From contig CAZALK010000006.1 in the NCBI GenBank assembly GCA_964486045.1, forward strand, positions 1 through 64,000: a stretch of 64,000 nt of DNA, in the 5' to 3' direction. This DNA is from an uncultured archaeon (GTDB taxonomy: Archaea; Asgardarchaeota; Lokiarchaeia; Sigyniarchaeales; SOKP01). The notes beneath the pieces are model-generated. The model saw nothing but the letters and a program-made list of their open reading frames with translations, had not been told where the DNA came from and made no database searches. Position numbers and translations under genes: made by a program. Positions 1 to 64,000 of the stretch are shown here, piece after piece. Positions within the stretch are counted from its first letter, which is position 1; every line of letters starts with the position of its first letter.

Positions 1-51
1 TGTTAACACCGAATTATTTAAAGGGAGATATATGTTGTTTCTCAATACTAG

Positions 52-525
52 ATTGAAAATTCTTTATACAAATTATTACCCAAAAAATTATGGGACATAT
101 TAAGGAAAAAAGTATATGCTAAAGCAGATTATACATGTTATATATGCCACATCTCTTGAAAGAATAAAATATTAAATGCCCATGAGATTTGGAAATTTCA
201 TTACAATACGGGATTACAACAATTAATAAACATTATTCCATTATGTTATAAATGTCATATGGTAATACATCTGGGAGCAACAATTAAAAGACATCAACAA
301 AATAGAATCAATCTAATTGATATAATAAATCATTTCTTTAATGTAAATAATCTAAACAATCATAAACTTAAAAAAATAGATTGGATTATTAATAAAAATT
401 ATTCATTCCAAATTTGGAGAATACGATCTTTAATAACTTGGAAGCAAATAGACCTAAGAGAAAATACCATTACAAAAGAGACAATTAAACAAAATTTCAA
501 TAATTATTTAGAGGATTATACATAA
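52..525 (+). pseudogene. HNH endonuclease interrupted by an in-frame TGA (157-159); no start codon visible in frame
   Basis: Frame 1 reads WDILRKKVYAKADYTCYICHIS*KNKILNAHEIWKFHYNTGLQQLINIIPLCYKCHMVIHLG (CxxC...HE...LCxxCH) and continues into track ORF 259-525. Confidence 0.75.
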
Positions 526-538
526 AAAGATTAAATTT

Positions 539-727
539 CTAAAATTTTTTATTCTTTTTAGGATTTTTGTAGAAGCCTCGATTTATAAGAATTGAATTAA
601 AAATAATAATAAACCTATTTCCCCAAGACTTTAGAGGCTGAGCTCCCCAAGAACTCGACTCTTCAATTTCCATGGTTAATCGGTTTTGTTTCTTTAATAC
701 TTCAATAATTTTCTCTGGAACGGACAT
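539..727 (-). CDS. Small hypothetical protein, possibly a truncated DNA-binding protein
   Basis: 62-aa ORF; no clear family. Confidence 0.3.
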   Translation of the reverse strand: MSVPEKIIEVLKKQNRLTMEIEESSSWGAQPLKSWGNRFIIIFNSILINRGFYKNPKKNKKF

Positions 728-807
728 TCTAACAATTCTTTTTTTTTAACTTTAATATTTATATTAAGAAAATAGTATATAAATGCTATAAAAATATCAT
801 AATTGAC

Positions 808-913
808 TGATATATTTATATCACAGTTAACTGATTACCCAATGCTATATCTATATCATATTAAAAAGATATAGTAATGATACACTTACATTTCTGATGA
901 TATAATTGTATCA
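808..913. promoter_or_regulatory. Cluster of TGATATA-type inverted repeats (putative operator array)
   Basis: TGATATA-TT-TATATCA at 808-823, CTATATC-N10-GATATAG at 851-874, TGATATA-AT-TGTATCA at 898-913. Confidence 0.4.
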
Positions 914-1373
914 TTGTTATATTTCAATAATTTTTTAATAAATGGTTTATTTTATACGCTAATAGAAACTAATTGATAATTTAAATACTATGATTAACTT
1001 GGTTGCTTTTATTTGTCTTTCTCTATTATTCGGTTAAAAATATTAAAATACAGTCTTATAACTCAAGTTTAAACAAAATTTAGAAATTGAAAAATAATTA
1101 CAAAAATTAGGTTTATAACCAATCAATTATAAAAAATTTATGAAAAGTTATAAAAAAGGTAAAAAGCCAAGACAGGAAGAAAAGGCTAATGAAGAAATAT
1201 AATTTTTTAAAATCTACTATCTTCTTCTAGTAGATCACTCGACATAAAAATCTTCTTAAGAATCTGCACAATCTCCTCATAAAGTATAAATTTAACTCCA
1301 AAAGGGAATTTAAACTTAAACTTCAATTTCGGTAAGAAATTATTAAATAGTTTTTTTATAATCCTAATATCTC

Positions 1374-2021
1374 CTAAAAGGAAAATTCAAATTCTTTTCC
1401 AATTGAAAGAAAAGTTGAATTAATATCATTATCAAGAAGAAATCCTGTTAATTTTTTAGCTCCACCTTCTTTTTCTGTAGTAAAATGATATGGAATTACC
1501 AATTTTAGAGTAATTTTTTTTAAAAATTTTAGATAATCATTAAAATTGCTCTCAAAACAGGCAACAAAGCACAGATCAATTTCATCTTTAAGAGATTTTA
1601 ATTCATTTGAAAACGTAGCTGAATCTGCTGTATGTAATATCTTTTTATTATTTATTTCGATTAGATAAGCTACACATCCTTCAGCTTTCCAACAGTTATT
1701 TTCTAATACTCTTACTAATCCATCATTCAGATTGATATTTGATGTAGGTTGAATTAATGTAAAATCAGTTTTAAATTCTTTTTTAAGACTGAATGGTCCA
1801 TAAACCTCAAGTTCTTTACCAGTTAATACATAATCTTGTCTTAATTCAATTAAATTCTCAATAGTAAAATGGTCTGAGTGATGATGTGTTATAAAGGCTT
1901 TTTCAATCCCTTTTATTGGACGAGAGAGAAATACGGGATCAAAAATTATATGATCTCGTTTGCTAATTATTTCTATACATGCATTTCCTAAGAAGCGAAT
2001 AACAACCATTATAAAATTCAC
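1374..2021 (-). CDS. MBL-fold metallo-hydrolase
   Basis: FLGNACIEI, IIFDP, THHHSDH metal motif, HTADS, VIPYH. Confidence 0.9.
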   Translation of the reverse strand: MNFIMVVIRFLGNACIEIISKRDHIIFDPVFLSRPIKGIEKAFITHHHSDHFTIENLIELRQDYVLTGKELEVYGPFSLKKEFKTDFTLIQPTSNINLNDGLVRVLENNCWKAEGCVAYLIEINNKKILHTADSATFSNELKSLKDEIDLCFVACFESNFNDYLKFLKKITLKLVIPYHFTTEKEGGAKKLTGFLLDNDINSTFLSIGKEFEFSF

Positions 2022-2299
2022 TTTGAATTAAGTTGATACATAATACCTAAAAAAATATTTTTTGAATCACATTTAAACATAATGATTATAGTAGAAGAAG
2101 TGAATTTGATTGGTTTCACTTAAATTTTCTTTTTCATTTTTGATTTCTTCAGTTTCTTACTAAACATGATTACTACAACGGACAGAACGCTAAGCAAAAG
2201 TGATTTTGATTAGTATAATAATACACCGGCTTTCCATTAATTAGATTGTTGGAACTAATAATATGTGCAGACAAATGACGCACATACCCATATTTTACT

Positions 2300-2491
2300 T
2301 TAGGTACTTTTTGTAACATAACATGTAATATTACTAACAGAATAATAAATAAATTTTTTCTTTCCTTCTTTAATTTCTTTTTCTACTTTATGAATTTGAT
2401 CTATACGCCACAATCTATCTCGAGCTTTTACAATTTCTCCTAAATTAAATTCGACTATTAATTTACTTGAAGACGTTTTTGATTCTGTCAT
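2300..2491 (-). pseudogene. Probable N-terminal stub of a SNF2/DrmD-like helicase
   Basis: FNLGEIVKARDRLWRI resembles the GxxVxxRxRxWxV N-terminus of DrmD/RapA-like helicases; ORF ends after 63 aa with no ATPase motifs. Confidence 0.5.
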
Positions 2492-2865
2492 TATTCTAAT
2501 AATTTTTTGTCTAAGATGATTATAGTATAATATTATTGATAATTTATACCTATTTTGCCTTAATAACTGAAAAATATGATTAATAATATAAAAATAAAAT
2601 GTTTGTCTTGCAAGATACTTAGTTTATAATAATTAGAGAATTACTAATAGATTAATAACCGATCTTACTAATTTAAATTCCCAAACCCTATATGAATCTT
2701 AAGATTTGAAAGAATTAAATTTTTAGTTTATAATAAGATATAGTGATGAAGTATATTGTTTAATCTTTCACCTAGATTAGATTGACTATTATGATAATAA
2801 TGTTACTAATCCTTACAGGCAGTATATCCTTTAAAATTGGATTATAAATTTGAAGATTGTAAGAA

Positions 2866-3174
2866 GTGAAAAAAAATAGATTAATGAAAAAGTTAAAATT
2901 AAGTAGATTAGGAGAGAAACGAAATCAACAGGAAATATCTTTAAAAAAACCTATTTATAGTGATTTAAAGTTTTATTTCTTTATTTCAGCCGTTATAAGC
3001 ATTTCTTTAGGATTTTGGTTCCTTATTTCTGTAAAGATATCTGATTCTATTAATTATAGCATAGTGACAAATCTTCTAGGATGGTCATTTGGATTTTTCA
3101 CTCTTTCAATCTCAATTTATGCTTTGATTTTAAAATTTACAAGGAGCACGACTTTAAGTAATTATATCCAATAG
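2866..3174 (+). CDS. Small membrane protein, probably decayed at the 3' end
   Basis: Two hydrophobic helices; a further in-frame hydrophobic segment (ISVANFLLLLGGVIILLIT) follows several stops, to ~3330. Confidence 0.45.
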   Translation: MKKNRLMKKLKLSRLGEKRNQQEISLKKPIYSDLKFYFFISAVISISLGFWFLISVKISDSINYSIVTNLLGWSFGFFTLSISIYALILKFTRSTTLSNYIQ

Positions 3175-3339
3175 TAAGTGAATAGCTAACAGCGTCAAGG
3201 TTGATTTAAACTAAAGAGTCTTGATCCAGCGGATGAGAGAGAAAAACTTCTAAAATTAATTCGGAGAATTTCTGTAGCTAATTTTTTGTTATTATTAGGC
3301 GGGGTGATTATTCTTTTGATAACCTGTTGTTAGCAATTT

Positions 3340-3567
3340 CTATTTTTTAAGATTAAGAAATTCCTCACGAGTCATATCGATATCTTTCAATATTTTTGAT
3401 AATAAACCTCTTCCTATTTTTTCTCCTTTATGATAAGGAATTACAGTTGTACGCCCCTGTGAATCACGAAAAAATTTATGAGAACCCTTTTGCCTTATCT
3501 CTTTAAATCCTTGCGCTTTAAGAATTTTAATTAATTTATCAGGAGGCAACGGATTAAGTTTCTTCAA
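3340..3567 (-). CDS. hicA: HicA family mRNA interferase toxin
   Basis: LKAQGFKEIRQKGSHKFF...TTVIPYH.GEKIGRGLLSKILKD. Confidence 0.93.
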   Translation of the reverse strand: MKKLNPLPPDKLIKILKAQGFKEIRQKGSHKFFRDSQGRTTVIPYHKGEKIGRGLLSKILKDIDMTREEFLNLKK

Positions 3568-3781
3568 AGGAAACCTCTACTTTTTGAAATCCTATAAATT
3601 TAATAGCCTTGCCTAATCGCTCTTTATCTACTTCAAGGTATAATTCTATGGCTTCAATTACTCTTTTATTTAATTCGTCTAAGGATTTTGCTTGTGTATG
3701 ACAACCGGGTAATTCAGGAACGCTGGCAATATAATAATCATCTTCATCCTGTTCTATAACTATATTAAATTCTTTTTTCAT
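3554..3781 (-). CDS. hicB: HicB family antitoxin (short form, no DNA-binding domain)
   Basis: FNIVIEQDEDDYYIASVPELPGCHTQAKSLDEL; overlaps hicA by 14 bp. Confidence 0.93.
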   Translation of the reverse strand: MKKEFNIVIEQDEDDYYIASVPELPGCHTQAKSLDELNKRVIEAIELYLEVDKERLGKAIKFIGFQKVEVSFEET

Positions 3782-3921
3782 TAGGTTCCCTATAATTTAA
3801 TTTCAAAACTTAAAATTCATATATCTTAATCATCTAGTAGTAATCTAACTTAATATTTTTATTTGTTAATTCAATTTATGTAAATAAGCGTTACTCGTGA
3901 GTGAAATTTTTAATAAGGAAA

Positions 3922-4019
3922 ATCATACTTTTGATAATTTGATTGTAATGGGTACATTTTTATTTTTTGGTTTGTTATTAAAACAATAGTTTATTTAAAT
4001 AAACGTTGACTTTAACCAA
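3922..4019 (+). repeat. 98-bp direct repeat, copy 1
   Basis: 96/98 identical to 7568-7665; contains the 16-bp palindrome GTTTATTTAAATAAAC (3989-4004). Confidence 0.95.
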
Positions 4020-4465
4020 AGGTCCAATAAAATAATCAAAATTTATGTCTTCTATTTTGATAAATTCTGCATTTGTCATAGTTAAGTGAAATAATTTCGT
4101 TTTTTAATTGATAATCTATTTCACATGTCTTTATAGAAATGTCATGTTAATAAATATATTTATCATTAAGGGTTTAATAAATGCGAGTGTTTGTCTGTAA
4201 ATAGATTGATTTAAACCGACGAATTAAATGTACAGATTTAATTAATTTTAATTCTAAGCATATGAATCTGCTCTTTAAATACGATAAATAGTTGCACAAC
4301 TTATAAACTAACAGAGTGCAATTGATTACAATAAATAAAAAAATTTCATGAAAAACTGATCATCTATAAGACATTATGATTTGAAAGAGTTTATAGATTT
4401 ATATTGGAATAAAAATAAAATAGAATCACGGAATAGAAATCATTTAAGACAAAAACAAATTATAA

Positions 4466-5335
4466 TTGAAAATGAAAAATAAATATAAATTTGATTTTTC
4501 AGATGCCGTCCAATTAAATATTGAAGACCGAATAACCAGAGCTATTGAATTTTTAACAGAATTTTCAAATGATAAGTCAAAAACAGGGGCATCTGAAAAA
4601 GAGATTTCTTTGTTAGAATCCGAGATGGGAATTTCGTTTCCGGAAGAATATATTAGATTCTTAAAAATGCATAAATATTTTATATTTTACGATGGTTTAC
4701 AAATTTTTGGAATCCCCATGGTTAGAAATGGTATTAAAATTAACAAAAAGCCCTACAAGTTTGGAAAACGATTCTATTTCGGAGGAAAACCTTATTTAAA
4801 ATATCCTAAATATTTCTCGTATTTGGATAATATTAATGGACCAATTTATCGCTCAGGACCAGAACCTTTTGCTCCATCATTTTCATTATCTTTATGGAGG
4901 ATGTGTAAAGAAAGAAAAGAAAAAATAGAATTAGAATTTCGACAAGCAAAAGAGATAGTTGAATTTACTGAAGGTATAATAGAATTCAATATAATGGAAT
5001 TTCTCGAGGATGAAAACTTACCCGGTACTATAAAAGTGATTAGTTATGATGATGGTTTCACAAGAAATCATATAATTGATGGCGAACAAGTCGTAATCCT
5101 TGATAAAGAAATTATAATCCAGTTTGATTATCCTTTAAATAAAGAAGTATACTTTATGTATGAAAATGAAAGCGGATTTACTCGCCTTGATCTTTTTCAG
5201 TGTATTTTTGAAGGATACAAAAAGATATATGATGGGACATATGAGATTTGGGGTCATTCTTTAGGTGAGTTGTATCTTGAGGGTGTATGGTATTTTAGAA
5301 GGGAGAGAACTTTACATCTTCGTATTGGTTCATAA
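4466..5335 (+). CDS. SMI1/KNR4 (SUKH) domain protein fused to an uncharacterised C-terminal domain
   Basis: GASEKEISLLESEMGISFPEEYIRFL is the SUKH signature; C-terminal FDYPL...GFTRLDL...YKKIY...IWGH..ELYLEG. Confidence 0.75.
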   Translation: MKMKNKYKFDFSDAVQLNIEDRITRAIEFLTEFSNDKSKTGASEKEISLLESEMGISFPEEYIRFLKMHKYFIFYDGLQIFGIPMVRNGIKINKKPYKFGKRFYFGGKPYLKYPKYFSYLDNINGPIYRSGPEPFAPSFSLSLWRMCKERKEKIELEFRQAKEIVEFTEGIIEFNIMEFLEDENLPGTIKVISYDDGFTRNHIIDGEQVVILDKEIIIQFDYPLNKEVYFMYENESGFTRLDLFQCIFEGYKKIYDGTYEIWGHSLGELYLEGVWYFRRERTLHLRIGS

Positions 5336-5435
5336 ATAAATGAATTTCAATAATTAGAGTATAATTTTAACTACTAAATTCGTTAGTGGCAATTTGAAAG
5401 AATTCACTCGCAGAATATTATATTTTAAATTAAAC

Positions 5436-5525
5436 TCAAATCGAATATATGAAACAAACGTTTTTTTTATTATCCTTATCGCTTGGATCTGGAGTTCCAG
5501 ATTCATCAACAAATGCAAAATACAT
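5436..5525 (-). pseudogene. DUF3800-like N-terminal stub (29 aa, not in the ORF track)
   Basis: Manual translation MYFAFVDESGTPDPSDKDNKKNVCFIYSI*; xxDESG start typical of DUF3800; A8 run just before similarity is lost. Confidence 0.6.
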
Positions 5526-6308
5526 GTGATCTAATCATCTATTATAATTTTTATGGGTGATTCTATCTCCGTCTTTTAGTGAATAAGATTAAGATAATAA
5601 TTAGTTTTTTGAAAATTAGTTTACATTGGGGTTATATTTTAAAAATTCATAATCCAATTATTTTAATAACCACTTATGTGCTATTTGTTGAAGAAAATTT
5701 AAAACTCAATATTAAAAGCAAATCTAGAAGCTTAAGAAGATATTAGAGGTAGTACCGAATATTTTCCTCGTTATGGGAATACAATTTTTGCAGAAAAGAG
5801 AAATATGATGAATAAATATTATAGGCGAAATCCAAAGGGAGGGGAAGTAGGATATCAATATCCTAATTGCTCAGATATACAAGGAAATTGAATAGGACAA
5901 GTATCTATGACATTTTTTTTTTCAGTTTTTTCTATTTCAAATCACCTATTTTGGTTTAATTATATTTGGTTCAATTTTTTTTAAAGAGGGTTTGGAGTCT
6001 AATTTTTAGATTTATCAAAGTCAACGGATGTTTAATGTGATGTAAATATTTAGTTATAAAAATGGAATATAGATAGGAATAGCATTAATAAAAAATAGAT
6101 GCTAAATTGTGGATTATTGGAAATTATTAAAATGTTCTTTATTCATAGAAAGATAATATTAATAATTAAATAATTCAATAAATCAATTTAAATACTTAGT
6201 TGAATATTTTTAAATTAAAGAGTACATTAATCGAGTTAAGGATTGAATTAACCGACTAAAAATAAAATAATTAAATAATAAAATAATCAACGAAAAAATA
6301 GAATCCCT

Positions 6309-7091
6309 ATGGACATTAAAAATTTAGAAGCAAGTCTTGTGAAGGCAGAAGAATATCTTATTATTGTAAGAAAGATTGAAAATCGGGAAAGTACAAACGC
6401 AGAATAAGAATACATTCAAGCAAATGCCAATAGAATACAAAAAGATGTGATGAAATTGGGGCATGGAATTATTTATTATAGAAGACCATGGGGTATAGAA
6501 ATATTTCAGAATTATCAAATTATTGCTAATTTTCCAATTATGTTAATGACCCGTGGATTAAAAGATGAAGCTAAGGGGTTAATACCTACCGTAAAACAAA
6601 CATTATTGGCATACATACAAGAAGTTAAGGAATTAATAGAAAATCCTAAAGATCTAAATAAGAGTATAATTACAATTGATTTCTTTGAGATAATTAAAGA
6701 TATTAAGAAGAATTTTAGAAAAATTGTAAAAAGTGATCCTGAAAGTGAAAAAGATGTTCAAAACTATTTAGAAACTTTCTTGGATGTTAAAGGATACAAT
6801 TTTTTAAGAGAAAAAGAAAATATTGAATTTTCAGAAAAAACATTCTTTCCTGATTTTACTCAAAAGAAATTAAATATAGCAATAGAGGTAAAATTTCTAG
6901 ATAAAAAAGGTAAAGCTAGCCAAATAATTGAAGAGATGTCTGCTGATATAAATCCATATTCTAAAAAATGGAAGAATATATTATTTTTAGTTTATGATAA
7001 GGGAGGAAATATTAGAGATGTTGATTCTTTTATAATAGATTTTAACAAAAATGGGGATGCAATATTAAGATGTATAGTTATAAAACATTAA
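6309..7091 (+). pseudogene. PD-(D/E)XK nuclease (DpnII/MboI-like REase domain) with a premature TAA at 6405-6407
   Basis: ATG 6309 is in frame with track ORF 6447-7091 across a single TAA; EKDVQNYL...PDF...AIEVK...EEMSADI..Y...LFLVYD. Confidence 0.7.
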
Positions 7092-7129
7092 CATAAAGAT
7101 AATTTAAATAAAAATGATACGGTGTTATT

Positions 7130-7462
7130 ATGTTGGATAAAAATCAAATTAATCTGATAGTAAAAGAGTTAATAAAAAATAACTACGTTTCAATTGGTAA
7201 ATACAGTGATCTTTTTGGAATGATAGAACAAATGGCTATTAAATTGAATTATATTGAATCAAGTAATTCTGATAGAATGGAATCTGGAATAGACTTAGAA
7301 GATGATGATTTTTTAAAAGTACAAGATGAGATCTGGAAGCTTGTCTTAGAAGGAAAAGTAGCACCTGGGAAAAATAAGATGAACCATTGGTTTCCAAATC
7401 TTCATTTTACTGAGAAGGGTAAAAAATTTAGGGAAGAATTAATTCAAGATGAGGATAAATAA
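7130..7462 (+). CDS. Hypothetical protein, winged-helix-like
   Basis: EIWKLVLEGKVAPG...HFTEKGK resembles a wHTH wing. Confidence 0.55.
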   Translation: MLDKNQINLIVKELIKNNYVSIGKYSDLFGMIEQMAIKLNYIESSNSDRMESGIDLEDDDFLKVQDEIWKLVLEGKVAPGKNKMNHWFPNLHFTEKGKKFREELIQDEDK

Positions 7463-7567
7463 GTCTTTGCTTTAAGATAATTCTCTTAAGTGTTAGTGGT
7501 TTACATTAATGATTGCTAGACAAAACCTCAAGAAAGGGAGTGCAATGAAATTGTATTAAATAAGGAT

Positions 7568-7665
7568 ATCATACTTTTGATAATTTGATTGTAATAGGTA
7601 TATTTTTATTTTTTGGTTTGTTATTAAAACAATAGTTTATTTAAATAAACGTTGACTTTAACCAA
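7568..7665 (+). repeat. 98-bp direct repeat, copy 2, ending 66 bp upstream of the resident operon
   Basis: Matches 3922-4019 with 2 substitutions; palindrome at 7635-7650. Confidence 0.95.
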
Positions 7666-7731
7666 TCATTAATGAAATTATATCTAAAAGAAATTAGTAA
7701 ATAATTATTACTTTGAGGAAATTAACCAAAA

Positions 7732-8919
7732 ATGATTCTATCTTTTCCTTGTATGGGTCCCAATGTAGTTGCTTTTAAAACACTGTTTGAACAACTTGGT
7801 ATCGACGTAGTTCTTCCCGATCCAACCAATCGTGAAGCCATAAAAATTGGAGTAAGATATAGCCCAGAATTCGTTTGTTTTCCATTTAAGGCAACTTTGG
7901 GGGATTTTGTAAATGCAATAAAAAAGGGTGCAGATACTTTAGTGATGGCAATAGATTGTGGACCATGCCGATTCGGCTTTTATCATGCAGTTCAGGAAAG
8001 AATTTTACACGATATGGGCTACAAGAATATTAAAGTAGTCCCATTGAATCAAGCAGACTTACTTGAATTTAAATGGGTTAAGACTCTCCAAGAATTAAGT
8101 GGTAGAAGTGATCTATTTGCCTACTCAAAGTTTGTAAAGGCTGTCATATTTTTCTTAAAAAAAGCAAAATTACTGAGTGATATCCAAACAGCGGAAGGAT
8201 TATTTCGAGCTTATGAACGAAATCAAGGAGATACAACTGATGTTTTTAAAGCCGTAATAAATAAACTTGATCAAACTAATTCCTTTAAGGAGTTAAGAAG
8301 GTTTAAAAATGTAATTAAGGAAGATTTTAATAAAATTGATGTAGACAAAACAAGAACTCCTTTACGAGCTGCAGTTTTTGGGGAAATTCATATAAGTTTA
8401 GAACCATTTGTTAATGTAGATATTAGACGTAAACTCGGAGAAATGGGTGTAGAGATACATCAAAATTTAAGCTTATGGGATTGGATTTCTCATAAATTTC
8501 ATCTAAATTTTCATCGAAAATGGTTAGAACACTTATCTCATCCGTACATTCCAATGGATATTGGAGGAGAATGCCAATGGGTTCTAGGAGAATATATTGA
8601 TCGTGCCCAGAGTGGATTTGATGGTGCATTTCATGTGTATCCTTTTACTTGCATGCCCGAAGTCACTGCTCGGACGATTATAACTAATAAATTGAAGAAA
8701 ATCTATGATCTCCCGATATTATTCTTCTCTTTTGATGAAAGTTCTGCGAACGAGGGCATGCGCACCCGGCTCGAGGCGTTTTATGACTTAATGGAATCAA
8801 GACGTAAACATAAATTAGGAATTGAAAAAATTTCACTTGAAGAAAACAAGAAAGATTTTTATTCAAAAAATGGATCACACTTTTTTCAAGAATGTTTTCA
8901 ATTACTTCAAACTCAATAG
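7732..8919 (+). CDS. 2-hydroxyacyl-CoA dehydratase-family / CoA-activase-associated protein
   Basis: SPEFVCFPFKATLG, GPCRFGFY, PFTCMPE, FDE...GMRTRLEAF. Confidence 0.85.
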   Translation: MILSFPCMGPNVVAFKTLFEQLGIDVVLPDPTNREAIKIGVRYSPEFVCFPFKATLGDFVNAIKKGADTLVMAIDCGPCRFGFYHAVQERILHDMGYKNIKVVPLNQADLLEFKWVKTLQELSGRSDLFAYSKFVKAVIFFLKKAKLLSDIQTAEGLFRAYERNQGDTTDVFKAVINKLDQTNSFKELRRFKNVIKEDFNKIDVDKTRTPLRAAVFGEIHISLEPFVNVDIRRKLGEMGVEIHQNLSLWDWISHKFHLNFHRKWLEHLSHPYIPMDIGGECQWVLGEYIDRAQSGFDGAFHVYPFTCMPEVTARTIITNKLKKIYDLPILFFSFDESSANEGMRTRLEAFYDLMESRRKHKLGIEKISLEENKKDFYSKNGSHFFQECFQLLQTQ

Positions 8920-8931
8920 AGATGTGATTAA

Positions 8932-9954
8932 ATGGTACAAGTATCTGATAAAGTTGTAAAAGATGATGGAAAGTTAGACGCTTTTCTCGGAATAGATATT
9001 GGGAGTGTAACTTGTAAGTTTGTTTTAATGGATCTAGAGGGTAATCTACTTACTAGCGTCTTCCTACGTAACAGAGGCTCACCTATAAAATCAGCTAAGG
9101 CAGGTATGGAAGGTCTAAGAAAGAATGTTGAGGAAAGTGACGAGTTACTTGAATATGAAATAAGAAGTTGTGGTACTACTGGTTCAGCAAGATATTTAAC
9201 AAAAGCCATTGTTGGTGGTGATCTTGCTAAAACTGAAATAATCGCTCACGCTGTAGCAACGCAGTCTTTGTATCCAGACGTTAGTACAATATTAGAAATT
9301 GGAGGACAAGATTCGAAAATTATAATTCTTCGAGATGATATTATCGTAGATTTCGCGATGAATTCAATATGTGCAGCGGGTACAGGTTCTTTTCTTGATC
9401 ATCAAGCCACGAGACTAGGCATTCCAATCGAAGAGTTTGGGAGTTATGCGATAAAATCTGAAAATCCAGTAAGTATTGCTGGAAGATGTACGGTATTTGC
9501 AGAGTCTGATATGATACATAAGCAAAATGCGGGTTATTCTAAAGAGGATATTATAGCAGGTTTATGTGATTCACTGGTCCGAAATTATATGAATAACATA
9601 GCAAAGGGAAAAGATTTAGAAGAACCAATAGTCTTTCAAGGTGGAGTATCTTATAATAAAGGAATTGTAGAAGCTTTTGAAAGACATTTAGAATGTGAAA
9701 TCATCGTCCCGAAATATAATGTTTTAATGGGAGCCTTAGGAATGGCAATCCTAGTGAGAGATTATTATTTAGATAATCCTACAAAAACTATATTCCGTGG
9801 ACTTAATGTAGGGGATTTAGAATTTAAAACATCAGCGTTCCTCTGCGGTGACTGCCCTAATAATTGCACCATTGTTCAAGTCAAGATGCCGGAGGATGAG
9901 AATAAAGTAATTGCTCGTTGGGGCTCACGTTGTGGAAAGTGGGAGGTATTTTAG
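8932..9954 (+). CDS. Acyl-CoA dehydratase activase (BadF/BadG/BcrA/BcrD ATPase, Fe-S)
   Basis: LGIDIGSVTCK, EIGGQDSK, MNSICAAGTGSFLD, RCTVFAESD, C-terminal CxxCxxxC. Confidence 0.93.
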   Translation: MVQVSDKVVKDDGKLDAFLGIDIGSVTCKFVLMDLEGNLLTSVFLRNRGSPIKSAKAGMEGLRKNVEESDELLEYEIRSCGTTGSARYLTKAIVGGDLAKTEIIAHAVATQSLYPDVSTILEIGGQDSKIIILRDDIIVDFAMNSICAAGTGSFLDHQATRLGIPIEEFGSYAIKSENPVSIAGRCTVFAESDMIHKQNAGYSKEDIIAGLCDSLVRNYMNNIAKGKDLEEPIVFQGGVSYNKGIVEAFERHLECEIIVPKYNVLMGALGMAILVRDYYLDNPTKTIFRGLNVGDLEFKTSAFLCGDCPNNCTIVQVKMPEDENKVIARWGSRCGKWEVF

Positions 9955-9977
9955 GAGATTTGACTTAATTCGTTAAT

Positions 9978-10676
9978 TTACTTTAAACTACTATCCCCAT
10001 CATTAAATTTGGCTCTTATATGTGAACCATTGCAATAAGGCTTATTATTTGATTTTCCGCATCTGCATATGGTTACTCTGTTTCTGGTTTCATATTTTGT
10101 GCCATCTCCGGATTCAAGTGGAATGTTTCCTTTTAACCAGATTGGTCCACTCACTCTAGCTTGAGGGTCTTCAATTAGGCTTATTGAAGGCTCAAATTCA
10201 GGTTCAATCGGACTTTTTGTTTTTTTATCCCAAACAACTAGCCTTCCTGATGGACAGTTGCAGGCTGATTGAATACCGTTCTTTTTTGATACAGGATTGT
10301 GGGAATTTTTAATACTAATTCGGATTCCTTCACCTAAGTGGCAGAATCGCGCTGAAACGCAAAATTCTCGAGCATCAGTTAGATCAACTTCAGAACCCAT
10401 TATTTTTTCAGCTACTTCCATGTATTTTTTACGACTAGCGGTTTCAGTACCTTCAAATTTAACTGTAATATGAGTTCCATCACAAAAAGGCTTGTTTTTG
10501 GATTCTCCACATCTACATAAAGCATAGGAATTTTGTAGTGGATATGTTTCTCCTTGTTTCCATTCCTCTGGTTCACCGCTTTCACCAACAATTGCAATTT
10601 CTTTTTTTAGTGGAATGGTTCCTGAAACAATATAAGGTCCGTCTTTTGATATAGTTACTTTTTGGTTATTTTTCAT
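9978..10676 (-). CDS. CDGSH iron-sulfur domain protein (two CDGSH domains around a Cys-rich centre)
   Basis: LCRCGESKNKPFCDGTH and ICRCGKSNNKPYCNGSH; central CVSARFC...CPSGRL. Confidence 0.92.
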   Translation of the reverse strand: MKNNQKVTISKDGPYIVSGTIPLKKEIAIVGESGEPEEWKQGETYPLQNSYALCRCGESKNKPFCDGTHITVKFEGTETASRKKYMEVAEKIMGSEVDLTDAREFCVSARFCHLGEGIRISIKNSHNPVSKKNGIQSACNCPSGRLVVWDKKTKSPIEPEFEPSISLIEDPQARVSGPIWLKGNIPLESGDGTKYETRNRVTICRCGKSNNKPYCNGSHIRAKFNDGDSSLK

Positions 10677-10736
10677 TTACTTTAACAAAACATTAGCAGA
10701 TTTAAGATTTGTTATTTCATTTTTATGATTTAAATA

Positions 10737-11246
10737 ATGTATGTAAAATATACAACTGCAACGGATTGGTTCAATGCCACCGTAATTTCTGATGGAATTA
10801 ATGACACATATTGGAATGATGATAATAGTTACGACCCAGCAATTGCGGTTGATAATAGCGATGTAGTTCATGTGGTCTGGGAAGATCACACGGATGGCGT
10901 TTGGGGGACAGATAGGGAAATAATGTATGGTGAATACACCTCTCCATTAGGTTGGTCTACACCTAAGGTAATCTCAGATGGGTATGGTGGTGTTTATTGG
11001 AATGATGGAGATAGCTTTAATCCAGCAATTGCAGTGGGTAAAGTGAAGGTTCACATAGTCTGGGATGATGACACTAATGGTATGTGGGGGACAGATTATG
11101 AAATTTTTTTTACAAGTAGATCAATTCCAGCAACTTTAGCACTGTCATCAACAACCATACCTGGTTATGACATTTTTCTAGTAGTACTTGGAGTATGTGC
11201 CGTGACTTATCTTTTCATTAGAAGGAAACAGAAAAAAATTAAATAA
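10737..11246 (+). pseudogene. C-terminal remnant of a repeat-containing surface protein with an IPGY-TM-basic (Loki-CTERM-like) tail
   Basis: Two repeats VISDG...YWND..S..PAIAV...VH(V/I)VW.D.T.G.WGTD.EI; starts mid-repeat with no signal peptide; ends IPGYDIFLVVLGVCAVTYLFIRRKQKKIK. Confidence 0.65.
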
Positions 11247-11466
11247 TATTTTATTATCCTTTTTGTTTTTACATTAATTGCATATTCTTTATTTGTAATT
11301 GGGAATACATCTTCTTAAGTATCAAACTCTCTATAATTCAGTTCTAAATGAGAACATTTTTATTTTTTGATTTGATATTTAACTAAGTAATCTCTACTTT
11401 ATTTAGTAGATATTGATATAATTTAGCATTTTCATATTCTTTGATTTTTTAGGTGTTAAAATAGCG

Positions 11467-11661
11467 ATGACGGAATTTCTAAAGCAACTAAAGGAATTAG
11501 GTGAAGAGTTCCTCGAAACCCTTCGACATAAGACTAAATTAAGTACGATTTTTGATCTTTATACTGAAAAGGTTATCCCCTCTTTTGTATCAGAAAAAGA
11601 GCTAAAAGAATATTATGAAAAAAGAATGGAAGAAGTTAATGATTTTATAGATAAATTATAA
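11467..11661 (+). CDS. Small helical hypothetical protein
   Basis: 64-aa ORF, AGGTG upstream, co-oriented with the next gene. Confidence 0.6.
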   Translation: MTEFLKQLKELGEEFLETLRHKTKLSTIFDLYTEKVIPSFVSEKELKEYYEKRMEEVNDFIDKL

Positions 11662-11685
11662 TATTAATGTGGGTGTAAATATAAT

Positions 11686-12375
11686 ATGGTTGAAGAACAA
11701 GTAGTTTCAGAAGATCCGAATAAGTTAAACCCGAAAGTGATCGCGACCGATGTACTCTATGGTGCAGTAAAGGGATTAAGCGGGTTATTCTTTAAAGCAT
11801 TTATGAACTTAAGAATTGAGGGTAAGGAAAACATACCAATAAGGGGAAAAGCGATTTTAACTACAGTTGCAAAGGATATTATTCGCGATATGTTAATAAT
11901 CAGCCAAGTATCTGGTCGGAAAATACATTTTATGATTGATCCAAAAATGATGAAACATCAAATTCTTGGTCCGGTTCTTAAAAGTCTCGGTATGATTCGT
12001 GGGACTGAAAGTAAAGACGATACTGAACCGATCGAAAAAATCTTCAACATACTAAATCAGAAGGGAGACCTTGTTGCTATGACGCCAGAGGGTAAACGCG
12101 ATCGAGAAGTACAAGTGAAATCAATGGCAGCAATAATTAAATTCGCAATTGCAACTGATTCGCCAATTATACCGATAGCTATATCAATGGAAAAGGCTAG
12201 AATCTTGAATATATTTAAAGGACAAGCTATTAAAATATCTGTCGGAACTCCATTACAAATTGAAAAAAGGTTAAATCGCGAGAAAAATCGAAATGAAAGA
12301 TACGAACTTGCCGAAGATATAATAAAAATTATTGAGAAACTCGGTAACACTCCTGAAATTGAGGGATTTGAATAA
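11686..12375 (+). CDS. Lysophospholipid acyltransferase (PlsC-like) fold protein lacking the catalytic His
   Basis: IEGKENIP..GKAIL, IHFM, TPEG, PIIPIAI, ISVGTPL; the HxxxxD block reads TTVAKDIIRD. Confidence 0.8.
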   Translation: MVEEQVVSEDPNKLNPKVIATDVLYGAVKGLSGLFFKAFMNLRIEGKENIPIRGKAILTTVAKDIIRDMLIISQVSGRKIHFMIDPKMMKHQILGPVLKSLGMIRGTESKDDTEPIEKIFNILNQKGDLVAMTPEGKRDREVQVKSMAAIIKFAIATDSPIIPIAISMEKARILNIFKGQAIKISVGTPLQIEKRLNREKNRNERYELAEDIIKIIEKLGNTPEIEGFE

Positions 12376-12443
12376 TATTAATGATACCTGACTTATTATT
12401 TCAGTTTTTAACTTATTTTTGATATTTAAAGGATTTTACTAAT

Positions 12444-13232
12444 TTATTTAAATTGTTCCAACAGTTCTTGATGTTCTTTCATATGTTTCTTTCTATTTTT
12501 TTCACTTAACCCATTAATATATTTCATATTTACTCTGTAATCTGAGAATCTCCCTTCTGGGGGTTCTTTCAACCACTTTTCTTTGGGATGTCTTAATCCA
12601 AAATATAGAAATATTAAAAAAAACAAAATTAGACTATAAAGACTACTTCTTGAGTACCTAGTAGATAAATCAGGTGAAAAATATAACTCCAAAATATGGA
12701 AAATGATAATTATAAGAACTGAAATCACTGCATAATTTCCAATTTTAGCCATTTTGGTTTGACGGTATCTAGCATCCCAATATCTCCCGTGATACCCATC
12801 TGTTTTATCACAATATTTATTAATAAATCGAGAGTACCTTTTTCTTCTAAAAGGATTTTTTCCCCACATAATTCCATCCCCACTTGCTATTGTGTCAATT
12901 ATAAAATGACCACAGTAAATCCCTACTACTGAAATCAAAAAGTAAAGAGGAAAAAAATTGAGTATGACACTTATTACAAAAAGGATGATAACTGGGGAAA
13001 AAATGAGTGGAAAATGCGTTAGGGAATTCAAGTGATGTTGGTATTCCATGGTGAGCTTTAATCTCCCTTTGCTCTTAATAAAATAATATATTGCATCGAA
13101 ATCAGGAAGTAATGAGAAGTAAACTATCGCGTTGAAATAATAACTTGGGATAATAAGCGATCTGGTCCAAATTATATATATTAGATAATAAAAAAGAATA
13201 CCAAATGCACTATGATGCTCGAGTCGACTCAT
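12444..13232 (-). CDS. Membrane-bound metal-dependent hydrolase (YdjM-like)
   Basis: HHSAFG, LLPDFD, HH..SLTH, GHFIID plus TM helices. Confidence 0.8.
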   Translation of the reverse strand: MSRLEHHSAFGILFYYLIYIIWTRSLIIPSYYFNAIVYFSLLPDFDAIYYFIKSKGRLKLTMEYQHHLNSLTHFPLIFSPVIILFVISVILNFFPLYFLISVVGIYCGHFIIDTIASGDGIMWGKNPFRRKRYSRFINKYCDKTDGYHGRYWDARYRQTKMAKIGNYAVISVLIIIIFHILELYFSPDLSTRYSRSSLYSLILFFLIFLYFGLRHPKEKWLKEPPEGRFSDYRVNMKYINGLSEKNRKKHMKEHQELLEQFK

Positions 13233-13433
13233 TTCATAATCCTAATTAATATCAAAGCATTCCATCAAACATGATAAGGATTATTTATAATGGATTAAAA
13301 AAATTATTGTTATAAAGAATAATCCTTGACTAACTAAAAAAAAGGAAATTTATACTAAGGATCCAAAAATAATAAAAACTACTGTTATACATAGATTTAA
13401 AAATAGAAAATCAAATTATTAATAGATAACCTC

Positions 13434-13826
13434 TTGGTTAAAGTCGTACAAGATTTTTGGATAATAACTCAAGCTGGAAAAGTTCTGTATAAGCGAGTTT
13501 TTAATGTAAAAATGCATGCTCAATTATTTGGAGCTCTTTTAAGTGCTTTAACTTCATTTTCGAAGGAAATTACAAGTTCAGGTCTCACTAATTTTCAATC
13601 AAGTTCATATAAATTTACGATATTAAAAAAAGAACAGTTTGATTTTGTCGCAACATCTAATAGTAGTGATAAAGTAAAAAAAGTTCAAGGTGATTTAAAA
13701 AAGATTTCAATAAAATTTTTTAAGAAATATGCTAACATTTTAGCCAATTGGGATAATTGGAATCAAAATACAGATGATTTTTCTGATTTTGAGGAAATTA
13801 TTAAAGATTATTTGAAAGATCTTTAA
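13434..13826 (+). CDS. Stand-alone longin-domain protein
   Basis: WIITQAGKVLY...QLFGALLSALTSFSKEI...FFKKY...FSDFEEII, a sedlin/sybindin-like longin pattern. Confidence 0.75.
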   Translation: MVKVVQDFWIITQAGKVLYKRVFNVKMHAQLFGALLSALTSFSKEITSSGLTNFQSSSYKFTILKKEQFDFVATSNSSDKVKKVQGDLKKISIKFFKKYANILANWDNWNQNTDDFSDFEEIIKDYLKDL

Positions 13827-13949
13827 AAATTTTTGAGAAGATTTGTAAAAAACTTCTTTTTTCAATTTTCGGAAAAATAGTATATAAATTTATCAACCCT
13901 ATTACCACTTCAAAAAAGAGAATTATCACAAAATTAGGGAATAATAGAT

Positions 13950-14471
13950 TTGGGTTCTTTTGTATTCAAAATTATCTTATGTGGAGATTATGGAGTCGGT
14001 AAATCTACATCAATTCATAGGTTTGTAGAAAATAAATTCAAAGCAAATTATGTCCCCACCTTGGGAGTTCAAGTAACAAAAAAATCTCTTGAGATTAATG
14101 GGAATAGTGTAGATTTGATGATATGGGATCTTGCTGGACAAGATAGATATGCTATGGTTCGACAAAGATTTTACACCGGTGCCGAAGGAATTCTCATGTT
14201 GTATGATGTTACGCGAATGTCTTCACTAAAAAACATTAAAAAGTGGCACAATGAGGTGTCTAGGTTTGTTAAACAAATTCCTATCATATTAATTGGTAAT
14301 AAAATTGATTTAATAGAAAAAAAAGAAGTAATGAATGCTGATGTCAAGAGATTTTTGGAAGAAAATAACATCAATGTAAAATTAAAAATCAAAACTTCAG
14401 CTAAAGATGGAGTGAATACAGAACAAGCGTTTATTTCTTTAATAAAATTATTAATATATAAGAATGGTTAA
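13950..14471 (+). CDS. Ras-superfamily small GTPase, Rab-like
   Basis: G1 GDYGVGKST, G2 YVPTLG, G3 WDLAGQ, G4 NKID, G5 TSAK; no C-terminal Cys. Confidence 0.96.
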   Translation: MGSFVFKIILCGDYGVGKSTSIHRFVENKFKANYVPTLGVQVTKKSLEINGNSVDLMIWDLAGQDRYAMVRQRFYTGAEGILMLYDVTRMSSLKNIKKWHNEVSRFVKQIPIILIGNKIDLIEKKEVMNADVKRFLEENNINVKLKIKTSAKDGVNTEQAFISLIKLLIYKNG

Positions 14472-14567
14472 GGAAGGGATGCTTGTTATAGCCATAATGT
14501 GTAAGTTAAAATAACCTAAATCGAATTTTCATAATATTTTATAATAATATAACTGGATGAGGCAAAA

Positions 14568-15653
14568 TTGAAAAAGCCCTATTTTTTTTATGTCATAGAT
14601 TCTTCAGGAATATGTTTATTTTCTTATAATTTTAAAAAAAATATTGAAATGTTTCAAAAAGACCTCTTTAGTGGTTTTATAACTGCCATTTCTCTTTTTT
14701 CTTCAGAATTAAATGAAAAACTGGGTTATACTGATGAATTTGGACGACTTCCAGCAATTCCTCTAAATTTACTCTTTGAAATTATGATTTCATATATCAA
14801 TCCAGTAATTGGGGTTCTTGTTGTCGAAAAAAAAGACATTGATAAAGATATGAAAGCTTTTCTAAATGATACTTTAAAGATATTTTTATTAAAATTTAAT
14901 AACAGATTAGAAAATTGGGACGGCGAGATTGAATCATTTCGATCGTTTAAGGAGGATATCGAAAAAATTTTTAAGAAAATGGAATTATTTTCGTTTCAAA
15001 TTCCAAAAATGAGAGATATTTCTGTAAGTAATAATATTTTGAATGAAAATTATTTAACTGTTATCAAAGAAATTGATGGGAAGAAGAGTATTAAAGAAAT
15101 TTCACAAAAATTGAGTAAATCCCTGGACGAGATAAAAACTATGATTTCAAGCTTATTATGGAGTGAATTAATAACTTTAAGTGAAAAAGTTTATGAAGAT
15201 GATATTTTTGAACCGAAAAAAGATTTATTCTATTTAATAAGAACCAAAAATTTAGAACCTGAAATGGTAGAATTAGAGCTACCAAAAGAAAAATTAATAG
15301 AACATAAATTATTAGGGGCGATAGATGGGTTCAAAACAGTCTATAACCTCTCAGTGGAATTTCCAAATTTATCAATTTATGAAATTAAACGTTTTCTCTC
15401 ATTATATCTCTCAAAAGGGTCATATATCGAAAAGGTAGAGTTATTTCCTCAAATTATAAACATTGATGATGAATTATTAGGGGAATTGACAACGGAAGAT
15501 CTTGTAGTATCTTATTCCTTAGAGAATATTTGTGATGGTGAACTATCACTAGAAGATTTATCAATAAAAATTGGTTTTTCTATTAGGGATATAAAAAAAA
15601 TACTTGATCTCCTTGGAAAACATGTTTTTTATAAGAAAAAATATGTAAAATAA
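14568..15653 (+). CDS. Longin plus tandem winged-helix protein (NPRL2-like architecture)
   Basis: N-terminal longin (VIDSSGICLF...DLFSGFITAISLFSSEL); three repeats IDGKKSIKEIS / IDGFKTVYNLS / CDGELSLEDLS. Confidence 0.7.
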   Translation: MKKPYFFYVIDSSGICLFSYNFKKNIEMFQKDLFSGFITAISLFSSELNEKLGYTDEFGRLPAIPLNLLFEIMISYINPVIGVLVVEKKDIDKDMKAFLNDTLKIFLLKFNNRLENWDGEIESFRSFKEDIEKIFKKMELFSFQIPKMRDISVSNNILNENYLTVIKEIDGKKSIKEISQKLSKSLDEIKTMISSLLWSELITLSEKVYEDDIFEPKKDLFYLIRTKNLEPEMVELELPKEKLIEHKLLGAIDGFKTVYNLSVEFPNLSIYEIKRFLSLYLSKGSYIEKVELFPQIINIDDELLGELTTEDLVVSYSLENICDGELSLEDLSIKIGFSIRDIKKILDLLGKHVFYKKKYVK

Positions 15654-15849
15654 CAAATTTAACAAAAAAAATAATTGATTAAACTTCAAATCTTCTGATT
15701 TATCATTTGTTAACTTTATTCTTCAATTGATCTAGTCCTGGCTTTTATATTATACTAAATCATTAAAATAAAAAAGGAATTTGAAATATTAATGAGTCTT
15801 AAACAGCCTTTACCAAAAGTAAGGAATAAGTAAGAATCCACGATCATTA

Positions 15850-16464
15850 TTATCTTTCATTCCAATGTACAAAGATCTGGAATTTAAATGCCTTTCCTTT
15901 ATATTCCCCATCGCTTATAGCGGAAAGTTTAAAACCGTTGTGCTCATGCCAATAAACAGAGGCTTTATTAAATAATGGCTTTTCTACGATAAAAGCGACA
16001 ATTGGGGTTGTAATCTTTAATAAAGCTTCCTGATACATGGTAGTGCCAACTCCCTTACGCTTATATTCTGGCAAAACACTCACTTGGTCTAAGTAAGCAA
16101 ATTCTGTTTTTTCGTTAATAAGTAAATGGTTTGTTTTTTTGTCCTCGAAAGAGAGATTACCAATGACATCGCGAACCTTAACTATCTTGTACTTATTTCT
16201 ATGAATACTTATAAACCCCATAATTTTGCCCGTTTTATTTTTGGCAATATAAATGTCGATACCAAGATCTTCGATTAACTCCTTGTAATAATCGATATCA
16301 ACTTCTTTTCGTAGAAATCCTTCTTCTTCTAATTTTTTTCTTTGTTTTTGAGGGATTTCATCAACATCTCTTATTTCTATTAAATTTTGCTGAAGAGCAT
16401 TAAGAATCCCTTCAGCATCATCAATACTAGCAATTTTGATATTAATTGTGGATTCCGAAGTCAT
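15850..16464 (-). CDS. GNAT family N-acetyltransferase
   Basis: YLDQVSVLPEYKRKGVGT, N.ASVYWHEHNGF. Confidence 0.9.
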   Translation of the reverse strand: MTSESTINIKIASIDDAEGILNALQQNLIEIRDVDEIPQKQRKKLEEEGFLRKEVDIDYYKELIEDLGIDIYIAKNKTGKIMGFISIHRNKYKIVKVRDVIGNLSFEDKKTNHLLINEKTEFAYLDQVSVLPEYKRKGVGTTMYQEALLKITTPIVAFIVEKPLFNKASVYWHEHNGFKLSAISDGEYKGKAFKFQIFVHWNER

Positions 16465-16646
16465 TTAAAGTTTTACCTTGAAAAGTTAATTTACAACATC
16501 ATAAAATTAAAGTATATCATATAATTAAAATTGCTTTATTCTAAGCACTACTAAGAGACTTGTTCATAGTTTAAAAAATATATAAAAACCAGAATTTTTA
16601 AATAATTGACATGATTAGGTTTAGTTAAAACTTTTATGGGATAGTT

Positions 16647-18041
16647 ATGACATATTCAACATCAGAAGAAGAATATACATTTAAAGTAACGCTTGTATTC
16701 TGGAAATTTTATGAATTAGGTCTTTATTTTGAGCTCCCAGAAGTACGCAAATTTCTTGAAAAAGAAGGAACGTTAAAATTATACAAAGATTATCGATTTA
16801 AAATTACACAAGAAGATGGTACTAAAGTAGATCAACCGTTAAAATGGATTTCAAGTCAATCTCATAAATATGCTCCAGTGTGTTTCAAAATTGCGGAATC
16901 GGATAGATTTTCTTGCGTTACAGATCCACATATAGTAGGGAAAATTAGGTTAGAAGGGCATATTCATTATGGATCGGTACTGGTGATTCATTGTGAGTTA
17001 ATATTTGACAATTATCATAAAATTGAAGATTTTATTGAAATTTCTCAACCATCTAATATGATTCTTCAGAGTACAAGTAGACCTATAACTGAAAAATTTA
17101 TAGAGATTAGAGATAATGTTATAACCCTGTTGAAAAAAGCAAATTATCCTGACAAATCAAAATTAGAGTCGTCATTAGAGCCATGGCACCACACTTGGAT
17201 TATTTGGGATGCTAAACCAGATTTTATTAGAGCTGATTATAGATTTGTTGGAGAAGAAATTGGTAAAAATGCGCAGTATTCAATTGGATTAACCTTAAGA
17301 ACAGATAAGTATCATGTCTTAGATCCAGTGGCGTATAGGGATCAAATTAACCTTAAAAACCTCTCTCCTTATATTGACGAATTTGTTATGATAACTCATG
17401 CGGGAAATGTGGTTATTCCTGGACCAGGTCTTCTCGATCCTCATACAATGAAAAATTTCTTAATTGATACTCTATTTGGACCTGAAGTTGGAAATGTCCA
17501 AAGATTTTTGATTTTAATGCATATGGAGAATATTTTAGTTGTAGCTGAAAAATTTGATAGGATTATCTCAGAAACTAGGGCACTGGAAGAAGAATTAACC
17601 TTAAATGACAAAATAGATAGACTGGAACAATTAGAGACTGAACTTAATAGAATTATACTTGAATTAAATAAAGATGTAATAATTTCTAAAATAACCCGGC
17701 TTCTCTTTACAAGCACATTTAAAACAAGCATGTTTAATGAGCAAATAGATAAATTAGATGGCTTTACATTTTCAAAAGCAACTGATGATGTAATCGCGAG
17801 AATTAGGAAAACACTAAATAGACAGAGAAATACTCTTAATACTAAATCTGCTGCTATAGAAAATAAATTTCTAGCAATCCTTAATTACTTAGCTGTGTTT
17901 GAAATCGCGATTTTGATAATTTCATTAGCGCTAGGTGATTTATTTGAAGGAACTCTGGTAGGAATTGTTCAGATAGTGATTGCCGTCTTTGTTGTAATTT
18001 TCGCATTCGTTGTTTATCGAATGCAAGAAAAAAGATTGTAG
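16647..18041 (+). CDS. Hypothetical membrane protein with CorA-like topology
   Basis: Soluble domain, long helices, then two C-terminal TM segments; no GMN motif. Confidence 0.6.
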   Translation: MTYSTSEEEYTFKVTLVFWKFYELGLYFELPEVRKFLEKEGTLKLYKDYRFKITQEDGTKVDQPLKWISSQSHKYAPVCFKIAESDRFSCVTDPHIVGKIRLEGHIHYGSVLVIHCELIFDNYHKIEDFIEISQPSNMILQSTSRPITEKFIEIRDNVITLLKKANYPDKSKLESSLEPWHHTWIIWDAKPDFIRADYRFVGEEIGKNAQYSIGLTLRTDKYHVLDPVAYRDQINLKNLSPYIDEFVMITHAGNVVIPGPGLLDPHTMKNFLIDTLFGPEVGNVQRFLILMHMENILVVAEKFDRIISETRALEEELTLNDKIDRLEQLETELNRIILELNKDVIISKITRLLFTSTFKTSMFNEQIDKLDGFTFSKATDDVIARIRKTLNRQRNTLNTKSAAIENKFLAILNYLAVFEIAILIISLALGDLFEGTLVGIVQIVIAVFVVIFAFVVYRMQEKRL

Positions 18042-18118
18042 AGATAGATCTAACAAATATTTCTCTAAAATCATCTATTTTTTTTAATTTAAATAAAAAT
18101 GAAAGAAAAAAAAGAAAT

Positions 18119-18613
18119 TTAATATCTTGTTCTTGTAGCCTGAATTCGAATTTTTGCCTTGATATTCTCATCGGCATCTTGAACAATTTCATATGTAGTT
18201 TTCTGCGGAAGTTTAATTTCAAAATCCCGCTCAGCTACAGTCTGGTCTTTTTTCAAGTGATCCATTTCTCGTATAATTACTTTTAAGTGTTCTATAGATT
18301 CTTTTCCCCTTTTGACTGTCTTAAATTGGCTCCATAATGATAAATCTGCTTTTGATGTAAAAGTCTGATTCTTTTGGAGCTTTATTACCCCTTGATTTGG
18401 GAATCTTGCTTTGAAAGTTTTGGGTCCATCTATCTTAAAATAAAATTCTCCTACTCTTCCAAATACATCATAATCCTTTCGAGTTTTTAAACTCATAAGA
18501 TCAAGACTAATTAAAAAGCGTTCCTTCTCTTCTCCAACATTATCTTGTGTGAAAGTTTCTCCTTTTGCATGGGTTTTCTTACCCTTTACGTAAATACGTC
18601 GTGCGATAACCAA
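18119..18613 (-). CDS. Hypothetical beta-rich protein, possibly C2-like
   Basis: DYDVFGRVGEFYFKI...LKVIIREMD...DQTV. Confidence 0.5.
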   Translation of the reverse strand: MVIARRIYVKGKKTHAKGETFTQDNVGEEKERFLISLDLMSLKTRKDYDVFGRVGEFYFKIDGPKTFKARFPNQGVIKLQKNQTFTSKADLSLWSQFKTVKRGKESIEHLKVIIREMDHLKKDQTVAERDFEIKLPQKTTYEIVQDADENIKAKIRIQATRTRY

Positions 18614-18779
18614 ACACCTTTAATTTTGATTTTACTTGAAAATATTTGTTAACCTAAATATAGTGTCAAAATATATATGCTTTCTTTATTGAATTATTAA
18701 ATTTTTAATATAAGAATCACCAATATCTTTATCTTAGTCAATAATGACATTACGAAGTTTCAAAATCAAAAAGAGGCGA

Positions 18780-18950
18780 TTATTCCTTCTTGTTTTTATT
18801 AATAATAATGAATTCTTCTACTCGTCTTCTTATAGCATCAATAATAAATTCGGAATGAGATCTGTAACCTAGTTCTCTTTGATCTTTTATCAGTTTCGTA
18901 ATAGTTTCGACTAGATCCTCAGGTATCCTAACTGTTCGATAGTTTGGCAT
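18780..18950 (-). CDS. Ribbon-helix-helix (CopG/NikR-like) regulator, 56 aa, not in the ORF track
   Basis: Manual translation MPNYRTVRIPEDLVETITKLIKDQRELGYRSHSEFIIDAIRRRVEEFIIINKNKKE*. Confidence 0.85.
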   Translation of the reverse strand: MPNYRTVRIPEDLVETITKLIKDQRELGYRSHSEFIIDAIRRRVEEFIIINKNKKE

Positions 18951-18994
18951 TGCTGGAAGATTACTACTTTTCCTTTAAATATAAATGTTTACTG

Positions 18995-19014
18995 TTGTGT
19001 CAGATATGACATAA
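18995..19014. promoter_or_regulatory. Putative operator 1
   Basis: TTGTGTCA-GATA-TGACATAA, an 8-4-8 inverted repeat with 1 mismatch. Confidence 0.55.
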
Positions 19015-19168
19015 CCTCAACTCACAAATATTTTAGAATTTTCTTTTCTTTTAAAATTTGTTTTTCTTCTCTATAAGTTTAACAACTTTGTTAAAAGAAA
19101 AAGACGTTTTTTAGACATTCTCTGAAAAATAGTAAAATATTTATATATATTTTTGATAGATTCATAAA

Positions 19169-19188
19169 TTGTGTCATAATTGTAACAA
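19169..19188. promoter_or_regulatory. Putative operator 2
   Basis: TTGTGTCA-TAAT-TGTAACAA, same left arm and spacing as operator 1; lies just downstream of TATA-like TTTATATA (~19140). Confidence 0.5.
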
Positions 19189-19271
19189 ATTAGCACTTAA
19201 AGAAAGTATGAATTATTCATGCTACTCTTATAAGATCTAGGGTATGAAGATAATTGAGAGTTTAAATAGAG

Positions 19272-21503
19272 TTGGTGATGAAAATTAGCAAATCTAGCAT
19301 TTTGATTGTAGATGATGATGATTTAATATGTGAAACTCTTTTTGATATTTTTCAAGGTAAAGGTTTCAATGTTGCAATTGCAAAAAATGGTCGTGAAGGA
19401 ATTTCAGAAGCTGAACAAACACCTTTTGATATTGCCCTAATTGATATAATTCTTCCAGATATGAATGGGATAGATCTTTTGAGAGAATTCAAAAAAATTT
19501 ATCCTGAGAAAATCTATATTATCATTACAGCTCATGCTACCCTCCAAAATGCTATCGGTGCTTTAAAACATGGTGCCAATGATTATTTTATTAAGCCACT
19601 AGTAATTGATGAAATTTTACGTAAAGCTCACGATGAGCTAGAAAAGAAGCATTTTCAGCCAGATTTAATAGAAGTAGTTGATGATATTAACGAAGTCAAG
19701 AAAGCAGAACAAAAATTACAAGAATCTGAAGAAAAATGGAGGGCTCTTAATGAGTGCTCACCCGCTCATGTACTATTGTTAGATAGCGAACTCAAAATTC
19801 TCTTTATTAACCGTACGTTTCCTGATTTTTCAAAAGAAGAAGTCATTGGTACTTCTGGATACAACTTCATACCACAAGAATTCCACCAAATAACGAGAGA
19901 GTCATCTAATTCAGTTTGGGAAACAGGTGAACCAGTCACATTTTCCACAGAGTACATAACTAAAAAAGGTGATGTTCGATATTTTGATGTTTGTATTGGT
20001 CCTGTATTCAAATCAGGTAAAGTAGTAGCTTTAGTGAGCCACTCTATGGATGTTACCGAACAGAAGAAAGTAGAACAAGAAATTAAAGAATCAGAGGAAA
20101 AATTTAGAGCCCTATTTGAAAATACAAATGATGCTATATACATTCATGACAAGGGTAGCCAATTTATTGAGGTAAATCAAACATCTTGCGAACGATTGGG
20201 TTATACAAGAGAAGAATTATTGAAACTGGCTCCTAAAGATATAGTTAATCCAGGATATAAAATTGATATACAAACGAATATAAAAACTCTTCAAGAAAGA
20301 GGAGAGCTCATAATAGAATCTGAACTTATAACAAAAGAGGGAAGCATCCTTCCTGTTGAAATTAGTTCTCGTGTTTTTAATTTCGGGGGAAAAGACACTA
20401 TTATTAGTGTTATCCGAGATATTTCAGAGCGTAAAGTAGTAGAACAAGCATTAAAAAAATCTGAATATAATCTTCAGGAAAGAGTCAAGGAACTAACTTG
20501 TTTATACGGTTTATCAAGGCTATTTGAAAAACCTGGTATTTCACTTGATGAAATATTTCAAGGAACTCTTGATTTAATCCCACTTGCGTTGCAATTTCCA
20601 GAAATATCATGTACAAGAATAATTTTCAATGAAAAGGAATACAGAACAATTAATTTTAAAGAATCAAAATGGAAACTTACTAGTAACGCCAAATTAAATG
20701 GAAAATTAATAGAAATTGAGGTATTTTATCTTCAAGCAAACATTTTTCTAAAGGAAGAGGCGAGCTTATTAGACGAAATTGTTAAGCGTTTAAAATCAAT
20801 CATCGAGTATAAAATAATAGAAGAAAAATTGATTCGAAAGGAGAAACTCGCAGCTATAGGAACACTCATAGGGAGCATTGGACACGAATTACGTAATCCG
20901 CTAGGGGTTATTAATAATTCAGTTTATTTTTTAAATCAAAAGATAAAAGAAAAAGATGAAAAGCTGAGTAAACATTTGAATATCCTTCAATTTGAAGTAA
21001 ATAAAGCAAATAAATTCATATCTGATCTCCTCGATTTCGTTAGAACAGGAACCCCAACCTTGAAGGAAGGTAGAATTAACCGAGTTATTGAAAATGTATT
21101 AGATGAGATAATAATACCAGAAAATATTATTCTTGAAAAAAATCTAGATGTTAAATTACCAAAGATTCATTTTGATTTAAGTCAAATTAAGCAAGTATTT
21201 CATAATTTGATCTTAAATGCTATTCAAGCAATGCCGGAAGGAGGAATTTTAGAGATTAAAACATTAACGAGAGAAGATCTTGTAGAAATAAGAATAAAAG
21301 ATTCGGGTATTGGTATTTCAGAGGAAAATCTTGATAAGATATTTGAACCACTTTTCACAACAAAGGTAATTGGTATTGGTTTGGGTTTAACGATCGTAAA
21401 AGATAATATGGAAAAGCACAGCGGAACTGTTGAAGTTATTAGCAATGTTGGAGGAGGTACAATATTTATTCTTAAATTGCCATTAAAAGGGGGTGAATTG
21501 TAA
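19272..21503 (+). CDS. Hybrid sensor histidine kinase (REC-PAS-PAS-HisKA-HATPase)
   Basis: ILIVDDD...DIILPDMNG...KP; two PAS/PAC; GHELRNPL; NLILNAIQAM, DSGIG, FEPLFTTK, GLGL. Confidence 0.95.
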   Translation: MVMKISKSSILIVDDDDLICETLFDIFQGKGFNVAIAKNGREGISEAEQTPFDIALIDIILPDMNGIDLLREFKKIYPEKIYIIITAHATLQNAIGALKHGANDYFIKPLVIDEILRKAHDELEKKHFQPDLIEVVDDINEVKKAEQKLQESEEKWRALNECSPAHVLLLDSELKILFINRTFPDFSKEEVIGTSGYNFIPQEFHQITRESSNSVWETGEPVTFSTEYITKKGDVRYFDVCIGPVFKSGKVVALVSHSMDVTEQKKVEQEIKESEEKFRALFENTNDAIYIHDKGSQFIEVNQTSCERLGYTREELLKLAPKDIVNPGYKIDIQTNIKTLQERGELIIESELITKEGSILPVEISSRVFNFGGKDTIISVIRDISERKVVEQALKKSEYNLQERVKELTCLYGLSRLFEKPGISLDEIFQGTLDLIPLALQFPEISCTRIIFNEKEYRTINFKESKWKLTSNAKLNGKLIEIEVFYLQANIFLKEEASLLDEIVKRLKSIIEYKIIEEKLIRKEKLAAIGTLIGSIGHELRNPLGVINNSVYFLNQKIKEKDEKLSKHLNILQFEVNKANKFISDLLDFVRTGTPTLKEGRINRVIENVLDEIIIPENIILEKNLDVKLPKIHFDLSQIKQVFHNLILNAIQAMPEGGILEIKTLTREDLVEIRIKDSGIGISEENLDKIFEPLFTTKVIGIGLGLTIVKDNMEKHSGTVEVISNVGGGTIFILKLPLKGGEL

Positions 21504-22278
21504 AGTGAGTGAAGCAAATAGAATACTCATTGTTGATGATGATATTGGCATGAGTGAAACATTATCTGATATTTTAAGCGATGTGGATTATGACGTAAGT
21601 ATAACAAATGATGGATATAAGGCAATTGACATGATCCGAAAGAACTCATATGATTTAGTCTTATTGGATATTAAAATGCCAGTACTTAATGGGGTAGAGA
21701 CATATAAAAAAATTAAGACCATTAATCCCTATTTAAAAGTCATTATGATGACAGCTTATTCATTAGGAGAGCTTGTGGAAGAGGCGATAAATGAAGGAGC
21801 TTTTGGAATAGTCTATAAACCCATGAACGTTAAAAATCTTCTTGCAATCATCGAAAAGTTATTGAAAAATATCAATATACTAATTGTGGATGATGATTCA
21901 AATTTTTGTGAAATATTCAAAGACGAATTAGAAGAAATGAATTATCCCGCTATTACAAAATATAGCGGTAAGCAAGCTATAGATTATATTAAAGAAAATA
22001 GCATTGATATAATTTTTATTGATGTAAAAATGCCAGACTTAAATGGTTTTGAAGTTTACTTTGCTATCAAAAAATTAAACCCAAATCTTGATGCTATTAT
22101 GATAACAGGATACCAAAATGAGACAACAGTGCTTCACCAGATTAACCTGGCATTCGAAAAAAAATTATATGCGTGCTTTTACAAACCAATAAAATTTGAA
22201 GAAATTAATAATACAATTAAGAAAATCTTAAGAAAAAATTTAAAAATTACAGAAAAAGGTATTCAGAATGACCATTAG
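21493..22278 (+). CDS. Response regulator with two receiver domains and no output domain
   Basis: ILIVDDD twice; DIKMP / DVKMP; KP motifs. Confidence 0.93.
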   Translation: MNCKVSEANRILIVDDDIGMSETLSDILSDVDYDVSITNDGYKAIDMIRKNSYDLVLLDIKMPVLNGVETYKKIKTINPYLKVIMMTAYSLGELVEEAINEGAFGIVYKPMNVKNLLAIIEKLLKNINILIVDDDSNFCEIFKDELEEMNYPAITKYSGKQAIDYIKENSIDIIFIDVKMPDLNGFEVYFAIKKLNPNLDAIMITGYQNETTVLHQINLAFEKKLYACFYKPIKFEEINNTIKKILRKNLKITEKGIQNDH

Positions 22279-23377
22279 TGGATCTAGTGTGTTGATTATA
22301 GACGATGATGAGAACGTTGGAGAGGTACTCTCAGATATTTTTCTAGAAAAGGGTTGTACTGTTATCGTCGCTAGAAATGGACTAGAAGCATTGACAAAGG
22401 CAAAGGAAACATCTTTTGATATTTCCTTAATAGACTTAGAACTTCCCGACATAAATGGAATAGGGGTTTTAAAGAAACTTAAAAAAGATAATCCTGAAAA
22501 ATTGTATTATATCATTACAGGGTATGCTTCTCTTCAAACTGCTGTTAGTGCTCTAAACGATGGTGCAAATGGATACTTCTTGAAGCCGTTAATTATCGAA
22601 GAATTGATGCATCACATTCTAGGGGAAATTGAAAAAATGATATTGAAAAAGAACTTAGAAGAATCGGAAGAAAATTATAAGAAGGCTTACAATCGTGTTA
22701 ATTTTTATAAAGATCTTTTTACGCATGATATAAACAATGTTCTTAATAATATTTCAATTGCCATGAAATTGTTTACTGAATATGTTGATAACATCGAAAA
22801 TAGAAATACATATCTAAATATAATGGACGAGGTTGTCAAGAGAGGAAAACTTTTAGTGAATAATGTTAGAAAGTTATCTCAATTAGAGGAAAAAGAGATA
22901 TCTGTAGAACCAATTGATTTTCTTGATGTTTTAATTAAAACAATAGAATTTACTAAACAAAATTTTAAAACCAAGGAGATCAGCATACAGACTAACATCT
23001 TAGTTTCTCATTGTATGATTTTTGGTAATGAATTATTATCTGATGTCTTTGAAAATCTTTTAATCAATGCTATAGGACACAATGTAAATCCAGTTATTTA
23101 TATTTTAATCCGAGTTTCTAAAGAGAAAAGAGGGGAAGCTAATTATATAAAATTTCAATTCATAGATAATGGTATTGGAATTGAAGATGAAAGGAAGGAG
23201 AAAATTTTTGATGGGGAATACATTAGTGAAAGAAAAACAAAGGGCATGGGATTTGGATTATCGTTAGTTAAAAAGATTCTTTTATCGTATAATGGTTTCA
23301 TACGAGTTGAAAATAAAGATAAAAGAGACTTTTCTAGAGGAAGTAATTTTATCATTTTAATTCCAGAAGCGGAATGA
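22268..23377 (+). CDS. Hybrid histidine kinase (REC-HisKA-HATPase)
   Basis: VLIIDDD, THDINN H-box, NLLINA, DNGIG, GMGFGL. Confidence 0.93.
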   Translation: MTISGSSVLIIDDDENVGEVLSDIFLEKGCTVIVARNGLEALTKAKETSFDISLIDLELPDINGIGVLKKLKKDNPEKLYYIITGYASLQTAVSALNDGANGYFLKPLIIEELMHHILGEIEKMILKKNLEESEENYKKAYNRVNFYKDLFTHDINNVLNNISIAMKLFTEYVDNIENRNTYLNIMDEVVKRGKLLVNNVRKLSQLEEKEISVEPIDFLDVLIKTIEFTKQNFKTKEISIQTNILVSHCMIFGNELLSDVFENLLINAIGHNVNPVIYILIRVSKEKRGEANYIKFQFIDNGIGIEDERKEKIFDGEYISERKTKGMGFGLSLVKKILLSYNGFIRVENKDKRDFSRGSNFIILIPEAE

Positions 23378-23383
23378 ATTCCA

Positions 23384-23584
23384 TTATTCCAAGGAGATCT
23401 TTTTCAATTTTTCAATTAAACCAATCTTCTCAAGAAAAATTAATGGATCATTCAAGATAAGGTCAAATAATTCATGAAATGCGACGTTAACAATATCCTT
23501 CATATCAAGATTTAAAGATTTACCAATTTCAGCTATTTTTTTATAGATTTCTTCAGAAATTGGTAATTTAAACTCATCATTCAT
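23384..23584 (-). CDS. Small RHH-like protein; likely start is ATG 23584 rather than 23683
   Basis: MNDEFKLPISEEIYKKIAEIGKSLNLDMKDIVNVAFHELFD, a strand-helix-helix pattern. Confidence 0.55.
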   Translation of the reverse strand: MNDEFKLPISEEIYKKIAEIGKSLNLDMKDIVNVAFHELFDLILNDPLIFLEKIGLIEKLKKISLE

Positions 23585-23955
23585 GATAACCAACAAATAT
23601 CTGTATGAGGTTCCTATATTAAAGAAATTTAAACCAAACGGATTTTTATCAATAATCCACTTTATTGATGTATTTTTGTACAATTACTAATCATTTATTT
23701 TCTAATAATTTAAAGATATACGATTCAAACCTTTTTTATACCTATTAGAACGAACTAACTAATAATTTGGGTAATTGTTTATAAAAGAAGAAAAATAAAA
23801 GTTTTTTGGTTACTTTTGTGTCTAATTCATCAGTTATTTTTGATAATTAAAACTATTCAGAAAATTTTGATATTTTCGAGCACATTTTATTGTATAGGAT
23901 TTATGTTGTCAAAATGGATAAAAAAAATCCTTTCTTTAGAATAGTTTTATCTTTT

Positions 23956-24894
23956 TTATTTATAATTTATAATAAGTACAGCAACCAAAACTATTATTCC
24001 CCCGAGTATATTATCTAAATGGATCACTTCACTTCTCTTAAGTAAAAATGAAAACAATAAGGTGAGAAAGGGTTCTATATATAAGAATGATGCGGATTTT
24101 GAAGATTTTAGCTTAAGTTGTGAATTCTGCCATATGAAATAACCTAATATATAACATCCGATTCCGGTATACAAAGCGCTTAGCAGCACAATAATATTAA
24201 AGAAATTTGATAAAAAAATCATCAATTCATTACCAAGCAATAAAAAAACAAAAAGCTCTAATGTGCCAAGATATGCGATATATTTTAGTATTTTAATGTT
24301 TGAATTATTCTGATTTATTTTTTTTGTTGTTGTTGAATAGATTGCCCATAGTAAGGGAGTGATAAGTGCAAATAGATATCCAACAAAATTTGGAGATTCG
24401 GGGGTTAGTTTTGACAAATCTCCCCCAGTGATTAAAAGAAATCCTCCAACAGTTGCAATTATAAAGCCAGTGATTTTTAGATAATTCAACTTTTCCTTGA
24501 AAAAAATTAAAGCTAAAATTGTAATAACAATTGGTGCTAATAAACACACAAATAAGGCGGGGAGCGAAGGTCCAATTATTTCAATTGCGGTGTACTGTGC
24601 AATGAAGAAGAATGAAACTCCTGTAAAGCTTGCAAGGATAAGTAAAATCCATTCATTTTTATGAAATTTTGAAGATTTATTACTTTCATTGTTTTCCACT
24701 GGCGTTTTTCTTTTCCTTAACTTTAAATAGACATCAAGGATTAGGAATGTAACAGAAACTACAATAAACCGAGAAAATGCAATAGACAAAGGAGGAAGAA
24801 ACTCTAGGGCAATATCTACAACGACAAATGAAAAACTCCACATTATAATCATGAAAACTAATCCTAAGTAAATTAGAAGCATTTCATTATCCAA
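23956..24894 (-). CDS. DMT/EamA family transporter
   Basis: ~10 TM; IMWSFSF...LPPL..AFSRF; LYIEPFLT. Confidence 0.92.
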   Translation of the reverse strand: MDNEMLLIYLGLVFMIIMWSFSFVVVDIALEFLPPLSIAFSRFIVVSVTFLILDVYLKLRKRKTPVENNESNKSSKFHKNEWILLILASFTGVSFFFIAQYTAIEIIGPSLPALFVCLLAPIVITILALIFFKEKLNYLKITGFIIATVGGFLLITGGDLSKLTPESPNFVGYLFALITPLLWAIYSTTTKKINQNNSNIKILKYIAYLGTLELFVFLLLGNELMIFLSNFFNIIVLLSALYTGIGCYILGYFIWQNSQLKLKSSKSASFLYIEPFLTLLFSFLLKRSEVIHLDNILGGIIVLVAVLIINYK

Positions 24895-24998
24895 CCTTAC
24901 GACGTTGATAACTGTCTTTTACAGAAATTATCCACTAAAATGATTTATTAGTAATTATAAATTTAGAACAATAATAATTGTTTTCGGTATGAATTTAG

Positions 24999-25610
24999 TT
25001 GAAAAAAATTAGTTATAGTCTGAGAATAGGAATCGTTGGTAATATAGATTATAGTACAGAGATTTTTTTAGGCGATCTAAGGCGATTTGCTATAAATTTT
25101 AGCTCCTTTGAAATTTATTCAGATTTGCTGCTTGTCGTAGATGATATTCCAATAAAAATTAAAACCTTTTTGGTTCAGAATCTTGAGGAATTAATAACAA
25201 ATATTAATAATATAGAAAGATTAGATGTGATCATACTTACCGTTAATTTATTTGATCCAAAATCTATTTATCAATACTATAAAAACATAATTGAAGAATT
25301 TAATGAAATTTACTACTTCCAGGGAGTTTCAATTCTCGTTGGAGTAGATACCGAACATATTTTCAAGAAACAACCTTCAAAAAATCATCGTATAAGTAGA
25401 CATAATTTAGAAGAAATGACAAAATACTTGAATTTGATTTATTGTTATGAAATTTATAATAAAAATGAAGACGTCATTGAGATTTACAGAAAAATTTTTA
25501 AGGATTTTATTTTTCGGTTTAGATACTCTAGCCCAGAGTTATTTGAACAAGCTAAACTGTATGGAAAGTCACTCGTGAATGAATATGATGGAAAATTCAT
25601 ACAGTTTTGA
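24999..25610 (+). CDS. Degenerate small-GTPase-fold protein
   Basis: Ras-like order LRIGIVG...IPIKIKTF...LDVIILTVNLFDPKSI...SILVGVD...YCYEI...VIEIYRKI, but no GKS/T, DxxG or NKxD. Confidence 0.6.
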   Translation: MKKISYSLRIGIVGNIDYSTEIFLGDLRRFAINFSSFEIYSDLLLVVDDIPIKIKTFLVQNLEELITNINNIERLDVIILTVNLFDPKSIYQYYKNIIEEFNEIYYFQGVSILVGVDTEHIFKKQPSKNHRISRHNLEEMTKYLNLIYCYEIYNKNEDVIEIYRKIFKDFIFRFRYSSPELFEQAKLYGKSLVNEYDGKFIQF

Positions 25611-25750
25611 TCATTAGTTTTATTAGAGTTTATAATCTTGTTTTATTAAAAAAGAGATAAGTTATAAAAGCAATATAATACAATTTAAAATATAATTTTT
25701 AAAAATGAGAGTTTTGCCATTTAAAAAAAGTTGGAGTTGATATATCAAAA

Positions 25751-25945
25751 ATGGTTGAAGAATTAGACAATGTACTCACGATAGAAAAAACTGAAGGACG
25801 ACGAAAATGCCCTAGCTGTGATGAAGAAAACAAATATATGATTCATGAATCTACAGATAAAACAAATGTCATTAGCGATTATCCTAGATTATATGGTAGG
25901 AAGTTCAAATGTGGGAAATGTGGTGTAGAATGGCGCGAGAAATGA
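25751..25945 (+). CDS. Zinc-ribbon protein
   Basis: RRKCPSC...FKCGKCGVEW. Confidence 0.8.
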   Translation: MVEELDNVLTIEKTEGRRKCPSCDEENKYMIHESTDKTNVISDYPRLYGRKFKCGKCGVEWREK

Positions 25946-26119
25946 TCTAAAAGAGACTTATCTTATTTTTTATTTGTTACTTTTTACATCACTTTTAAAA
26001 GGCTTATTTAGAGATTTTTTGTAGCAGTAAGAGCAAAAAAGGTTTAAATGATAAAGCTTTAAATCTTTATTAGACAAATTTATTAAAATCAGTTTTTTTT
26101 AAAAGGGGATGTAGGAGTA

Positions 26120-26812
26120 TTGGATTTTGCAAGGTTTATTCAAATCTATGTTATCCAGGGATTAGTTGCGATTTTTTTTCTCTTTATGGCATATAAGATA
26201 ATTAGGAGAGGAAAAAAAAGAACGAATCTTTATTTAAGTAGTTTTTACCTTTTTTCGAGCGCTGGTGGTATAATTAACATGATTTACGCTAATATTTTTG
26301 AAGAGGTTATTGTATATACCTTACATTTCACAACGTATTATTTGTTCTGTTTTGCATTAGTATTTGTTCTAGTTTTCGTATTAATATTGGCAAAGCCCAC
26401 AAATATGTTTGGGACTAAATCCCAATTATATATCCTTGTTATATCTGCTATCCTATTATTCGGTATGTTAATTATTCCAAATGGAATTATTATTAATCCT
26501 TCATCTAATTGGAAACCTAAATGGTCATGGGGATTTTTTATTTATTCTGTTCTCATCTGCACTTTTATTGCAATTATTCCAACGATTTATTATTCAATTA
26601 GGATCTACTCTAAATTTGAGAACCAAAATCTTAAAAAAAAATGGAAATATTTCTTGATAGGGTTGTTTGCATATTTCTTTCTTTATTATGGAACTACATT
26701 TTCTAACACATTAAATAACGATAATTTTAGATTAATTTGGTCTATAATCTCATTACCAACATTGATAACTTTATATCTTATATATTATGGTGTGGGAAGG
26801 CGACTTGAATAA
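26120..26812 (+). CDS. Stand-alone 7TM protein (HisKA_7TM-like sensor domain, no kinase)
   Basis: Seven hydrophobic segments; paralog of the next gene; ends YYGVGRRLE. Confidence 0.75.
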   Translation: MDFARFIQIYVIQGLVAIFFLFMAYKIIRRGKKRTNLYLSSFYLFSSAGGIINMIYANIFEEVIVYTLHFTTYYLFCFALVFVLVFVLILAKPTNMFGTKSQLYILVISAILLFGMLIIPNGIIINPSSNWKPKWSWGFFIYSVLICTFIAIIPTIYYSIRIYSKFENQNLKKKWKYFLIGLFAYFFLYYGTTFSNTLNNDNFRLIWSIISLPTLITLYLIYYGVGRRLE

Positions 26813-26956
26813 TTTCCCCGCTTCTATTATGATTCTTGAAAACTTTAAATTCCTACTACGCTGAAAAAAGTAAAGTAATATATATAAAAATGTAAATAGT
26901 AACTATAACAATATTTATAAAAATAAAACAAAATAAGCTTTTTAGTGTGATTTTAA

Positions 26957-27685
26957 ATGGTCTTTTATCAATTGGAAAGTCCCATGCGTGTTATAACCAT
27001 CTATGTTGCTCAAATGCTTGTTTGCCTATGGTTTGCTTATTTAGCTTATCGAATTCTTAAGCGAGACAGGAAAAGGTTAAACCTTATATTCGCGGGATTT
27101 TTTTTATCGGTTGTGGTTGGCATGATCTTTAATTTTATTTATGGACCCATTCCCAATGAAGGTGTTGTACTGATTTTAAACTACTTAACGAATTTTGGTA
27201 TATTTTATGCCCCGATTTTTCTGGTAGTATTCGAATTAATGCTGCTCAAATCAGAAAAAGTTATTAATACGACTAAACAATTGTTGATATTAATTGGTTA
27301 TGGTATACTTATGTTTTGTATGATTTTCTTTGTCCTAACGCCTGGTTGGGGTGTGTCTCTTAATGCCACTACAGGATGGTCACCAGTTTGGGAATTACCG
27401 TTCTTTCTCTATTTAATCCTGATTGAATCTATATTTGCTGTTGGTCCAGTATTCTACCTATCATCACGAGTTTATAATAAATTTGAAGATGAACAATTAA
27501 AAAATAAATGGAAAAACTTTATCATTGGTTTCATTGCTATGATGATCTTTTTATACACAATCTTTATTTCGAATTTCTTAAATATATCGATTGTTAGAAC
27601 AATAGCAGGAGTGTTAGGCATCATTTGTGCAATCGCGGGTGGATACTTAATGTATAATGGTGTAGGACGTCAACTCGAGAAATAA
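26957..27685 (+). CDS. Stand-alone 7TM protein, paralog of the previous gene
   Basis: Seven TM; shared W.P.W, KFE...LK.KWK.F.IG and YNGVGRQLEK motifs. Confidence 0.75.
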   Translation: MVFYQLESPMRVITIYVAQMLVCLWFAYLAYRILKRDRKRLNLIFAGFFLSVVVGMIFNFIYGPIPNEGVVLILNYLTNFGIFYAPIFLVVFELMLLKSEKVINTTKQLLILIGYGILMFCMIFFVLTPGWGVSLNATTGWSPVWELPFFLYLILIESIFAVGPVFYLSSRVYNKFEDEQLKNKWKNFIIGFIAMMIFLYTIFISNFLNISIVRTIAGVLGIICAIAGGYLMYNGVGRQLEK

Positions 27686-27821
27686 ATCCTATTTTTTTTT
27701 ATATTTTTTCAACTTAAATTTTATTTTTACTAATTAACATAATTTATATGAAATAGTTGAAATTACAGATTTAGATAAAGATTTTTTGAAAGTAAACATT
27801 ATGTAAATATCCTTTAATTTC

Positions 27822-28178
27822 GTGTCTTTCATGATTGAAGAATTAGTCCGTGTAAGAGGAATTGGTCCTACTGCAGCAGAAAGATTAATAAATGCCGGTA
27901 TTAAATCAATCGACGAGATTGCAAAATCTAAACCTAAAGAATTGGCATGGATTAAAGGTATAGGCATGATATCTGCAAATAAAATAATTGAAAATGCATT
28001 AGAATTAATCAAATTAGAAAAAGGAATCCAAAATGTATTAAATTCGATTAAAGATAATTTTGCTAAGAGTTGCCCCAAATGTGGTGGTGATTTGAAAGAG
28101 AAACTCATAATATTAGGTCCAGAAAGAAGATTAAGAGTAAACCAATGTAATATATGCAAATTTTACATGCCTAAATAG
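27822..28178 (+). CDS. Helix-hairpin-helix plus zinc-ribbon protein
   Basis: VRGIGPTAAERL, IKGIG; CPKCGG...CNIC. Confidence 0.85.
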   Translation: MSFMIEELVRVRGIGPTAAERLINAGIKSIDEIAKSKPKELAWIKGIGMISANKIIENALELIKLEKGIQNVLNSIKDNFAKSCPKCGGDLKEKLIILGPERRLRVNQCNICKFYMPK

Positions 28179-28267
28179 ATGTTTTTAATTTGAGGATTAG
28201 TTTATAAACTGATGATTATTGATTTTATTTTTTCAATAAAGAATATTAAAACGATGGTGACAATAAA

Positions 28268-29530
28268 TTGTCTTCGGAATTTGAAAATAATATGGAAAAA
28301 TATGCGGAAGTAATTGTTAAAGTAGGGTTAAATTTGCAACCTGGGCAACGTTTATTAATTGGGGCACCTACAGCAGCTAGGTATGGGATACCCCTTGAAT
28401 TGGCTCCGTTAATAAGAAAAATTGTTAAGAAAGTTTATCAAGTTGGGGCTAAATTAATCGACGTGTTATGGGATGATGATTTAATACGACTGATTCGGTA
28501 TCAGAACGCTCCCAAAGATTCATTTGAAGAATATCCAAAATGGAGGGCAGATGCGGGGTTTAGTATAGCGAAGGAGGCAGATGCCATGCTTTTCTTTCCG
28601 ACTTTAAATCCTGATCTACTTTCTGAGCAAGATTCGGATTTAATTCTAACGGCTCGCAAAGCATCTCTAAAACATAATAAACCTTCAAATGACCTGCGTA
28701 GGAAAGGGATGGTTAATTGGACAGCTGTTGCTGCACCAATAGATGGCTGGGCAGATAAGATTTTCCCCGATACTCCTCAAGAAGCGCGAAAAGCAAGACT
28801 TTGGGATATAATTTTTGACATTTGTCGTGTTAAACATAAAGATCCAATCTCAGCATGGAGAAACCACATCAACCAACTATCTACAATATCTTCATATCTA
28901 AACCAAAAAAGATATGTTGCCCTTAAATTTAAAGCACCTAGAACGGATCTAAAGATTGGGTTACCTATGGAGCATATATGGAAGAGTGCCTATTTTACGA
29001 CTCAAGGTGGGATTAGCAACGTAGTCAACATCCCTACAGAAGAGATTTTCACAACTCCTCACAAAGATAAAACAGAGGGCATTGTTACTGCTACTAAACC
29101 ACTAGCAACAGATGTTTTAATTGAAGATTTAAGTTTAACATTCTCAAAGGGAAAAGTTATAAAAGCTACTGCGAAAAAAGGTGAAAAATTCTTACGTAAT
29201 TTGCTTGAAACAGATGAGGGAGCATCTCGATTAGGTGAAGTTTCGTTGGTCCCTAATAGTTCTCCTATTTCTCAGTCTGGTATACTATTTTACAACATCT
29301 TAATTGATGAAAATGCTTCCTGTCATATCGCTTTAGGTAATGGTATAAGATCCGCTTTAAAGAATGGGACAACCATGTCTGATAAGGAATTTTTATCTGC
29401 CGGAGGTAATAAATGTCTATTTCATTTAGACTTTATGATTGGATCAGAAGAGATGGATGTTGGTGGTATTAAGGAAGACGGAACTGTAGAACCTATTATG
29501 GCGAAGGGAGAATGGACTTTTAATGTTTGA
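28268..29530 (+). CDS. Aminopeptidase, M29 family (AmpS/aminopeptidase II)
   Basis: NIPTEEIFTTP, LGEVSLV, LIDENASCHIALG, HLDFMIG. Confidence 0.95.
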   Translation: MSSEFENNMEKYAEVIVKVGLNLQPGQRLLIGAPTAARYGIPLELAPLIRKIVKKVYQVGAKLIDVLWDDDLIRLIRYQNAPKDSFEEYPKWRADAGFSIAKEADAMLFFPTLNPDLLSEQDSDLILTARKASLKHNKPSNDLRRKGMVNWTAVAAPIDGWADKIFPDTPQEARKARLWDIIFDICRVKHKDPISAWRNHINQLSTISSYLNQKRYVALKFKAPRTDLKIGLPMEHIWKSAYFTTQGGISNVVNIPTEEIFTTPHKDKTEGIVTATKPLATDVLIEDLSLTFSKGKVIKATAKKGEKFLRNLLETDEGASRLGEVSLVPNSSPISQSGILFYNILIDENASCHIALGNGIRSALKNGTTMSDKEFLSAGGNKCLFHLDFMIGSEEMDVGGIKEDGTVEPIMAKGEWTFNV

Positions 29531-29533
29531 AAG

Positions 29534-30940
29534 TTACTCAATTTTTTGACAAATATTATCTATCTTTTGAATCGTTTCATCAACAATATCATCTGTGTGA
29601 AGCATACAAGTATAAAATCTGCTTCCGGCTACCGAGATAATCTCCTGATCAACTAAGGCAGCGCCCATTTCACCCATAAAATCCTTTCTCTTAGGAAGTT
29701 CTCCCATTTGTTTCGAATCACTCATGTTAACCCCAACCGGGCAGCTAGTGTGGAAATGGACTGTACCTCCATAATTATATGACAACCATGGCAAATCGTA
29801 TTTTTCAAATACTTTTGTGAAACCAGTTGACAGTCGATTACCAGCTCTTATCGCTTTTTCAGTTGCATTTGTTTCTTCAACAAGTTTAATAGCATAGTAT
29901 GCAGCTGCACAAGTTAATGGGTTTGCAGCTATTGTTCCGCCAGAGTAAGCTTTTTTTCCTCCACCAACTCCCGCCGCGCACATACTCATGACATCAGCTC
30001 TACCGCCTATTGCTGCTGCTGATGGAAAACCATGTCCAATAATTTTCGCAAAAACAGAAATATCTGGATTAAACCCAAAATAAGCTTGACCTCCCCCCAT
30101 ATGTAACCTAAACGCACAAACAACTTCATCTGAAATTAAGAGAGCTCTGTTTTCATGACATAGTTCTTCAACTTCTTTATTAAATCCGGGTCTTACAGGA
30201 TTCGCACCAGATTCTCCACCCATAGGCTCTAGAATGACAGCTGCTACTTTTCGTTTCTCTTTGAACATCTGTCTTAACGTTTCAATATCGTTTGGGGGGC
30301 AGGAGTCTATCCATTTAAATACAGTTTTAGGAATTCCATGTGACTCCAAAAATTTAGTACCAGGCACATGCATATCATACACAAGTTGATCTGACCAACC
30401 GTGGTAAGATCCACCTATTTTAATCACCCACTTACGATTTGTAAATGTTCTAGCAATTCTAATTGCTAACATATCAGCTTCAGTTCCACTTTGTAACCAT
30501 CTGATTATTTCACAGGATGGAAAGTACTTTTGCAATGCTTCTAAAGCAAGGTATTCATATTCATGAGTAATTCCATGGCAAGGACCGATGTTTTGAATCA
30601 CATCTACAACTTTATCAATTAGGGGTTTGTATTGATGACCCAAGATTATCGGGCCTCCACACATTAAGTAATCAGTCATGACAATATCATCTACAGTCTC
30701 CATATAGCAATCATAAACTCGTTTACTTGCTAATGGGAAGGGATGGTTAAAAGCGAGGTTATGCTCTACTCCCCCAGGAATTATTTTCCGTGCTCTATCA
30801 AATACCTCCTTAGATTTTGGATGATTTTTATGATATCTTTCAATTATCCCCTTTAACTCTTCTGATTTAAAGTTTCTGATTGGCTGATTCACAATATTTT
30901 CAATCTTTGATTTCATTAATTCATATTTCATGCTACTCAT
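29534..30940 (-). CDS. Class III PLP aminotransferase, glutamate-1-semialdehyde aminomutase-like
   Basis: IPGGV, SGTEA, YHGWSD, ILEP, DEVVCAFR, FAKIIGHGFP, GTIAANP. Confidence 0.9.
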   Translation of the reverse strand: MSSMKYELMKSKIENIVNQPIRNFKSEELKGIIERYHKNHPKSKEVFDRARKIIPGGVEHNLAFNHPFPLASKRVYDCYMETVDDIVMTDYLMCGGPIILGHQYKPLIDKVVDVIQNIGPCHGITHEYEYLALEALQKYFPSCEIIRWLQSGTEADMLAIRIARTFTNRKWVIKIGGSYHGWSDQLVYDMHVPGTKFLESHGIPKTVFKWIDSCPPNDIETLRQMFKEKRKVAAVILEPMGGESGANPVRPGFNKEVEELCHENRALLISDEVVCAFRLHMGGGQAYFGFNPDISVFAKIIGHGFPSAAAIGGRADVMSMCAAGVGGGKKAYSGGTIAANPLTCAAAYYAIKLVEETNATEKAIRAGNRLSTGFTKVFEKYDLPWLSYNYGGTVHFHTSCPVGVNMSDSKQMGELPKRKDFMGEMGAALVDQEIISVAGSRFYTCMLHTDDIVDETIQKIDNICQKIE

Positions 30941-31091
30941 GATACTTCATTGTTTGATTTTCTTTATGAAACAAAATTAGTTAGAAAATATTAACATCAA
31001 AAAAGAAGTTTATTCTTAGTTTGAAGTTCTTAAATTGTTAATATTTCAGCCGAAAAAATCTTTATTTAGATTAACAACATTAATATAAAAT

Positions 31092-32777
31092 ATGGTAAAC
31101 TCACAAAAAAAATATATTTTGGCGATAGATCATGGGACTGGTGGTCCAAAATCTGCAATTGTATCTACCCAAGGTGAAGTTGTTGATTGGGCATTCGAGG
31201 CTGTACCCTTACATGTTTCTAAAGGTGGTGAAGCAGAACAAGACCCAGATGATTGGTGGAACGCTATTCTCAAAACTTCTAAGCAAGTTATTGATAATGG
31301 AAAAGTTTCTGTTGATGATATCGTGGGTGTTAGCAATACGAGTCAATGGAGCGGAACAGTTGCTGTAGATAATGATAACAATCACCTAATGAATTCTATT
31401 ATTTGGATGGATACTCGCGGGGCTGAATATATTTCAAAATTATTTAAAGGCTTAATTAAAGTTGGGGGTTATCCTGTCTTTAAGATCTTAAAACTCTTAA
31501 AGAGGACTGGAGGGGGTCCTGCTTTTCACGGGAAAGATCCTATAGCTCACATATTATGGATAAAAAATGAATTACCGGACATATATGAAAAAACTTATAG
31601 GTTCTTGGAACCACAAGATTATGTTAATCTGAAGTTAACTGGCAAATTCGCTGTATCAAATGTATCCGTTCATCTACATTGGATAACAGATATTAGAGAT
31701 ATTAATAACGTTAGATATTCTAAAAAATTAATGAAATTGTTTGGAGTGGATCCATTAAAGGTTTCCTCAAATATTCATAACTCAACAGATATCCTCGGTC
31801 CTATTAAGAAAGAGGTAGCTGATAAACTAGGATTAAATAAAGACACTAAAGTAGTAGTAGGTGCTCCAGATGTTCCTTCGGCAAATATAGGATCAGGAGC
31901 GATTCGAGACTATGATGGTCACATTTACATTGGTACATCAGATTGGATTGGATGCCATGTACCATTTAAGAAAACGGATATTGCTCACAATATGGCAAGT
32001 GTACCCTCAGCTATTCCGGGAAGATATATTTTAGCGAACGAGCAAAATATGGGTGGTGGAGCGTTGTCTTTTCTTAGGGATAAGATACTCTACCATAAAG
32101 ATGAACTTCTAAAAGAAGAGGCAGTTCCAGATGTATATAAAATATTTGATAGAATTGTGGAAACAATCCCGGCTGGTTCTAACAATTTAATTTTCACTCC
32201 TTGGTTAATAGGGGAGAGGGCTCCAGAAGATGATCATACGATTCGAGGGGGGTTGTATAATATCTCCCTAGAAATGTCTCGAGAACACCTAATTAGAGCT
32301 ATATTCGAAGGGGTTGCTTATAATGTTAAGTGGCTCTTTACATATGTCGAGAAATTCATCCAGAAAGGGAAAATGAAAGCCAATCCTGGAATGACAAAAA
32401 ACGACATTGTTATGCCCGAGATTAATATTATTGGAGGGGGTGCTCAAAGTAAAGTATGGTGTCAAATATTCGCAGATGTTTTAAACAGAAAAATTAGACA
32501 AGTAAAGGATCCAATTCAAGCAAATGCTCGAGGTGCTGCTTTTATCGCATCTGTAGGACTTGGATATATTAAATGGGATGAAATTCCTAAATATATTGAA
32601 ATTTCAAATACTTTCACACCAAATCCAGAAAACAGACATGTTTATGATAGACTCTTCAAAGAATATCTAAACATCTATAAGATAATGAGAAAAACTTATA
32701 ATCGTCTAAATAGGCAAGATTCCATATTTTCTGCTAAACATGAAAAAAAATTAAGAGAGATCCCATTAAAGGGATAA
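31092..32777 (+). CDS. FGGY-family carbohydrate kinase (xylulokinase-like)
   Basis: LAIDHGTGGPK, AEQDPDDWW, WMDTRG, GERAP, RAIFEGVA, GGGA. Confidence 0.92.
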   Translation: MVNSQKKYILAIDHGTGGPKSAIVSTQGEVVDWAFEAVPLHVSKGGEAEQDPDDWWNAILKTSKQVIDNGKVSVDDIVGVSNTSQWSGTVAVDNDNNHLMNSIIWMDTRGAEYISKLFKGLIKVGGYPVFKILKLLKRTGGGPAFHGKDPIAHILWIKNELPDIYEKTYRFLEPQDYVNLKLTGKFAVSNVSVHLHWITDIRDINNVRYSKKLMKLFGVDPLKVSSNIHNSTDILGPIKKEVADKLGLNKDTKVVVGAPDVPSANIGSGAIRDYDGHIYIGTSDWIGCHVPFKKTDIAHNMASVPSAIPGRYILANEQNMGGGALSFLRDKILYHKDELLKEEAVPDVYKIFDRIVETIPAGSNNLIFTPWLIGERAPEDDHTIRGGLYNISLEMSREHLIRAIFEGVAYNVKWLFTYVEKFIQKGKMKANPGMTKNDIVMPEINIIGGGAQSKVWCQIFADVLNRKIRQVKDPIQANARGAAFIASVGLGYIKWDEIPKYIEISNTFTPNPENRHVYDRLFKEYLNIYKIMRKTYNRLNRQDSIFSAKHEKKLREIPLKG

Positions 32778-32789
32778 ATAAGATAATTT

Positions 32790-33893
32790 TTATTTTATAT
32801 TTGCCGCAACGCTTTTTATTGATAATTCTGCATCAGAGACAATATCATTGATTATATCAGACACACTTTCAATGCTATCAATTACGCCAATACTCTGACC
32901 TAAAAGTACTGCCCCTGATTTCACATCTCCTCTATACGCGGCCATATACGCATTAGCTGATGCAATAAACTCTTTGATCATATCTTCGCGAGACATACTG
33001 GTAAGTTTTTGTTCTTCAGCTATTTTTGCCTGTTTATCTGAAACAAGTCCATGATGAAGACTATACTCATTCTTCCATAAGCGTATAGGTCCTAAAGCAC
33101 CTGTGACTAATATTGTATCCGAAGCCTTAGAAGGTGGTACAACTCCTTTATAACTTTCATGGAATTCAGCATCTTTGCTTGCAATAAAACGTGAGCCCAT
33201 TGCAATACCCCCGGCACCCAAACTCAATGCAGCAGCTAATCCTGCACCAGTAGCAAATCCCCCACAAGCAATTACTGGAAAATCAGGATGTTTCTTATGG
33301 ACTTGTTGAAGTAAAACTAATGTGCTTACTTTCTCATATGATTGATGTCCTCCACCTTCACCACCAGTTACAACCATTCCATCTACTCCAGATGCAACAC
33401 ATTTATCCGCTAACCATGAAGCGGGAGCAACATGAAAGTGTTTAATTTCTGATTTCTTTTTTAATTCTTGGAATGATTTACTTGCAGGTAATGTCTTAGA
33501 TGAACCGGCACTTGTCAGAGCATAGATACACTGGTCTCTTATTCTTTGATTCTCCATTATAAACTTCGGAATTTCAGTGCACAACTTACCTGCCTGGATT
33601 TCATTTCTGGAAGTTCTTATATTAAATCCAAATGGTTTATCAGTGTGTTCTACAACAAATTTCATGTTTTCTTTCATGGCTTCTACAGCGTCAGCACCTA
33701 ACCTTGCTGAGCTTGTTGTAGGTTCAGTACCAATATTAGAACCACGTTTTATAGAGGTGTGGGATAGAACACCTAATCCACCTGCTTCACTAACTGCTAC
33801 ACAAAGGTCTGTAGTGTAAAATGGCCCCATCGCCGCAGAAAAAATCGGGTGTTTGATACCAAACATTTTGGTAATATTTGTTTCTATTGTCAT
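32790..33893 (-). CDS. FabK / nitronate monooxygenase family flavoprotein
   Basis: AVSEAGGLG, GGEGGGH, IACGG, AALSLGAGGIAMGSRF. Confidence 0.9.
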   Translation of the reverse strand: MTIETNITKMFGIKHPIFSAAMGPFYTTDLCVAVSEAGGLGVLSHTSIKRGSNIGTEPTTSSARLGADAVEAMKENMKFVVEHTDKPFGFNIRTSRNEIQAGKLCTEIPKFIMENQRIRDQCIYALTSAGSSKTLPASKSFQELKKKSEIKHFHVAPASWLADKCVASGVDGMVVTGGEGGGHQSYEKVSTLVLLQQVHKKHPDFPVIACGGFATGAGLAAALSLGAGGIAMGSRFIASKDAEFHESYKGVVPPSKASDTILVTGALGPIRLWKNEYSLHHGLVSDKQAKIAEEQKLTSMSREDMIKEFIASANAYMAAYRGDVKSGAVLLGQSIGVIDSIESVSDIINDIVSDAELSIKSVAANIK

Positions 33894-34007
33894 TTAATCA
33901 CATTTAATTATTTTCTTCTTTTAAAATTGTTTTAACTGTTTTAATTACGGTAAAATTTTGTTAATTATAATCTTTACTATTCAAATGCTTGACTATTAAC
34001 TAAATAA

Positions 34008-34481
34008 GAATTCTCAGAATCCCTTCAAACAAAGTTTAAGAAAGTTCTCCCTCACACAGCAAGTTGGAGTAATCCAATAGATATAACCTTTGACATGAAC
34101 ATCTTTAATCTATACATAAACTTTCCAAAAATGTTAATGAAATCGGGGGAAATCGATATCATAATAATATATGGTGCTATGGGATTCGGAGATATGGCAT
34201 CATCGGAACAACAAAATACGCGAATTTCTCAATATATTGAAATGAATGAAGAAATGAGAGAAAGAGTGGGGGAGATGGATAAATTTCTTATACCGCCCAC
34301 AATTCAAGCATCCCACAAGTATTCCGTTCCTGTAATATATATTAATCCTCAAAGTTATGCAAATGAGTGGTCAAAAAGAATACGAGGACATGGGGGAATT
34401 GTCTTTCAATTTTGGGACCGTCCGGTTAACGCTTTAGCAAAAATATGTGATTATTCTGAATATCGTAGAAGATTCGAATAA
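34008..34481 (+). pseudogene. C-terminal fragment of an ADP-forming acyl-CoA synthetase alpha subunit
   Basis: In frame upstream of ATG 34095 reads EFSESLQTKFKKVLPHTASWSNPIDITFD (LP..AS..NPxD motif); the N-terminal domains are absent. Confidence 0.75.
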
Positions 34482-34532
34482 TAAAAGTAAAAAAAAATAT
34501 GATCTTACTTTTCTAGGTAATTATAATGTTAA

Positions 34533-35084
34533 TCAGAATCGACGGCGACTTTTTTTTTGATTTTCTTCTTTTTCATGGTGGATCATGATAACAATTCCTA
34601 ATATTAGCATTGCAGACCCGTCATCTAAATCAGGAGACATTTTAATTCCATAAGTTCCTTTAAGAATGCTTTTAAATAATTTTTTATGAATTTCTGCGAC
34701 TACCTTTTTATTTTTGATAACCTTGAATTTCAATGTCCAAATATTACCCTTCATTGTAAAAACTTTTTCTTCATTTGGATCTTCGAACCAATACTTAGGT
34801 TTTACGGATATAAGTTTTTGCTTCATTTTCCCTATGAATTTATCATCATCTTGCTCACCACCTAAGTAGAATTTATAAGCTGAGCGTAAAGAAATTATTT
34901 TTTCATGAATAGTTAAGATAGGGGTCTCATCAAGTTCTCTGATTCGGTAGGTATTACCGATTTTTATCAATTTACCTCTAAAAGTGCCAATAACTTCTCC
35001 ATCAGTATTCATTATATTTCCTTTATCCGTCAAAGATATCATTTTCTCTTGAAGGATAAAATCTCGAGTTTTTTGTAGTGACAT
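34533..35084 (-). CDS. LURP-one / tubby-C / scramblase-like protein
   Basis: FILQEKMISLTD...KGNIWTLKFKV...VAEIHKK...TYGIKM...LILGIVIMI. Confidence 0.8.
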   Translation of the reverse strand: MSLQKTRDFILQEKMISLTDKGNIMNTDGEVIGTFRGKLIKIGNTYRIRELDETPILTIHEKIISLRSAYKFYLGGEQDDDKFIGKMKQKLISVKPKYWFEDPNEEKVFTMKGNIWTLKFKVIKNKKVVAEIHKKLFKSILKGTYGIKMSPDLDDGSAMLILGIVIMIHHEKEENQKKSRRRF

Positions 35085-35267
35085 TTTTTTAATGTATTTA
35101 TCTATTTGTTTGATAGTCTTTATTATTACTAACTATATTTTTGCTTATTAAATATTTACTTAAACTGAGAAATTAAAAGGTTTATATTTTTTAATATTGG
35201 ACTCCAAAAGTTAAATATAAGAATAAAATATATAGTAAATCAAGTAAAAACAAAAACAAAAAAAATT

Positions 35268-35645
35268 ATGTCTTTACTTTATAACTCAGAGGGATATTTT
35301 TGCGAAGGAGAACCAGGTCGTAATTGGCAATTTGATATGACATCTGGAGAAATAATTTTGACGGATGAAAAATTATCTCTAGTAAAAAAATCTGATATAA
35401 GTCTGACTGAAATTGGCACTTCGGTAGATAAATTCCGTGAAGATTTTAAGATACCTTTAACTAAAATAGAAAAAGCCTATAGCAATAATAATGGAAAAAT
35501 ACACTTCGTTGTCGTTGAAACAAAAGATAATTATAAATTTACTCTTACAATGGCAAATGAAGAGAACTATGGTAAGAAAAAAAGTATTGCATTAAGTGAA
35601 TTAATCACTGTCTCAGTTTTAAAAAATAAAATAGATAAGAAATAA
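35268..35645 (+). CDS. Small PH/GRAM-like domain protein
   Basis: GEIILTDEKLSL...FKIPLTKIEK...C-terminal helix. Confidence 0.55.
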   Translation: MSLLYNSEGYFCEGEPGRNWQFDMTSGEIILTDEKLSLVKKSDISLTEIGTSVDKFREDFKIPLTKIEKAYSNNNGKIHFVVVETKDNYKFTLTMANEENYGKKKSIALSELITVSVLKNKIDKK

Positions 35646-35660
35646 AAAAAATAAAAATAA

Positions 35661-37514
35661 TTATCCTTTAATAGGCTTTCCTTGTTCGGCTTTAGCTTTA
35701 TCTTTCTCTTGAAGTTCACGCCTTTGAACTTTTCCCGTCATACTAACTGGCATTTTACGAATAACTTCAATTAAGCGAGGAGATTTCCACTTAGCCATGT
35801 TTTCTAAGCACCATGCTTTAATCTCTTCTATCATTATGTTCTTACCGACCTTAAACCCTTTTTTTAAAACGACCCACGCTTTGACTTTTTCACCAGTGTT
35901 TTCATCAGGTAAGCTAGCAACTGCAACTTCATCTATAGCCTCATGATGTCCCATCAAATCTTCAACCTCTTTAGGAAACACTGAATGACCAGAAACTTTA
36001 ATAAGCGATTTCTTACGATCTCGTATTTCAACCCATCCATGTTCATCCATAAAACCAATATCACCAGTCAGGAGCCATCTTTTTCCGTCCCACATTTTTA
36101 AATTATCTTCTTGTTCTGCTTGCTTTCCTAGATATCCCAACATTACATGAGGACCAGCGATGCATATTTCACCTGTATTTTCAACGCCAAAACCACCTTT
36201 CTCTTTTGTACCGTCACAGATAGGTCCCGCTTCAAAATTTTCCGAATCAAATATAGCCCAGTTTGCACCAGGCATAGGCAGACCTAATTTTCCCGTTTTA
36301 GTATCACCCCAAAAAGGTGCTACACTATGAATTGGAGAAGTTTCAGTTAAGCCATAACCTACTCTTATTGGACAAAAGATTTCTTCAAATGGAACGCGTA
36401 CATGGTCATGTAATGGCCCTGCCCCAGAAGTAGCATACTTTAATTTTTTCCAAAAGTCGTACTTAGACTTAAATTCGTCAACACCCATGGTTTGAACGAA
36501 ATCTGTCAATCTTTTAAATAGCATCTCCACCCCGGTATACATAATTCCTTCGGGAGGATTTAACTTATTTATTGTTTCGCAGAGGACATCATCAGTGGGA
36601 GGCCTTGGGAAGAGGAGCATCTGCATTCCTAACGCCAAACTCGCCGACATGACACAAGTCATCCCAAAACTGTGGAAAAATGGAATACTTCCAATAGTTA
36701 ACATCCCAGGTCTAAGATTAGTCCATGGCTTTATCATGTTTAAATTTAATACTAGATTCGCGTGTGAAAGCATAGCTGCTTTTGGCAAACCTGTAGTCCC
36801 TCCGGTCATAAGGTACACTGCAGGAGTTTTCCAAGGATCTATATCTAGTTCAATTTCTTCTGGTTCGGTCTCTTTAATTATTTTCTCCATCCAAATAACT
36901 TTATAATCATCCGTTTCATCCGGAAGTTTGCCTTTTGCACTTGGAATTCCTAAGGCTTGAATTGTTTCGTCATCAGCAGTTAGAAAATCTACGAAATTAG
37001 TTGGGATAACAAATTTTACGCTTGTTTTTGGAAGAACATCTTTAGGTCCAGCAATGTAAAGCATATCCATCATGACAAACACTTTAGCATTAGTCATTGT
37101 TAATGAATGTAACAGTTCCATGGGGCGATACGTTGGATTAATCCCTTGTACAATTGCTCCTATATATTGACAACCCATATAGGCTACAACAAAGTTTATT
37201 GAATTTGGAAGATCGATTGCTACAACATCCCCTTGTTGTATACCTAGCTCTTTCCTGAGATATGTTCCAAATTTTTTTGCATAATCGAATAAAGTTTTAA
37301 GTTTTACTCTTTCCATGTGTGGTCCATAAACAAAAACGCAAATATCAGCTTCCCAAATATCATATAATTCGACAGCCTTTTCAAAACTCTTCCAGATTGA
37401 TGAGACTTCAACATTCTCAACATCTTTTAATTGCTTTGGAACACCTTCCGGCCAGTAACCACCTGTAAACCAAACTTTATTCTCATCTACTACAAAATCA
37501 TCTAAACTCGGCAT
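35661..37514 (-). CDS. Long-chain fatty acid--CoA ligase
   Basis: TGGTTGLPK, GYGLTE, TGDIG, DRKK, GKVQRR. Confidence 0.94.
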   Translation of the reverse strand: MPSLDDFVVDENKVWFTGGYWPEGVPKQLKDVENVEVSSIWKSFEKAVELYDIWEADICVFVYGPHMERVKLKTLFDYAKKFGTYLRKELGIQQGDVVAIDLPNSINFVVAYMGCQYIGAIVQGINPTYRPMELLHSLTMTNAKVFVMMDMLYIAGPKDVLPKTSVKFVIPTNFVDFLTADDETIQALGIPSAKGKLPDETDDYKVIWMEKIIKETEPEEIELDIDPWKTPAVYLMTGGTTGLPKAAMLSHANLVLNLNMIKPWTNLRPGMLTIGSIPFFHSFGMTCVMSASLALGMQMLLFPRPPTDDVLCETINKLNPPEGIMYTGVEMLFKRLTDFVQTMGVDEFKSKYDFWKKLKYATSGAGPLHDHVRVPFEEIFCPIRVGYGLTETSPIHSVAPFWGDTKTGKLGLPMPGANWAIFDSENFEAGPICDGTKEKGGFGVENTGEICIAGPHVMLGYLGKQAEQEDNLKMWDGKRWLLTGDIGFMDEHGWVEIRDRKKSLIKVSGHSVFPKEVEDLMGHHEAIDEVAVASLPDENTGEKVKAWVVLKKGFKVGKNIMIEEIKAWCLENMAKWKSPRLIEVIRKMPVSMTGKVQRRELQEKDKAKAEQGKPIKG

Positions 37515-37699
37515 ATTTTTTCACTATTTTCATATAGTTTTTTTTTTCTATAAAATAATTATTATAATATTGATTGATATACAATCTTATAATAATTTAT
37601 CTCGATTCAGATTTGTGTAATGAGACAAATCTAAATTTTGACTTGGAAAAGGTGCAAAAAGAATGGTGAAAAGATAATTGGTAAAGAATTTATTTCTTT

Positions 37700-38993
37700 T
37701 TAAGAAATTTGAGTTCTGTCTTTAAACCTTTTGCGTCTTTTAACAAAATAGTAGACGTTGATTCCAATTAAAATCCCAACAACGACCCATTGAGGAGGTG
37801 GCCAACTAGTTAGCAAAGAAATACCAAGTAAAGTTAGCAGGAGATTACTGGTAATTTCTTTGAAGAATTCTCCTTTTTCCAGTGATTCTTCTAATCTTTC
37901 TTGAATAATTCTATCAGTGTCGATGTCCTGTTTATATTCTTCAACGAGTTTTCTTAAATCATCATCTTCTTCCATATAATTCATAGATTTGGTTGAATTA
38001 ATAATCCAGTCGTTTAGTATTGAGAGAGAAATAAAGGCTTTTGTTTGGAATTCAAGTGCTTCTGAAATGAAATTATAATGGGATTTCAAATCAAAGTTTT
38101 CTTCCTTGTCCCCATTTATGATTAAGGAGTGTTTTCCGTAAAATAATTTTCCTTTAAAATCTTTAGGAAAATCATAGAAAATTCTTAAGGCATTTGAATA
38201 TTTAGTCTCATAGAATACACCCTGTTTTTTCGATCTAAAGATAGGAACAACAGGGAAAAAATCTGATTTTATAGGAAAGCAAATTTGTAGCACTTCTGAG
38301 TATCTAAAATTAAGTTTAATTAATTCTGTTAAAATCCCCCTTCCAAATTGCACAAGTGTATAGAAAGTTCTATCAAAATTCTCATTTGATGTTTTACATT
38401 TCAAAATAAACTTATCTTCATCAAAATATCCAGTTATTTCTTTCTCATCAACGGTAAAGTTTAAAGTTTTTTCAAATTTTTTATCTACTTTAATTTTAAA
38501 ACCTAAAATCTCCGCTAATGGGAAACAACTCATTAAAAAATGATGTGTGTTTGTATTCGAACCAGGGATTTTAAAAATAAGATATATTTCATCATTACCA
38601 CTAGGGATATTATAATTCTTCCAATCAAATTTTACTTCGCTACCCTTACGGCTTATCATCTTTTTCTTCTCATCAATATAATAAGCGTGAGCACCATTTA
38701 TTATAGAAAATTTTATTTTCTTCTCAAATCGTAATTTCTTTAAGGTTTTACCTATTTTTGGTATTTCTGCGAAAATTTGATTAGAAGAGAGATTTAATCT
38801 GAATTCATAATCTTTTATTCCAGAAGCTATTAAAAGATTTGTAAGAGTTAATTTAGAATCAACTTTGTTTTTTAAGAGGATTTTCAAAGATTTGTTTTTC
38901 TAAAAAATCTTCTGCTTTTATCTCCTTACCTTCTTCATCTTCTTCGAATTCTTGTTCCACTATATACTTATTTTTTGAGACTTTTCTATTCAT
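37700..38993 (-). pseudogene. Hypothetical membrane-anchored protein with an apparent single-base frameshift near the 5' end
   Basis: ATG 38993 reads MNRKVSKNKYIVEQEFEEDEEGKEIKAEDFLEKQIFENPLK; removing one A from the A6 run (~38868-38873) joins it to ORF 37700-38887; C-terminal TM hairpin. Confidence 0.55.
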
Positions 38994-39131
38994 TTTAATC
39001 ACTCGAGAATTATCAAAACAACTTTATTTAATTTTTACAATTTTTAATTATTATTTCTTTTTAAAGTGATGGTTGATTTAAAAGAATATTATAATTCAAA
39101 ATACTATCAAAAAGTAGTATGAGCAAGGTTT

Positions 39132-39989
39132 ATGAGTTTTAAAAAGAAGATAGCAGAAAAGTTAAAAGATGTTTTCACTGAGGAAGAACTTTCAATTCTT
39201 CCACGCGGTTTCCAAACTTTAGGAAATCTTATTATTCTGAAATTAAATCCAAAATTATCAGAAAAAAACAAAGTTATTGGTCAAGCTTATTTAGATCTAC
39301 TTCCTAAAATTAGGAGTGTATATTTAAACAAAGGTCGTATTATTGGATCATTCAGAGAACCAGAGAATATTGAATTTCTCGTTGGGGAGGATAATCCCTT
39401 TGTAGAACATAAGGAACACGGAGTAAGATATCGATTTGATATAACAAAAATTATGTTTAGCCAAGGAAATCTTAATGAAAGAAGGTTATTAGCAACCTTT
39501 GTTAAGAAAGGCGAGGTTATCGTGGACATGTTTGCGGGGATGGGTTATTTTTCATTACCTATAGCAAAACATTCTGAAGCAGAGCAAATCTATAGCATTG
39601 AACTTAATCCTACATCATACAGAACATTACTCGAAAATATAAAAATCAATCATTTTGAGGAGAAAATAATAGCAATTAATGGGGATTCTAAACAAGAAGT
39701 TTTAGAGTTAAGTAACTCTGGTATTAAGGCTGATCGTGTGATTATGGGCGTCTTTCCTGCCCCAAAAGATTATGTTAAAGAGGCACTAAGCCTAAATAAA
39801 GAAGAAGGCACAATATACCATTATGAGGGTGTGGTCGAGAAAGATGCTTATATGTCTCTTTTTAAAGAATTTGAGGAAATTTGTCAAAAAGAACAGTTTA
39901 ATTGTACTCTAGAATCACATAGATTTGTAAAAAGCTATGGTCCAAATTTATATCATACTGTATTAGATATCTTTGTGAAAAAAAATTAG
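39132..39989 (+). CDS. taw2: tRNA wyosine-pathway aminocarboxypropyltransferase (Taw2/TYW2; Trm5/Met-10 family)
   Basis: DITKIMFSQGNLNER, VDMFAGMGYFSLPIA, IELNP, ADRVIMG, IYHYE. Confidence 0.8.
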   Translation: MSFKKKIAEKLKDVFTEEELSILPRGFQTLGNLIILKLNPKLSEKNKVIGQAYLDLLPKIRSVYLNKGRIIGSFREPENIEFLVGEDNPFVEHKEHGVRYRFDITKIMFSQGNLNERRLLATFVKKGEVIVDMFAGMGYFSLPIAKHSEAEQIYSIELNPTSYRTLLENIKINHFEEKIIAINGDSKQEVLELSNSGIKADRVIMGVFPAPKDYVKEALSLNKEEGTIYHYEGVVEKDAYMSLFKEFEEICQKEQFNCTLESHRFVKSYGPNLYHTVLDIFVKKN

Positions 39990-40083
39990 ATAATTTTATT
40001 TATGGAATAAGAGAAATATATCTTATAAGGGATATAAAAAGAGATTTTTTCTTTGTATTTAACTTCAAAATGAAAATGAATGA

Positions 40084-41346
40084 GTGAATTTGCCAGATAA
40101 AGCTATTATTGGTCTTGATTATGGCCATAGCAACATTTTAACGCTAGAAGCATCTAGCTTTGGTGAATTTACACAATTTCTATTTACTTCTGGTTATTCA
40201 ATTGTTAAAATTGATTCTGGCTTTAACTCTTTAAGTGATTTAAAAAGATTTAAGGCCATTATCCTTTCAACACCAAAAAATGTGAGTTTGAACCCGAAGG
40301 AAATTGAGACGTTAGTGAGTTATGTGAAAAATGGTGGTAATCTTTTAATAACAAGTTCTAGTGGAGGAGACCACTCTAATAAAACCAATTTAAATGATTT
40401 GACAAGGAATTTTGGATTTGAATTTGTACCAGATGAGATAAACGATTCTGTGAGTTATGTTAACCTTCAAAAAAGACCTCTTATATCAAGATTTAAACCA
40501 CACATAATAACTGAACAAATAAAGAAAATAGTATTTTCAAGCACATGCTCTACCCGGGTGTTAGATTTTTTTGATGAAGATAAAAATATAAAAATCTTTA
40601 GGTTATTGCTCTCTGGGTTAAATAGTTGGCATAAAATTTATGATGGAAGTGAATGGGTTGAAGAAGATTCACCTAAAATCCCAATGCTGGTAGCTGTGGA
40701 ATATTATTCAGGAAGAGTAGTTGGATTTGGTAATGTCAGTATCTTTTCTTCTCTCACAAGAGAATATGGATTTACTGCTTTTGATAATGATCTATTAATT
40801 GCGAATACATTGAATTGGTTAACAACCGGAATCGAAACTGAAGGAAAGCCCGTAACAATGGAAATAAACTTAGAATTGTACTATTGGTTAGAGAATATAG
40901 TTAAAAATGAAAAATGGAATAGTTTTTCGGACCTTATCAATGTTAGTTTAAAATATTTCAAAGACAATTATCAGGAAATAATAGAAGGGATAAAGAAAAC
41001 CCAAGAAGAGAAATTAAAAAGAAGAAAAGCGTATGAAAAGTCAAAAAAAGATGTAAAAAAAGATTCTTCTGAAGAAAAAATTCTTGAGAAAGTTCCAGTA
41101 CTTGAACGAAAAAAGGAAGATCTTGAGGATATTATGAGTGCACTAGAAGAAATTACAGGAGAGCGTTATGAATTATCAATAGATCTTGAGGAAAAAGAGG
41201 AAGAAACAGATATGTCAACACAATCTTTAAATTATAACAAGAAAGATATAGAAGAATTTGAAAAAGGGTATCCAAAAAAAGCAATTTGGCACGGAGCACC
41301 AACTAAAGCCTTTAAAAACTGGTTAAAAAAAAAGGATAACAGTTAG
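40084..41346 (+). CDS. GIFT (GldG/IFT52-like) domain plus RHH-like segment and charged tail
   Basis: DYGHSN, IILSTP...EIETLVSYVKNGGNLLI, NLNDL...FG, GRVVGFG, DN....NTLNWL; then MEINLELYYWLENIV...FSDLINVSL. Confidence 0.7.
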   Translation: MNLPDKAIIGLDYGHSNILTLEASSFGEFTQFLFTSGYSIVKIDSGFNSLSDLKRFKAIILSTPKNVSLNPKEIETLVSYVKNGGNLLITSSSGGDHSNKTNLNDLTRNFGFEFVPDEINDSVSYVNLQKRPLISRFKPHIITEQIKKIVFSSTCSTRVLDFFDEDKNIKIFRLLLSGLNSWHKIYDGSEWVEEDSPKIPMLVAVEYYSGRVVGFGNVSIFSSLTREYGFTAFDNDLLIANTLNWLTTGIETEGKPVTMEINLELYYWLENIVKNEKWNSFSDLINVSLKYFKDNYQEIIEGIKKTQEEKLKRRKAYEKSKKDVKKDSSEEKILEKVPVLERKKEDLEDIMSALEEITGERYELSIDLEEKEEETDMSTQSLNYNKKDIEEFEKGYPKKAIWHGAPTKAFKNWLKKKDNS

Positions 41347-41431
41347 ATTGATGGTTTTTTTATTAATACTATCCAAAAAATAGAAATTCTACTCAGAATT
41401 CTTAATTTTAAAGATTTTTTTATTCTTACTT

Positions 41432-42844
41432 ATGGAAAGATTTTTATTTGTTTTAGGTTCGAATTGGCAAATTTCAATTGCAGAACTTGATAACTATCTT
41501 AGATATTCCAGAAATAAAGGGACGATTATTGATTATTCAGCTAATATAGCAGTAGTTGAGTTCGAAAAATTACATAAGGAAACATATTTTATAAATAAGC
41601 TTATGGAAATACAATTCACTTTAGGTGGTTGTCAGAAGATTGCTAAGATATTTGATTTTATTGATATTCACACAATCGAAGAGGGTTTCCCGTTGGAAAT
41701 TGAAAAATATAGATTTGTAGCAAAAAGTCGAAAAAAAATTCTAACCACAATCGATAATTCTCTAATAGGAAAAAATTTGATATTTCCCAAAGTATATGAA
41801 AGTATGTTCTTCGCGATATCGATATATCCAAGTCTTTATGAGGATAAATACTATTCTGAAATATTAGTAAAACATTTTTTACCTTTTTTAAATAAAGGAG
41901 TAATGGAACTTCTAAAACAAAAAGGAGCAGTGAAGAGCCTTTATTATAAATATCCAGAAAAAAATATGAAAGCAGGGAATTTAAATCCAATATTTCCTCA
42001 TGTTGTAATTAAATACGATTTACTTACCCAAAATAGAGCTGAAATTATATTCGGATTTACGGAGGAAGGAGTATATTTCGCAAGGACATTCATGGTTGAT
42101 GATCCTAATTTTAAAAAAAAAATCGATGAAGAACGACCTTTTAAAGAATTTAAAAGTAGTATTTCACCGAAGTTATCACTGATTATGTTAAATTTTTTAA
42201 ATTTGTTCAATAACAGAGAAAAAATAAAAATACTTGATCCGTTTGTTGGGAACGGTACTATTCTATTATTTGCACTATTACAAGACTTTCAAATCTATGG
42301 CTCAGATAAAGAGCAAACGAAAGTTAAAAATACTATTCGTAATTTAAACTGGATGTTGGAAGTATTAGAAGAACCACCACTTTTTATCGCTAACCAAATA
42401 CTAAAAATTGATGTTAAAAATTTATCGAATAATTTTAAACTAAATTTCTTTGATGGTATATGTACTGAACCAGAATTAGGACCTTTTTTTTTAGAAAAAC
42501 CCTTTTATATTCAAGCGAAAGAGGTGTTAGAAACAAAATTAGAGCCTATATATAACGATTTATTCAGAGAATCATATAAAATATTGAAAAATGATGGAAG
42601 AATTTGCTTAGTTGCTCCAATCATTAATACAATAGACGGAAATGATATCCAGTTAAACCTCGAGATTTTAGCATTGAAGCATAATTTTCAACTGATACCA
42701 ATGTTAGATCCTGATAGATTAATAAATAAATCAAATCCTAAGCTTCAATTTCGTAAGAAACCAGTGAAAAATTTAATTGATGCTAAGAAAGGTCAGATTA
42801 TTAAAAGAAAACTATACATTTTTGAGAAAAGCGTAAAAAAATGA
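41432..42844 (+). CDS. Trm11-like tRNA methyltransferase
   Basis: ISPKLSLIMLN, ILDPFVGNGT, GSD, ICTEPELG. Confidence 0.8.
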   Translation: MERFLFVLGSNWQISIAELDNYLRYSRNKGTIIDYSANIAVVEFEKLHKETYFINKLMEIQFTLGGCQKIAKIFDFIDIHTIEEGFPLEIEKYRFVAKSRKKILTTIDNSLIGKNLIFPKVYESMFFAISIYPSLYEDKYYSEILVKHFLPFLNKGVMELLKQKGAVKSLYYKYPEKNMKAGNLNPIFPHVVIKYDLLTQNRAEIIFGFTEEGVYFARTFMVDDPNFKKKIDEERPFKEFKSSISPKLSLIMLNFLNLFNNREKIKILDPFVGNGTILLFALLQDFQIYGSDKEQTKVKNTIRNLNWMLEVLEEPPLFIANQILKIDVKNLSNNFKLNFFDGICTEPELGPFFLEKPFYIQAKEVLETKLEPIYNDLFRESYKILKNDGRICLVAPIINTIDGNDIQLNLEILALKHNFQLIPMLDPDRLINKSNPKLQFRKKPVKNLIDAKKGQIIKRKLYIFEKSVKK

Positions 42845-43518
42845 ATTTTAAGGAAATATTAAACAAAATTGAGATTGAAATTGAAGGGGAAGCACATTTA
42901 GATGAACTAGCTAAGAAAAAACAAGATCCATTTAAAATTTTAATATCAACAATACTCTCAGCCCGAACAAGAGACTCTAATACAAGAATTGCATCTGAAA
43001 GATTATTTGCCATATATGACACACCTCAACTAATAGCTGAGGCACAATTAGACGAACTCGAAGAATTAATTAAAGTCTCTGGATTTTATAAGGTTAAAGC
43101 TGCGCGGATAAAAGAAGTTTCTAAAATACTGTTTGAGGATTATAATAGTAAAGTTCCTACTGATTTTGAAGAATTGATAAATTTACCAGGAGTTGGTCCT
43201 AAAACTGCAAATTGTGTGTTAGTGTATGCTTTTAAGATTCCTGCCATTCCAGTAGACGTTCATGTTCATAGGATAACAAATAGATTACAGTGGGTAACTA
43301 CTACTAACCCTGACAAAACAGAACAAGCTTTAAAAAAAATAATTCCTAAGGATTTATGGATAGATTTAAATCCATTGTTGGTTAGATTTGGCCAGCAAAA
43401 ATGTCTACCTATTCGTCCTAAATGTGAAATTTGCTCAATAAGGGATCTCTGTCCTAAAGATTTTTCAATGGAGAGAGCTAAAAAAAAGAAGAAGAAACTG
43501 AAAAATAAATCGGTTTAA
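42841..43518 (+). CDS. nth: Endonuclease III
   Basis: LISTILSARTRD, LPGVGPKTA, VDVHVHR, C-x6-C-x2-C-x5-C. Confidence 0.96.
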   Translation: MNFKEILNKIEIEIEGEAHLDELAKKKQDPFKILISTILSARTRDSNTRIASERLFAIYDTPQLIAEAQLDELEELIKVSGFYKVKAARIKEVSKILFEDYNSKVPTDFEELINLPGVGPKTANCVLVYAFKIPAIPVDVHVHRITNRLQWVTTTNPDKTEQALKKIIPKDLWIDLNPLLVRFGQQKCLPIRPKCEICSIRDLCPKDFSMERAKKKKKKLKNKSV

Positions 43519-44114
43519 TATAATTCTGTTATTTGGTTTTTACGATAATAGAATATATAACCTAATAGAAGTCCAGCTAGTAAACCAAAAATATGAGCCC
43601 ACATATTAATTCCTGGTGCAAAAGAGGCTATAATAAAATAGCCTATATATAAAAGGGCAAAAGGTAAGAGAGCGCGATTATCAGTTATTATTATGATTAG
43701 TGCTACCCCAATTAGGCCAAATATGGCTCCTGAGGCTCCCAAACTAATTACATCTAACGGTAATAAGAATAGTGAGAATAAATTGCCAAAGAATCCGGCT
43801 ATAAAATAAATCAATAAAAATTTTAACCTCGAAAGCCTCTGATTCGTTTCTATAGTTGCGCCAAACAATAATAGAGCAATTGAATTTGAAAGTAAATGTA
43901 ATTCACTTGCGTGAAAAAATATTGGTGTAATGAGTCTCCATAACTCATAGTTATCTATAATGTTTCTATTAATCTGGACAAATAATAAAATATACTCATC
44001 TGGTAGAGCGAAATTAAAGAGTAAAAAAATTGCAATATTTAAGAAAACTAAACTTATCGTGATTTTTGCATCCTTCAGATGGTCAATATCTAGAAACATC
44101 ACGATCAAAATCAC
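43515..44114 (-). CDS. Rhomboid intramembrane serine protease
   Basis: WRLIT..FFH...HLLSN, GASGAIFG, AHIFG. Confidence 0.95.
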   Translation of the reverse strand: MILIVMFLDIDHLKDAKITISLVFLNIAIFLLFNFALPDEYILLFVQINRNIIDNYELWRLITPIFFHASELHLLSNSIALLLFGATIETNQRLSRLKFLLIYFIAGFFGNLFSLFLLPLDVISLGASGAIFGLIGVALIIIITDNRALLPFALLYIGYFIIASFAPGINMWAHIFGLLAGLLLGYIFYYRKNQITELY

Positions 44115-44218
44115 TTTTTATCCAAAGTTATGTTGAGATAGAATTGAGAAAAACAGTTAAAAGTTATTATAACAAAATATAATAGTCTAGTTTTATATTA
44201 TTTTTTTAACAGCTCAAG

Positions 44219-45463
44219 TTGATAAATTTGGACAGAAATGAAAGACTAAAAGATAGGTTAAAAGTTAAAAAAAAACGTTTGTTAGATACCTTAATTTATA
44301 ACGAAATTTTAAAAGATAAAAGGCTAATTAAAGCATTTATTGACGTTCCTTTAGAACATTTTATACCCGAAAAGCTCAGAAATAATAGACTCTATGAGGA
44401 TGTACCAAACCTCTTTTATTATATTAAAGATAATCCAAGAAGTTCTAGGACAATTTCTGCTCCTCATATGATTACAATAATGCTTCAAGGACTAAATCTT
44501 GAGGAAAGTGATGATCTTTTAATACTAGGAGCAAAAAGTGGCTATATTGCAGCTTTAGCACATAAGTTAGCACCTAAAGGTGAGATAATAATTCTCGAAG
44601 CAAATTCCGATATTGCAAAACTTACAGCACAAAATTTAAAGAAGTTAAAATTAGACGATAGTGTAACAATTATTATGAAGAATCCTCTTAACGGAGCGCC
44701 AGATTTATGCCCATGGCATAAAATATTAGTAACGGGTGCAATTGAGCAGTTAAAGATTTATTCTTTGTTAAATCAACTTGATAAAGATGGTGGGGTTTTA
44801 TTCGCTCCTATTGGACCATCAAATACACAGTTGGATCATCAAAATTATACTCAAATTTTGAGACAAGGAGACGAATTTTTTGGAAAAAAACAACTTCAGG
44901 TAAGGTTTTCACCATTAATAACTCAATTAGAAATAGATGAATTAGAATTAATAACAGATTTTGAGAAATTTGAGATTAAAGATTCACCTGGTCCAGCAAA
45001 CGATTATGAAAAAGATTATTGGGAAAAAAAAATAGCTATTAAATACACATCCAATATTCTTGATACTATAACTCCAGAAGATATAGTTAGAACTGAATCT
45101 ACAGATAAATCCGAAAGGGATTTAGTGGTGTCGCATTTTGAAAGAGTTGCCGAAATTGTTAAGAGCTTAAGATTGGAAGAAGACCTCAACAAAATTTTTA
45201 CTAAAATTGATACCATTGATGATACATTTGAGAAATTAAGAGTACATAAACGAAATTTTGAGCTTAAAATTAAAAAAATGCAAAATAGTTTAAATCAGAT
45301 AAGATCTCTTAATATCGTTAGAAAAGAATTAAAAAACAAAGATTTAACAGATTCTGCAGTTTTAGAACAAAAAATTAGTGTAATAAATCAACAGCTTTTT
45401 GAACTTAATCAATTGATGAAATTAATAAAAGAAGAAATAAAACGGATAAAATCTGTATATTGA
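44219..45463 (+). CDS. Protein-L-isoaspartate O-methyltransferase-like domain with a C-terminal helical extension
   Basis: AFIDVPLEHFIP, TISAPHM, LILGAKSGYIAAL, ILVTGA, QL..GG.LFAPIG, VRFSPL. Confidence 0.8.
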   Translation: MINLDRNERLKDRLKVKKKRLLDTLIYNEILKDKRLIKAFIDVPLEHFIPEKLRNNRLYEDVPNLFYYIKDNPRSSRTISAPHMITIMLQGLNLEESDDLLILGAKSGYIAALAHKLAPKGEIIILEANSDIAKLTAQNLKKLKLDDSVTIIMKNPLNGAPDLCPWHKILVTGAIEQLKIYSLLNQLDKDGGVLFAPIGPSNTQLDHQNYTQILRQGDEFFGKKQLQVRFSPLITQLEIDELELITDFEKFEIKDSPGPANDYEKDYWEKKIAIKYTSNILDTITPEDIVRTESTDKSERDLVVSHFERVAEIVKSLRLEEDLNKIFTKIDTIDDTFEKLRVHKRNFELKIKKMQNSLNQIRSLNIVRKELKNKDLTDSAVLEQKISVINQQLFELNQLMKLIKEEIKRIKSVY

Positions 45464-45556
45464 AATGGAGTCAGATTTACATTTCTTATAAATATTACAA
45501 TTGATAGACAGATTGCGAGAAGCGTTGATATTTTACTTTCCTCAACTCACTTATTA

Positions 45557-46204
45557 TTAAAAAATATATTCCAAATTATAAAATCCGATTAAAATCACAA
45601 AGATTGCTATAATCATGAGTAAAGAATTGTAAGGTGGGGATATTACTCTATAAGGTGTTTTTTCTTTATAGGTTTCATACAGTATACCAAATCTAGGGAC
45701 AAACACGTATTTCTCTTTTAAAAAACCATATAAATTTGTTATTATTATTAATAGAGGAGTAATGACTAGACCAACAAATGAATCTAATATAAATGTCGAA
45801 CCTATAAATAACAATAACCAGGCTAAGCAGGTTGGATGCCTTATAATCTTGTAAACACCATTTGTTACCAATCTATAATCTTCTTCATCTTCTTGTATAT
45901 CTTTTACGCTTTTCTTGATTAAAGTATAAATTTTAACTCCTACGGCTGAGAAAATGACACCAAGCATTAAAAACCAAATCCAATATTGTCGGAAATAACT
46001 TACGTTATCATTAAAGTAGGGCTCTAAAAAGCTTGAACTAATAAATGGAATAGGATTTAAACATATAACACAAATAAGTGGAAATATTTTCTTATAAGCA
46101 GATAATATTTTATCTTTCTTATTCAAAATTTTAATCTGTATTGTCCAGAAGACGGTAAAATTTATTAGAAATACTGTAATTAAGATTAGACTTATTATTA
46201 TCAT
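45557..46204 (-). CDS. ICMT/PEMT family membrane methyltransferase
   Basis: LVTNGVYKIIRHP...EK....RFG..YETYKEKTP. Confidence 0.85.
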   Translation of the reverse strand: MIIISLILITVFLINFTVFWTIQIKILNKKDKILSAYKKIFPLICVICLNPIPFISSSFLEPYFNDNVSYFRQYWIWFLMLGVIFSAVGVKIYTLIKKSVKDIQEDEEDYRLVTNGVYKIIRHPTCLAWLLLFIGSTFILDSFVGLVITPLLIIITNLYGFLKEKYVFVPRFGILYETYKEKTPYRVISPPYNSLLMIIAIFVILIGFYNLEYIF

Positions 46205-46492
46205 AAAACACTTCCTACAGATAGAAGTCGATTTTCTATTGTAATGCTATACATTAGAATATTTTTTGTAGCTAAATTAATTTTCTAAAAGCATGGATTT
46301 TCTTATTCTTCTTTAATACTTTAAAACCACATCTCTAAACTCAAAACTGGTTGTTTAAGACTAAAAAATGTTATGGTTTCGTTGTTAAAATCAAACTATT
46401 AAGAATTTAATAAATCTTTAACCGAAACTTTTTATCTTTCAAGAAACTTTTTCTTTTTATAGAATTTTGATGGATTTTTGGTTATCTCTTAA

Positions 46493-47737
46493 ATGCCTGA
46501 ATTAATATCTCTTAGATGTTTTTATTACAGTAATGGAAAGGATCCTTCTGTGTTGAGTTCATATATAGCTCCACCATATGATGTTATTTCAGAAGAAGAG
46601 AAGCGAGATTTGAAGAATAAGAATCCTAATAATATATGTCATGTAATACTTCCAGAAAGGTATGAAATTGCTGGTCGGAAATTAGATGAGATGATTGAAA
46701 ACAATACTTTAATTTCTAACAAAAACAGATGCATTTGTATATATGGAATAGAATACGTAAGACCGGATAATGGTAAAAGAATGACTAGATATGGCTTTGT
46801 AGGCTTATTAAAGCTAGCTGAAATATTTCCGGCGGTAGATGGAATTGTGCCACATGAAATGACTTTTAAGAAATTTACGGTGGATAGGTTAAATCTAATA
46901 GAGAAAACTGATGCGAATTTTTCTCCCATTTTTACAATTTATAATGGAAACGGTTCTGCTATTAACATTTTTAACAAATACGTAAGCACAGAACCGTACC
47001 TTAAAACTTTTGATAGAGAAGGTTTCACTCATAAAATCTGGATGATTTCAAATGAGGAAGATATTAAACAGTTTCAGGAGATCATAAAGAAGAATAGTGT
47101 TATTATTGCTGATGGTCATCATCGTTATATTACATGTCTTCGTCATAGCCGGAATGGTGGGTGTAAATACATTATGGCTCTTTTTATCGACTTTAACGAT
47201 CCTGGGCTAATTATCTATACTAATCACCGTCAAATACACAAACTCCCTGTTGAGAATCTAGATGATCTTAAAAACAAGGTTAAATCTACTTTTATGATTA
47301 ATGAAAATATTACTAATTTTCAAAAGCTAAGAGAATTAATGGAAAAAAACAAAGGAAAACACGTTTTTGGATGTTACACAAAAAACAAATTTATTTTTTT
47401 AAAACTAAAAAAAGAAATAAATATCGAAGAATTGGTATCAGGAAATCACTCAAAAGATTGGAAAAATTTATCTCTCCCTATATTGCATAATATTCTTTTA
47501 AAGAATTGTCTCAATATCAAACCAGAAGATATATCTTTTATTAAAGATGAAGAAAAAGGTTTAGAAAATGTTGACAACGGAATTATTGATGCACTATTCA
47601 TGGTTAATCCTCCAACCCTGGAGGAAATTCAAAGAATTACTCAGTTAGGAGAAATTATGCCTCAAAAATCCACTTATTTCTATCCTAAACCATTATCTGG
47701 GCTCATAATACACCGTCACACAGGTAGTATAGAGTGA
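46493..47737 (+). CDS. DUF1015 family protein
   Basis: APPYDVIS, PHEMT, IADGHHRY, MPQKSTYFYPKPLSGL. Confidence 0.93.
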   Translation: MPELISLRCFYYSNGKDPSVLSSYIAPPYDVISEEEKRDLKNKNPNNICHVILPERYEIAGRKLDEMIENNTLISNKNRCICIYGIEYVRPDNGKRMTRYGFVGLLKLAEIFPAVDGIVPHEMTFKKFTVDRLNLIEKTDANFSPIFTIYNGNGSAINIFNKYVSTEPYLKTFDREGFTHKIWMISNEEDIKQFQEIIKKNSVIIADGHHRYITCLRHSRNGGCKYIMALFIDFNDPGLIIYTNHRQIHKLPVENLDDLKNKVKSTFMINENITNFQKLRELMEKNKGKHVFGCYTKNKFIFLKLKKEINIEELVSGNHSKDWKNLSLPILHNILLKNCLNIKPEDISFIKDEEKGLENVDNGIIDALFMVNPPTLEEIQRITQLGEIMPQKSTYFYPKPLSGLIIHRHTGSIE

Positions 47738-47817
47738 ATCTTTTTAACAATGGTCTTAGCTTTAAATTCGATATATTTAAAATATTATTTTAAATCTAAG
47801 ATATTAACATTATTATA

Positions 47818-48192
47818 TTGGTGATTGAAATGGGAGAAGAAGAAAAAGAAGAAGATAATTTATCAAAAGAAGAACTTGAAGTGTTCTACGAGGTTTTATT
47901 TAAAAGAATTATGGACTTAATTAAAAAACCCAAAATTGATGCTGATCCATTTGGAGAAATGATTAAAGGATTATCTGTATTATCTGGCATATTTTCTTTT
48001 AAAGGAATGGTTTCTTTGATACCAGAGCTAATTGCAAGTGCCATTAGATACGGAATGATGGTCGAAAAAGCATATGAGCAAGAGCAATTGAATATAGATG
48101 AAGATGAACAAGGATTAAGCGTTATTAAAGAACAAGAAAGACGATTGTCCAAAATTAAAGAAGATTTAGACAAAGTTGGTTTATACCTCTAA
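47818..48192 (+). CDS. Hypothetical protein
   Basis: ORF with GGTGA before ATG 47830; followed by a T-tract. Confidence 0.65.
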   Translation: MVIEMGEEEKEEDNLSKEELEVFYEVLFKRIMDLIKKPKIDADPFGEMIKGLSVLSGIFSFKGMVSLIPELIASAIRYGMMVEKAYEQEQLNIDEDEQGLSVIKEQERRLSKIKEDLDKVGLYL

Positions 48193-48200
48193 AAATATGG

Positions 48201-48220
48201 TTTTTTTTTAATTTTTTTGT
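48201..48220. terminator. Oligo-T terminator region between convergent genes
   Basis: T9/T7 tracts after the 48192 stop; A-tracts at 48241-48265 could serve the opposite gene. Confidence 0.45.
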
Positions 48221-48285
48221 TCAGTATTTCTCCTTTATTTAAAAAAATTAGAAAAAAAGAAAAATTATATGGAATTTTTAAAAAA

Positions 48286-50409
48286 TTAGTTATATTTGGT
48301 TTTAAATCCTTTTAACTTAACTAAAACATCATCTCTCAATGAACCAACTACAATTTTATCACCAAGATTTTTCATTTCTTTAGCAAATGCTAATACTTGA
48401 TGTAAAACTGGTCCCGGAGGTAGAGCTTCCTTAGTATCCTCCAAAATCTGACTTAATTTTGTTGCAGTTATAGCTTTATCAACTTGTTTATATAAATTAA
48501 TAAAAGTATCATGAATCTTTCCTGATTGTGCATGTTCAACATGTGCTTTTGGTGTTTCTGTACCTGCAGGAGGTGCTCCAGAAGAACCAGATGATTCTCC
48601 ACCACCTCTTCCTAAAACTATAATAACGGGTTCAGATCGCGGATAGTCACCTGAACCTGAGCAATTATAATTAATGCTTATAGAAGAACCACCTTTAATT
48701 TCAACTACTTTTACATGTAATTCTGAGAAATCACCTACTTGGACAACTTCGTGAGTTGTTCCTTCGGGAGGTGTGAATTCGGTTAAACTAAAACCTGTGG
48801 GTATTATGTCTTTAACTAATAAATTCTCTAATTCCACATCTCCTTTGTTTTGAACTCTTACTCCTATACTAAATTCCCCTTCTGAAAGTCCAGGTTTGAT
48901 ACTTTTGAGTGTTTTGAGTTTACGTTTAACGTATCTGACTTTTAGTTCTGGTTCTTCATCAGGTGATTTTATAAAAGATTTTCCCTCAAGAGGACTATTA
49001 ATATCTATTTTTACGGGCGTCATGTATTTTGTTTCTGTTGGTGGCCTTGGATTTCTTGCTAAAAGTGGATAGGAAATTACCATCTCCTTCTGTGGTAGAA
49101 ATTCCTTTGAAAGATTAAATAGCTCTATATACACTTGATGTTTTTTAGAAAAATCTTGATCACTAGGATCTATAAGTATTCGATTGATAAATTCCTCTCT
49201 TGAACCTACATCTACATCTCCTCCTAATATAATTGATAAATCTTTTACTAAAGGAGGAATAAAATCAGGAGGGATTTCATCTGACACAAATACTTTTTCA
49301 ATCACAGAAGAACCAATATTTACAATGGTGTTAACAATTTTCATATTTGTATTGGCATAAGCGTCAACTTCAGGCGGATTAATAGCTTTATCAATACTTG
49401 CACTTAAAACAGTATAAATTGTCGATTCCTTTATAATTTCTCCAATGACTCTAGGAACTACTATAAACAATGGTGTAAAAACAATTTCTGAAGATAATTC
49501 AGGAACATCTTTAGCCTCAACCAGAAAATCAAAATCCCAAGATTCATCAGGATTTAGTACTTTATCTGGTGTTTCGGAAACAACCGTTTCTACTCCAGTA
49601 GGAATATTTTGCGTGACTTTGGTATCTTCTAACTTTACTTGGAATTCAGATTCATTAATGAATTCAACATTGCAATCCCACATTCCTGGCGTAGTGCCTT
49701 CATCTCTATCAATTCCACTCATTGAATCTGTTAATCCCCGTACACTAGGATCCATCATTGTTAATTTATAATTATTAATTAAATAATTAACAGTTAAGAC
49801 TCCTAGTTCTTGGCTAACTAACTCACTCATCTTTACCGTGAAGAAGATTTCCAGTTCAGCTGGAGTTTGAGCATCTAAAGAGGGTATTTCCCATGAAAGG
49901 ATTCTTTTCCCCTCTTCTTCTCTCAGAGATGCGGCACCGTGGCTTGGATCTCTCATTTCAACCTCTTGAATAAAAGCAGGCATGTCTCTTTGAGTTTTAA
50001 TATCTAAAATAGGCAAATTCAAAGGATTAGTAAGGATTAGTTTGAGACTGCATTTATTGTCATTTTGATAGAGAAATGCATTATTTACTTTGCCTGTTAT
50101 AGACTTTTCTGCATCAAACATTTCCTCTACTTTTAGAGTGGGGTTTTTAAGATCCTTAATTTCATAGTCTTTGGCAAATTCTTGAGTAGGGTTTATGATA
50201 CCAACGGATAACTCTTTTGATTCAAGATTAGTGTTAACGGGTTCCTTAACATCGCACACCATATTCCAGAGTCTGCTCTTTTGAGTAGGATTTTTTACAA
50301 GAAGTGTTCCACTGCCAGAAATTTCTTTCAGATTTTGCTCTCCATCGAGAAGGATGAATTCTTTATCAGTTATTTCTATTATTATTAGGTTTTCGGACAT
50401 CGATATCAA
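48286..50409 (-). CDS. Cytoplasmic multi-beta-sandwich protein with a mu-homology-like N-terminus
   Basis: NLIIIEITDKEFILLDGEQNLKEISGSGTLLVKN and ILSWEIPSL; repeated N.G.....V.D.IP..F modules; no signal peptide or TM. Confidence 0.6.
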   Translation of the reverse strand: MISMSENLIIIEITDKEFILLDGEQNLKEISGSGTLLVKNPTQKSRLWNMVCDVKEPVNTNLESKELSVGIINPTQEFAKDYEIKDLKNPTLKVEEMFDAEKSITGKVNNAFLYQNDNKCSLKLILTNPLNLPILDIKTQRDMPAFIQEVEMRDPSHGAASLREEEGKRILSWEIPSLDAQTPAELEIFFTVKMSELVSQELGVLTVNYLINNYKLTMMDPSVRGLTDSMSGIDRDEGTTPGMWDCNVEFINESEFQVKLEDTKVTQNIPTGVETVVSETPDKVLNPDESWDFDFLVEAKDVPELSSEIVFTPLFIVVPRVIGEIIKESTIYTVLSASIDKAINPPEVDAYANTNMKIVNTIVNIGSSVIEKVFVSDEIPPDFIPPLVKDLSIILGGDVDVGSREEFINRILIDPSDQDFSKKHQVYIELFNLSKEFLPQKEMVISYPLLARNPRPPTETKYMTPVKIDINSPLEGKSFIKSPDEEPELKVRYVKRKLKTLKSIKPGLSEGEFSIGVRVQNKGDVELENLLVKDIIPTGFSLTEFTPPEGTTHEVVQVGDFSELHVKVVEIKGGSSISINYNCSGSGDYPRSEPVIIVLGRGGGESSGSSGAPPAGTETPKAHVEHAQSGKIHDTFINLYKQVDKAITATKLSQILEDTKEALPPGPVLHQVLAFAKEMKNLGDKIVVGSLRDDVLVKLKGFKTKYN

Positions 50410-50679
50410 TTTTATTTTCTTATAATAAAATTTTCTACAAATTTTGTTATCAAAATAATAAAACTAAGGTTTTATAAATTTCTCTAAAAACTAAATCCTT
50501 AAGTAGTGAACTAATAAAAATCATTCAGTTGTGAATTAGTAACTAAGAAGAAAAAAAATACTTAATCAAATGAAATGGTCACAATTGCTAAAATATTTGA
50601 TAGAATCGGGTTAGTCATAGTTAGAAATACCATGCTCTATTTAAATTCGTGAATTGAAATTCTTTTCTATGGTTATAAT

Positions 50680-52260
50680 TCATTTCTTCTTTGCAGTGAG
50701 AATATGTTTCTTGAACTCTTCGTTCTGTAAGGTCTGGCAGCAACCCTTGTATGAATACTCAAGATGTATGTCTGGTTCGGAGACAGGAACCCCTAAAATT
50801 TCCCTTTTTGTGAATTCGCTTAAAATAAATGCTTTATATTCATCATTTTGCTCTAAACTTATCATAGACTGCGCAACTTCTTGATATGTGGCATTCATAT
50901 GTTTATTCAAAAATAAAGCATTAATAATTAGCAATGCCATATGGTACCCCACCCGATAAAGTGTCTCAGCAGGGTCGTATCTATCAAGATTTAAATGACT
51001 ATCAAACATGTCAGCAAGAATATCATATACCGCTCCAGTGAATACTTGTGAAATCTCATGAACTTCGGTTGAAACTTGACTCATTTTAAGATCATTATCT
51101 GCATTTCGTAGTCCAGTAGATTTCCCAAATAAAGCTTCACCAAATTGTTCACCCATAATAGGAAAGAAGGTTTTATTATGGAGATCGGCCTTTGATTCGG
51201 CAACAATTGCATCACATATATCGAACTGAGCCAATAACATGAATATTGAAGTAAGATCCCCAAAGGATTCGTGTAACCCACCGGTCTCAGGATGCCAACT
51301 AATCAAAAATTCGGGGCATAAGGCATCAAGGAAAGCATGTCCAGTCTCATGGGCTACAATATCGAAAGAACGGCAAGTATAAACTAAAGGTTTTGATTGA
51401 TCGTCGTTCGGATGAAAATAAAAAAATTTTAAAGCTTGCTCGTCTCTACTATAGTATGCATTAGCTCCATATTCCGCATATGGGTACACGTTAATCTGAT
51501 CTTTGCCCCATTGCCACTGAAAACCAGAATACCGATCATTTTGTTTTAAAAGCGCCCTATTATACATAGTGATCACTTGTCGAATCACAGTAAATGTGTG
51601 AACGGCATCAAACTTCTTTGGGTTTTTCTTATGGTCGTATAAAAAATCATTTTTATTGTCTGACTTAGCAATCGGTAAACCGACTATATTAATGTCACCA
51701 TCTTTTGGGCCATCTTGAATTAAGGTGTGTAAATAAGTTAGGGTTGGAGATGAAACAGTCGGGTCTTGCTCCCAAACTCTTACTTTTGAGCCCATGGTGT
51801 TTTTTTTTTCATTTGGTATTTCAATAGGATCTCCCGGACCGTTTCCATCGTTTTTAGCTTCTGAGACCCAATCCGTCACTTCCTTAAAAGATGGTACCTT
51901 AGTAAGTAGATCTGGTTGTTCCTTTTTCAATGTGACAATTTTATCTAAAAGAGTTTTTGGATTTCTCCGTGCTAGTTGTTTGACAGAGTTAACTCCGGAT
52001 AAATTTATAATGTTTGCATATTCTGGAGTAATACCTTTTATTCGCATTAAATCGGCATGTTCTTGCCATGTGTCAATTAGTTTTGCGGATATTCCTGTTT
52101 TTTTAGCTAATTTTTTTATATCATAACTAGAAAGTGGCAGTAGATCCTTAACAGAATGAATTCCTTCTTTTTCTAATTTTTTTGCATGAACAATTTCAAG
52201 CCCAATTATTTCTATTAATTTCATACTTTTTTTCACCAATTTTTTGATTAATAACAACAT
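50680..52260 (-). CDS. DUF4332-like domain fused to an M4/M36-like zinc metallopeptidase
   Basis: WQEHADLMRIKGI...GVNSVKQLARRNP; NAYYSR, DIVAHETGH, GLHESFGD, EVH. Confidence 0.85.
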   Translation of the reverse strand: MLLLIKKLVKKSMKLIEIIGLEIVHAKKLEKEGIHSVKDLLPLSSYDIKKLAKKTGISAKLIDTWQEHADLMRIKGITPEYANIINLSGVNSVKQLARRNPKTLLDKIVTLKKEQPDLLTKVPSFKEVTDWVSEAKNDGNGPGDPIEIPNEKKNTMGSKVRVWEQDPTVSSPTLTYLHTLIQDGPKDGDINIVGLPIAKSDNKNDFLYDHKKNPKKFDAVHTFTVIRQVITMYNRALLKQNDRYSGFQWQWGKDQINVYPYAEYGANAYYSRDEQALKFFYFHPNDDQSKPLVYTCRSFDIVAHETGHAFLDALCPEFLISWHPETGGLHESFGDLTSIFMLLAQFDICDAIVAESKADLHNKTFFPIMGEQFGEALFGKSTGLRNADNDLKMSQVSTEVHEISQVFTGAVYDILADMFDSHLNLDRYDPAETLYRVGYHMALLIINALFLNKHMNATYQEVAQSMISLEQNDEYKAFILSEFTKREILGVPVSEPDIHLEYSYKGCCQTLQNEEFKKHILTAKKK

Positions 52261-52617
52261 AGAAATAGATTTTTTTAAAGTTTCTCACAATATTCAGATA
52301 AAAACACAATTAATGTCAATTCTTGAATTCTCTTTTGAAGGCAAATTACCTTTAATAATACAGAGAAATAGGATAATGTAACCAGATTTAATTAACCATA
52401 CCCTCTAGGTATCGCAAAATACATCTTTACAGCATTTATTTGTGTTTTTTACCTTTTACTAACTCAAGGTATATTTTTACATCCTCACCTTTCCATCATT
52501 TATTATTTAATACAGAAATGATTTATCGTGAGAGTTATTATTTTAATTCATAAAAAATAATTCAATAATCATCACTCTTTATTTTTAGAGAAAAAAATAA
52601 ATTTAATATATAAAACC

Positions 52618-53424
52618 TTGGTTGCGAACAAATTCTGGGATGTTGTTAGAAATTTTAATAGCTTAATGAACTCAGCAATAGAAGGTCCAGATTGTTTGAA
52701 TATTTGTCATGGGGATTGCTGTTCAATAAAGATTGACATTCCTAAACTATTAGCCGAAGAATACATACGAAAAGGATATGCATATAAAACTGATTTCATC
52801 AGAAGTAATGTTTTTAGCTTTAAATTAAGATTCGATGAGAAAAAAGCAAAATGTTTTTTATATGATAAAAACATTAATGGATGCCTTGTTCATAATTCTG
52901 GAATAAAACCTCCTCAATGCTGGATTTACCCTACAAACTTTTCAAATCCTAAAAATGTGAGAATAAGTTGTAAAAGAGCAAATGGCTGGAAAATTCTAGA
53001 TTCAAAGAAAACTAAGAAGGCTGAGGATTTATTACAATATTATGTCTTTTTGTGTAAACTTGAAGCAAAGAGTGAATTAGGATCTATTAAAAAAAGAATC
53101 TCCAGCAGTATTTTAGGAAAAGATTTGAAAAATTTAATGAAAAAAACATCTCCACACTTAATTGCTGGTTTTAAAGATACATGGGATAATATTACAATCC
53201 TTTCTGCTGAGGGGATTTCTCTGCAAATGACACAATTTTGTAAAAAAAACGATGTAGAATGTGAATTTTTGGAGTGTACGTCTGTATGCGATATGGTTTT
53301 CACCGAAGTCATCAAATATTTACAACAAAACTTAACTGACTACGTAATAAATTCTGATCTTGGTCCTGATGGTGATGGAGAGTATCCAATCATTAAACTA
53401 AAAGAAGTAGAAAAAGAGAAATAA
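52618..53424 (+). CDS. YkgJ-like Cys-cluster protein
   Basis: CLNICHGDCC, CFLYD, CLVH...KPPQCWIYP. Confidence 0.75.
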   Translation: MVANKFWDVVRNFNSLMNSAIEGPDCLNICHGDCCSIKIDIPKLLAEEYIRKGYAYKTDFIRSNVFSFKLRFDEKKAKCFLYDKNINGCLVHNSGIKPPQCWIYPTNFSNPKNVRISCKRANGWKILDSKKTKKAEDLLQYYVFLCKLEAKSELGSIKKRISSSILGKDLKNLMKKTSPHLIAGFKDTWDNITILSAEGISLQMTQFCKKNDVECEFLECTSVCDMVFTEVIKYLQQNLTDYVINSDLGPDGDGEYPIIKLKEVEKEK

Positions 53425-53534
53425 AAAAGAAAAAGGAAGTATTTTCTGGATAATACTTATTTTTAAGTAATATTATTGAAATAACATTTACATAACACAG
53501 AAAGAATATTAAAATTTAACAATAGTGAATGTAG

Positions 53535-53903
53535 ATGACATTTTTTGATAAGAATTTAACGGAATTAGCTAAAATTGTATTTTCCGAGAAGTATGAATTT
53601 GTTAAAGGTCCAGTGCAGTTTAAAGGGAAATCTGGAAAATCTTGGTCTTTTGATGCTATTGTAAAAAACAAACTGAATACTTTTGGGGTGTTTATAAGAG
53701 ATTGGAAAAGAGAGATTTCAATCACTCAATTACGCCAATTACATAAAGCATGTCTGGATACAAATATCCAAGGAGGCATAATGGTTTGTAACATCACAAC
53801 TGATTTTTCTCGCGATTATAGTTCTCAATTTGGAATTCAATTGCTTTCCAGAGGTCATTTAATTTCAACGTTAAAAAGAAGGCAATATCAAAACAATTTT
53901 TAA
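53535..53903 (+). CDS. Mrr-like restriction-endonuclease-fold protein, possibly inactive
   Basis: GKSG.SWSFDAIV...FIRDWKREI...GGIMV...FGIQLL. Confidence 0.7.
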   Translation: MTFFDKNLTELAKIVFSEKYEFVKGPVQFKGKSGKSWSFDAIVKNKLNTFGVFIRDWKREISITQLRQLHKACLDTNIQGGIMVCNITTDFSRDYSSQFGIQLLSRGHLISTLKRRQYQNNF

Positions 53904-54119
53904 AGAACTGTTAGTTTATCTTCAAATCTATATTATTAGGTTTATTTAATCTGGGACATTGTCTTATTTTCCCTTCTTCATTTTACTTAAGAGAGAATTT
54001 TAACTACTAAACTACTTATTTTTAGGGATTTTCCAATCCTAACCATAAAAATTTTAAAAATTTATATGTATTGATTAAAATTATATAATTATAGAAAAAG
54101 AAATTCAAATGATAGAATA

Positions 54120-54413
54120 TTGATAATTGTATATCAATTCAATAATGATTTGGGAGAATTTGAAGGGATAAATATAGAAGAAAACATCCCGTTGTTCGAA
54201 TTGTTAGATTCGGATAAAATGTTGCTTTTTATAGATAAAACTAATAAAAAAGTGTGGTTATGGGAGGGTAAAAATACTTCTACTCGAATGAAGTTTATTT
54301 CTGCTCAAGAAGCACCTAAAATTCGAGATAAACATGATATGACTTTTACAATTAGTTCTGTAGATGATGGTGATGAAACAGTAGCTTTCAAAATAATAGT
54401 TGGTCTTTTATAA
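54120..54413 (+). CDS. Single gelsolin-like domain protein
   Basis: LLDSDKMLLFID...VWLWEGKNTSTRMKF...VDDGDE. Confidence 0.8.
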   Translation: MIIVYQFNNDLGEFEGINIEENIPLFELLDSDKMLLFIDKTNKKVWLWEGKNTSTRMKFISAQEAPKIRDKHDMTFTISSVDDGDETVAFKIIVGLL

Positions 54414-54556
54414 TTTAAGTCTACATTATCGGTTAATATAAATATATTTATGTCATAAGAAAGTAAATTTTCTAAAAATTTTTTCTAATTATTTTCATTA
54501 TATTCAATGTTAATTTATAGATTTATTTTAGAGAACAAACTATTTGGTATGAAACC

Positions 54557-56713
54557 TTGAATGAAAGAAAAAAGGATTCTGAAGAGGAATATGTATTCGA
54601 ATTTTATGATGAAGAATACAACAATACTTTAGAAGAAGAAGTTCCAGCTGCTCTAGAAGATTACAATGAAATAAACTTTAGTGAAGATTTAAATAAAGAA
54701 CAGCTTGAAATAATTGATAATATTAGAGGGCCAATGTTAGTTATTGCTGGTGCAGGAAGCGGAAAAACAAGGACAATTACTTTTTCAGTAGCAAAACTCT
54801 TGTTATCTCAGGTTAAACCAAGTGAAATTATGCTCGTAACATTTACTAATAAAGCAGCTAATGAAATGATCAAAAGGGTGGAAAATCTTTTAGGTAAGCG
54901 TCCAAAAGGTATTTGGGCCGGGACATTTCATTCAATTGCCAATCGTTTTATTCGAAGATATGCAAAAATCCTAGGTTTGAAAACAAATTATACTATAATG
55001 GATGAAACCGATTCAAGAGCTTTAATGAAGCTTTCAATTGAAAGAGCTAATGTAAAAGAAATCGAAGAACGCTTTCCTAATGCTAGAATGACCAAAGCAA
55101 TCTTATCCTTTTCAATAAATTGTCATAAATCGATTCGAGAAATCATTCTTTGGAAATACTCTCAATTTAACAGTGAAAATGTGTTAAAGAAATTAGAAGA
55201 AGTTCACAAGATTTATGGAGAGAAAAAAGCTAAAGATAATTTAGTTGACTTTGATGACTTATTAATTTATTGGAACCGTTTATTAGATGAGAGATCAGTT
55301 GCTCAGTTAATAGCAAGGAATATAAAATATGTACTTGTTGATGAATATCAAGATACAAATTATATCCAAGATGAAATTATATATAAGATTGTAAAACAAA
55401 ACCCAGATCATAATGTCATTGCGGTAGGAGATGACGCTCAGAGTATATATGCATTTCGTGGTGCGAATTTTCAAAACATCCTGAATTTTGAAAAAAGATA
55501 TCAGCATTGTAAGAAATATACAATAACTTATAATTATAGAAGCGTTCCACAAGTTCTAGGTCTAGCCAATAACTCGATCCAACATAATGTGAAGCAATTC
55601 AAAAAAACTATGCAAACAACTCGTCCTAGTGGGATATTACCATATCAAGTTAATGTTGGAGACGATAAAGACCAAGCCAATTTTATTGCAAACCAAATTT
55701 TGAAATTACGTTCAGAAGGATATGACTTAGAAGATATGGCAGTTCTTGTTCGGGCAGGATTTCATTCACTACGAATTGAACTTGAATTAAGAGCTAAAAA
55801 TATACCCTACGAAGTACGAGCAGGGGTGGCATTTTTTGAAAAGGCACATATTAAGGATATGATTGCTCATTTACGTATTATAGAAAACCCTTATGATGAA
55901 ATTTCATGGTCTCGAATTTTCACTATAATTCAAGGTATAGGAACCTCATCGGGAACAAAAATATTTGAAGAAATTTCCAGAGTTGAAAATCCAATAGATC
56001 TATTAATAAATAAGCTGTTCTATGCAGAAAAATTAAAAGGATCTAGGATCTCAAAGGAAGGCATAAAAAATACAATATCCTATGCAAAGAAGTTGGTAGG
56101 GTTTAACCCAAACGATATCCCCTCTGAGACCATAAAAAAACTTATGAAAGTGTTGGAGGATCATATCAAGTCAAAATATGATAACTGTCAGGATAGAATT
56201 GATGATCTTAATCAATTAAGTATATTTGCTGGTAATTTTCAAACTATTCGTAAGCTGCTTGAAAATCTGAGTTTAAATAAATCCAATTTAGAATCGAAAA
56301 CTGTTTTAATGGGTAGTCAACAAGATGAAGAAAAACCTATGATCCTATCTACTATTCACCGCGCAAAAGGTCTTGAATGGAGAGTTGTTTTTATCCCGAT
56401 GCTATGTGAAGATTTCTTTCCTTCTTCAAGAGTTAAAGGGGATTCTGAAGGAATTGAGGAAGAACGTCGTGTATTCTATGTAGCCGTAACCAGAACTAAA
56501 GATCAACTCTATTTGATATCTCCCTCTTTAATTCAAGGATCTAGAGGATATCAGACTATGCGAATTTCCCCTTTTATTACAGAATTGAATCCAAAAGTCT
56601 ATAAGAAGTCATCAGTACAGATTAGATCCAAGACAAGAGATATGATAAAGGGGTCAAGTAAGCATCAAAAATCTCTATTTCAAACAGCTGATGAATTATT
56701 AAAAGAGGATTAA
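54557..56713 (+). CDS. uvrD: UvrD/PcrA family SF1A DNA helicase
   Basis: AGAGSGKT, TFTNKAA, GTFHS, VDEYQD, VGDDAQSIYAFRGA, NYRS, STIHRAKGLE, EERRVFYVAVTR. Confidence 0.95.
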   Translation: MNERKKDSEEEYVFEFYDEEYNNTLEEEVPAALEDYNEINFSEDLNKEQLEIIDNIRGPMLVIAGAGSGKTRTITFSVAKLLLSQVKPSEIMLVTFTNKAANEMIKRVENLLGKRPKGIWAGTFHSIANRFIRRYAKILGLKTNYTIMDETDSRALMKLSIERANVKEIEERFPNARMTKAILSFSINCHKSIREIILWKYSQFNSENVLKKLEEVHKIYGEKKAKDNLVDFDDLLIYWNRLLDERSVAQLIARNIKYVLVDEYQDTNYIQDEIIYKIVKQNPDHNVIAVGDDAQSIYAFRGANFQNILNFEKRYQHCKKYTITYNYRSVPQVLGLANNSIQHNVKQFKKTMQTTRPSGILPYQVNVGDDKDQANFIANQILKLRSEGYDLEDMAVLVRAGFHSLRIELELRAKNIPYEVRAGVAFFEKAHIKDMIAHLRIIENPYDEISWSRIFTIIQGIGTSSGTKIFEEISRVENPIDLLINKLFYAEKLKGSRISKEGIKNTISYAKKLVGFNPNDIPSETIKKLMKVLEDHIKSKYDNCQDRIDDLNQLSIFAGNFQTIRKLLENLSLNKSNLESKTVLMGSQQDEEKPMILSTIHRAKGLEWRVVFIPMLCEDFFPSSRVKGDSEGIEEERRVFYVAVTRTKDQLYLISPSLIQGSRGYQTMRISPFITELNPKVYKKSSVQIRSKTRDMIKGSSKHQKSLFQTADELLKED

Positions 56714-56866
56714 CTAAAAGACTTATGAAGTTAAGATGGTTATTCAATTCAATATTAAGATTCATGTTAATTTTGCCATAACACAAATTATAAAAATCCT
56801 TAATGAGATATTTCGAGGCGGTTATTTCCCAATTTTTAATTAAGTTTTTTCACTTCGGTTTATGAC

Positions 56867-57067
56867 CTACATACCATTCTTCTCTCGAATTTCATTCTCA
56901 GAATATTTAATATCGCAAGATTTGCAATAATAGTCCCAATCTGTATTAGCTTTCAGTAAATTTCCACAATTAGGACATTGAATATAAATTTTGAAGTATT
57001 TGAAGTTTAAATTTAAAGAATCAATACGCTTTTTATTAGTGTTTATGTTGTTTGATTTAATACCCAT
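56867..57067 (-). CDS. Small CPxCG zinc-finger protein
   Basis: CPNCG...YYCKSC. Confidence 0.65.
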   Translation of the reverse strand: MGIKSNNINTNKKRIDSLNLNFKYFKIYIQCPNCGNLLKANTDWDYYCKSCDIKYSENEIREKNGM

Positions 57068-57403
57068 TTTTTATCAAATTCACCTTTTTTATTTTTTTTT
57101 TTTAGTTTAATTTTTTGATTGAATCATTCTTTTTTTCTAAATATTTAAAAGAAAATATTACTCAGATAGGAGGGGCCTCAGAAATGAAGAAATTTTTCAA
57201 AAAAATTTTGAATTGTTTTTTGTATCTTTATTTTAATTTTTTTTTAAAAGTAGAAAAAGTAAAAGGATCTTAAAACTTAAAATTAAATTAATAATCAGTC
57301 TGAGCCTTAAAATTTTAAATATTAAAAGACTATTTTAGATTTACAGAGGTTTATTTTATAATTCGGATAAAAGTTTCCAACTCAAAAGATAAAATTTGAA
57401 ACT

Positions 57404-60400
57404 ATGGGCAATAATAATTTTAATAAGCAACTTTTAACTCGATATACAGAATCGGAGTGTAAACGACAGTTGTTTTTGATCTTGGGGCAAGGTAGACCAG
57501 ATTTATGGTATAAGGATAATCGACCTATAGAGAGTATAAGACATAAACGCCTTCCAACTGATCTACTCGAACGTTTAGGTCAAATATTTGAGCAAAAAGT
57601 ATATTCCCATCTTATACGGTATAATGGAGCCAAATATAATGTTGAACAAAATGGTAAAGTAGGTGAAACCTATTTAAATCCACAAATATTTGAACAATTT
57701 TATGATGAATTAAAAAATGACACGAACTTAGAAGACCTAATGCTACTAGAATTTCAATATGAAACTCCAGAATATTTTGTCAAGAATATTTTCCCCCCCA
57801 AAAATAACTTGAATGAAATACCGGTTAATTATGGAGAACAAAGACCTGATATTATTATTATCGGAAATTCTTTTAATAAAAAAAAGAAAAAAGTGTTAGA
57901 ATTACTTTCTAATGGAACAATTCGAGAAGTACCAAAGAGTGAACAGGGTATTCGGTTTGGAATTTCAATTATTGATGTGAAAAATACTAGAGAAGACCAT
58001 ATTGGAAAAAAGCAATTTATTGAGATATTGTTCTATCTTTGGACTATGGCTTCTTATTTAATAGAAAAAAGTTTGAATGATAAGTTTTTTGTCCGTATGG
58101 ATTTTAATGGTATTTTTCCTCAATATAGTGAGGAAAATTTAAAAAAACTCCTTACTTTAGATGATCTTCTGGATTTAACAATTCAATTACATTGGGACCA
58201 GATCCATCAAGTTTTCCTTAATATTATTCAAAAAATTAAAAGACTATGGAAAAAAGCTCCTCTCCCTATAGAATCGATACCAGTAAATATCCAAGCATCT
58301 TGTGGATTTTGCTATTTTATTGAAGATTGTAAAAAAACGTTAGGAATAGATCGCGCGCCCTCAGATTGGTCATTACAATTAATTCCATATACATCATTCT
58401 CTATCTCTCAACAATTACTAGACTTAGGATTTGAAACTATTGGAGATGTTTTTACAAATATTGATTCAGTAACGGTTGGAAATACTCCTGAACCTCTTTA
58501 TGCGGAATTACCTCTATTGAAATTAAAAGCATTAGCTCTGATTAATAACCAAGTAGTGATCCCTCAACCAGGAGAGATACATACATATTCTATTCCAAGA
58601 TTTACAACTATTTCTATAACTTTCGCGGTAGAAAAAGATCCCTCAAATGAGAGAGTGTACGCAGCTGGATTCTATGTTGATATGATTGCTTCTGGAAAAA
58701 TCCCTTTTGGGGGTGTTTTCAATAACTGGTGGAAGATATGGAAAGATGCGCTTAAGTTTAACAAGGAACCTAAAGATATTCAAGCTGAATTAAATAAAAA
58801 TCTTATCAGATCTATACCTCTTGTAGTAGTTGAGCAGTTTTTATATCTTCTAAATAAACTAAAAACCATAATTATCTATTTGAAAGGAGATAAAACCACC
58901 GCTGGTACACCGAGAAAAAATACTGAAATAATATATCAATTTGCAATTATCAACAGATGCCATACTAATGAAGAAGAAATAAAGTTTACAAGGCATATTA
59001 TTAAACAGCTCTATTTGATATTTGAGTTATGTAATGTTGTAGAAAATTATGTAGTGACCGATGGATATAAAGCGGGAACTTATTATGGCCCTACAACTAG
59101 CCTATTTTATTGGTCCAAAAGGCAACTGGACAATTTTCAGTCTATGTTGGAGCGAAACCTTAATAGTATCATTGATGATATTGATGTATGGAGGAAATAT
59201 TTAGCAATTATCTCTTATTTTACACCATCAGACTCAGAAGTTGCTCATCCTTATCAACACAAAAAACTTTTCAATGTTCAAGATTTTGCTGAGACAATTC
59301 TTGGATTTCCAAGTATTATTAACTACACGTGGCATGAAATCGCTAAAATTACTCAGGGAACAAATAGCAGTAAAAAGTATTGGATACAGCATTTTAATTA
59401 CATGGATTTTAATAATTGGTATGTAATGCTTGTTGAAGATGATGATTCTAAGCAGAAAACTATCCGTTTAGAACTACGTAAACAAGTGATGCATAAAATC
59501 CGTACTATTAACAAACTACGAAAGGCTTTCCAAATAGAGAGTAGGTTTAATATATCGAAGAATGCGCATGTGATCAGTAAAGAACAAATTCGAAGAGCAG
59601 TTTTATCTTCTGAGTATCATTCAATCGCACAAGTCTGGTATCTCTTTTCAAAACTGACAGGCTCAATAGAGGAAATGGATAAAGAATATCTCCGTACTAT
59701 TTATCCCGAATTCAGTATTGCCAAATTGGTAGCAGCAAAAATTACTAATTTAGTAGTACAGAAAAGTGGAACCAAAGTTTATTATGAATTTCAAATGAAA
59801 GGACTTTCTAGTAATATGAAAGTTCGACCTAACGACAGAGTTTTACTTATTCCCAATGAAAAACGAGATATGAATGCTAATCGTAGAAACGAATCTTGGA
59901 AAGTAGCTATCGAAACTATGGAGTACTTGTCTCAAATCAATGGATATAATGTAAAGACTAAAGAAACAAATACTAATTTATTTGATTTAATCAAAAAGGA
60001 TAAAGAAATTTCTGAGAGTCCAGAAGATTTAGATTGGTATTTGTATCCCACATATATAGATGCATGGTCAAAGAAACTATACGGAGAAAAAGGATTACTA
60101 CAAAGACATAATATGGGGAGATCCTGGCTTGGCTCTCTGCTTTCCTATATGTGGAAAATCAGATCCAAACAAGAATTATTTTGGCCAGAAGAATGGACTT
60201 TTAGTGCGCCCTCAGTCTATTTATATGCACCAAATCTCCTTTTAAATATGGCAAGCAAAACTAAAGAAACCTATGATAAATTGCTAACTCAAATAGACCC
60301 TACTCCTGATCCTTCTCAAAAGAGAGCTATTCAGTTAGCTTTAGAAAAAGTTATTTCTGGTATACAAGGTCCTCCCGGTACTGGTAAATCTCAAACTATC

Positions 60401-61888
60401 GCTGCTTTAATTGATGAATATTATATAAGAAGAGTAAATAGCGGTAAAAAATCTGTTAAAATTCTAATAACAGCGTTTTCTTATGCTGCGATACGAGTCC
60501 TCGTCAAGAAAATTAGAGAAGGGAAAGATAAAAACGGTAAACCTAATCCCTCTTCTAAAATTCAAATGATTTTTCTTCGCTCAATTTATCAAAAACCTAT
60601 ACCTTCTCGACCCGGAAGTAGAAATGTGGATGATTTAGTTAAAAGTGGGGCCACATGGAAATTAAATGGACAATCTAGGACAGTTACTGAAACAATGCCA
60701 TTAGAGGAATCTTTAGAATCAAGTTATATAATATTTGCTAATGCACATCAGCTTTATCATCTACCTGAACGGGTTGAAGAAGATGAATTTTCTTTTAATC
60801 TTATATGTGTTGATGAAGCAAGTCAACTCCCAGTAGATAATTTTATGTCTAGTCTTCAATTTGTTGACAAACATAACTTCGTAATTAAATCTAAATTTTC
60901 CGGTTCCCCAAAAACAAAGATTACAGACATCAATCAAGTAAAACAATTATCTATTGAAAATAAAATTGATCCAAAGAATCTTACCAAAATCGTAATCGTG
61001 GGCGACTTTAATCAGCTTCCCCCAGTTCAACCAGTTCCGCCACCCAAAAACCTAGAAAGTATTTTAAAAAGTTTATTTGTGTATTATGTAAAAAATCATG
61101 AAGTTCCGAATTCGCAACTTCAAATAAATTATCGAAGTCATAAGGATATAGTAGAGTTCACTTCCCTCTTAGGTTTTTATAAAAATTTAAAACCAGATCC
61201 TAATAATATGGATAGATTATTACAAGGGGAAATTAAAAACGTTGAGGAAAGCTGGATTCAAGAGATCCTCACACCCCAAAAAGTTGTTTCATGCATTATA
61301 CACAACAAAAAGTTTGAAATCGGTGTTAGCGCACTAGAAGCTTTTCTTGCAGTAAAAATTATATTAGGCTATTTTAAAATGGTACGACCTAATTCAAAAG
61401 TTCAAGAACGCGTATTTTGGAGAGAAACTGTTGGCGTTGTAGCCCCCCATAATGCACAAGGACGCTTGATAATAAGACAACTATATGATAAACTCATAGA
61501 TCCATCAAAGCCATTAACGTCTCTTAATCATTCTGAGTTAATGAATCTCCTGATTAATACAATTTATTCTGTTGAAAAATTTCAAGGGTCTGATAGAGAA
61601 CTCATTATCTCATCAATTGGGATTTCTGATAAGGATCAGCTTAATTCTGAGAGTGAATTTATATATAATATAAATCGGTTCAATGTTCTTACTTCAAGGG
61701 CAAAAAGTAAGATAATATTGATAGCAAGTAAGAGATTCTTCAATTTCATACCCAAAGAAAGGAATATCATGGAAGAAGCTGCACATATCCGTAATTATGC
61801 ACTAAATTATTGTAATAAATCTGAAAAACTTCACATTAAAGATGAGAAAAATTTAGATGAGTTAGTTGAATTTAGATATAAAGATTAA
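57404..61888 (+). CDS. Fe-S RecB/Cas4-like nuclease fused to a Dna2/Upf1-type SF1B helicase
   Basis: C19...RPD...IDVK...QFIEILFY...C300-x2-C303-x5-C309; QGPPGTGKS, DEASQ, GDFNQLPPV, NYRS, VEKFQGSD, RFNVLTSRAK. Confidence 0.88.
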   Translation: MGNNNFNKQLLTRYTESECKRQLFLILGQGRPDLWYKDNRPIESIRHKRLPTDLLERLGQIFEQKVYSHLIRYNGAKYNVEQNGKVGETYLNPQIFEQFYDELKNDTNLEDLMLLEFQYETPEYFVKNIFPPKNNLNEIPVNYGEQRPDIIIIGNSFNKKKKKVLELLSNGTIREVPKSEQGIRFGISIIDVKNTREDHIGKKQFIEILFYLWTMASYLIEKSLNDKFFVRMDFNGIFPQYSEENLKKLLTLDDLLDLTIQLHWDQIHQVFLNIIQKIKRLWKKAPLPIESIPVNIQASCGFCYFIEDCKKTLGIDRAPSDWSLQLIPYTSFSISQQLLDLGFETIGDVFTNIDSVTVGNTPEPLYAELPLLKLKALALINNQVVIPQPGEIHTYSIPRFTTISITFAVEKDPSNERVYAAGFYVDMIASGKIPFGGVFNNWWKIWKDALKFNKEPKDIQAELNKNLIRSIPLVVVEQFLYLLNKLKTIIIYLKGDKTTAGTPRKNTEIIYQFAIINRCHTNEEEIKFTRHIIKQLYLIFELCNVVENYVVTDGYKAGTYYGPTTSLFYWSKRQLDNFQSMLERNLNSIIDDIDVWRKYLAIISYFTPSDSEVAHPYQHKKLFNVQDFAETILGFPSIINYTWHEIAKITQGTNSSKKYWIQHFNYMDFNNWYVMLVEDDDSKQKTIRLELRKQVMHKIRTINKLRKAFQIESRFNISKNAHVISKEQIRRAVLSSEYHSIAQVWYLFSKLTGSIEEMDKEYLRTIYPEFSIAKLVAAKITNLVVQKSGTKVYYEFQMKGLSSNMKVRPNDRVLLIPNEKRDMNANRRNESWKVAIETMEYLSQINGYNVKTKETNTNLFDLIKKDKEISESPEDLDWYLYPTYIDAWSKKLYGEKGLLQRHNMGRSWLGSLLSYMWKIRSKQELFWPEEWTFSAPSVYLYAPNLLLNMASKTKETYDKLLTQIDPTPDPSQKRAIQLALEKVISGIQGPPGTGKSQTIAALIDEYYIRRVNSGKKSVKILITAFSYAAIRVLVKKIREGKDKNGKPNPSSKIQMIFLRSIYQKPIPSRPGSRNVDDLVKSGATWKLNGQSRTVTETMPLEESLESSYIIFANAHQLYHLPERVEEDEFSFNLICVDEASQLPVDNFMSSLQFVDKHNFVIKSKFSGSPKTKITDINQVKQLSIENKIDPKNLTKIVIVGDFNQLPPVQPVPPPKNLESILKSLFVYYVKNHEVPNSQLQINYRSHKDIVEFTSLLGFYKNLKPDPNNMDRLLQGEIKNVEESWIQEILTPQKVVSCIIHNKKFEIGVSALEAFLAVKIILGYFKMVRPNSKVQERVFWRETVGVVAPHNAQGRLIIRQLYDKLIDPSKPLTSLNHSELMNLLINTIYSVEKFQGSDRELIISSIGISDKDQLNSESEFIYNINRFNVLTSRAKSKIILIASKRFFNFIPKERNIMEEAAHIRNYALNYCNKSEKLHIKDEKNLDELVEFRYKD

Positions 61889-61906
61889 AAGTAAAGAAGA
61901 TATAAT

Positions 61907-63406
61907 ATGAATGCAAAATTTGTCCATATTGCTGATCTTCATCTCGGAAAAAGGCAATATAATAATAATGAGCGATATCTAGATTACTTTCGGGCTTTTA
62001 AATGGATTCTAAAATTTGCAATTCAAGAAAGGGTTGATTTTATCTTAATTGCGGGAGATTTATTTGATAACCGTAAGATAAGTCCGAATGTTTTGACTGA
62101 AGTTTTCTATATTATTCGAAATTTTAAAAACAAGTCACAAGAAGAGCTTAATCGTGAGATCCCATTAATCTGCATTGAGGGAAATCATGACACTCCTATT
62201 TATTCTACTCAATCTTGGATGACATTTTTAGCAGATTTAGATCTAATTATTCTCTTATCTGGAGATTATGATAAAAACAGGAAGATTATCAGTTTTGAAC
62301 CCTATGATGCTAAAACTCGCCGGGGCGGAATGATACAGATAAAAAATGTCAAAATCTATGGAGTTTCTTTTTATGGAAGCTCTACAATTCATCTATTCCA
62401 ACCGATTATTGAAGCGATTAAGGAAGATACCCCCAAGTTAAATATTTTAATGATGCATTTTGGAGTAGTAGGCCAAGATTCGTCTAAACCAGGTATTGAA
62501 TTTTCTGAGCCTTTTAAAAATTTGCATACCAAAGTTGATTATTTAGCTTTAGGTCATTACCATAAGCTGTATCAACTTCCTCGTAAAAATCCATGGATTT
62601 ATAATCCTGGATCCCTAGAAATTACAGATATTAGGGAAGCATTTGATTATTTTGAGAAGGATGCTAAAAGAGGAGCAATTCTTATATCTAGTGATGAAAA
62701 AATATATCAGAGTAAGACTATAATATGCGAGAATGGTGCTACCGATCTAAATTTGATACCGAATCGTAAATTCTTACGGGTTAGTCCTATTAATATCGGA
62801 GAAACTACATCATTTGATGAATTAATAAAACTTGTGATGGATACAATTAAAAGGTGGGGAACTCCAACAAAAAATTCTCCGATGGCTTCTGCTCCAAACG
62901 ATCTAAATTGTCCCATTCTTTTCTTTAACATTGAGGGTGAGGTTAATTATTCTCGTTTAGAAGTAAATATAAATCAACTTCGACATGAAATCTTGAATGA
63001 ATTTGCTCTTCTTGAAGTTAGGATCTTCTCCCCATATCTAATTTCCAGCTTAGATAATATAAAAATACCTCAAGGAAAAAAAACTATAGATGAAATAGAA
63101 TTTGAAATTTTTTCTGCCATGGTAAAAGAAAACTCAATGTTCGAGCATGTTGAAGAAGAAGTAGTAGATTTAATGAAAAATTTAAAGAGGGAATTATTAG
63201 TTGGTAAACCTAATTATTCCGCTTTAAAAGAACTTATCAAAGAATGGTGCCTGCATAATGCTGGTGAATTTAAAATCCAGGATAAATTATTTCAATCAGA
63301 ACAAGATGAAACACCTGAAGTAGAGAAAATTGTGGAAAGTGATGATGATGGAGATTTAGATCTCGATGATTATATTGATAATATTGAAGAAGAAGGGATA
63401 GATTAG
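61907..63406 (+). CDS. mre11: Mre11/SbcD DNA repair nuclease
   Basis: ADLHLG, AGDLFD, GNHD, ALGHYH, YNPGSLE; adjacent to rad50. Confidence 0.93.
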   Translation: MNAKFVHIADLHLGKRQYNNNERYLDYFRAFKWILKFAIQERVDFILIAGDLFDNRKISPNVLTEVFYIIRNFKNKSQEELNREIPLICIEGNHDTPIYSTQSWMTFLADLDLIILLSGDYDKNRKIISFEPYDAKTRRGGMIQIKNVKIYGVSFYGSSTIHLFQPIIEAIKEDTPKLNILMMHFGVVGQDSSKPGIEFSEPFKNLHTKVDYLALGHYHKLYQLPRKNPWIYNPGSLEITDIREAFDYFEKDAKRGAILISSDEKIYQSKTIICENGATDLNLIPNRKFLRVSPINIGETTSFDELIKLVMDTIKRWGTPTKNSPMASAPNDLNCPILFFNIEGEVNYSRLEVNINQLRHEILNEFALLEVRIFSPYLISSLDNIKIPQGKKTIDEIEFEIFSAMVKENSMFEHVEEEVVDLMKNLKRELLVGKPNYSALKELIKEWCLHNAGEFKIQDKLFQSEQDETPEVEKIVESDDDGDLDLDDYIDNIEEEGID

Positions 63407-63407
63407 A

Positions 63408-64000
63408 ATGATAATTACAAAAATTGAACTCGAAAATATTACAACTCACAAAAAGACAACAATTGATTTTCAAGCCGGATTAAATTTGTTATATGGTCCC
63501 AATGGAACAGGTAAATCTACAGTTCTTAAAATGATTGGATTTGTACTATTCGATTTTCTTCCAGGTAAACAAAAAGATTATACTAGGAAGAGCTTTGCAA
63601 AATCACCCAAATTTGGGAAGGTTAAGCTTTGGGTTGTGGGTTTAAACGACGATCAATTTGTTATTCAGAGAACTCTAGCAAAAACTAAACAGTTAATTGA
63701 AGTTTCAGATGCAAGGACAGGAATTATTGAAAAAGGAATAAATAGTACCGCACAATTACAGGAATGGTTAAAAAATCAATTATCTTTAAGTCCGGATGTT
63801 GATTTAGCAAATCTATTTAAAACTTCTGTGGGTGTCCAACAAGGTACTTTTACAGAACCATTTTTACGCACACCGCAGAAAAGAAAAGACTTTTTTAATC
63901 CTGTTTTACAACTTGATGTATACAGAACAGTTTGGTCAAATCTTCGTAATATTATAAAAGAATTTAACAGAGATTTACAACAAGCTGAAAATAAACAAAC
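63408..64000 (+). CDS. rad50: Rad50/SbcC ATPase, N-terminal part running off the window (not in the ORF track)
   Basis: Manual translation MIITKIELENITTHKKTTIDFQAGLNLLYGPNGTGKSTVL...VGVQQGTF...RKDFF; ATG 1 bp after the mre11 stop. Confidence 0.93.
   Translation, partial: MIITKIELENITTHKKTTIDFQAGLNLLYGPNGTGKSTVLKMIGFVLFDFLPGKQKDYTRKSFAKSPKFGKVKLWVVGLNDDQFVIQRTLAKTKQLIEVSDARTGIIEKGINSTAQLQEWLKNQLSLSPDVDLANLFKTSVGVQQGTFTEPFLRTPQKRKDFFNPVLQLDVYRTVWSNLRNIIKEFNRDLQQAENKQ

Follow-up and report, generated by a model that had tools for sequence, protein, structure and literature searches.

A probable small-GTPase switch cassette in an Asgard archaeon: a Rab-like GTPase encoded with NPRL2/NPRL3-like and Mon1-like longin proteins

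Genes of the cassette and their folds

The window—the whole stretch of DNA analyzed here, 64,000 nt in length—comes from a Loki-type Asgard archaeon and holds a cassette of three genes (Table 1). A sequence-only reading of this DNA had described three co-oriented genes, and open reading frames are indeed found with exactly the boundaries given, all on the plus strand. Opposite-strand genes bound the cassette on either side, a divergent one at 12444–13232 (−) and a convergent one at 15850–16464 (−). As far as can be read from the sequence, the divergent intergenic region is likely to be the promoter region of the cassette. AT-rich spacers of 96–123 nt precede genes within the cassette and a T-run follows gene 1, which weakens the case for a single transcript.

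Table 1 Features of the cassette in the 64,000-nt window
Feature	Position	Strand	Basis
AT-rich intergenic stretch between the divergent gene and gene 1, putative promoter region	13233–13433	.	Sequence reading; gene at 12444–13232 on minus
Gene 1: 130-aa stand-alone longin, Mon1/Fuz LD1-like	13434–13826	+	Pfam, profile, AF2, Foldseek
Gene 2: 173-aa Rab-like small GTPase	13950–14471	+	Pfam Ras, PDB matches, motifs
Gene 3: 361-aa NPRL2/NPRL3-like protein, longin and three winged-helix units	14568–15653	+	AF2, Foldseek, profiles
Gene 3 longin domain, residues 1–140	14568–14987	+	VIA-align
Gene 3 winged-helix unit 1 (IDGKKSIKEIS...), residues ~159–226	15042–15245	+	Secondary structure, repeat test, NPRL2 alignment
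Gene 3 winged-helix unit 2 (IDGFKTVYNLS...), residues ~240–300	15285–15467	+	Secondary structure, repeat test, NPRL2 alignment
Gene 3 winged-helix unit 3 (CDGELSLEDLS...), residues ~301–361	15468–15650	+	Pfam HTH_47 match, secondary structure, repeat test

As judged from its motifs, the GTPase encoded by gene 2 is catalytically complete, with G1 GDYGVGKS, the switch I Thr, G3 DLAGQ, G4 NKID, G5 SAK and the catalytic Gln all present. Its proposed Rab-like rather than Rag-like character is borne out by Pfam—Ras at E 9e-47 (159 bits) versus Gtr1_RagA at 2e-8 (34 bits)—and by the PDB search, in which Rabs make up all of the best 60 matches, among them Rab14 (E 9e-38), Rab1B (2e-37) and a Thorarchaeota Rab (7ezb, 1e-32). 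The TTG start codon is conserved in 27 of 32 homologous loci. The product bears neither a C-terminal roadblock domain nor a C-terminal Cys prenylation motif; it ends in ...LLIYKNG, and the last eight residues are free of Cys in all 22 partner GTPases. Both the GTPase (pI 9.7) and the small longin of gene 1 (pI 9.4) are basic.

The product of gene 1 matches Pfam Fuz_longin_1 with 28.2 bits at a cut-off of 26.1, and its family profile finds Mon1 chains as top PDB matches (E 1.3e-5). Its AF2 model (pLDDT 79.6) displays the topology of a single longin domain, for which Foldseek ranks MON1A first. The gene starts with TTG at the present locus and with ATG in 12 of 13 homologous loci. Profile–profile comparison of the gene 1 family with the gene 3 longin family yields a probability of 97.8% and an E of 9.4e-13 over 119 columns. 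With Fuz_longin_1 in gene 1 and a longin fold in gene 3, the two proteins flanking the GTPase do carry related longins, as had been suggested, and by this sequence comparison the two domains are paralogues.

For gene 3, a single-sequence PDB search gave nothing useful, and NPRL2, a eukaryotic protein of nutrient signaling, was reached only with family profiles. The comparison with NPRL2/NPRL3, which the sequence-only reading had named as a check, found human NPRL2 (6ces_N) at E 2.6e-4 with the family profile A1, aligning profile positions 143–302 to NPRL2 172–338, and at E 9.6e-12 with the broader profile A2, which also found yeast Npr2 at 9.3e-6. The NPRL2 segment quoted in the sequence-only reading is real: the family profile aligns gene 3 IDGKK..ISQ..LLW..ITL...IFEP to NPRL2 IDGFRHIQKIS...LLYYGVVTL...VYCP without gaps, and winged-helix unit 2 aligns to NPRL2 residues ~280–331. 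On the structural level, the AF2 model (pLDDT 85.7, pTM 0.74) leads Foldseek to NPRL2/NPRL3/Npr2 chains at all of ranks 1–13 (E 4e-11 to 4.5e-6), and residues 1–140 alone match Trs23 (VIA-align Z 15.0, 127 aligned, rmsd 2.5), Fuzzy (13.6), Sec22b (13.5) and MglB (12.8). The unit that had been read as occurring three times does so, both as three helix–helix–helix–strand units in the model and in hhalign repeat tests (unit 1 versus 2, E 1.6e-6; 1 versus 3, 2.2e-7; 2 versus 3, 2.8e-3).

Gene 3 thus combines an N-terminal longin with a C-terminal winged-helix part homologous to the NPRL2 C-terminal domain, and we regard it as a remote but genuine NPRL2/NPRL3 homologue. The remoteness is apparent in Pfam, where NPR2 (PF06218) and NPR3 (PF03666) give no match to gene 3 at E ≤ 1; among 23 close homologues, NPR2 is found in one (E 1.4e-7) and a weak HTH_NPRL3 in six. 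A deep profile search in a representative library returned 512 matches at E ≤ 1e-3. The 34 longest-matching of these mostly carry Pfam domains of wHTH types—with NPR2 in one, HTH_NPRL3 in two and DUF742 in one—and do not include a eukaryotic-looking NPRL2. A link to the Streptomyces conservon (roadblock CvnB, DUF742 CvnC, GTPase CvnD) was considered and dropped, as the DUF742 matches are too weak to claim it (E 0.11 in 3 of the 23 gene 3 homologues, 9.7e-5 in the one of 34 deep-search relatives).

Co-inheritance of GTPase and NPRL2-like gene

Asgard genomes contain dozens of small GTPases—71 GTPase-like open reading frames in the present one—and dozens of longin/roadblock proteins. In the cultured strain MK-D1, GTPase genes generally do not share operons with genes for roadblock or longin proteins (Tran et al., PMC10933270), and operon analysis of Loki GTPases has been listed as an outstanding question (Dey et al., PMC4917890).

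A synteny survey, as the sequence-only reading had proposed, covered the 26 distinct copies of the NPRL2-like gene whose upstream DNA extends for 650 nt or more. In 24 of them, a GTPase gene on the same strand lies immediately upstream, with intergenic gaps of −11 to 117 nt and one outlier of 677 nt. Of the two copies that lack the upstream GTPase, one shows a truncated Ras-like remnant in its place. In a tree with the 47 small GTPases of the host genome that were found at E < 1e-20, 20 of 22 partner GTPases fall into one clade (support 0.886) that contains none of these 47; likewise, the best paralogue of gene 2 in the host genome scores E 1e-39, versus 1e-52 to 1e-96 for its partners in other genomes. 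The pair has also been duplicated as a unit: one MAG bears a tandem repeat of GTPase and NPRL2-like gene, and one Helarchaeota MAG bears three separate pairs. Pairwise divergences of both genes correlate with a Mantel r of 0.94, as is expected for any vertically co-inherited neighbors.

The conserved core of the locus is hence the pair of GTPase and NPRL2-like gene. Because of the conserved synteny, the co-duplication and the dedicated GTPase clade, a regulator–GTPase relationship between the two, as predicted from these gene sequences, appears well founded. The small longin is the weakest link of the module since, among the 18 distinct copies whose upstream DNA is long enough, 8 lack it and 10 have it upstream, and since its paralogues elsewhere do not adjoin GTPases. 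The earlier notion of a complete three-part module therefore describes the present locus, where all three genes are found, but not a conserved unit. One Helarchaeota copy of the NPRL2-like gene has a Roadblock–GTPase fusion directly upstream.

The NPRL2-like family is patchy: of the 161 genomes that belong to the class, 6 carry it. Relatives of 288–424 aa from three further lineages of family rank within the phylum have no adjacent GTPase, and those of 424 aa are directly preceded by a Roadblock gene instead. Their Atlas taxa suggest that these relatives are at least partly Thorarchaeota, with the 424-aa group among them.

A possible switch mechanism and its alternatives

Longin/roadblock dimers act as GTPase platforms in GATOR1, FLCN–FNIP, Mon1–Ccz1, TRAPP and MglB (PMC10933270, PMC12290439). 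From protein folds, sequence homology and genomic co-inheritance, we infer a physical complex and a regulatory activity, and consider the locus a probable small-GTPase switch cassette—a Rab-like GTPase together with its own co-inherited longin-platform regulator. In such a complex, the gene 3 longin would form a dimer with the small longin; at loci lacking gene 1, it would pair with a second copy of itself or with a different roadblock/longin protomer. The resulting two-protomer platform, canonical for longin/roadblock proteins, would bind the GTPase at its switch regions and control its nucleotide state, and the acidic triple winged-helix tail of gene 3 might serve as protein–protein scaffold as in NPRL2/NPRL3 rather than as DNA binder.

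The GP motif, located in the β1–β2 loop or at the start of β2 (PMC12290439), is absent from gene 3: in the family alignment, the residue after the invariant G14 is I/V/L/A/T, and Cys takes the position that is Pro in distant relatives. Nor does Arg occupy any column of residues 1–140 that is invariant or conserved at ≥90%, and the β4–β5 turn comprises two residues (PV) in the AF2 model. The lack of GP motif and conserved Arg argues against an arginine-finger GAP of the GATOR1/FLCN type and, moreover, leaves no known catalytic mechanism that can be assigned to the gene 3 longin. What remains would be a GEF similar to Mon1–Ccz1/TRAPP or a finger-less GAP similar to MglB, which would use the catalytic Gln of the GTPase itself. 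Gene 1 lacks the GP motif as well (G15 is followed by K/I/N/Y/V); it has a near-invariant R21 and, at the β4–β5 hairpin, an invariant K65. Both are candidate equivalents of NPRL2 R78 under the NPRL2 topology that we assume here.

The main competitor is that the NPRL2-like protein is an effector or scaffold, recruited by the GTP-bound GTPase and assembling other proteins with its winged helices while the nucleotide state stays unchanged. This would agree with the missing GP/Arg signature (motif definition as in PMC12290439), all the more as the GP motif is also missing from NPRL3 and FNIP, which are the non-catalytic subunits of the eukaryotic complexes (PMC12290439), and conserved synteny is compatible with an obligate partner of any kind, regulator or not. 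Nevertheless, the structurally characterized GTPase-bound longin/roadblock dimers—GATOR1, FLCN–FNIP, Mon1–Ccz1, TRAPP and MglB—are GEFs or GAPs (PMC10933270), and a second longin/roadblock protomer, typical of catalytic platforms, recurs at the locus, making a mere effector rather unlikely.

A role as transcription factor, whose three winged-helix units bind DNA with the longin (and GTPase) as sensory input to gene expression, is quite improbable. The text of Liu et al. (bioRxiv 10.1101/2020.10.19.343400) does note NPRL2-like longins fused to two-component signaling domains, and the C-terminal Pfam matches are to wHTH families (HTH_47, and weakly TrmB/MarR-type in relatives). However, the C-terminal part of gene 3 is net acidic (−7, pI 5.1) and is best matched by the NPRL2/Npr2 C-terminal domains at E 9.6e-12, versus 1e-4 or worse for DNA-binding wHTH; a DNA-binding regulator is disfavored by this charge and this specific homology. 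In GATOR1, the NPRL2/Npr2 C-terminal domains are protein–protein modules and are not known to bind DNA.

The 'minimal GATOR1' of the sequence-only reading, if taken literally as an NPRL2-type arginine-finger GAP for a Rag-like GTPase of nutrient signaling, has the whole-length fold and sequence homology of gene 3 to NPRL2/NPRL3 in its favor but is highly improbable and had to be given up: the neighboring GTPase is Rab-like and not a Rag, GATOR1-type catalysis is rejected because Pro does not follow G14 and residues 1–140 lack a conserved Arg, and the 99%-complete host genome gives no Pfam match over cut-off to Iml1/DEPDC5, NPR2 or NPR3. For IML1, the best match there (E 0.016, 15.3 bits) lies under the cut-off of 26.2 bits, and below-cut-off matches occur in 4 of 14 control genomes, too. 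A full-length NPRL3 partner is likewise not found in this genome, which encodes only one full-length NPRL2-like copy; the partner candidate is the bare longin of gene 1.

Should the preferred reading of a switch cassette with its own regulator hold, this would be the first case in Asgard archaea of a GTPase with a defined regulator and would bear on the descent of eukaryotic longin GAP/GEF complexes from such modules. A matched pair of GTPase and likely regulator is rare, and the cassette offers a co-inherited set of Rab-like GTPase, NPRL2-type protein and—in this lineage—Mon1-type longin, all of them small, soluble, expressible and assayable. More speculatively, and with considerable doubt, NPRL2/NPRL3-type longin–winged-helix proteins might have their origin in Asgard archaea, where they would have been encoded in operons and have regulated Rab-like GTPases. 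The cassette would then be a living minimal version of the GATOR1/FLCN/CSW ancestor, a finger-less longin heterodimer with a catalysis—GEF, or finger-less or Lys-assisted GAP—unseen in its eukaryotic descendants.

Comparison with known longin and roadblock systems

Closest to gene 3 are NPRL2/NPRL3 and yeast Npr2/Npr3 of GATOR1/SEACIT (PDB 6CES, 7T3A-C, 8FW5, 8ADL, 9O5A), which share with it the longin and the C-terminal winged helices at similar length (361 versus 380 aa), are significantly similar in C-terminal sequence and occupy all top ranks of the whole-chain structure search. Unlike these, gene 3 stays below the Pfam NPR2 cut-off, is encoded beside its GTPase in a prokaryotic cassette, goes with a Rab-like GTPase instead of a Rag, and comes without DEPDC5, full-length paralogous partner, GP motif and conserved Arg.

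The sequence-only reading was right that NPRL2-like Asgard proteins had already been reported. The text of Liu et al. (bioRxiv 10.1101/2020.10.19.343400) describes a family with longin and NPRL2-specific C-terminal domain in most Thor and few Loki MAGs, a distribution that agrees with the patchy occurrence of the gene 3 family; very probably, gene 3 belongs to it. Their text on this family does not mention an adjacent dedicated Rab-like GTPase or a Mon1-like longin, and no published report of the pairing of GTPase and NPRL2-like gene was found. An operon of Roadblock (LAMTOR1-like), Rab-like GTPase and DENN, again according to the text of Liu et al., follows the same logic: a small roadblock-superfamily protein, a GTPase and a larger putative regulator of the longin family, in this order. 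They describe it as conserved across most Asgard, in contrast to the patchy occurrence of the present cassette, and its third gene is a DENN, whereas gene 3 bears three winged helices in residues 141–361; Pfam DENN has no match at E ≤ 0.1 in the host genome.

Among the tri-longin Rab GEFs Mon1–Ccz1, Fuzzy–Inturned and BLOC-3 (HPS1–HPS4), gene 1 is closest in sequence and fold to LD1, the first longin domain, of Mon1, and Pfam, PDB profile and Foldseek all point to an LD1-type longin. The catalytic core of these GEFs is an LD1–LD1 heterodimer that acts on the Rab. Unlike their subunits with three consecutive longins, gene 1 is a single longin and gene 3 has one longin followed by three winged helices, and a dimer or GEF activity is putative here.

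MglA/MglB and the prokaryotic Roadblock–GTPase operons likewise encode a GTPase together with a regulator of roadblock/longin fold. MglB, which acts without an arginine finger, strongly resembles the gene 3 longin in fold, as listed above. Unlike MglA/MglB, the present cassette combines a Rab-like GTPase, which has the canonical catalytic Gln, with a putative regulator that carries an NPRL2-type winged-helix tail.

The three genes and their proteins

The three genes, read as co-oriented in the sequence-only reading, are all plus-strand ORFs and lie between a divergent and a convergent gene (table), and therefore form a self-contained co-oriented unit. The spacers within the trio are AT-rich—123 nt between genes 1 and 2, and 96 nt between genes 2 and 3—and a T-run lies 3' of gene 1; hence, a single transcript is not to be assumed. 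The genome (5.18 Mb, 99% complete, with the window as contig 6) is of low GC; the names of homologues put it within the Lokiarchaeia / Promethearchaeota. Farther downstream, the 464-aa protein appears to have a hydrophobic C-terminal end that is probably membrane-spanning.

Genes of the cassette and its surroundings
Feature	Position	Strand or orientation	Description
YdjM-like membrane protein gene	12444-13232	divergent from trio	bounds cassette upstream
Gene 1 (small Mon1-like longin)	13434-13826	+	ORF, 130 aa
Gene 2 (Rab-like GTPase)	13950-14471	+	ORF, 173 aa
Gene 3 (NPRL2-like)	14568-15653	+	ORF, 361 aa
GNAT acetyltransferase gene	15850-16464	convergent with trio	bounds cassette downstream
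464-aa protein gene	16647-18041	+	just past convergent GNAT gene; weak DUF2207_C match (E 3.8e-4)

Searched as a single sequence, gene 3 yields weak wHTH matches only (HTH_47), and it stays under the Pfam NPR2 threshold, with 1 of 23 close homologues passing a relaxed test. The profile comparison proposed earlier is more telling: the close-family profile A1—23 homologues with 48-84% identity to the gene 3 protein, highly conserved in alignment—matches human NPRL2 (6CES chain N) in the PDB at E 2.6e-4, its positions 143-302 pairing with NPRL2 172-338 and including, free of gaps, the NPRL2 segment named in the sequence-only reading. The broader profile A2, from 34 archaeal longin-plus-winged-helix proteins, reaches E 9.6e-12 for human NPRL2 and 9.3e-6 for yeast Npr2, and just 1e-4 or worse for ordinary DNA-binding wHTH proteins. 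With the AF2 model, which is good (pLDDT 85.7, pTM 0.74), the first 13 Foldseek ranks go exclusively to NPRL2, NPRL3, or Npr2 chains of GATOR1/SEAC structures, matched near full length at E 4e-11 to 4.5e-6; their low TM scores are attributed to a difference in domain orientation. Residues 1-140 show the longin fold in textbook form (Z 15.0 against Trs23, 13.6 against Fuzzy, 13.5 against Sec22b, and 12.8 against MglB), and the rest consists of three winged-helix units of significant mutual homology—the unit already seen to occur three times. Profile matches, Foldseek ranks, and the longin/winged-helix fold together establish gene 3 as a genuine, though distant, homologue of NPRL2/NPRL3.

The gene 3 family also shows weak matches to Pfam DUF742 (E 0.11 in 3/23 A1 sequences, 9.7e-5 in 1/34 of A2), which is CvnC of the Streptomyces conservon, where genes for a Roadblock protein and for a Ras-like GTPase occur too; a deeper prokaryotic parallel is possible. 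The NPRL2-like longin domain has no fewer than 16 additional matches in the window's own genome (e.g., G000:C1:4042-4413, C20:39924-40361, C11:134149-134544, and C1:983152-983577), several inside large ORFs (748, 751, 859, and 1447 aa), in agreement with Liu et al. (bioRxiv 10.1101/2020.10.19.343400), who report NPRL2-like longins fused to signalling domains.

Gene 2 encodes a complete small GTPase (motifs GDYGVGKS, DLAGQ, NKID, and SAK) in which a prenylation Cys is absent. Its best 60 PDB matches are all Rabs—a solved Thorarchaeota Rab among them—which bears out its description as Rab-like, not Rag-like. The genome holds 71 small-GTPase-like ORFs.

Gene 1 scores barely over the cut-off for Pfam Fuz_longin_1. 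In the PDB, every one of the best matches of its family profile is the first longin domain of a Mon1 (E 1.3e-5), and its AF2 model has longin topology with MON1A as top Foldseek match. Both flanking proteins do carry related longins: hhalign of the gene 1 family against the gene 3 longin (97.8%, E 9.4e-13) marks them as paralogues. The family is widespread and multi-copy (152/161 genomes of the class, four copies in the own genome), and none of 17 paralogue loci inspected has a GTPase neighbour.

All three genes start with TTG. For gene 2 (TTG at 13950-13952, protein beginning (M)G[ST]FVFK), the same start is found for the partner GTPase in 27/32 homologous loci (L056-L099), and partner genes have no in-frame ATG ahead of the P-loop; this may reflect deliberately low or regulated translation. 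Gene 1 homologues start with ATG in 12/13 loci, unlike in the window.

Pairing with the GTPase and its distribution

Copies were drawn from species-representative genomes and marine-sediment metagenome contigs, and the synteny count covered the 26 distinct copies for which 650 nt or more of upstream sequence was available. A Ras-family GTPase lies directly upstream on the same strand in 24 of them, at gaps of -11 to 117 nt plus one of 677 nt; of the exceptions, one has a 90-aa Ras remnant upstream and the other comes second in a tandem pair. The complete three-part module holds up less well, however, as the small longin directly precedes the pair in only 10/18 copies with enough DNA. All 10 belong to the sub-clade closest to the window; elsewhere, the upstream gene is unrelated (methyltransferase, phosphoesterase, or LRR protein).

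A tree was built from 22 partner GTPases together with the 47 small GTPases of the own genome that score E<1e-20; in it, one clade (support 0.886) unites 20 of the 22 partners. GTPase and NPRL2-like divergences correlate with a Mantel r of 0.94, which is expected of co-inherited neighbours and, thus, supportive but not decisive. The pair is also duplicated as a unit—in tandem in one MAG, and as three dispersed pairs in Helarchaeota LW55_61. The tandem order GTPase - NPRL2-like - GTPase - NPRL2-like is seen at L058/L038 (G229 contig 103), L074, and L075, with identities of 82% (NPRL2-like) and 79% (GTPase) between copies. At another pair of LW55_61, the gene immediately upstream encodes a 299-aa leucine-rich-repeat protein (L036:4410-5309); an LRR adjoining a Ras/Roc-like GTPase brings ROCO proteins to mind. 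The most divergent Loki-class copy (L039, G123) has two GTPase-like genes downstream (2638-3168 and 3187-3999) and none upstream; the first (176 aa), whose G1, G3, and G4 motifs are not recognisable, may be a pseudo-GTPase.

The full-length NPRL2-like family is patchy (6/161 genomes of the class, 4/54 species of the window's genus-level group), and other lineages of the phylum have more distant relatives, 288-424 aa long; Thorarchaeota are the commonest taxon in related clusters of an Atlas search. A second roadblock-superfamily protomer recurs near NPRL2-like genes in forms other than the small longin. In LW55_61, a 315-aa Roadblock/LC7-Ras fusion directly upstream of an NPRL2-like paralogue (L037:5039-5986, G128 contig 5) acts as a 'Rosetta stone' joining the roadblock protomer to the partner GTPase clade; in the tree, its own GTPase domain does not group with the main partner clade. 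The 424-aa relatives from another family-level lineage—probably Thorarchaeota, by Atlas taxa—carry a 140-aa Roadblock/LC7 gene immediately upstream (L045:5551-5973 with 5998-7272, G086; likewise L042), and ProRS and TrmI methyltransferase genes farther upstream. No adjacent GTPase was found at the relatives sampled from three such lineages, the 424-aa group included.

Possible mode of action

Longin/roadblock dimers are established docking platforms for small GTPases, as in GATOR1, FLCN-FNIP, C9orf72-SMCR8, Mon1-Ccz1, TRAPP, and MglB (PMC10933270, PMC12290439). By analogy, the most economical reading is that a gene 3 longin platform would target the Rab-like GTPase dedicated to it. The gene 3 longin would form this platform with gene 1 where present, and would otherwise pair with itself or another protomer. 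The triple winged-helix tail would be a scaffold; DNA binding is disfavoured by its acidic charge (net -7).

A GP motif and an arginine finger are the hallmarks of GAP-type longins (PMC12290439). In the gene 3 family alignment, the GP motif is absent—Gly14 is invariant, with no Pro after it—and no Arg of the longin domain is conserved at >=90%. The motif is absent from gene 1 too, where R21 is near-invariant and the invariant K65 sits at the beta4-beta5 hairpin, which is probably the topological position of NPRL2 R78. A GATOR1-type mechanism is therefore unlikely, and the live options are a GEF of Mon1-Ccz1/TRAPP type or a finger-less GAP of MglB type that relies on the Gln of the GTPase itself.

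Relation to known systems

The sequence-only reading was confirmed in its observations; its interpretation as a minimal GATOR1- or Mon1-Ccz1-like switch is partly supported. Identity with the Roadblock / Rab-like GTPase / DENN operon of Liu et al. is ruled out, since the cassette has no DENN domain and a different distribution. With a single longin domain per protein, it is no tri-longin GEF either. Nor is it GATOR1: Iml1/DEPDC5 and NPR3 were not found in the own genome, there is a single full-length copy, and the GTPase is Rab-like, whereas GATOR1 uses a Rag. The NPRL2-like family itself is already published (Liu et al.), in keeping with the sequence-only reading. In the literature searched (for Liu et al., the text), no paper was found that describes an obligate partnership between this family and a dedicated Rab-like GTPase, or the Mon1-like longin beside the pair. 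The cassette is best read as a GTPase module with a longin platform, combining an NPRL2-type protein with a Rab-like GTPase; it gives Asgard cell biology a directly testable pair of GTPase and candidate regulator and shares the logic of the Roadblock / Rab-like GTPase / DENN operon.

Follow-up and report, generated by a model that had tools for sequence, protein, structure and literature searches.

Archaeal DNA end resection is taught as the joint work of Mre11-Rad50 (MR) with HerA, a hexameric FtsK-type ATPase, and NurA, an RNase H-like dimer. Eukaryotes are without HerA-NurA and use Dna2 and Exo1, and in Bacillus an addB-addA-sbcC-sbcD cluster links AddAB genetically to a Mre11/Rad50-type complex. 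The RecB-like putative nucleases of the TM0106 family are functionally uncharacterised. A recent review describes the change from HerA-NurA to Dna2/Exo1 as unexplained and the resection proteins of Asgard archaea as uncharacterised (PMC13748450). In a 64,000-nucleotide stretch of a Lokiarchaeal (Asgard) genome (the window), a gene for a nuclease-helicase of 1,494 residues, here called NucHel, directly precedes mre11 and rad50. Our literature searches found no account of such an operon or of TM0106 function. The features of the locus are as follows.

54557..56713, + strand: uvrD-like helicase (Pfam UvrD), conserved left flank of the cassette site
57404..61888, + strand: NucHel, nuclease-helicase gene, 1494 aa (open reading frame and translation)
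57404..58339, + strand: NucHel residues 1-312, Cas4-like PD-(D/E)XK nuclease with four-Cys Fe-S staple (AF2 model)
58346..58558, + strand: NucHel residues 315-385, (HhH)2 DNA-binding domain (VIA)
58601..59608, + strand: NucHel residues ~400-735, RNase H-fold 3'-5' exonuclease-like domain (PolB-exo/DEDDh type) with helical inserts
59735..60253, + strand: NucHel residues ~778-950, beta-barrel and helical stalk, Upf1-type accessory region (boundaries of low confidence)
60281..61885, + strand: NucHel residues 960-1494, SF1B Upf1-like helicase core with all motifs (Pfam AAA_11/AAA_12)
61907..63406, + strand: mre11, 499 aa with an acidic C-terminal tail (Metallophos; archaeal Mre11 models)
63408..64000, + strand: rad50, first 197 of 906 aa in the window, running on to contig position 66128

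The gene order and spacing given in the earlier note were exact by open reading frames and by direct reading of the junctions. The NucHel stop codon (TAA, 61886-61888) is followed after 18 nt by the mre11 ATG at 61907, and the mre11 stop codon (TAG, 63404-63406) after 1 nt by the rad50 ATG at 63408. The rad50 frame is open at the end of the window, and the full-length protein of 906 aa is encoded at contig positions 63408-66128. No herA or nurA lies downstream of rad50, where the following gene is encoded on the other strand, and the rest of the genome holds no second Rad50 and no herA-nurA-mre11-rad50 operon; nurA is isolated on another contig (C14), and herA-like genes occupy other loci. The neighbours of the locus are housekeeping and repair genes, including those for endonuclease III, UvrD and a tRNA methyltransferase. 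We rejected uvrD as a member of the module because it also flanks HerA-NurA cassettes and is missing from the NucHel loci of other genera.

Judged by model scores, Mre11 and Rad50 both appear to be of archaeal type. The window's Mre11, a Metallophos protein, matches archaeal Mre11 models at 1e-28 to 1e-30 and SbcD only at 1e-15, and archaeal Rad50 models outscore SbcC on the Rad50 head. The Mre11 phosphoesterase motifs and the Rad50 ABC head are present. In 14 of 15 NucHel-linked Rad50s, including that of the window, the putative zinc hook is C-P-x5-C and not CxxC, and NucHel-linked Mre11 and Rad50 share only 25-31% identity with their counterparts in HerA-NurA cassettes.

The first three domains of NucHel were assigned by fold, using VIA-align (VIA) on AF2 models; Foldseek against the PDB found nothing at E ≤ 0.001 with either of the two models. 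The nuclease domain begins at residue 1 (pLDDT 92). The four-cysteine staple around a PD...DxK core that had been read from the sequence alone is present (C19, C300-x2-C303-x5-C309). The four cysteines, P148-D149, D191-x-K193, E116, E207 and Y211 show no variation in 24-30 homologs, the most distant of them at 29% identity, and the pattern is therefore not due to chance. The domain has a RecB/Cas4 fold and is structurally closest to Cas4 (Z 11.0 and 9.8), in which the 1+3 cysteine pattern also occurs. It differs from Cas4 in being one part of a 1,494-residue protein outside any cas context: no cas genes occur in the annotated stretch, roughly from 35.6 kb of the window to contig position 71.8 kb. 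Dna2 reaches Z 7.4 over 188 residues, tied with AddB (Z 7.2), AdnAB (Z 7.3), Exo5 and MGME1. Sequence models were silent on this part of the protein. Pfam gave no match at E 0.1 for residues 1-950; in six-frame scans of the genome, neither Cas_Cas4 (PF01930) nor RNase_H_2 matched at the NucHel locus, and the best match of the Dna2 nuclease model (PF08696, E 0.2) lay at other loci. Run on the whole of NucHel, Pfam, NCBIfam and PADLOC annotated the helicase only.

Two further domains separate the nuclease from the accessory region of the helicase. The (HhH)2 domain matches the Rad51 N-terminal domain (VIA Z 8.0, rmsd 2.6 over 61 residues), with further fold matches to NusA AR2 and the RNA polymerase alpha CTD. 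The exonuclease-like domain matches the exonuclease domains of Pol alpha and archaeal PolB (VIA Z 13-14) and many DEDDh exonucleases (Z 10-12), and its conserved acidic and histidine residues (E410, D412, E525, E547 and H663-x4-D668) are consistent with a predicted exonuclease activity in this modelled domain. Each nuclease site of NucHel is a candidate active site.

The N-terminal 760 residues form a divergent TM0106-like module, as the earlier note had suggested as an alternative reading. The nearest ESM Atlas clusters are TM0106 clusters (scores 0.93-0.95), and the nearest sequence relatives of NucHel are TM0106-like bacterial proteins. TIGR03491, the model of the TM0106 family, matches sister-family proteins at 4.5e-10 to 6e-5 (12-39 bits, against a curated cut-off of 97.45 bits) and one Asgard ortholog at 2e-4 (20 bits); the window's NucHel matches neither TIGR03491 nor PF13482. 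By these sequence comparisons, NucHel is a divergent relative of TM0106 below curated membership. In both, a PolB-exo-like RNase H fold (RNase_H_2 in TM0106) comes after a Cas4-like Fe-S nuclease, whereas the C-terminal SF1B helicase and the linkage to Mre11-Rad50 set NucHel apart.

The full set of SF1B motifs that the note had listed is likewise there. Pfam AAA_11/AAA_12 span residues 969-1443, Walker A lies at G989-K995 and Walker B at D1137-E1138, and these motifs, like III-VI, do not vary among homologs; the motor would presumably be of the 5'-3' type. The accessory region has five strands in the AF2 model and weak Foldseek matches to Upf1, Sen1, IGHMBP2, Aquarius and Dna2. In searches with the family profile against the PDB, Dna2 was nominally first (4.3e-16, 60.7 bits), tied with IGHMBP2 (1.4e-15, 59.0 bits) and Upf1 (5e-15, 57.2 bits), and its match spans the helicase only. 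In profile scores, the NucHel helicase is equidistant from the three. The best single-sequence PDB match is the RNA/DNA helicase Sen1.

This arrangement raises the question of whether NucHel is truly orthologous to eukaryotic Dna2 or is its direct ancestor, with the partnership between MRX/MRN and Dna2 inherited from Asgard archaea. In both proteins a PD-(D/E)XK nuclease with an Fe-S staple precedes an SF1B helicase, a beta-barrel and stalk separate the two, and a role in 5'-strand resection alongside Mre11-Rad50 is presumed. The family is confined to Loki and Heimdall-group Asgards. However, Dna2 is without the ~450-residue (HhH)2 and DEDDh/PolB-exo-like insert that NucHel carries between nuclease and accessory region, and has an N-terminal OB/alpha1 region that NucHel lacks; because C19 stands at the start of the protein, there is no room for an OB domain. 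The nucleases have no sequence-level match, the nuclease fold is nearer to Cas4, the top profile score is shared with IGHMBP2 and Upf1, and the closest sequence relatives are bacterial. We therefore consider it very improbable that NucHel is an ortholog or direct ancestor of Dna2. The Dna2 likeness claimed in the earlier note holds only for layout and is not supported as specific kinship or orthology, given the PF08696 result, the fold, the insert and the tied helicase scores. The idea that eukaryotic Dna2 descends from the NucHel family, having lost the (HhH)2-DEDDh insert, has, in our view, only a slim chance of being correct; if it were, the association of Mre11-Rad50 with a Dna2-type Fe-S nuclease-helicase would predate eukaryotes and would already have been displacing HerA-NurA in Asgards. 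AddAB and AdnAB similarly join an Fe-S RecB-family nuclease to an SF1 motor for end resection, but in two subunits with SF1A-type motors, whereas NucHel does so in a single chain that has an SF1B motor and, in addition, a DEDDh-like domain. A bacterial Dna2-like protein, Bad, has also been described (PMC7430649).

To determine how widely the arrangement is conserved, we examined NucHel across Asgard genomes. All 136 full-length homologs come from genomes that their sources name Loki/Promethearchaeota or Heimdall-group. Its distribution is patchy: NucHel occurs in 54 of the 400 genomes of the phylum and in 1 of 53 other species of the genus. Linkage to mre11-rad50 is kept across the window's order, at 19 of the 20 clade A/B loci examined, in 11 genera and three families; the linked orthologs are 40-59% identical to NucHel, with mre11 adjacent in 18 other genomes. 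MR-linked NucHel proteins group in a single clade with an SH-like support of 98, and the order of branching follows f4, f3 and f1. Within it, subclades A and B mix genera, and transfer or cassette exchange has therefore occurred. Heimdall-group orthologs and a paralog clade, C, show no linkage to Mre11-Rad50, and no conserved neighbours were found for clade C; the protein can thus act without Mre11-Rad50. Such stand-alone orthologs and paralogs, together with the Sen1 match, would fit a reading in which the adjacency is meaningless and NucHel is a general RNA/DNA helicase-nuclease, for example in R-loop or flap processing. We hold this to be extremely doubtful, given that the 18-bp and 1-bp spacing and the gene order are kept down to 40% identity in those 18 genomes and that whole cassettes are exchanged with herA-nurA-mre11-rad50 at one site. 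Because the linkage is conserved, no herA-nurA follows rad50, and the genome has no other Rad50 or HerA-NurA-MR operon, this lineage very probably couples Mre11-Rad50 to NucHel, a possibility that the earlier note had raised.

Synteny gave the decisive result. The orthologous site in four congeners (G178, G200, G189 and G227) carries herA-nurA-mre11-rad50 or nurA-herA-mre11-rad50, and in the window's genome NucHel-mre11-rad50 occupies this position. The left flank (up268, up122 and uvrD) is 75-80% identical between the window and the congeners, and the right flank (S26 signal peptidase and downstream genes) 47-67% identical. NucHel-MR has thus replaced herA-nurA-mre11-rad50 at the same chromosomal site. 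Across 154 genomes of the order, with presence called by E-value thresholds on metagenome-assembled genomes and with related, non-independent genomes each counted, NucHel-MR was found in 38, a HerA-NurA-type MR cassette in 96 and both in 6; 114 of the 154 carry one MR cassette type and no other, the pattern expected for a core function. MR cassettes of type 2 or 3 occur in 49 of the 53 genomes of genus g1, and the window's genome has neither; in family f3, NucHel-MR is the sole MR cassette type found (10 of 14 genomes). The distributions of NucHel-MR and HerA-NurA-MR are near-complementary. In both operons the coding region immediately before mre11-rad50 supplies a translocase and a nuclease, as two proteins in the one case and, in the other, as a single SF1B helicase chain with a Cas4-like nuclease and a DEDDh-like domain.

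RecBCD and AddAB shred invader DNA, and Rad50-like ATPases in Lamassu-type systems are thought to act as sensors. The locus might by analogy be an anti-mobile-element module: Mre11-Rad50, acting like SbcCD, would detect the ends or structures of foreign DNA, after which the nuclease-helicase would shred the invader. The patchy distribution, the genus-mixed subclades and the alternation of cassettes at one fixed site, typical also of defence hot spots, are compatible with such a role. We keep it as a rival because distant bacterial relatives sit in defence-like islands: relatives of the same architecture lie beside N6/N4 methyltransferases or in Tn7-like cargo, and also beside UvrD, a DUF1998 helicase and an nSTAND NTPase. 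PADLOC matched the helicase to MkoA and DpdJ and the Rad50 head to LmuB, but these matches are confined to generic helicase or ABC-head regions. Moreover, the Asgard neighbours are housekeeping genes, with no restriction, methylase, CRISPR, integrase or transposase genes among them, which leaves the anti-mobile-element half of the earlier note's alternative unsupported in these neighbourhoods. Most genomes of the order have exactly one MR cassette type, and in f3 NucHel-MR is the only type found. We judge the defence reading unlikely.

Specific defence and mobile-element candidates were also examined and rejected. The PADLOC match to Mokosh (MkoA) covers helicase residues 1195-1454 only, and no PLD gene lies nearby. 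The single-protein defence system Prometheus (ProA) combines DUF4011 and DUF3320 with a helicase into which a Dna2-type nuclease is inserted (PMC13700489); its model NF058533 scored 24 bits, against an NCBIfam cut-off of 1500 bits, over 36 residues around Walker A of NucHel, and Pfam found no DUF4011 or DUF3320. For a mobile-element origin, there were no integrase or transposase genes, and the border repeats are AT-rich chance repeats only. A PHROG search at the locus found nothing beyond a weak match for a 66-residue zinc-ribbon ORF.

NucHel is probably an alternative end-resection machine, because it sits in an MR operon exactly where sister species carry HerA-NurA. We think it fairly likely that NucHel-MR is a non-orthologous replacement of HerA-NurA in this process. 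In the mechanism that we propose, Mre11-Rad50 would recognise and open DNA ends, and NucHel, presumably in physical contact with it, would then perform long-range resection. The SF1B motor would track 5'-3' on one strand while the Cas4-like Fe-S nuclease degraded the same strand, which would provide RadA with a 3' tail; the (HhH)2 domain may hold the duplex, and the DEDDh-like domain may trim or police the 3' strand. The NucHel fusion would in this lineage take the place of the HerA translocase and the NurA nuclease, with a presumed role in recombinational repair rather than defence.

A near-identical operon occurs in a further genome; the protein there shares 96% identity with one assigned by NCBI to Candidatus Lokiarchaeum ossiferum, which we take to be a cultured species; transcript and damage-response tests are therefore feasible. 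Taken together, these results suggest that (i) the NucHel-MR operon provides a first functional context for the uncharacterised TM0106-like nucleases; (ii) the order offers a natural experiment in which one site holds either HerA-NurA-MR or a single-chain nuclease-helicase with MR, usually just one of them; and (iii) non-orthologous displacement by an enzyme of Dna2-like layout can be tested here in a core repair pathway.

The source genome comprises 5.18 Mb in 45 contigs, and the window corresponds to positions 1 to 64000 of contig C6. Toward its end lie genes for a nuclease-helicase, hereafter NucHel, and for Mre11 and Rad50 (MR):

57404-61888, +: NucHel, ORF of 1494 aa
61907-63406, +: mre11, co-directional ORF of 499 aa
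from 63408, past the window end, +: rad50, co-directional, 906 aa when the contig is read on

Reading of the junctions confirmed the three-gene layout claimed in the earlier note, with gaps of 18 nt between NucHel and mre11 and 1 nt between mre11 and rad50. The reported cysteine pattern, P148-D149, D191-x-K193, and helicase motifs were likewise all found and are invariant in 24 to 31 homologs with identities down to ~30%. Where the contig was read beyond the window, neither herA nor nurA was found after rad50, and the next gene lies on the opposite strand. The 690-bp gap 5′ of NucHel contains a 66-aa ORF (56867-57067, −) with two CxxC pairs (zinc-ribbon-like) and a weak match to a PHROG "endonuclease" (E 1e-4), which may not be a genuine gene. 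Two DNA-binding or repair genes lie nearby, encoding a 526-aa DUF4332/HHH_5 protein (50680-52260, −) and a homolog of endonuclease III bearing an Fe-S motif (42841-43518, +).

Sequence libraries annotated only residues 969 to 1443 of NucHel (AAA_11/AAA_12, Upf1-like SF1B group). The AlphaFold model of residues 1 to 385 (pLDDT 92) matched Cas4 best in fold (Z 11.0, 7mi4_A; 9.8, 8d3l_I), with RecE, MGME1, Dna2 (Z 7.4), AdnAB, AddB, and Exo5 all at about Z 7 to 8; residues 315 to 385 are predicted to form an (HhH)2 domain resembling the Rad51 N-terminal domain (Z 8.0). The model of residues 386 to 960 (pLDDT 76) matched family B polymerase 3′-5′ exonuclease domains (Z 13 to 14) and dozens of DEDDh exonucleases (Z 10 to 12). 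In this exonuclease-like domain E410, D412, E525, E547, and H663-x4-D668 are conserved, and the (D/E)-x-D motif and E525 position are retained even in a distant sister family; from sequence, we infer a putative live metal site. Residues ~778 to 950 comprise a beta-barrel and helical region resembling Upf1-like helicase accessory domains.

To place the protein, a profile of residues 1 to 960 was searched against 1.8 billion representatives and recovered the Asgard family and the sister family (1370 to 1540 aa, same architecture, E 1e-39 to 1e-21). Because TIGR03491 (TM0106 family RecB-like putative nuclease) matches sister-family members and one Asgard ortholog, and the ESM Atlas neighbors of residues 1 to 760 are TM0106 clusters, we conclude that NucHel joins an SF1B helicase to a nuclease/exonuclease module that is a divergent relative of TM0106. 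No paper on TM0106 function was found in the literature searched. The description "Dna2-like" fits the layout alone: none of the Pfam models Dna2, RNase_H_2, and Cas_Cas4 matches NucHel, Cas4 is nearer in fold, and against the NucHel family profile Dna2, IGHMBP2, and Upf1 score alike, with matches confined to the helicase. Orthology to Dna2 is unlikely on present evidence. A phylogenomic survey of Cas4 lists UvrD-Cas4 and other fusions, the NucHel type not among them (PMC5704561). The Asgard defensome paper reports the Prometheus system (PMC13700489); this candidate identity was rejected for NucHel on score and domain content.

No Rad50 besides the operon's own was found in the window's genome, where herA-like genes are scattered and nurA is solitary. 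The latter (426 aa; contig C14 121518-122795, L015:8516-9796) lies between methyltransferase and Rce1-like protease genes, unlinked to herA, mre11, or rad50. In other species of the genus, mre11-rad50 is found in cassettes linked to herA/nurA, of which there are three kinds:

canonical, with CxxC hook: 4/154 genomes of the order
type 2: 46/154 genomes of the order
type 3: 55/154 genomes of the order
site shared by types 2 and 3 and the window's operon: between uvrD (window 54557-56713) and an S26 peptidase gene (contig C6 68937-69614)

Types 2 and 3 occupy the same site as the NucHel-MR operon, flanked upstream by orthologs of a 268-aa gene, a 122-aa gene, and uvrD (75 to 80% identity) and downstream by the S26 peptidase gene and, in genome G200, also the next three genes (47 to 67% identity). 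Type 3 is oriented as the window's operon and type 2 is inverted, such that across species the site holds herA-nurA-mre11-rad50, inverted nurA-herA-mre11-rad50, or NucHel-mre11-rad50. In two other genera, too, NucHel-MR has the 268-aa and 122-aa genes as neighbors. Within the genus, types 2 and 3 are nearly mutually exclusive (both in 2/53 genomes). Across the order, at least one cassette type was detected in 128 of 154 genomes and exactly one in 114; HerA-NurA types occur in 96 and NucHel-MR in 38, 32 of which have no HerA-NurA-type cassette. The two occur together in 6 genomes against ~24 expected under independence, a descriptive comparison, without a statistical test, of score-threshold counts in MAGs of related organisms.

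By source name, NucHel homologs come from Lokiarchaeota/Promethearchaeota, Heimdallarchaeota, and Kariarchaeaceae. The gene is present in 54/400 genomes of the phylum (families f1, 27/134; f3, 10/14; f15, 10/12); among the 53 other species of the window's genus, only one has it. Linkage proved conserved in relatives: mre11 and rad50 lie 3′ of NucHel in 18 other genomes of the order (one with a 3.2-kb insertion, one on a contig that stops inside mre11), genome G229 being the sole exception among loci examined there. All MR-linked proteins form one clade (support 98; branching order f4, f3, f1), sister to a clade of stand-alone paralogs; below both branch stand-alone orthologs of f14, f15, and f18, called Heimdall-group by identity to named matches. 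Stand-alone genes have metabolic or housekeeping neighbors. Two f1 subclades mix genera, a sign that lineages have exchanged the gene or lost it differentially.

The apex of NucHel-linked Rad50 carries C-P-x5-C (contig C6 64779-64802, L002:3780-3803, beyond the window) rather than the canonical CxxC zinc hook. This motif occurs in 14 of 15 aligned NucHel-linked Rad50s, including the window's; the exception (G135) has CPVC, as does the canonical-cassette Rad50 of congener G177. Besides the operon's Mre11, the window's genome encodes another Mre11-like phosphoesterase (387 aa; 30% identity between the two), with no rad50 found at its locus:

contig C8 35638-36798 (L014:8639-9802): second Mre11-like gene, adjoining a PHP-domain gene
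L014:9919-11529: the adjoining gene, encoding a 536-aa PHP-domain protein

Matches of the same type, in open frames of ~390 to 440 aa and 34 to 43% identical to the Mre11 of the operon, occur in 41/53 congeners.

A defense role for NucHel-MR is possible, given the patchy distribution of NucHel, the exchange of cassettes at one site, and the defense-like settings of the sister family. One sister-family member, cargo of a Tn7-like element, adjoins a methyltransferase and a DinG-like helicase; another has a methyltransferase on one side and, on the other, a UvrD-like protein (weak ParE match) and then an 1884-aa DEAD/DUF1998 helicase; a third has RecQ, Fpg, and RNase HII nearby.

L081:7896-22314 and L078:8605-24626: candidate defense arrangements of bacterial sister-family nuclease-helicases

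However, the Asgard NucHel neighborhoods examined contain no defense or mobile-element genes, and NucHel-MR is the only MR cassette type found in f3. Of the earlier alternative of a TM0106-like enzyme in an anti-mobile-element module, the first part stands for the N-terminal region, and the second is unsupported by those neighborhoods. In reviews of resection in archaea, Asgards included, HerA-NurA-MR is the only system described, and the Asgard proteins are termed uncharacterized (PMC13748450, PMC12993045). By analogy with properties established for SF1B helicases, Cas4/AddB/Dna2 nucleases, and DEDDh exonucleases, the NucHel motor would track 5′-3′, its Fe-S nuclease would cut the 5′ strand, and its DEDDh-like domain would act at the 3′ end. 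The simplest account is that NucHel takes the role of HerA and NurA beside Mre11-Rad50 in DNA-end resection.
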